A DNA stretch of 17,949 nucleotides, from contig CAYFHS010000049.1 in assembly GCA_964342815.1 (NCBI GenBank), forward strand, positions 1-17,949, written 5' to 3'. Positions 1 to 17,949 of this stretch are shown piece by piece. Both the position numbers and the translations under genes were made by a program. Origin of the DNA: an uncultured archaeon. GTDB lineage: Archaea; Thermoplasmatota; Penumbrarchaeia; JASLWR01. The notes beneath the pieces are model-generated. The model saw only the letters and a list, made by a program, of their open reading frames with translations, searched no databases and was not told the DNA's origin. Each line of letters opens with the position of its first letter. Within the stretch, counting starts at the first letter, position 1.

Positions 1-378
1 GGCCATGTATACTACCACCGCCATTAAAAGTATCAGGACGAACAGCATTATAATGAAGCCGGTTAAATTTTTCCGATCCATTTGATATTTATAAAGCTTG
101 GGATTCCCGACGGCCTCCAATTTGATGAATTTTGAACTTATTGATATCCAAGAAAGATAAATGAGAATGAAGAGTACTATCTGCAAATATATTTCGTCGA
201 TCCTGCCGCTTATATAAAGAATAACTTCGAATATTGCCCAGAGGATAATCGAGATGTATATCGGCTGTTCACCAAGCCTTAACCTGCTTTCACATCTCTT
301 GCAGGTAATTAATTTTTGATATTGGAAAATTATTTTCAGACAAGGAATACGCTCATTACATTTCGGGCACTTTACCAT
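1..378 (-). CDS. Zn-ribbon (CxxC-x18-CxxC) integral membrane protein, 3'-partial (runs off the window)
   Basis: Not in the ORF track because it has no stop in the window. ATG at 378-376 and GGAGGA at 393-388, just after the stop of the upstream gene. Translation: MVKCPKCNERIPCLKIIFQYQKLITCKRCESRLRLGEQPIYISIILWAIFEVILYISG...LQIVLFILIYLSWISI...NLTGFIIMLFVLILLMAVVVYMA. Two CxxC pairs then three hydrophobic segments; resembles the cxxc_20_cxxc (TIGR04104) layout. Confidence 0.75.
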   Translation of the reverse strand, partial: MVKCPKCNERIPCLKIIFQYQKLITCKRCESRLRLGEQPIYISIILWAIFEVILYISGRIDEIYLQIVLFILIYLSWISISSKFIKLEAVGNPKLYKYQMDRKNLTGFIIMLFVLILLMAVVVYMA

Positions 379-396
379 ATTGTTAGTTCCTCCGGA

Positions 397-3204
397 TCAG
401 GTCAGATTCCCTTTATTATCTTCTTTCTGTTCCTCTAAAAACCAGCAAGTTCTTTTTTCAATATTTTCCGACCTTACCTTACCGAGATCGAGAAGATTGT
501 TCAGGTGATATCGAACGGTACGGGATTCCCTGTCGAGCTTCACCGCAAGCTCCTTTATCTCGATACCAGACTGTTGTTTTACTATCTGAATTATTTCCTT
601 TTGTACCGGAGTTAGAGGTTTTTGCTGGTCTCTCATCCACGTGGGGTAATAAAATTTGAAGTTTCCCTGCTGTTTTGCCTTGATGAGATTTGCATTCGTG
701 AGGCAACGTAAGTGATGCGTTAGAGTACCCTGAGAGACCTTCATGTGTTTTTTGATCTTCCTGAAATGCTTCCCTGGATTATGATTGATATACGCGTAAA
801 GATTGTGCCTTATATCGTTGTCGAGAATCTGTTTCCGTTTTATCCGGGTATAAGCCATCAGGCAGGCAAGTATTACCAAAGAAATCAATATGACTACTGA
901 AAAGATTGTGAAAATACTCGTCCCTTCCTGCTTCCACCTTTTTGGATCACGTGGAAAGGCATCATCCTCATTAGGTACTCCGTCACCATCCCAGTCAAGA
1001 GGCGTTGAAAGAGGGTCATAAGGGTCGCTGCCCTGTTCAAGCTCATAGGTGTCGTTGTAAGTGTCGTTATCGGTATCCTTTTCTCCGTCGGAAGTGGATG
1101 TTTCGTCGTCTTCCGGTCCGCTTCCGGGGTATGATAACGGATTAAATGGATCGCTTCCCTGTTCTAGTTCATAAGTGTCGTTGAAGCTGTCATTGTCTGA
1201 GTCGATTTCTTCCAGTGGGGATGAATCAAGTACCGTGACGTTCAGAGTATCGAATCCCCGGTTCTCGGCTTCATCGTAGACGGTCATTGTAACAGAATAA
1301 TTACCGGGAATATCAAACTTGAAAAAGGGTAACGATGACATGATTATCGAATGGAACAGCATCTGATTCGCATCGTCATATTTAAAAGTCCAGGTCCAAT
1401 TCCAGCATCCGATGTTATCGGAACTGTCCTGGTGGAAGAAGAATTCTACCGTATCGGATTGGTTGATGGTTATGTCAGGGCCTGCGTAGGCGAAGGGGGG
1501 TGTGCTGTCGAGAACGGTGACGTTCAAGGTGTCAGTGTCCCAGTTAGCGTCAGCATCTGAGACTTTCAGTGTTACAATATATTTTTCGACCTTATTGAAT
1601 ATATATTCCGTTGTGATTCCATATCGATATATCTCCTTTTGCCCGTTGAAAAAACTCCACGTGTAATTGACTATGCCTACATTGTCAAATGACTCATTTG
1701 CATTGAAATAGGCATTTTCATGTTGATCTATAATGATGTCCGAACCCGCTTCTGCTATCGGAAAAACATTATCCTTAACAATAACAAATATCCTATCACT
1801 TGTTCCTTGTCCACATTCATTTTCTACAGTCAAAGTGACAATGTATTTTCCAAAAATATGAAAAGCGAAAATTTGTTCAGGTCCATATAAAAACTGTTCT
1901 TTCCCATCATAAGTGAAATTCCAAGCATATTTGACAATATATTCATGACCAACACACGCTGAACTATTAAAAATCACATTTTCATGTTGAATTACAGTTA
2001 TATCGGGACCTGCATTGGCAAGGGGTATGGGTATACGATTTGGATTGGTCATCGGAAAGATATCTTTCGATCCAGCCGAACCCCCTATTACATACGGTTG
2101 ATCCACAATCCCATCTATATTTATGTCCGGCCCTGTCCAATCAGACCAATAATTACCAATTAGATCTTTATTCCATTTGTTTTTAGTTCCATTATCAACT
2201 GCTTGGACATTACCATAATTATTATCAATAAAAATGTTGTTAAAAATTATGTTATCATGAGTATTGTTATGGAGCATTATGCCATAGTTGATGTTAGACC
2301 TGCATTTGTTTTTTGTAAAGACGTTGGCATGACTCGAATGGCTTATACCATTGTATAAGGAAATGCCATAATTATTTAGAGAACATGAATTATTGATGAT
2401 TTGGTTATTTGCAGAGTTCGATGAAGAGATTCCTTCACCATCATTCAAATCACATTTATTATTAGTAATTATATTAAGATCGGAATAACTAAATGAAATA
2501 CCCTCAAATTTATTTGAATTGCATGTATTTTTAGAAATAATGTTGTCGTTTGAGTAATAAAATGATATTCCATTCCTGTAATTATTGTTACAAGTATTAT
2601 TGCTGATATGGTTATTGTGAGAATACTGTACGTAGATGCTTTCATCATTATTGGATAGTATATTGTTCTCGATAGTATTGTTATTAGAATATTGAAGGTA
2701 GATACCAAGACCCTCATGAAGGGAGACATTCGTCACATTATTTTTCTCAATTCGGCAATGGTTTGCATCCTTCAATAGAATGCCATACATTATTGCACTG
2801 CCTCTTGAGTAAGATTTTACCGAAATCCTAAATCCAATGAATTTTACCCTGTTTGCATTAATCAAAACAGCAACATTTTCTCCCAGATAAGGAGAGGGAT
2901 AATTAATCACTGTATTCTGATAATCTGTGCTTATTAAATCTAATTTTTTACTGATGGTAATATTCTCATAATATGACCCCGCCTCAACATAAATCGTATC
3001 CCCATCACTGGCGTTGTCTATCGCCCACTGAATATGTGTGTAATCCCCGCCTCCCGACGCATTCACAAATATTGTGCTACCTCTTACTTCGTCACCATAT
3101 TCCCCTTGGCCAGGCCACCGTTTGCTCTCTGTTAATCGAGGAACCGTTATAATCATTAAAAATACAATAACGATCGTTAAACATCTTTGCATGATCCGGC
3201 CCAT
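397..3204 (-). CDS. Membrane-anchored NosD/CASH beta-helix + 3 PKD + acidic TSP3-like repeats + TM + tandem winged-HTH protein (COG3398-like C-terminus)
   Basis: N-terminal hydrophobic signal; VNASGGGDYTHIQWAIDNA start of the beta-helix; Asn-rich parallel beta-helix repeats; three PxAxAGxD...YxWxF...GxYxVTLxV PKD repeats; DSDNDSFNDTYELEQGSDP repeats; TM IFTIFSVVILISLVILACLMAY; two wHTH units (NPGKHFRKIKKHMKVSQGTLTHHL and SGIEIKELAVKLDRESRTVRYHL). The start could be Met at 3192. Confidence 0.85.
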   Translation of the reverse strand: MGRIMQRCLTIVIVFLMIITVPRLTESKRWPGQGEYGDEVRGSTIFVNASGGGDYTHIQWAIDNASDGDTIYVEAGSYYENITISKKLDLISTDYQNTVINYPSPYLGENVAVLINANRVKFIGFRISVKSYSRGSAIMYGILLKDANHCRIEKNNVTNVSLHEGLGIYLQYSNNNTIENNILSNNDESIYVQYSHNNHISNNTCNNNYRNGISFYYSNDNIISKNTCNSNKFEGISFSYSDLNIITNNKCDLNDGEGISSSNSANNQIINNSCSLNNYGISLYNGISHSSHANVFTKNKCRSNINYGIMLHNNTHDNIIFNNIFIDNNYGNVQAVDNGTKNKWNKDLIGNYWSDWTGPDINIDGIVDQPYVIGGSAGSKDIFPMTNPNRIPIPLANAGPDITVIQHENVIFNSSACVGHEYIVKYAWNFTYDGKEQFLYGPEQIFAFHIFGKYIVTLTVENECGQGTSDRIFVIVKDNVFPIAEAGSDIIIDQHENAYFNANESFDNVGIVNYTWSFFNGQKEIYRYGITTEYIFNKVEKYIVTLKVSDADANWDTDTLNVTVLDSTPPFAYAGPDITINQSDTVEFFFHQDSSDNIGCWNWTWTFKYDDANQMLFHSIIMSSLPFFKFDIPGNYSVTMTVYDEAENRGFDTLNVTVLDSSPLEEIDSDNDSFNDTYELEQGSDPFNPLSYPGSGPEDDETSTSDGEKDTDNDTYNDTYELEQGSDPYDPLSTPLDWDGDGVPNEDDAFPRDPKRWKQEGTSIFTIFSVVILISLVILACLMAYTRIKRKQILDNDIRHNLYAYINHNPGKHFRKIKKHMKVSQGTLTHHLRCLTNANLIKAKQQGNFKFYYPTWMRDQQKPLTPVQKEIIQIVKQQSGIEIKELAVKLDRESRTVRYHLNNLLDLGKVRSENIEKRTCWFLEEQKEDNKGNLT
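1003..1205 (-). repeat. Intragenic duplicated acidic Ca-binding-like (TSP3-type) module
   Basis: DSDNDSFNDTYELEQGSDPFNPLS and DTDNDTYNDTYELEQGSDPYDPLS; the DNA copies are diverged mostly at synonymous sites. Confidence 0.8.
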
Positions 3205-3344
3205 GAGACATCACTCTAGTCAGATACGCGGTCCTATCCAAGTTTAAAATACACATAACTCATATTTAACCTCATTGGTACAAGATTAACCAATGAGTTA
3301 ATAACAACGGGCTTGATTAGAAAGTTAAATGTAGGAACGGATAA

Positions 3345-4733
3345 TCACTCTCGAAATACTCGAATAGCTCTCAAAACCCTGTAAAGCTTGCTGGATCGTA
3401 TCTTTTCTAGATCTACGTAAAACTCCCTCATTATCTGCAGCTTTTCCTCAAGTTTTTCTTTTTCCGTTTTCAGTTTGTTAATTTCCTTCAGCCGCTTTCT
3501 AACTTCCTTATCCGTATCGTCCTTCTCCGCTTCCTGCATTATTTTCTTTATTGCAAGGTCCATGAATCGATCCCTTTTCAACCGCAGCGCCTTCAATAGA
3601 GATTTCTGTTTTTTTCGCAGCTCGGGGGTGCATCCTGCACAGTATTTTGCCGGAAGACCCACCTTTGCATTATCTCGCAGCAGCGAAAAGAAATGTCCGT
3701 ACCAGATATCCTCGAGACTTTGCTTCGCGAGCCCTTCCGGCGACAAGTAATCTTTTCCTCTCTCCTCCTCATAGGTGGAAACGCTGCAGGGACCGAACAC
3801 TCCCGACGGGCGGATCATCATTGTAAGGAATGGCTCTAAACAGTATACATTCTTTGGGTCCAGCTGTCCTATGATATCGTCCTTTCCTGCTTCATCCTTT
3901 TTTTTCCCATCATCAAGCGTCTTGGGTGCTTGCGGTTGAGGTTCCTCAGTTGGCTCTAAAGGCCCGATTTCGATTCCCATGCGAAGTGATCTTGATAATG
4001 AACGTAAGCGTGGCATATCATTTACGAACTTTATAATCTGTTCTTCCCCAATGATCGAATCCTCATTCGTATCATCGGAAAGAGAAAATCCCGCTTTTAT
4101 GATTAGCGTGCTTACACCCTTTCTTTTGGCAAATTTCAGCATGCTTCCCACTTCATCCAGGTTGCGCGCGATCAAGGGCATGTATATGTCGATGACGGGC
4201 AAAGTCATACCCAATTCATCTTTCATGTCCTGAAACAACTCCAATCCTTCCACAACCCGCGAGAACGCCCCCTTGGTGGAAACGATCTCATCATTCTTTT
4301 CCATTTCGGGAGAAGGAAGGCATATCACTATGCGGTCCCAGGCGATTTCCACCAAATTGCTGATAATGTCCGGTGTGAACATCGTTCCATTCGTATGCAG
4401 TTCGCCGTAATAGAGATTATTCTTTATGAACCTCATGGAATCTATCAGAGAGTCCCTCATTAACATGGGTTCACCCCCACCGGAAATGATCCATTCCTTC
4501 ACCCCCATTTTGCATCCTTCTTTTACTATCTTATCCAGTACTTCCCTTTCGATATTTCCATGAGGTCCCGCCTCTTTGTTTTCTCCTTCCCAGCTCCATA
4601 TGGATTTCAAATTGCTCTTGTCCGTAGGATGCAGCACGATCCTGAACGGCGGGCGGGGAATGCCAAGATCCCAGTACAACACTCTTTTCAATTCGTTCTT
4701 CAAGGAAGATATGCCTCCTTTTATTCGATTCAT
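3345..4733 (-). CDS. Radical SAM/SPASM(Twitch)-fold protein lacking the CxxxCxxC cysteines (SxxxSxxS), with C-terminal coiled coil
   Basis: PFRIVLHPTDKSNLKSIWSW sits where the radical SAM motif belongs; ISGGGEPML (GGEP motif); LHTNGT; auxiliary-domain Cys C298 (YCLEPF), C316 (GVFGPC), C365/C368 (YCAGC); C-terminal heptad-rich helix. Confidence 0.85.
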   Translation of the reverse strand: MNRIKGGISSLKNELKRVLYWDLGIPRPPFRIVLHPTDKSNLKSIWSWEGENKEAGPHGNIEREVLDKIVKEGCKMGVKEWIISGGGEPMLMRDSLIDSMRFIKNNLYYGELHTNGTMFTPDIISNLVEIAWDRIVICLPSPEMEKNDEIVSTKGAFSRVVEGLELFQDMKDELGMTLPVIDIYMPLIARNLDEVGSMLKFAKRKGVSTLIIKAGFSLSDDTNEDSIIGEEQIIKFVNDMPRLRSLSRSLRMGIEIGPLEPTEEPQPQAPKTLDDGKKKDEAGKDDIIGQLDPKNVYCLEPFLTMMIRPSGVFGPCSVSTYEEERGKDYLSPEGLAKQSLEDIWYGHFFSLLRDNAKVGLPAKYCAGCTPELRKKQKSLLKALRLKRDRFMDLAIKKIMQEAEKDDTDKEVRKRLKEINKLKTEKEKLEEKLQIMREFYVDLEKIRSSKLYRVLRAIRVFRE

Positions 4734-4753
4734 AAGGTAATAGGTCGATTTTG

Positions 4754-4765
4754 TTATATATTCTC
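4754..4765 (-). promoter_or_regulatory. Putative BRE/TATA box for a leaderless radical SAM-like transcript
   Basis: Minus strand GAGAA-TATATAA; the TATA element starts 27 nt before the ATG at 4733 and there is no SD-like sequence. Confidence 0.5.
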
Positions 4766-4951
4766 AATGGTACGAAATTCGCAGCTTGACAATCTTCGAC
4801 AAATCAGAGATTTGCCTGGTCCCATTTCATTCTGCATAATCAATATTCATCTTATTTGTCAAGTAGCGAAGCATCTATCGATACCTCCGATTTGTCAGTT
4901 GGTGACATGTTAAACCGTTACTTGGCAAGTAGTTACCTGTCATAGTTCGCG

Positions 4952-5164
4952 TTATCGTCCGAATGGGTAACATCCCCGATACTGGGACATTCCCTCTAGG
5001 AATGTATCTATCCCGTCCAACACGTCGGTAGAAATGAGCCGCATCAGAGCCGTTTGGGCCAGCATAATCTGACCGCACACTTGCGGGCGGGGATAGAAAC
5101 CTCCGTAGGCACACATGCCGAGGATGCAGTTGAATTTCTGATTCATCGTAGCGTAAGCGGGCAT
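4952..5164 (-). CDS. Possible small Cys-containing hypothetical protein (70 aa); alternatively part of a structured RNA
   Basis: Open frame with C/G-ending codons (ttc aac tgc atc ctc ggc) in a GC-rich island. No SD, a stop codon directly upstream, and no recognised family. Confidence 0.3.
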   Translation of the reverse strand: MPAYATMNQKFNCILGMCAYGGFYPRPQVCGQIMLAQTALMRLISTDVLDGIDTFLEGMSQYRGCYPFGR

Positions 5165-5390
5165 TTAGGATGTTTCAATATGAAATATGCGTTTGAAAAC
5201 GTAGATATCGCCGAATGAATTTGTAATGCCGTTCTAGTATTAATCCGATTTTGTCCTTATCATATTTTTCTTCTTTTGCTAACCTTGTGCGGCTGCCTAA
5301 ATGGTATTTGGAGAAAGTACGTATGTTTAGTTATTAAAAGACCTTTTAACCCAAATTTATTTTACTTTTATTGGCCATTACAGAATTTAC

Positions 5391-6338
5391 ATGATTGAGA
5401 CTTATGGACTTACGAAGGTTTTCAAGAATTTCCGGCGTCCACCAGTGACCGCTGTAGATAATATCGATTACAGTGTTGAAGAAGGCACTATCTTTGGTTA
5501 CTTGGGGCCGAACGGAGCGGGAAAGACAACCACCATAAAGATGATCTCCACTATCCTGCCACCAACTTCCGGTACGGCGAGAGTATGTGGGTTCGATATA
5601 ATCAAACAACCTCTTGAAGTAAAAAAACACATCGGTTTGATGCCGGAGAATTCAGGTTTCTACGGAAATTTAACCGGTATGAATGTGTTGATGTATTATG
5701 GAGAATTCTATGGCAAACCAAAAAAAGTGCGTCGGGCAAGGGCTCTGGAACTGCTGGAAGATATTGGTCTGGGAGACGCAATTTACCGTAAGGTAAAGAA
5801 TTATTCCCACGGTATGCGTAAACGGCTTACTTTCTGTGTAGCACTATTCAACGAGCCGGAACTTTTAATATTGGATGAACCGACATCAGGTCTAGACCCG
5901 CAGGGGACCTACGAGTTCAGAAACAGAATAAAGAGCTTGAGAAATCAAGGCATTACAATTTTTATTTCATCTCATCTTCTAACGGAAGTGGAACAGATAT
6001 GTGACATGGTGGGAATCATACACAAGGGCAAAATTGTTGATTCGGGATCCATTGATTATCTGCAAAAAAAGATCGAAGGCAGTTCCACGGAAATGACAGT
6101 TGTATTTCAACTTGATAATATTACTGAAGACTTGCTATCATCGTTTGGAGAGAGGGATGGTATTAAGGCTGCTCAGAAGGTGGGTAATGAATATTTTTTC
6201 AGAGTGGATTCAAAAAAACGTATTCCGGAAGTTAACGATGAACTTGTAAAGAATGGAGTGGGTGTTTATTCCATAAACATTAAACACGTGTCCTTGGAAG
6301 ACATTTATCTTAATCTCACTGGTGGGGGTGGGAATTGA
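5391..6338 (+). CDS. ABC-2 type exporter ATP-binding subunit (CcmA/DrrA-like)
   Basis: Walker A GPNGAGKTT, signature YSHGM, Walker B LILDEP, H-loop ISSH, C-terminal SLEDIYLNLT typical of ABC-2 ATPases. Confidence 0.95.
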   Translation: MIETYGLTKVFKNFRRPPVTAVDNIDYSVEEGTIFGYLGPNGAGKTTTIKMISTILPPTSGTARVCGFDIIKQPLEVKKHIGLMPENSGFYGNLTGMNVLMYYGEFYGKPKKVRRARALELLEDIGLGDAIYRKVKNYSHGMRKRLTFCVALFNEPELLILDEPTSGLDPQGTYEFRNRIKSLRNQGITIFISSHLLTEVEQICDMVGIIHKGKIVDSGSIDYLQKKIEGSSTEMTVVFQLDNITEDLLSSFGERDGIKAAQKVGNEYFFRVDSKKRIPEVNDELVKNGVGVYSINIKHVSLEDIYLNLTGGGGN

Positions 6339-7930
6339 TGAGTGAAAAAGTAGCCGGATCCACTTCAATAAATGACACGGAAACCAAGAGTGCCGGTAGG
6401 AGTTCCTATATAAGGCATCTTTTTCGGGGGATCAAGGTTATAGCTAAATGGGAATTCATTCAAAACCTGAAAACTGTACGAATGCTCGTATTGGTCATTA
6501 TTTTTTCGCTTGTGATGCTGGGCGGCTCATACGGATTAACGACTTTATTCACACAGTCACCGGCGGATATATCCCTAAAAATTCCCGAAGATATCATCAA
6601 AGAGGCCATGGGTAACGTGTTTATATCCGCACATGTGCTTGACCTGGATGAAGACGGATATGCCAATGACGTTAAGATCTTCACTTATCGAGGGAATGGT
6701 GAAACTGAAAAAAACCGGGAATTTCGGGCTTACGAGCAATTCGGAATAAAACTTCCTAACGGTTTAAACCAAACTAACTCTGATGGTATTGCAATATATT
6801 ACGACGTTCCTGAGGGTAAATATCAAGCTGAACTTATCGAAAGAACTGCCAGTACAACTTTCACAATTGAAGAGCATAATCTACCTGTACAACAGTTATC
6901 AATAAATGTCGTCCCAGTTTTCGATCTCGAATTGGGTGAAATTTCATTAGGAGGGGAAACCAACCTGAATGACCTGATCGGTGATTACCGACAGGTCGGC
7001 GTAATCGTCCACGTTGTCGACGCCAAGGGAAATCTTTTGGATAATACTACGGTTTTGGTGAATGATGAACAATCCGGTATGACAAATTATACAGGTACAT
7101 TGCCAGTGGATATGGAACCGGGAACATACTCCATCGTTGCATCCCATTCCGGATCATATTCCGGTAAAGAGGAAGTCATAATCTTCAAAACCAGGGTAAT
7201 AAAAGAAGAAGGATCCTTTGCCGGTCTTCCAGTCAATCTTGGCCCCGATTTTGTGATAATAATTGTCGCCTCGATAGCAGGATTCATCATTTCGCTTTCA
7301 GCCATTGTACTTTCCTTTGACGCAATATCGAGAGAAAAAGCCGACAAGGCTCTCGATATATTGCTTACAAAACCCTTTCCAAGAGAATCGGTTATACTGG
7401 GAAAATACCTTGGTATTACCGGAGCCATGACCGCACCATTCGTAGTAGTGATGTTCGGAGCCATTTGGATCATGTCTCTTGTATCCGATAAGTGGCCTAG
7501 TCCGTCGGTGATAGTTACTTTTATTGGATTTATGATACTTTTAATAGCGATTTACATTGCAATCGAGATATTCGTTTCCATACTTGCCAAAACCACCGGC
7601 ACTGCAATCTTGGCGGGAATAGGTGTCTGGGTTCTTCTGAATATGCTGTGGGGTGTACTCGGTCTTGGTATCTCCGAGCTGTTCGGTCTCGAGACAGTTT
7701 CTGTGACCAATTACATGTCTCTTCTCAATCCCTCCGACCTTTTCCTCGTATGCCTTTCCATCGTGTCCACCGATGCTCTAATCGCCAGTATCGGAGCGGA
7801 AGAGCTGAAGAATTCCATAAACATTGAATTCGCTTTCGCCGAATGGGTTTTCTTCTTAGCCTTTGGGCTCTGGTTTGTAGTATCTCTTGGTGGTGCAATC
7901 CTTTTATTCAAGAAAAAAGAGGATCTATGA
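6338..7930 (+). CDS. ABC-2 type permease with large extracytoplasmic beta-sandwich insert
   Basis: TGATG overlap with the ATPase stop puts the ATG at 6338 rather than the TTG at 6335. First TM (MLVLVIIFSLVMLGGSYG), about 240-aa soluble insert, then FDAISREKADKALDILLTKPFPRESVILGKYLG and several TM helices. Confidence 0.9.
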   Translation: MSEKVAGSTSINDTETKSAGRSSYIRHLFRGIKVIAKWEFIQNLKTVRMLVLVIIFSLVMLGGSYGLTTLFTQSPADISLKIPEDIIKEAMGNVFISAHVLDLDEDGYANDVKIFTYRGNGETEKNREFRAYEQFGIKLPNGLNQTNSDGIAIYYDVPEGKYQAELIERTASTTFTIEEHNLPVQQLSINVVPVFDLELGEISLGGETNLNDLIGDYRQVGVIVHVVDAKGNLLDNTTVLVNDEQSGMTNYTGTLPVDMEPGTYSIVASHSGSYSGKEEVIIFKTRVIKEEGSFAGLPVNLGPDFVIIIVASIAGFIISLSAIVLSFDAISREKADKALDILLTKPFPRESVILGKYLGITGAMTAPFVVVMFGAIWIMSLVSDKWPSPSVIVTFIGFMILLIAIYIAIEIFVSILAKTTGTAILAGIGVWVLLNMLWGVLGLGISELFGLETVSVTNYMSLLNPSDLFLVCLSIVSTDALIASIGAEELKNSINIEFAFAEWVFFLAFGLWFVVSLGGAILLFKKKEDL

Positions 7931-7938
7931 AAAACCAC

Positions 7939-7953
7939 TTTTTTAGAAAAAAA
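7939..7953. terminator. Bidirectional oligo-T terminator between convergent genes
   Basis: T6 at 7939-7944 (+) and A7 at 7947-7953 (T7 on -), between the permease stop and the aldolase stop; matches archaeal oligo-T termination. Confidence 0.5.
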
Positions 7954-8019
7954 GCGGCCCAAAAAACGAACATATGATCGGTGTTTCCTATTTGATAAAA
8001 AACAAATCTATCTTTTCCG

Positions 8020-8652
8020 TCATTTTTTAATGGCCATTATCTTCCGGATAACATCATGACCTAGTGGGAGTGCCTTTCCGATGACCGAAGCCTTGTATAT
8101 TATCTCACAAGTATGTTCAAGGGATTCCAACCGGTAATAAGATTCCATTATATCTTTTCCAAAAGTTAGGGTCCCATGCTTCTTCAATATGATCGCATCG
8201 TGCCTATCCACAAGAGGCTTTATACTATCCACCACAGCTTTCGTTGTAGGGATAGCAAAGTCAGCCACACCAATCTTTCCAAAGGAAAACAGGGATTCAG
8301 GGAGAACGGGACTAGAAATGTCGAAATATAGTAGTGATAATGCCGTTGCATGAATCGGATGTGCATGGATAATCCCGTTTATGTCGTTTCGCGATGAATA
8401 TACCGTAAGATGCATGTTCAACTCGGAGGTCGGTGAAAAACCTCCGGGGGAATCCAGGATCGTACCACCAATACCCAGTTCCAAGAGCATATCCGGTTCC
8501 AAATCCCCCTTACATACTCCTGTGGGAGTTATAATTATACGGCCATTTCTAAGCCTTATGGAAATATTCCCGTCGTACCCGGAAATATATTTTCTTTCAT
8601 GCATCCGTTTTCCGATTTCGCAAATATGTCGTTTCACCCGGTTAATGTCCAT
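8020..8652 (-). CDS. Class II aldolase/adducin family protein (L-fuculose-1-phosphate aldolase-like)
   Basis: GNISIR, ITPTG phosphate pocket, PTSELNMH catalytic Glu, IIHAHP and KKHG Zn-binding histidines. Substrate (FucA vs MtnB vs AraD) cannot be assigned. Confidence 0.92.
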   Translation of the reverse strand: MDINRVKRHICEIGKRMHERKYISGYDGNISIRLRNGRIIITPTGVCKGDLEPDMLLELGIGGTILDSPGGFSPTSELNMHLTVYSSRNDINGIIHAHPIHATALSLLYFDISSPVLPESLFSFGKIGVADFAIPTTKAVVDSIKPLVDRHDAIILKKHGTLTFGKDIMESYYRLESLEHTCEIIYKASVIGKALPLGHDVIRKIMAIKK

Positions 8653-8709
8653 TTCTAAGATGTTCGCACCTTCTTTTTTGGGTGGAGATTAGATCACTAC
8701 TCTGGATGT

Positions 8710-8892
8710 TTATGTTGTCATAACATTGGACTCTATTAGTCCATTCGCTTGATAATTGTCCATCACCCAGGTAATCCTTTGAGTTTTATCATACAGTTAT
8801 GGAATTTTTGGAAAATAATCCTGATACAGCATAGCTTGTGGTACTGTCATCGGTCTGACATTTTTGTTGAAATGGACCCGCCCGTGTTCATA
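8710..8892 (-). pseudogene. Possible IS630-like transposase fragment
   Basis: Frame reads YEHGRVHFNKNVRPMTVPQAMLYQDYFPKIP*LYDKTQRITWVMDNYQANG, with an internal TAA at 8799-8797. ITWVMDN recalls the IS630 I-x-L-V-x-D-N catalytic strand. Weak, from memory only. Confidence 0.22.
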
Positions 8893-8944
8893 CTACTTGT
8901 GGTTATTTTTGGGGGGTTTCGCCATATCTAGTATATAGCTTTTT

Positions 8945-9120
8945 TCATTTTCGTTTCATTTTCACTTGGTCGTTCTCAACATGAAATTTTACAAGCCAAG
9001 TCCTTTTCGAGATTCCTTTTACTTTTTCTTTGAGGGGTTGTTTCCACGGCCTTTTCCAGACCTTTAGAAGATTTACCCATACTTGCTACAACTTCAATCA
9101 CTATCAATATTTACTTTCAT
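8945..9120 (-). pseudogene. Probable frameshifted dodecin-family gene remnant
   Basis: GTG at 9101 gives VIEVVASMGKSSKGLEKAVETT...; a second frame gives KGISKRTWLVKFHVENDQVK (stop at 8947-8945). These resemble the dodecin pattern VIEVVGxSxKSWEDAV...I...xHVENxKI. A possible original ATG (MKV) lies at 9120. Confidence 0.4.
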
Positions 9121-9329
9121 ATTTTTGTGTTTCCATGTTATTGTCTTGGCTTGAATCGTTATTTCTTCTTGGGCTTCAAATTTCTCCCATTTCAAGGAGG
9201 ACAAGTCTTCATAAAGGAATAATCCTAAATAAATAAAATCGCACGAATAAAGTAGCCTTCTTGGTTATTTCATAATATGATCGAGTCATGAACTGAAGAT
9301 GACGGTTTTAGAATCACTTCTCAGAAACA

Positions 9330-9380
9330 TTTATTAACTTCGTCCATCTATCGGGTAATACGAAAATTTCCATCGGTGAT
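9330..9380 (+). promoter_or_regulatory. Putative TATA box (TTTATTAA 9330-9337) and SD (GGTGAT 9375-9380) of the giant kinase gene
   Basis: A purine-rich BRE-like CAGAAAC precedes the TATA; canonical archaeal GGTGA sits 3 nt before the ATG at 9384. Confidence 0.5.
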
Positions 9381-9383
9381 CTG

Positions 9384-12300
9384 ATGAAAAAGTCTGTAAC
9401 TATTACCTTGATTTCTATTCTATTACTCCAGATGTTTACAGGGTTATTTGTGAACTCCGAAGAATCGGATGTGACCTTTGTTACAACTGTCGGGAACGAT
9501 GATGAACATGAGTTTGAGGAAAGGGCAAACAAGGAGGAGAAGCAGGATAACCGTACTGAACAGGATGAGTTCGGCGGGAGTTGGTTTGATGATTTCGAAG
9601 ATGATACGGGGGTGGAGTGGAAGAGAAATGTTAGTGTTGGAAATGAACATGTTTTATTGAAAACTGGAATCGGAGAGGACCTAATTATAAATGGGACTAG
9701 TAGAACACTAAGTGGTGTGAATTATTATGATAATATCGAAATTATAAATGGAGGTATTCTTTATTCACAAGTAAACACATCTTCCACCATTATCGCCTCA
9801 TCTATCACAATAGATGGAACTTCCAAAATAAATGTTGATGGACGAGGCAGGCCAGGAGGTGTTGGGGGAGGGGGTGGATATGGTGATGCGGGTGAGAAAG
9901 GTGGAGCAGGAAATGCAGGTTCCACAGGGGGGGATGGGGGTGTTTCATATGGCTCCTCCACATCGAATACGATACAGATAGGTTCTGGCGGTGGAGGTGG
10001 GAGTGGGGGGGAAATGGGGACTGGAGGTAATGGTAGTCGTGGTGGTGGTAGTATAATTATGCATGCAGAGGAAATAACTATTATGGGGGCAATAGAGGCA
10101 AACGGCGCGGACGGAGATTCTGGGACTTTAGTGGGTGGAGGTGGTGGGGGAGGTAGTGGTGGGGGATTATTACTACACGGGAAGAATATTCAAGGAACTG
10201 GATCTATCTCTGCAAATGGTGGAGATGGAGGCCCACCAGCAAATCCAACTCCTAGTCATGGTGGACCTGGTGGTAAGGGAAGTGGTGGTAGGGTGAAAAT
10301 ATTTTATGAAAAGATTCAAAATATTAATGATAATATACAAGTCAATGGTGGAAATACCGGTACAATTCATACACAATTAACAAATTATGTGAATTTACTT
10401 CCCTACTTAACAAGGGGTTCAATCCTTTCAAGGATTATTCAACTCCCTAACAACTATCATTGGTCCTATATTTCACTGGATAAAACCGAACCTGCCAACA
10501 CATACATCAATGTATCCGTCATCAACAACGCTAACAATCAAACCATCGTAGGCTTCGACAACCTCACAAATCGCACCATTGATCTCTCCGCCCTGAACGA
10601 TCAGAGTATAACTACCATTCGTCTTAAAGCCTATTTCTCGGGAAATGGCAGTGCTACCCCATCACTGGACTCATGGAGCGTGGAATGGACGGCTGAGAGC
10701 GCCTGGAAAGATAGTTTTATAGGGAACGGGAAGTGTATTTATCCAATAGATGTTGATGAGCACACAGTAGGGTATTGGAAATTTGAGGAAGGGAATGATA
10801 ATGTGGTAAGAGATTGGAGTGGCGAGGGGAATGATGGGATGATCAATGGATCTAATTGGGGTGATGGGAAATATGGTAGAGGATTGGAATTTGACGGAGT
10901 TGATGATTATGTGAGAATTCCAGACAATGATCGTCTCGATGGTTGTGCCGAGATAACTATCGAAGGGTGGATTTTTCCGAAAAGTTCCAAAAAAATGGAT
11001 GTAATTAGAAAAGGTGATGGTAGTGGTTTAGCTTATCTATTACAATTCGATTATACAGGAATGGATTTAGTGTTCCAATTAGGTAGATCGGGCTATCCAA
11101 AAGTTAAGACTACTATACCAAATTTATATACGTGGTCCTATGTTGTTGGGACTTATGATGGATATTTTTTAAAAATATATGTGAATGGAATTTTTAAAGC
11201 TTCCAAAAGCGCCAATTTAATAATTCAGAATAGTCCCATGGACTTGTTTTTTGGTGCCGCAAATGGAGGCTCAAATTTTCTAAACGGTACTCTCGATGAA
11301 GTCCGCATTTCTAACATTGCCCGCACTTCTGAAGAGATCCGCAAGGCATACCAAATTGGCATCGAAATTCGAGGTGGGCATGTACAGTTGGGGGATAATG
11401 AGATCGTACCGGATGATAATACCTCTGCTTTGTGGCATTTCAACGAGGGTGAAGGTAATTTGCTGGATGATTCGAGCGGGAATGGTAATGAGGGGGTTAT
11501 ACATGGGGCTAATTGGACTGATGGAGTGATGGGTGGAGCGTTGGAGTTCGATGGAGTGGACGATTATGTTAATTGTGGGAATAGTGCAAGTTTGGATATA
11601 GGAACCGTTCATACTATTGAAGCTAGGATTAAACTTAATAATAAAGATAATGTCGTCTTATTAACCAAGAAAGGTTCAAATAATGATTATTCTCATTATT
11701 TTTTTGACGATAAAATTTACTACAAAGTAGGGATTGAAGAGCCAGTAACCGTTGATTGGGATTATACACTTCCCATGGTCGAATCTCATCATGTAGTTAT
11801 CACAAGGTCTGAAACCTCAGTTGATTTCTACATTGACGGTGAGCAACAAGGAAGGACTCAGACATTGTCAGCAAATAATCCTGCACGGTTTGATTTTCTA
11901 TCTGGATTTGACGCTGGTGGCATATATGTAAAGGGCATCATAGATGAAGTTGCCATCTACAAACGTGTCCTAAACGAATCCGAAATCCGCACCCACGCCA
12001 ACCAATACCGTTATAATTCCACTCTGCGATCCAGGAACATCACAGCCCCTGAAAACCAAACGTGGAACACTTTCCACTGCAATCGTACCGTCCCTGACAA
12101 CACCTACCTCAATATCACCATCTATGACGCAAAAACGAATGAAACACTTTTGACGGAATACAACCGCACGGATAATCCCTACATCGATTTGTCCGGCATC
12201 GATCCTGTCAAACATACATCCATTTACCTCCAGGCATACTTCCAATCTAACCGCACCCAAACTCCCATTCTCTACGATTGGGCCGTAAACTGGACAAATG

Positions 12301-15014
12301 CAGAAGAAGTTATTCGCCCACCCGAATTATATGAAAATATCCCGAACATATCATTCCTTGAAGATTCGAAAGGACCAAATGAATTGAACCTTAGCAATCA
12401 CTTCCAGGATGTCAACGATCCTATATCTCTACTATCTTTCACCTTACTACGCACCGAAGGACAGAATATAAACGATACTATCGACGGGACTATGGTATCT
12501 TTTAGATCGAATACTGCCAACTGGTCGGGCAGTGATATGTTCAAGGTCATATGTTTAAACGAATTCAACAAAACCATAGAATCAAACGAATTCAATGTGA
12601 CAGTGATTCCGGTTGATGACCGCCCGATGTGGAAGCAGCACATTCCTGACATTGTCATTACAGAGGATAACAGCTCCGAACCCATCAATCTCTCCGAACT
12701 TGTTGAGGATGCTGAGGACGATCCCTTCGATTTTACTTTCTCTATAAATGGTACGGGGGTAGGTATCAATATCTCTCAGGGGAGTATGATAGTAATATCT
12801 GACAAAAACTGGTTTGGTGTCCTCACAGTGGAAATGACTGTATATCAAGTATCCAATTCGTCACTCAATTCCACCACATCGTTCGAGGTGAATGTCAATT
12901 CTGTTAACGATCTGCTGAACACACATCTAATATACCCTGAGAACGGTAGCGCATTTAACTCAAGGGAAGTCACCCTAAACTGGTCGGGCAGTGATGTTGA
13001 TGATCCCGTTGAAAACCTTCGATATTTCGTCTACATATCGAAAGATTTGGATCCGGTAGTCTCAAAGAGTGAATCGGTTAGATTACCAACGAATAATACT
13101 AGCATCACAATCGAGTTGGACTACGGAACTTATTACTGGACTGTTGTCGGATTTGATGGGGCTGATTTAGGTATATGTACAGATGGCTATTACACGTTCA
13201 ATCTTACAAATGTCTCGATTCCGGAAGTAGAACTGAGATCACCAACAGATAACTCAACGGTAAATATTCTCTATGCTATTTTGAAGTGGAAATCCCTTGA
13301 CACCGATGGTATCTCTTACATCCTATACTTTGGAAATTCAAGTGATGAACTGAAGATGATTGCAGAACTGAACGGATTTGAATATGAAATATCTGGTTTA
13401 GTGAACGGCGAGACTTATTATTGGAAAGTTTGTGCAAAGGTGAACAATATTACCGGTATATGCACTTTTGGAATCTGGGCTTTCACCGTTGATACGGCAT
13501 TCGAACCTAGTTATCTCATCGAGGTGAAAATAGATACACTTGAACTTGAAATCACTCAAGGGAAGGATATAAAATTCAAGCTCAACATCTCGAATCTTGG
13601 AAATATGGAGTCGTTTGTTACGATAAACGTATCCGGTTCCTTAAAAGATTTGGTTGATCTTACCAATAATCTAAATCTGGCACCCGGTGAGTTTTCTAAT
13701 ATTACTGTGACGATTGACTCGTCTGCGTTGGATATTGGGAGTTATGATTTAATGATCAAATTCGATTATCTTGGAGGGGCCCAAAATTTACCGATTACCC
13801 TTAAAGTCATATCGGGAAAACCAATCGAGGATGACGATACTGATCGCAGTGAGGATGAAGGATTATCTAGCACGTCAATAGGATTGATAATTGGGGGAGT
13901 TCTCCTCGCTTTGATCGTAATTATTTTGGTATTCATCGTACTCCGTAAAAAGAAAAAAGAGAAGGATGAACCTGCTCAATTGGAGAGGAAAACCGGGATT
14001 CCCCAAGAAGCGACTGAGCCTATGGTTACAGCGTCTGTATCTACACCTCCCCTTACTCCTCTAAGCCCAAACCAATATTTTCCAAGCCCCCAGGTTCAAG
14101 TGCTGGAAACTCCCACTATAGCCATACAAACGGCTGTTGACGAAAGTGGAATGCTTCCACAACCACCTACAGAAATGGTACCTCCGTTTGTCATTGAGCC
14201 GACTCTACCGGAAATCCCACCTGAAACACCACCTCAACCTGAAAGCACGCCTGAAGTAGAAGTATTGTTACCTCCTTCAGCACCACCCCTTACTGATCCC
14301 ACAATTCCTGCATTGCCACCTGAACCGAAAATCGCTACCGGTACTTACAAGGACTATATTTCCTCTGAAACCTCATTTCAACCGGTTACAGCCACTCGGA
14401 TCAACATCGTTCCAAATTATACAATGACGCACAAGATCGGTGCGGGAGGCTTTGGAACGGTCTACAAGGCATTCCACGTAAGCGGGAAGAACGTTGCCAT
14501 CAAACTCCCAAAAATGCTCGATGAAACTATAGATGTTTCAGTGCTTCAGAAGTTCAAGGAAGAAGCAGATATCTGGAGAAAGTTACAGCACAGGAACATT
14601 GTCGAATTTATTGATGGAAATATAATTCCCTGTCCCTATCTCTCCATAGAACTAATGGAAGGTGGAAATCTCAAGCAGCTCGTCTCTAAGTATCAGCTGA
14701 ATATAGGTGAAGCGGTCTTTATCATGGCACAGATACTCGATGGTATGTCTTTTGCCCATCGGATGGCTACTATACACCGGGATCTGAAACCCGAAAATAT
14801 ATTATTCACGAAGGATGGCATCCCGAAGATCAGCGACTGGGGTATAGGGAAGTTCATGGGTTCCATGAGCACCGAGAAGACCATGGGCATGAAGGGTACT
14901 ATGCTATATTCCGCCCCGGAACAGATCAGTAAGGCAAAGTTCGGACAAGTAGACTGGACAACGGACATAAAGTGCCAACGCCCATTTCCGCTTCCTCATC
15001 TGTCCGTATTCTAG
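9384..15014 (+). CDS. Giant receptor-like Hanks-type Ser/Thr kinase (Gly-rich domain, 2 LamG, cadherin/Ig-like and FN3-like repeats, TM, Pro-rich linker, kinase); kinase C-lobe truncated at about 14969
   Basis: Signal peptide; GGxGG-rich block; two LamG units (VGYWKFEEG...GLEFDGVDDYV...GTLDEVRIS and SALWHFNEG...ALEFDGVDDYV...GIIDEVAIY); PVDDRP/VNSVND repeats; TM IGLIIGGVLLALIVIILVFIVLRKKKK; GAGGFG, VAIK, HRDLKPEN, DWG, YSAPEQ. Homology stops at VDWTTDI; the last 14 residues come from antisense archaellin DNA. Confidence 0.9.
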   Translation: MKKSVTITLISILLLQMFTGLFVNSEESDVTFVTTVGNDDEHEFEERANKEEKQDNRTEQDEFGGSWFDDFEDDTGVEWKRNVSVGNEHVLLKTGIGEDLIINGTSRTLSGVNYYDNIEIINGGILYSQVNTSSTIIASSITIDGTSKINVDGRGRPGGVGGGGGYGDAGEKGGAGNAGSTGGDGGVSYGSSTSNTIQIGSGGGGGSGGEMGTGGNGSRGGGSIIMHAEEITIMGAIEANGADGDSGTLVGGGGGGGSGGGLLLHGKNIQGTGSISANGGDGGPPANPTPSHGGPGGKGSGGRVKIFYEKIQNINDNIQVNGGNTGTIHTQLTNYVNLLPYLTRGSILSRIIQLPNNYHWSYISLDKTEPANTYINVSVINNANNQTIVGFDNLTNRTIDLSALNDQSITTIRLKAYFSGNGSATPSLDSWSVEWTAESAWKDSFIGNGKCIYPIDVDEHTVGYWKFEEGNDNVVRDWSGEGNDGMINGSNWGDGKYGRGLEFDGVDDYVRIPDNDRLDGCAEITIEGWIFPKSSKKMDVIRKGDGSGLAYLLQFDYTGMDLVFQLGRSGYPKVKTTIPNLYTWSYVVGTYDGYFLKIYVNGIFKASKSANLIIQNSPMDLFFGAANGGSNFLNGTLDEVRISNIARTSEEIRKAYQIGIEIRGGHVQLGDNEIVPDDNTSALWHFNEGEGNLLDDSSGNGNEGVIHGANWTDGVMGGALEFDGVDDYVNCGNSASLDIGTVHTIEARIKLNNKDNVVLLTKKGSNNDYSHYFFDDKIYYKVGIEEPVTVDWDYTLPMVESHHVVITRSETSVDFYIDGEQQGRTQTLSANNPARFDFLSGFDAGGIYVKGIIDEVAIYKRVLNESEIRTHANQYRYNSTLRSRNITAPENQTWNTFHCNRTVPDNTYLNITIYDAKTNETLLTEYNRTDNPYIDLSGIDPVKHTSIYLQAYFQSNRTQTPILYDWAVNWTNAEEVIRPPELYENIPNISFLEDSKGPNELNLSNHFQDVNDPISLLSFTLLRTEGQNINDTIDGTMVSFRSNTANWSGSDMFKVICLNEFNKTIESNEFNVTVIPVDDRPMWKQHIPDIVITEDNSSEPINLSELVEDAEDDPFDFTFSINGTGVGINISQGSMIVISDKNWFGVLTVEMTVYQVSNSSLNSTTSFEVNVNSVNDLLNTHLIYPENGSAFNSREVTLNWSGSDVDDPVENLRYFVYISKDLDPVVSKSESVRLPTNNTSITIELDYGTYYWTVVGFDGADLGICTDGYYTFNLTNVSIPEVELRSPTDNSTVNILYAILKWKSLDTDGISYILYFGNSSDELKMIAELNGFEYEISGLVNGETYYWKVCAKVNNITGICTFGIWAFTVDTAFEPSYLIEVKIDTLELEITQGKDIKFKLNISNLGNMESFVTINVSGSLKDLVDLTNNLNLAPGEFSNITVTIDSSALDIGSYDLMIKFDYLGGAQNLPITLKVISGKPIEDDDTDRSEDEGLSSTSIGLIIGGVLLALIVIILVFIVLRKKKKEKDEPAQLERKTGIPQEATEPMVTASVSTPPLTPLSPNQYFPSPQVQVLETPTIAIQTAVDESGMLPQPPTEMVPPFVIEPTLPEIPPETPPQPESTPEVEVLLPPSAPPLTDPTIPALPPEPKIATGTYKDYISSETSFQPVTATRINIVPNYTMTHKIGAGGFGTVYKAFHVSGKNVAIKLPKMLDETIDVSVLQKFKEEADIWRKLQHRNIVEFIDGNIIPCPYLSIELMEGGNLKQLVSKYQLNIGEAVFIMAQILDGMSFAHRMATIHRDLKPENILFTKDGIPKISDWGIGKFMGSMSTEKTMGMKGTMLYSAPEQISKAKFGQVDWTTDIKCQRPFPLPHLSVF

Positions 15015-15036
15015 CTTTCGCTCTGTCTCTGTTCAT
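14968..15036 (-). pseudogene. arlB: 5' stub of a second archaellin gene (class III signal peptide + first residues of the mature N-terminus)
   Basis: ATG at 15036 gives MNRDRAKARIRTDEEAEMGVGTL, matching the intact neighbour MDRRKVIRQIRKDEKGSMGVGTL. SD GAGGGA at 15047-15042. The frame then enters antisense kinase DNA and stops at 14928-14926. Absent from the ORF track. Confidence 0.85.
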
Positions 15037-15058
15037 TTTTATCCCTCGCTTGTTTTTT

Positions 15059-15126
15059 TTATCACCCTTTCCCGAGGGAACCGGATGATAAGGACTTGGT
15101 GACTATCACTAGTCGATAAGCCCCTT
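15059..15126 (-). promoter_or_regulatory. Structured 5' leader of the second archaellin (two hairpins, GUGA tetraloop, anti-SD)
   Basis: GACUA-GUGA-UAGUC on a lower AAGGGGCUU/AAGUCCUU stem, then UUAUCAUCC/GGGUGAUAA (9 bp) capped by UUCC-CUCG-GGAA. Pairings read by eye. Confidence 0.55.
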
Positions 15127-15161
15127 GTTACTGTTTAATGATACAATGCTTTGATTTCCAA

Positions 15162-15170
15162 TATATAAAA
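15162..15170 (-). promoter_or_regulatory. Putative TATA box of the second archaellin gene
   Basis: TTTTATATA on the minus strand, 126 nt above the ATG at 15036, implying a leader of about 100 nt. Confidence 0.55.
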
Positions 15171-15215
15171 CACGGTTCAATTCCAACCCCTCCTAATCAG
15201 CGAAAATTATGAGAT

Positions 15216-15304
15216 GTGGTTTTCAATAGATTATATGAAAAGTGGTTTTCAATAGATTATATGAAAGGTGGTTTTCAATAGATTATATGAAAAGTGGTTT
15301 TCAA
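15216..15304. repeat. Spacerless tandem repeat, 26-bp unit x 3.4 (GTGGTTTTCAATAGATTATATGAAAA)
   Basis: Copies at 15216, 15242 (last base G), 15268 and a partial copy at 15294-15304. The unit carries an internal TTTTCA...TGAAAA inverted repeat. Confidence 0.95.
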
Positions 15305-15327
15305 AAATGATAACATCTGGTAAGAAT

Positions 15328-15396
15328 AAAAAAAACCAGGTCGAGGAACGGGATTCTCCGTGTAGCTCGGAGTATCCCGTAAGGCCTTCCTCGACC
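15328..15396 (-). terminator. Long hairpin + U8 tract downstream of the arlB-arlC/D/E operon
   Basis: GGTCGAGGAA/TTCCTCGACC (10 bp), CGGGAT/ATCCCG (6 bp), CTCCG/CGGAG (5 bp) with a 7-nt bulge; A8 at 15328-15335 gives U8 on the transcribed strand 3 nt after the stem. Confidence 0.65.
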
Positions 15397-15443
15397 CAGC
15401 GGGGGATTTAGACAAACGCAGGAACACGTTTGAAAGTAATTAT

Positions 15444-16331
15444 CTATACACTGTGGAAGCCATCGAGACTCCTCTTTATCTTTGTTATTACCTGTTCGAG
15501 AGAGCTGAGCCGGTCCTTGTCCACGGGGATCCCGGCGATCATCTGAACGAACAACAGCGATTTGAGATGATCCTCTGCCGTCAATCGCCAATCGTCCACT
15601 CTACGATATTCGGTTGCCTGCGATGGTATCTGTATGTCCGCGGCTTCGGCAAATTCACTGAGATTCAGATCCATTCCCATGACGTCCTGGTTCTCACCTC
15701 TGGCATACGACATTACCGTGGATTTGACGTTTTCCGAGATCCAACCGATGTCCTTGTAGTAGTCCAGTACCAGGGAAATCTTGTCGCGGACCACCCTTTC
15801 CAGGAGAAATTCGATCCACCTCAGTACAAGCACAACCGAAAGATAATCTTTGGGCAGGGCTTCCAGGATCGGTTTACGGCTGGAGTCCCGGTAACCGCTG
15901 CGTCCCTTTCCCTCTATGAACTTCATATAGGGAGGGCGGCCGTTCCCGTTCCCGGACTTAAGTGTAACCTCACCGGTTATCGGGGCTGGAATTTTCGGGA
16001 GAGGGGGCGATTTCATGGAGTTATCTCCGATGAAACCGGGATTGGAATTCCTCCCCTGTTCCCGCTCTTCCTTGAGCCAGGCAAGAGAATGTTTGATCTC
16101 TTCTATGGCATCCCCGCGTTTCACGCTCTTTACCAGACTGGCCTGGACGATGTCCCGGAGTTTCTTAATGTCTTCCTCGATCTGGCCGATCCTGTGTTGT
16201 GAGTCCTTCTGCGACTCTAGTACAACGCGTAATCCCATTTCATCGAATCCTTTCCCCGGGCGTTTCGCGCGCTTGGCTCGTCCTTTTGGAGCGGCAAAAC
16301 CTTTCTTCCTGGATATGTCTTCGTTCTCCAT
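15444..16331 (-). CDS. Archaellum accessory protein ArlC/D/E-like (FlaD/E domain with N-terminal coiled coil)
   Basis: LEALPKDYLSVVLVLRWIEFLLERV...LDYYKDIGWISENVK and LTAEDHLKSLLFVQMIAG are FlaD/E-family motifs; coiled coil RIGQIEEDIKKLRD; SD GGAGGAG at 16344-16338; directly downstream of arlB. Confidence 0.88.
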   Translation of the reverse strand: MENEDISRKKGFAAPKGRAKRAKRPGKGFDEMGLRVVLESQKDSQHRIGQIEEDIKKLRDIVQASLVKSVKRGDAIEEIKHSLAWLKEEREQGRNSNPGFIGDNSMKSPPLPKIPAPITGEVTLKSGNGNGRPPYMKFIEGKGRSGYRDSSRKPILEALPKDYLSVVLVLRWIEFLLERVVRDKISLVLDYYKDIGWISENVKSTVMSYARGENQDVMGMDLNLSEFAEAADIQIPSQATEYRRVDDWRLTAEDHLKSLLFVQMIAGIPVDKDRLSSLEQVITKIKRSLDGFHSV

Positions 16332-16353
16332 ATTTTTCTCCTCCGGTAAGTAT

Positions 16354-17118
16354 TTAGAGAATCGTCGAGAACCTATCGACGTAAGTGGACGGCATCGTCA
16401 CTTCGATCAGCGTGGGCACGCCGTGTTTGGGGATCATCTTTATGGTCAAATGTCCCTGGTTCTCCAGAGTAAGTCCGGTTGCGTTGGCATTGATGAAAAG
16501 GGTTACCAATGTACCCGAAGTCATGATGCCTCTATCAAGGAATGCAGCGTGCTCTGTGGGATCCATTAGGAGCTGGCATGTGTAACGGTACGTCAACACA
16601 TCCGTTTCGCCGAAAGGAAGACCACCGTCCTGGTAATCCCAGGCTCCGTTTCCCTCTATGTGATTGGGATCATCGCCGGCATGATGAGACCAGTTAGAGG
16701 TATCGTTCGAATTATAAGAGAGCGAAAGGGATTTGAAACCGTCTGAAACATCAATGATTGTCCGATCCATTCTGATCGGTTCGGAACCCGCACGCAGCTT
16801 GACCTTCAACATCAGGGTCTGTACTGTGGGCGCCTGGTTCGTGCTCCTGTTTCCTGCAGGTCCCCAAGAGGTAGCATTAGTACCAATGATTCCTCGGTCA
16901 CCAAGAACGGTGATAACGTTGAAACCAGTCGATACGTCCTCTCTGGCGATCATACCTGTATGAAACGCCTTCATCTTCAGCTGGTCTACGGTGGTTATAA
17001 TAACCATTGATGCTACTGCAGCCACCAGGATCAACGCAATGAAGGTGATCAAAGTGCCGACTCCCATACTGCCTTTTTCGTCCTTTCTTATCTGACGAAT
17101 TACCTTACGTCTGTCCAT
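16354..17118 (-). CDS. arlB: Archaellin (archaeal flagellin), 254 aa
   Basis: Start moved from 17226 to the ATG at 17118 (SD GGAGGG at 17130-17125). Class III signal RKDEKG/SMGVGTLITFIALILVAAVAS; LMLKVKLRAGSEPI; C-terminal IKMIPKHGVPT; several N-x-S/T sequons (NAT, NRS, NDT, NWS). Confidence 0.95.
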   Translation of the reverse strand: MDRRKVIRQIRKDEKGSMGVGTLITFIALILVAAVASMVIITTVDQLKMKAFHTGMIAREDVSTGFNVITVLGDRGIIGTNATSWGPAGNRSTNQAPTVQTLMLKVKLRAGSEPIRMDRTIIDVSDGFKSLSLSYNSNDTSNWSHHAGDDPNHIEGNGAWDYQDGGLPFGETDVLTYRYTCQLLMDPTEHAAFLDRGIMTSGTLVTLFINANATGLTLENQGHLTIKMIPKHGVPTLIEVTMPSTYVDRFSTIL

Positions 17119-17124
17119 GTTTTT

Positions 17125-17219
17125 CCCTCCAGTGTAATAATACACTATTATTAGGTGTGAGAGAGGGCCTCCCGAGGCATCCTCGAAAGGCGGGTTCACA
17201 GGGCTTTTGTGACTCTCTC
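17125..17219 (-). promoter_or_regulatory. Structured 5' leader of arlB: three-way junction + AT hairpin + SD (riboswitch-like candidate)
   Basis: P1 GAGAGAG/CUCUCUC; P2 UCACA-AAAGCCC-UGUGA; P3 GCCUUUCGAGG-AUG-CCUCGGGAGGC (11 bp, with two G-U pairs that only form on the mRNA strand); UAAUAAUA-GUG-UAUUAUUA hairpin before the SD. Confidence 0.65.
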
Positions 17220-17241
17220 GAAACATAGATTAGTTTAATTC

Positions 17242-17258
17242 TTTATAAATATGTTCTT
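17242..17258 (-). promoter_or_regulatory. BRE/TATA promoter of arlB
   Basis: Minus strand AAAGAACA-TA-TTTATAAA (TATA 17249-17242); the expected start site near 17220 coincides with the first base of the structured leader. Confidence 0.65.
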
Positions 17259-17589
17259 TTAAATGCCCATCATGCTAACGAAACCAAATAATTACTCTGT
17301 GAAATCGTATTAAATTATCATATTTCTTATCGCGAGATAATATCATTGGTTAAGGATTAACTGATTTATTCAGACAGTATTCACTCATCGATTACAATGC
17401 CACGAAAAAAACCTTTGAATTCATTGATTAATGGTCTCGATACGTAATCAGAGCTTTTTTTGTGCGAAGAAAAATCATTTATGTAACCGGAGAATGATAA
17501 GGAGATTTGTAAACAGGAAATGATACATTCGTTGATTTTAGCAAATGGGAATGATATGTAATAAAAAAGTACGAAAAAAAGAGAGGAGA

Positions 17590-17800
17590 ATGATCAGTGG
17601 ATTTATCATATTGAAAAATAATTGGAGAAAAAGCCGGAATAATACTGCTTGTTTATTATTGGCAAGAATAGGATATCTTTCAAAGACATTGGTTTTACTG
17701 AGTCCTTTTTAGGATATAGCAGGATCCCGATTTTCTCTATTAATATATGATATATTATAATAGGGAGAGGAGATAGTCATTCGCGGAAGTGATAATTAAC
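17590..17800 (+). pseudogene. Possible decayed CPBP/CAAX (Abi) intramembrane protease remnant
   Basis: GAGGAG at 17583-17588 then ATG at 17590; short broken frames give LFIIGKNRISFKDIGFT and GEEIVIRG (17764-17787), recalling the xKDLGL and EELxFRG motifs. Several stops and frameshifts are required. Confidence 0.25.
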
Positions 17801-17949
17801 CGTGATTACCGCCGATAATAGTCTTTTTTGAGTATTAATCATAGTTTTAAAAAACGATATCGCGATATCCCTGAAGATGAGCAAGATGTCCCTTATGAAA
17901 AACCACTTTTCTACGATGACACGGCGCATCGAAGATACGCCTGCATCCG

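Follow-up and report, generated by a model that had tools for sequence, protein, structure and literature searches.

A radical SAM/twitch relative that has probably lost its radical chemistry in one Thermoplasmatota family

We analysed a stretch of 17,949 nucleotides of DNA from an uncultured archaeon (which we will henceforth call the window) and studied one of its genes, the product of which combines a radical SAM barrel and a twitch-type auxiliary-cluster domain with Ser at all three positions of the CxxxCxxC motif that ligates the SAM-cleaving [4Fe-4S] cluster. Our main reading, to which we assign a probability of roughly 80%, is that radical SAM chemistry has gone from this protein and that it has been kept for another role. 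The best explanation, which we consider likely given its sequence and that of its relatives, is a soluble, repurposed, non-radical descendant of a radical SAM/twitch enzyme with one Fe-S site kept. The first-pass annotation, made from the sequence of the window alone, had suggested a pseudoenzyme, i.e., a catalytically dead or repurposed protein that might act as a SAM or redox sensor, a scaffold or an electron-transfer subunit of an active paralogue. Its view that the protein is dead for radical SAM chemistry agrees with our results, whereas two of the roles it proposed (SAM sensor and subunit of an active paralogue) do not sit well with them.

Gene, fold and relatives

The reading frame is open over 462 codons on the minus strand (3345-4733), and to that extent the intact 462-aa frame of the first-pass annotation stands, but its ATG at 4733 is probably not the start. 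Because this ATG is not conserved (at L004, an 81%-identical locus from an independent assembly, the equivalent stretch has no ATG and contains a one-base gap) and all database homologues begin at the equivalent of K12, translation probably starts at the TTG at 4703. The likeliest coding sequence is thus 3345..4703 on the minus strand, encoding 452 aa, which is also the length of the database entry P0002. An SD-like GGAGG (4718-4714) lies 5' of this TTG, and both are conserved in L004. The 462-aa numbering is used throughout. Further upstream, ACCATTGAG (4771-4763) is followed by a TATA-like AATATATAA (4762-4754), and this stretch (4754..4771, minus strand) was kept between the window and L004 while the remaining intergenic region diverged; we take these motif matches to mark a putative promoter. 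The window's gap (4734-5390) carries about 300 bp with no counterpart in L004. A small conserved gene in the gap was considered and rejected, the gap measuring 150-410 bp in relatives. An Rfam scan of the window gave zero matches, and a sigma-70 and terminator scan performed at chance level, such models being ill-suited to archaea.

Residues 30-257 (3963..4646, minus strand) make up a partial (beta/alpha)6 barrel of the radical SAM type, as the first-pass annotation had recognised. Pfam PF04055 (Radical_SAM) matches residues 57-201 with 40.2 bits (cut-off 29.5 bits, E 5e-10), which places the protein in the superfamily by fold. AlphaFold2, run on 11 sequences, gave a model with a pLDDT above 90 over most of the barrel (about residues 60-210), and Foldseek matches this model to SuiB, DesII, viperin, SkfB and anSME with E values of about 1e-9. 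When the whole protein was searched against the PDB with phmmer, only spurious matches to PPR-repeat and coiled-coil proteins were obtained, and profiles were required. The best match of a barrel profile was SkfB (E 8.5e-18), a radical SAM/twitch sactisynthase (PDB 6EFN) which we used as the reference for SAM motifs. SkfB keeps CxxxCxxC, Ser211, Arg223 and an N-terminal RRE domain, all four of which are missing from the window protein. At the level of named families, matches of the window protein to radical SAM families in NCBIfam were all sub-threshold, the best being TIGR04317 (tungsten cofactor oxidoreductase radical SAM maturase; 75.6 vs. 380 bits), and none of the canonical relatives that we tested reached an NCBIfam equivalog cut-off either.

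A word-indexed search returned eight full-length proteins that share the architecture, at 38-100% identity (henceforth the clade), the next proteins being canonical ones at 26-28%. The nearest of these canonical relatives (e.g., P0010, P0011, P0032 and P0027, archaeal or bacterial radical SAM/twitch proteins) align at 26-28% identity with both the barrel and the twitch domain, and they share with the clade the N-terminal W..G...PP helix, the GGE motif, TNGT and four twitch Cys. They differ from it in having CxxxCxxC (135/135 of the canonical relatives aligned), the ribose-motif Ser (99%) and an Arg that contacts SAM (81%). A profile of the eight proteins, run against 1.84 billion representatives, turned up only two clusters (at 50% identity) of this type, plus one fragment; beyond the clade the scores fall from 695 to 318 bits, and the remaining proteins among the top 150 all carry CxxxCxxC. 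A tree of 143 proteins unites the eight as one group (SH-aLRT 100) on a long stem. The gene occurs once in each of four out of four genomes of one GTDB family (f1, with three genera), and in none of 397 other Thermoplasmatota genomes sampled; it is thus lineage-restricted and kept as a single copy in one Thermoplasmatota family.

Families of this general kind have already been catalogued, and the window's clade is a separate, lineage-restricted case. Specifically, NCBIfam includes a 'pseudo-SAM/SPASM protein' of Halobacteria (TIGR04347), the likeness to which lies in the name given by its curators. The window protein scores 41.2 bits against a cut-off of 525 (41.9 in the genome search), and no protein in the whole genome matches TIGR04347 above that cut-off. 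It also differs in lineage (Thermoplasmatota), in having a twitch rather than a SPASM domain and in its coiled-coil tail. Our literature search found no paper describing pseudo-SAM/SPASM or radical SAM pseudoenzyme families. The clade therefore adds an independent case to a small set, and a practical one, given that annotation pipelines would call the gene active: one source labels the 81%-identical homologue 'MoaA/NifB/PqqE/SkfB family radical SAM enzyme'. The finding alone does not open a long-standing question.

The former SAM-cluster loop and the SAM-binding site

The former CxxxCxxC loop (4593..4616, minus strand) now reads S40-x3-S44-x2-S47, with codons AGC (4616-4614), TCC (4604-4602) and AGC (4595-4593), each a single base away from TGC. 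The window's PPFRIVLHPTDK-S-NLK-S-IW-S-W aligns column by column with the canonical PPVRIELHPTNR-C-NLK-C-xF-C-W, and when the eight-member clade was aligned with the 135 canonical relatives, the three cluster columns were 100% Cys in the latter. The ligands of the SAM-cleaving [4Fe-4S] cluster are thus replaced at all three sites in the window, just as the first-pass annotation had described.

The annotation had also argued that three separate isosteric changes look selected, a claim with which the clade disagrees, as only the first of the three is conserved. Position 40 is Ser in all eight proteins, and it is encoded by AGY at all five loci with DNA in spite of saturated dS between genera. 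Position 44 runs through S/S/A/T/K/G/E/I, and position 47 through S/S/Y/Y/C/C/C/C (i.e., four of the eight still have Cys). The SxxxSxxS pattern is, judging from these sequences, peculiar to the window's genus: the annotation had proposed a search for homologues with S-x3-S-x2-S, and it yielded the 81%-identical relative but no such triad outside the genus. Since Ser is conserved at position 40 alone, while position 44 is free and position 47 still Cys in four proteins, the pattern would be best described as one old change followed by drift, i.e., an ancient and still constrained replacement of Cys1 by Ser, the release of Cys2 from constraint, and a vestigial Cys3 that disappeared in the window's branch. 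With the tree unrooted, it is parsimony and the vestigial Cys3 that favour descent by loss from a canonical protein over a primitive condition.

Radical chemistry would persist if the SAM cluster were still bound through non-Cys ligands (e.g., S40) or through those of a partner. The invariance of S40 and its AGY codons despite saturated dS would fit such a scenario, as would the retained GGE motif, and Ser ligates an Fe-S cluster in LipA (cited in PMC6231123). However, positions 44 and 47 offer no consistent ligand-capable residue (A, K, G, E, I and Y all occur), and the Ser and Arg that contact SAM have been lost as well. A substitute or displaced Cys triad, which the annotation had named as something that would undo its reading, was sought among the clade invariants and none was found, the only invariant Cys being the four of the twitch domain. 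We thus regard persistence of the SAM cluster as highly improbable, and prefer the loss of radical chemistry.

The changes around the SAM-binding site point in the same direction. We compared the clade with the 135 canonical relatives at columns conserved in at least 75% of the latter, and found a remodelled SAM-contact stretch (4281..4322, minus strand) in which C138, P140 and V151 stand in place of canonical Ser, Asp and Arg. Column 138 is Ser in 99% of canonical relatives and C or Q in the clade; column 140 is Asp in 76% and P/L/F/A/V in the clade; and column 151 is Arg in 81% and V/S/M/I/L in the clade. Profile alignment puts column 138 on Ser211 of SkfB, which is its ribose motif, and column 151 on Arg223, which positions the carboxylate and ribose of SAM (PMC6231123). 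Other changes in the clade were V186 to Pro, N255 to mostly Glu, and W302 to F or Y. By contrast with the Ser and Arg, which are changed throughout the clade, the GGE motif was kept (G85-G-G87-E88-P89; 4467..4481, minus strand): none of G85, G87, E88 and P89 varies in the clade, each is at least 91% conserved in canonical relatives, and E88 falls on E162, the Glu of the GGE motif in SkfB. The clade also retains W21, G24 and P29 of the N-terminal segment, T114-N-G-T117, K171, P179 and N191.

Given that the canonical SAM site appears to have been dismantled beyond the cluster ligands, a role as SAM sensor, one of those put forward at first pass, is unlikely. Some SAM-like or nucleotide ligand may still be bound, because the GGE motif is still invariant. 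With the cluster Cys, the ribose-motif Ser and the SAM-anchoring Arg lost, the protein should be unable to hold the SAM-cleaving [4Fe-4S] cluster or to bind SAM in the canonical manner, and would thus form no 5'-deoxyadenosyl radical. In the history that we propose, the family ancestor would have lost the first two Cys of CxxxCxxC together with the Ser of the ribose motif and the Arg that anchors SAM, and the third Cys would later have drifted away in the window's branch. Seen in this way, the family offers a natural series of enzyme dismantling, in which Cys1, Cys2 and two SAM contacts went first and Cys3 later, with the auxiliary-cluster domain intact.

Twitch domain, linker and tail

The twitch domain (3618..3845, minus strand) contains C298 (codon 3842-3840), C316 (3788-3786), C365 (3641-3639) and C368 (3632-3630), spaced as C-x17/18-C ... 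C-x2-C. All four are invariant in the clade and present in 99-100% of canonical relatives, which bears out the first-pass description of an intact auxiliary domain. The twitch region alone had zero matches in the PDB and a profile was required; built over residues 285-385 from 15 clade and canonical sequences, it matched only BtrN (E 5e-6), with all four Cys falling on the BtrN auxiliary ligands. BtrN (butirosin 2-deoxy-scyllo-inosamine dehydrogenase; PDB 4M7S/4M7T) is the twitch archetype, and the four Cys of its twitch domain fully ligate a [4Fe-4S] cluster (PMC6231123). Cluster binding is accordingly predicted from this correspondence, and by analogy the window protein's twitch domain most likely holds a single, fully ligated [4Fe-4S] cluster. 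BtrN differs in being an active radical enzyme with an intact SAM cluster and in having no coiled-coil tail. The NCBIfam model N_Twi_rSAM also matches here (residues 295-379). A full, two-cluster SPASM domain was considered and rejected: Pfam SPASM (PF13186) scores 20.8 bits over residues 298-369, under its cut-off of 21.5, and the seven-Cys pattern CX9-15GX4C-gap-CX2CX5CX3C-gap-C is not present in a C-terminal domain that holds only four Cys, those of the second cluster being absent, which leaves a single-cluster twitch domain. The protein could also be a convenient model for asking what a lone twitch cluster does.

The barrel and the twitch domain are connected by an acidic, Pro/Lys-rich linker (residues 258-296; 3846..3962, minus strand). 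Given that its sequence varies in the clade and model confidence is low (pLDDT below 50 at residues 262-296), the linker is probably disordered; its dN/dS is 0.115. In SkfB, too, barrel and C-terminal domain are joined by a disordered linker (PMC6231123).

The protein ends in a predicted coiled-coil tail (residues 373-445) and a basic terminal helix, IRSSKLYRVLRAIRVFRE (residues 446-462), which together span 3348..3617 on the minus strand; in the AlphaFold2 model the helices cover residues 370-404, 409-447 and 449-456. Eleven tail residues are invariant in the clade (R414, L415, I418, L421, L432, R436, L442, E443, S447, R458 and E462), and the dN/dS of the tail (0.038) is the lowest among regions that differ between the window and L004. 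The coiled-coil tail had been noted at first pass and is present, but it cannot be counted as a feature of the dead form, since a comparable helical tail ending in S-x2-3-[YF]-[KR] is found in some canonical relatives (P0027, P0032, P0041, P0045, P0048, P0060, P0119 and P0122).

Selection, descent and gene neighbourhood

Could the Ser triad reflect an assembly error at three codons, or could the gene be a pseudogene that was recently inactivated and is decaying? Indirectly, the former is excluded by L004, a separate assembly at 81% identity in which the same three Ser occur with a synonymous difference (AGC/TCC/AGT). This locus and L012 are one sequence held in two collections, one of which records it as a Thermoplasmatota MAG from the eastern tropical North Pacific. 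Relatives occur in oxygen-minimum-zone and sediment samples. The first of the three Ser is found in all eight clade members, which come from several samples, and the protein identical to that of the window is recorded on 7 contigs. As to decay, the frames are intact in 4 genomes, and dN/dS was 0.086 between the window and L004 (dN 0.114, dS 1.31) and 0.127 between L005 and L011. Where dS was unsaturated, dN/dS was at most 0.12 in every part of the protein (N-terminal helix, barrel, linker, twitch domain and coiled coil), which resembles the values for the neighbouring ABC ATPase (0.052) and wHTH tail (0.107). The gene is under strong purifying selection and is not decaying, and artefact or decay is effectively refuted. 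The first-pass annotation had held that the rest of the protein shows no decay, and that Cys in all close homologues along with a dN/dS near 1 would speak against its reading; the former is confirmed by these ratios, and the closest relative, with its own Ser triad, does not show the latter.

Selection of this strength is also what would be expected if the protein were still an enzyme, albeit a non-radical one, in which the remodelled barrel, with residues such as C138, P186, E255 and M118 that are invariant and specific to the clade, acts on an ancestral, sugar- or nucleotide-like substrate and the twitch cluster serves as a redox or structural cofactor. Purifying selection on the barrel equals in strength that on the neighbouring genes; several positions did not become free to vary but switched to new residues and then remained invariant in the clade; and GGE, TNGT, K171 and N191 were all kept. 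By contrast, Pfam and NCBIfam scans detected none of the known catalytic motifs of other enzyme classes, and binding and catalysis are inseparable from sequence alone. We consider a non-radical enzyme unlikely. Four elements are kept by selection: the barrel (with GGE, TNGT and the N-terminal helix), the four-Cys twitch site, the probably disordered linker, and the coiled-coil tail with its basic helix.

With regard to descent, canonical relatives adjoin genes for glycosyltransferases, a Wzt_C ATPase, carbamoyltransferases and aldo-keto reductases, and a structural neighbour in the Atlas is a glycosyltransferase-radical SAM fusion; these glycan-type neighbourhoods and the fusion suggest, by analogy, a glycan-modifying ancestry. 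The tail-bearing P0032, for one, is of a type found beside a GT4 gene. Canonical relatives also lie in arrays that number up to nine radical SAM/SPASM genes. Such arrays raise the alternative that an active radical SAM enzyme, encoded at another locus, has the window protein as its non-catalytic partner or as a subunit for electron transfer. Candidates for such an enzyme would exist among the 33 Radical_SAM matches in the genome, and a fully ligated twitch cluster would suit electron transfer (PMC6231123). Yet neither the window nor the surroundings of any clade member that we examined contain a radical SAM gene, and within the genome the closest paralogues reach only 27-31% identity, over partial matches. 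A close canonical paralogue in the same genome was also considered and rejected, the best genome match of the canonical P0010 being the pseudo-radical-SAM gene itself. The subunit role raised by the first-pass annotation is weakened by these observations, and we hold it to be very unlikely compared with the repurposed protein preferred here.

The neighbouring genes suggest where such a protein might act. A divergent pair upstream of it encodes an ABC ATPase (ABC_tran) and a permease of 531 aa (ABC2_membrane_2). Downstream, its own strand encodes a 935-aa protein that comprises a signal or anchor segment, a beta-helix resembling NosD, three PKD domains, a single TM segment at about residues 759-789, and two cytoplasmic winged-helix domains. 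The ABC pair adjoins the gene in the window, L004, L005 and L011, and the PKD/HTH protein lies downstream in the window, L004 and L005/L006; exporter and surface protein accompany the gene in two genera out of three. Neither is a neighbour of P0009 (genus g2), the clade's most divergent member, and a search of the P0009 genome (91% complete) yielded no ABC-2 permease orthologue at E <= 1e-20. The links to the exporter and to the membrane-tethered HTH protein are therefore not universal. A putative promoter seems to precede both the pseudo-radical-SAM gene and, separately, the HTH gene downstream, so that an operon is at most a possibility.

The mechanism to which we commit, tentatively and as one possibility, is that of a non-catalytic Fe-S protein serving export or assembly of the cell envelope together with the ABC-2 and surface-protein genes. 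The remodelled barrel, beside the twitch cluster, would bind a ligand or a partner; the coiled-coil tail would enable oligomerisation or docking at the membrane; and the protein would thereby take part in envelope export or assembly with the divergent ABC-2 exporter and the downstream beta-helix/PKD surface protein. We infer the cluster content, SAM binding and oligomeric state of the protein that this mechanism draws on.

The same arrangement could accommodate a cytoplasmic sensor of redox state, oxygen or a ligand that relies on the retained, fully ligated twitch [4Fe-4S] cluster, and the coiled-coil tail of which would control the adjacent ABC-2 exporter or the membrane-tethered surface protein with its double wHTH. 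If this were true, a dead radical SAM enzyme would have been rebuilt as an Fe-S signalling module, but we consider it quite unlikely, and retain the tentative envelope role as the preferred mechanism. A complex prediction with the ABC ATPase, the wHTH tail and the pseudo-radical-SAM protein together returned a score of 0.00, which counts neither way. The wHTH tail itself has many paralogues, the genome containing 26 matches to its family.

The membrane/winged-helix protein and an adjacent palindrome

The gene lying downstream of the pseudo-radical SAM gene on the same strand (397-3204, minus strand) encodes a protein of 935 aa that opens with a signal or anchor segment at its N-terminus. It further comprises a NosD-like beta-helix, three PKD domains, a single transmembrane segment (about residues 759-789) and, on the cytoplasmic side, two domains of the winged-helix type, HTH_HVO_0163_N and HTH_24. 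The protein has the appearance of a DNA-binding surface protein tethered to the membrane. In the same genome there are 26 matches to its winged-helix tail, about 12 of which fall in ORFs of 590-1480 aa.

In the stretch that separates the pseudo-radical SAM gene (stop at 3345) from the 935-aa gene, which starts at 3204, we found a perfect 9+9 palindrome, CTCATTGGT-N9-ACCAATGAG (3271-3297), with a TATA-like GTTAAATAT directly 3' of it. The palindrome occurs only once across the 4.35-Mb genome, and is retained at the homologous locus from a separate assembly (L004), where both arms are altered by compensatory change (CTGATTGG...CCAATCAG). A half-site resembling the palindrome arm, ACCATTGAG, is also found at 4771-4763, just 5' of the pseudo-radical SAM TATA box. 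The palindrome is a candidate operator, perhaps for the winged-helix protein itself, or could form an RNA hairpin.

The upstream gap and the ABC-2 permease

The gap separating the pseudo-radical SAM gene from the divergent ABC ATPase gene (4734-5390) measures 657 bp, compared with 150-410 bp in relatives, and approximately 300 bp of it have no counterpart in L004. It contains only short, unconserved ORFs, and a comparison with Rfam returned no match within it. The ABC2_membrane_2 permease (6335-7930, plus strand; 531 aa) has about 220 residues between transmembrane segments 1 and 2, and a weak CarboxypepD_reg-like match lies inside this stretch. Taken as a set, the permease, the nearby ABC ATPase and the NosD-like beta-helix protein resemble a NosDFY-type module.

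Canonical radical SAM relatives

Relatives that retain the CxxxCxxC motif were found in arrays where as many as nine radical SAM/SPASM genes follow one another (L032, contig k141_823937; L030; L025), accompanied by genes for carbamoyltransferase, GDSL lipase, glycosyltransferase, Wzt_C and aldo-keto reductase; these large clusters may act in glycan modification. Among the radical SAM paralogues in the window's source genome, the nearest one (G000:C32:30799-31377; ORF 976-2559 of locus L016, minus strand; 527 aa) carries the canonical cluster motif CPLECTFC, with an insertion of about 100 residues separating the cluster loop from the GGE-type strand.

Follow-up and report, generated by a model that had tools for sequence, protein, structure and literature searches.

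The question raised by this locus is whether the leader of the archaellin gene arlB1 is a riboswitch-like element that turns translation on, as the original prediction proposed, or a structured RNA of another kind. For the motility genes of archaea, hardly any control other than by transcription factors (EarA, ArnR and similar) is known, and a 2021 review of archaellation contains none of the words "UTR", "untranslated" and "riboswitch" and only hints at post-transcriptional control (PMC10117864). No archaellin leader element of this kind was found described in the literature. The window, i.e., the whole stretch of 17,949 nucleotides that was analysed, comes from an uncultured marine archaeon of the Thermoplasmatota, and the DNA sequencing runs containing this locus are marine and seawater metagenomes. 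We describe here a new structured leader motif, which has a narrow distribution and is duplicated in sense and antisense orientation.

The arlB1 locus and its promoter

The features of the leader and its surroundings are collected in Table 1. Orthologous leaders were obtained from 13 contigs and reduced to 7 distinct leaders, namely that of the window and six further ones from metagenomes and one related genome. The sample is thus confined to one uncultured family and comprises 7 sequences of the arlB1 leader (type 1) and 7 of a second leader described below (type 2). In each orthologous contig long enough to show it, arlCDE1 is the gene next after arlB1; in the window, it lies downstream with a gap of 22 nt.

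Table 1. Features of the arlB1 locus and of the type-2 leader of the same genome (window coordinates except in the last line).
Feature	Position	Strand	Remarks
arlB1, archaellin, 254 aa	16354..17118	-	PF01917, E 3e-21
arlCDE1, ArlC/D/E-family protein, 295 aa	15444..16331	-	PF04659
Promoter ACATATTTATAAA	17242..17254	-	contains TATA box TTTATAAA (17249-17242)
Predicted transcription start, G	17219	-	about 26 nt downstream of TATA centre; inferred from promoter geometry
P1 5' strand, GAGAGAG	17213..17219	-	7 bp with CUCUCUC; unvarying in 7 lineages
P2 hairpin: UCACA, loop AAAGCCC, UGUGA	17196..17212	-	5 bp; unvarying in 7 lineages
J2/3, ACCC	17192..17195	-	second base C/A/absent
P3, 11 bp, loop AUG, two G-U pairs	17167..17191	-	four junction-proximal pairs unvarying
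J3/1 (17166; C/U/G by lineage) and P1 3' strand CUCUCUC (unvarying)	17159..17166	-	
Variable linker, 7-12 nt	17148..17158	-	not alignable across lineages
Pre-SD hairpin: UAGUGUA, loop UUAU, UACACUG	17130..17147	-	3' arm ends on first G of the Shine-Dalgarno sequence (SD)
SD, GGAGGG	17125..17130	-	6-8 nt before AUG; GGAGGU in three lineages
Type-2 leader, own genome (G000, contig C20)	L131:1481-1640	-	also L124, L126, L134, L137, L139, L142

The promoter 11-mer ACATATTTATA is unvarying across all 13 orthologous contigs, and the spacing from the TATA box to P1 is constant in the same contigs, with no indels, while the bases in between vary. Because the TATA centre of archaeal promoters usually lies near -26/-27, the start of transcription was placed at G17219, and on this geometry it would coincide with the first base of P1. 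The arlB1 leader is then 101 nt long, with the AUG at 17118-17116. An upstream open reading frame, or an N-terminal extension of arlB, from ATG 17226 was considered and rejected, since its frame matches arlB in the lineage of the window only. This ATG precedes the predicted start, is out of frame in the related genome G003 and is ATA in L049, and therefore the conserved stretch of the leader is regarded as non-coding. A leader peptide was also rejected because the substitutions have no bias toward third codon positions.

Several other features of the window were recorded as observations in their own right. The promoter region before the second archaellin of the window carries the motif GGAATTGAACCGTGTTTTATATA at 15162-15184 (-), which is found with at most one difference before both archaellins of contig C14 of the same genome and before the second archaellin of L044; it is likely a shared regulator site or promoter and differs from the arlB1 promoter. 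Just upstream of it, 15208-15304 is occupied by 3.7 tandem copies of a 26-nt unit with 94% matches, which may be an array of regulator binding sites. The second archaellin, starting from ATG 15035 (-, about 14968-15035), reads MNRDRAKARIRTDEEAEMGVGTL, after which the archaellin sequence is lost, and the point of loss is the end of a convergent gene for a 1876-aa protein with a kinase domain (9384-15014, +). At the orthologous position of L044, a gene was called at 222 aa, running off the stretch examined; the break in the window is either a truncation or an assembly join. A 935-aa protein encoded at 397-3204 (-) has beta-helix/NosD and PKD domains and a C-terminal winged helix (HVO_0163-type HTH, MarR/ArsR-like), so that extracellular-type and DNA-binding modules are combined in an unusual way.

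Fold and conservation of the leader

The coordinates and pairings of the predicted junction (P1 of 7 bp, P2 of 5 bp with the loop AAAGCCC, and P3 of 11 bp) proved to be right and equal to the minimum free energy (MFE) structure of 17100-17222 (-), which has -39.9 kcal/mol and z = -3.07 in ViennaRNA RNAfold. The 61-nt core (17219-17159, -) folds alone with -29.5 kcal/mol and z = -4.08 and makes up 71% of the ensemble, and none of 200 dinucleotide shuffles folded as well. The opposite strand of the core folds more poorly (z = -2.1) because the G-U pairs of P3, which had been predicted to form on the mRNA strand only, turn into A-C there; since these pairs form only on the mRNA-sense strand, selection is placed on that strand.

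In each of the 7 lineages, the junction is the leader's own MFE structure, together with the pre-SD hairpin, and the core has z values of -2.9 to -5.4 and occupies 55-71% of the ensemble. Of its 61 columns, 49 are unvarying, including the whole of P1, P2 and the P2 loop, and all 12 variable columns sit in distal P3, in the P3 loop or at two junction positions. Starting 5 nt before P1, identity is unbroken up to and including the base of P3, except at the second base of J2/3, and on the 3' side GAGGC-N-CUCUCUC, where N is the J3/1 base, is again unvarying in the 7 lineages. Fourfold-degenerate sites of arlB1, used as a neutral yardstick, are 33-45% identical in the more distant pairs, i.e., near saturation, and measured against them the leader is under strong purifying selection. 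Two short contigs from four DNA runs, in which part of the junction is uncovered, are identical to the window and show no variants.

Covariation among the arlB orthologue leaders, proposed as a check of the structure, was found in P3 and in the pre-SD hairpin, and P1 and P2 were unvarying. In the consensus structure, which RNAalifold reproduced, 96.9% of pair cells are standard pairs, as against 33-71% when the partners are slid. Within P3, two pairs have changed on both sides (37:45 from A-U to G-C and 39:43 from G-C to A-U), three show a compatible one-sided change (U-G to C-G, U-G to U-A and C-G to U-G), and in one clade one position is mismatched (U-C or C-C). Of 500 column shuffles, 12 reached the covariation score; with 7 sequences and about two independent double changes, the covariation of P3 is modest, supportive but thin. 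Since P1 and P2 never vary, thermodynamics is the sole basis for their pairing. The pre-SD hairpin is present in all seven lineages in three compensating versions (xAGUGUA/UACACUx, GGUGC/GCACC and CCAGUGU/ACACUGG), with A-U to G-C and U-A to C-G changes around a GUG/CAC core, and in six of the seven its 3' arm reaches as far as G number one or two of the SD. The leader thus has this fold, conserves it and compensates at the RNA level in P3 and the hairpin, and we are confident, short of certainty, that it is a real selected RNA structure.

The element has a narrow distribution. Among 40 related genomes, an ArlB1 orthologue was found in one, i.e., G003, which belongs to another genus of the same family and has 78% identity, and a large protein collection added six clusters of ArlB1 orthologues with 77-89% identity, the next matches all being at 42% or below. 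A covariance model of the core gave strong matches at two type-1 loci only in 37 genomes of the class, an exact 20-mer search of genome contigs gave the G003 contig only, and viral contigs had no match to the element. When an ArlB alignment was compared with metagenome contigs, 485 stretches matched and none was related. A degenerate pattern allowing any P2 stem had 65 metagenome matches, all by chance, none with a complementary P2 or a downstream CTCTCTC. The element was found in a single family, with one or two loci per genome.

How the leader would act on translation is a separate matter. The predicted ON switch depended on CCCUCU (17167-17162), which is indeed perfectly complementary to the SD GGAGGG (17130-17125). 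The form in which this anti-SD is paired with the SD lies 6-11 kcal/mol above the junction in all seven lineages, so that mutually exclusive folds of comparable stability, by which a riboswitch is judged, were found in none of them. The junction is the dominant fold without ligand, and a self-contained, ligand-driven translational ON switch is not supported. The J3/1 base (17166; C/U/G) and the last SD base (G/U) vary without compensation, and because of this the 6-bp anti-SD helix shrinks to 4-5 bp in three lineages; CUCUCUC is able to pair with GGAGG in every lineage. With the P1 5' strand blocked, CUCUCU paired with the SD in a stack with the hairpin in three lineages, that of the window and the two closest to it, and this pairing was not seen in the remaining lineages of the seven. 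Since the leader is not a balanced two-state switch, P1 would need active opening, and a latent anti-SD role of CUCUCUC is possible in the case that a trans factor opens P1.

Two further parts of the proposed switch have to be revised. The 8-bp AU hairpin supposed to bridge anti-SD and SD occurs only in the lineage of the window, is absent from the MFE structure and is not conserved, and AGUGUA/UACACU, taken for an alternative fold, is in fact the conserved pre-SD hairpin, present in the MFE structures of all seven lineages. The statement that no consensus of the c-di-GMP-I/II, c-di-AMP, FMN and TPP riboswitches is matched agrees with Rfam 15, which also covers the purine, SAM and ZTP riboswitches and the hammerhead and gave 0 matches at gathering thresholds over the whole window; with E up to 10, there were four chance matches to snoRNA and TMV models in 17000-17400 (13-17 bits), none of them on the junction. 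What is kept of the riboswitch-like reading is a compact 5' three-way junction matching no Rfam family, and the ligand-driven switch is the part that is not supported. A hammerhead or other ribozyme core was rejected, having no Rfam signal, and so was an RNA thermometer of the ROSE or fourU type, since the pre-SD hairpin occludes no more than one or two G at the start of the SD, whose mean unpaired probability is 0.39-0.68 in six of the seven lineages. Inspection of the seven leaders by eye gave no conserved cis pseudoknot partner for GCCC of the P2 loop, neither GGG in P3 nor that in the SD being conserved, and the window sequence has no U-tract terminator downstream of the junction.

A reverse-complemented copy in the arlCDE2 leader

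A block of about 27 nt from P1-P2, corresponding to the P1 5' strand, P2 and J2/3, recurs, reverse-complemented, in the leader of another archaellum operon within the same family. This operon has arlCDE2 (219 aa), followed by a gene for an archaellin-domain protein of 630-670 aa. The type-2 copies read GAGAG(A/G)-UCACA-AGCCC-UGUGA-A(A/C)CC on the strand opposite the adjacent operon, and therefore the arlCDE2 mRNA carries the reverse complement. Their first trace was given by weak matches of the core covariance model beside another archaellum locus in G001 and G003, and a pattern search of 401 genomes of the phylum caught the hairpin in the window's own genome, on contig C20, where the covariance model had missed it. 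Pattern matches in G007, G064 and G096 are without the flanking sequences and were taken as chance.

By following ArlCDE2 orthologues down to 44% identity, we obtained seven distinct type-2 leaders, and all seven have GG(G/U)UUCACAGGGC..UGUGA(U/C)CUCUCAGGAG directly before the start codon. The type-1 sequence GCCCUGUGAA is unvarying in all seven lineages and the type-2 sequence UUCACAGGGC in six of seven, the seventh having a C to U change that still allows pairing with G. This change, in L139, is the only pairing-neutral substitution in a type-2 stem, and it keeps the pairing on the mRNA strand only. The loop of L142 is the 7-nt loop of type 1 in reverse complement with one extra base. Among the copies, TCACA and TGTGA are spaced by 7, 5 or 8 nt, and the spacer core GCCC is unvarying.

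The type-2 leaders have a fold of their own. In all seven lineages, CUCUCAGG, in which part of the SD lies, matches CCUGAGAG as a perfect complement at codons 4-6, where synonymous positions are fixed, and every type-2 MFE structure contains the 8-bp CUCUCAGG/CCUGAGAG helix enclosing the SD and AUG. By itself, this helix is also a candidate hairpin for turning translation off. A mirrored three-way junction in these leaders was rejected, as its energy exceeds that of the MFE structure by 6-13 kcal/mol. A conserved palindrome is also present at about 100-130 nt upstream of the start of arlCDE2, TATCAAATCTGATA, followed by TAAATAT(C/T)AC (L131, L124, L126, L134-L142; alignment A6, columns 40-75); this region resembles a transcription-factor site with a TATA box, and two TATA-like boxes are present.

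Both types occur in G000 and G003, and they were also found together in the same JGI samples; G001, which is 93% complete, has type 2 only, and neither type was found in G002 by the covariance-model and pattern searches. A phase-variable invertible switch was rejected because each orientation is fixed at its own locus, all 13 type-1 contigs having one orientation and all 10 type-2 contigs the other, and contigs of the same strain from other runs, with partial coverage, gave no orientation variants. The conservation of both sense and antisense leaves three kinds of reader: a factor that reads double-stranded DNA, a factor that reads a palindromic RNA stem, or the two leaders reading each other. 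The inverted copy agrees no less with a factor recognising double-stranded DNA than with one recognising RNA.

Candidate readings and known systems

Our best explanation, to which we give a probability of only about 0.42, is that the arlB1 leader is a constitutively folded cis-regulatory RNA recognised by a putative trans factor. The leader would consist of two modules, a 61-nt junction at or within a few nt of the 5' end and a hairpin abutting the SD, and the unvarying surface of P1, P2 and the junction would be a recognition site for that factor and not a small-molecule pocket. Because the P1 3' strand can pair with the SD, closure of P1 would leave the SD accessible; in this default state the junction would keep CUCUCUC off the SD and cap the 5' end, and the message would be translatable and stable. 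If a factor opened P1, CUCUCUC would be released and could pair with GGAGG in a stack with the pre-SD hairpin, which would lower translation. The candidates for this factor are a protein and the complementary leader of the second archaellum operon.

The block may, on a reading we consider unlikely, be a DNA operator, in which GAGAG-TCACA-N5/7-TGTGA-AMCC binds a repressing transcription factor downstream of both TATA boxes and the RNA folding of P1 and P2 is incidental. Archaellum control known in Euryarchaeota and Sulfolobus is transcriptional, by EarA and ArnR (PMC10665913, PMC10117864), and the block occurs in both orientations at two archaellum operons, downstream of related promoters (ACATATTT...), has a perfect palindrome TCACA/TGTGA as its centre, and keeps P1 and P2 unvarying without covariation. 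However, the half-site spacing differs by 2 bp (N7 versus N5, and N8 in L142), a difference seldom compatible with a dimeric factor, the spacer or loop GCCC is conserved as much as the half-sites, and type-1 invariance reaches the base of P3 and CUCUCUC at +49 to +61. The covariation of P3 and the pre-SD hairpin, with strand-specific G-U pairs, argues for RNA-level selection on the same leader, and the C to U change of type-2 L139 preserves pairing only on the mRNA strand. The TGM operator of the TrmB family is TATCAC-N5-GTGATA; a palindromic operator of this type, with fixed spacing and a less conserved spacer, was rejected, the spacing here varying among 5, 7 and 8 and the GCCC core being unvarying.

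The conservation of both a sequence and its complement would be directly accounted for by antisense pairing between the arlB1 and arlCDE2 leaders, which are complementary over about 21-27 nt and could pair from a loop-loop contact of GCCC with GGGC. Such pairing would open P1 of arlB1 and let CUCUCUC mask the SD, would also perturb the helix enclosing the SD and AUG of the arlCDE2 leader, and would couple the two filament modules or make them exclusive. The block is unvarying in all seven type-1 leaders and in six of the seven type-2 leaders, the seventh still pairing, and G000, G003 and shared JGI samples contain both types. When both leaders of a genome were cofolded, 17-18.5 kcal/mol were gained relative to the separate folds in all three matched pairs, and type 1 flipped to the SD-paired form, although these energies are not independent evidence because any inverted homologous block yields such complementarity. 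We hold this reading to be quite improbable, as type 1 was not found in G001 (93% complete), which has type 2, the type-2 loop varies in length with no matching change in type 1, and part of the block is tied up in another helix in the MFE structures of type 2. If true, the mRNAs of two filament/switch-complex modules would switch directly through each other, and neither a small RNA nor a protein dedicated to this task would be involved.

To a riboswitch for a small molecule or ion, in which the ligand stabilises P1, the anti-SD stays sequestered and translation is on, we assign the same low probability. The layout is aptamer-like, with unvarying junction-proximal helices and loops and a covarying distal helix, CUCUCUC could pair with the SD in every lineage, and flagellar operons of bacteria offer a precedent (C. 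difficile c-di-GMP-I, flgB). With a 7-bp P1 and a junction more stable by 6-11 kcal/mol, however, the fold would form without ligand, the extended anti-SD pairing is not maintained, and Rfam gave no match even at E up to 10. A small-molecule aptamer is also hard to reconcile with the P1-P2 block recurring reverse-complemented in another leader, because the type-2 copy keeps the sequence and cannot keep a ligand pocket, and the junction is not favoured there. For a metabolite sensor, it is unusual to be found in only one family and at no more than one or two loci in a genome.

The least probable reading is a purely structural 5' cap, in which the terminal helix and junction would serve solely to protect a plentiful filament mRNA against exonucleases that attack from the 5' end. 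In its favour, the fold has high stability, P1 starts directly at the predicted +1, leaving no single-stranded tail, and its distance from the TATA box is fixed; among bacterial mRNAs, ompA and aprE are stabilised by 5'-terminal stem-loops, and 5'-3' exonucleases, RNase J for example, occur in Euryarchaeota. Against it, a stabiliser needs structure and not sequence, 34 consecutive nt including a 7-nt loop are unvarying where neutral sites are saturated, and the inverted copy is left unexplained.

Being conserved beyond its protein and showing RNA-level covariation, the arlB1 leader would give archaellin genes their first candidate for a cis-regulatory RNA and would be among the few structured leaders known in Thermoplasmatota. 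The pair of leaders poses a question testable in vitro without culture, i.e., whether RNA-RNA pairing, a DNA-binding factor or an RNA-binding factor is at work.

Among known systems, the add adenine riboswitch (purine, RF00167) is alike in having a three-helix junction in a 5' UTR and a P1 3' strand complementary to the SD. It differs in that the archaeal leader has no covariance-model match, has a variable P3 loop of 3-5 nt with no pair of equal loops, possesses a long and stable P1 for which ligand is not needed, and has a reverse-complement copy in another leader. The flgB leader of Clostridioides difficile contains the c-di-GMP-I riboswitch Cd1 and the invertible flagellar switch, and it shares with the present case control elements in the long 5' UTR of a motility-filament operon and a segment flanked by inverted repeats that exists in two orientations. 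Unlike it, the arlB1 leader has no RF01051 match and no terminator, its repeats are only 7 bp, and each orientation is fixed.

The DNA motifs of archaellin promoters, i.e., those of EarA (TACATA-type) and the inverted repeats of ArnR and ArnR1, are likewise short and conserved. EarA sites lie upstream of BRE/TATA, and the arlB0 leader of P. furiosus is 30 nt (PMC10665913). The arlB1 block, in contrast, is in the transcribed leader, extends over about 30-60 nt and has RNA-level covariation. Antisense control starting from kissing loops is established for CopA/CopT and RNA I/RNA II, and the present leaders resemble these in that the GC-rich loops of two stem-loops (GCCC and GGGC) are complementary, as are sequences beyond the loops; they differ in that the putative partners are two mRNA leaders at different loci and not a cis-encoded antisense RNA.

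In bacteria, FljA acts on fliC mRNA. Flagellin translation is also controlled by CsrA-FliW via the 5' UTR of hag/flaA mRNA (PMC4894983). Both are cases of post-transcriptional control of a major filament subunit with a structured leader next to the SD, as would be the case for arlB1. We know of no homologues of CsrA, FliW or FljA in archaea, and in contrast to CsrA targets the arlB1 leader is without a GGA-in-loop motif, and the recognised surface would be a junction and hairpin far from the SD. Protein-mediated control through flagellin 5' UTRs is most likely the functional analogy that applies to the arlB1 leader.
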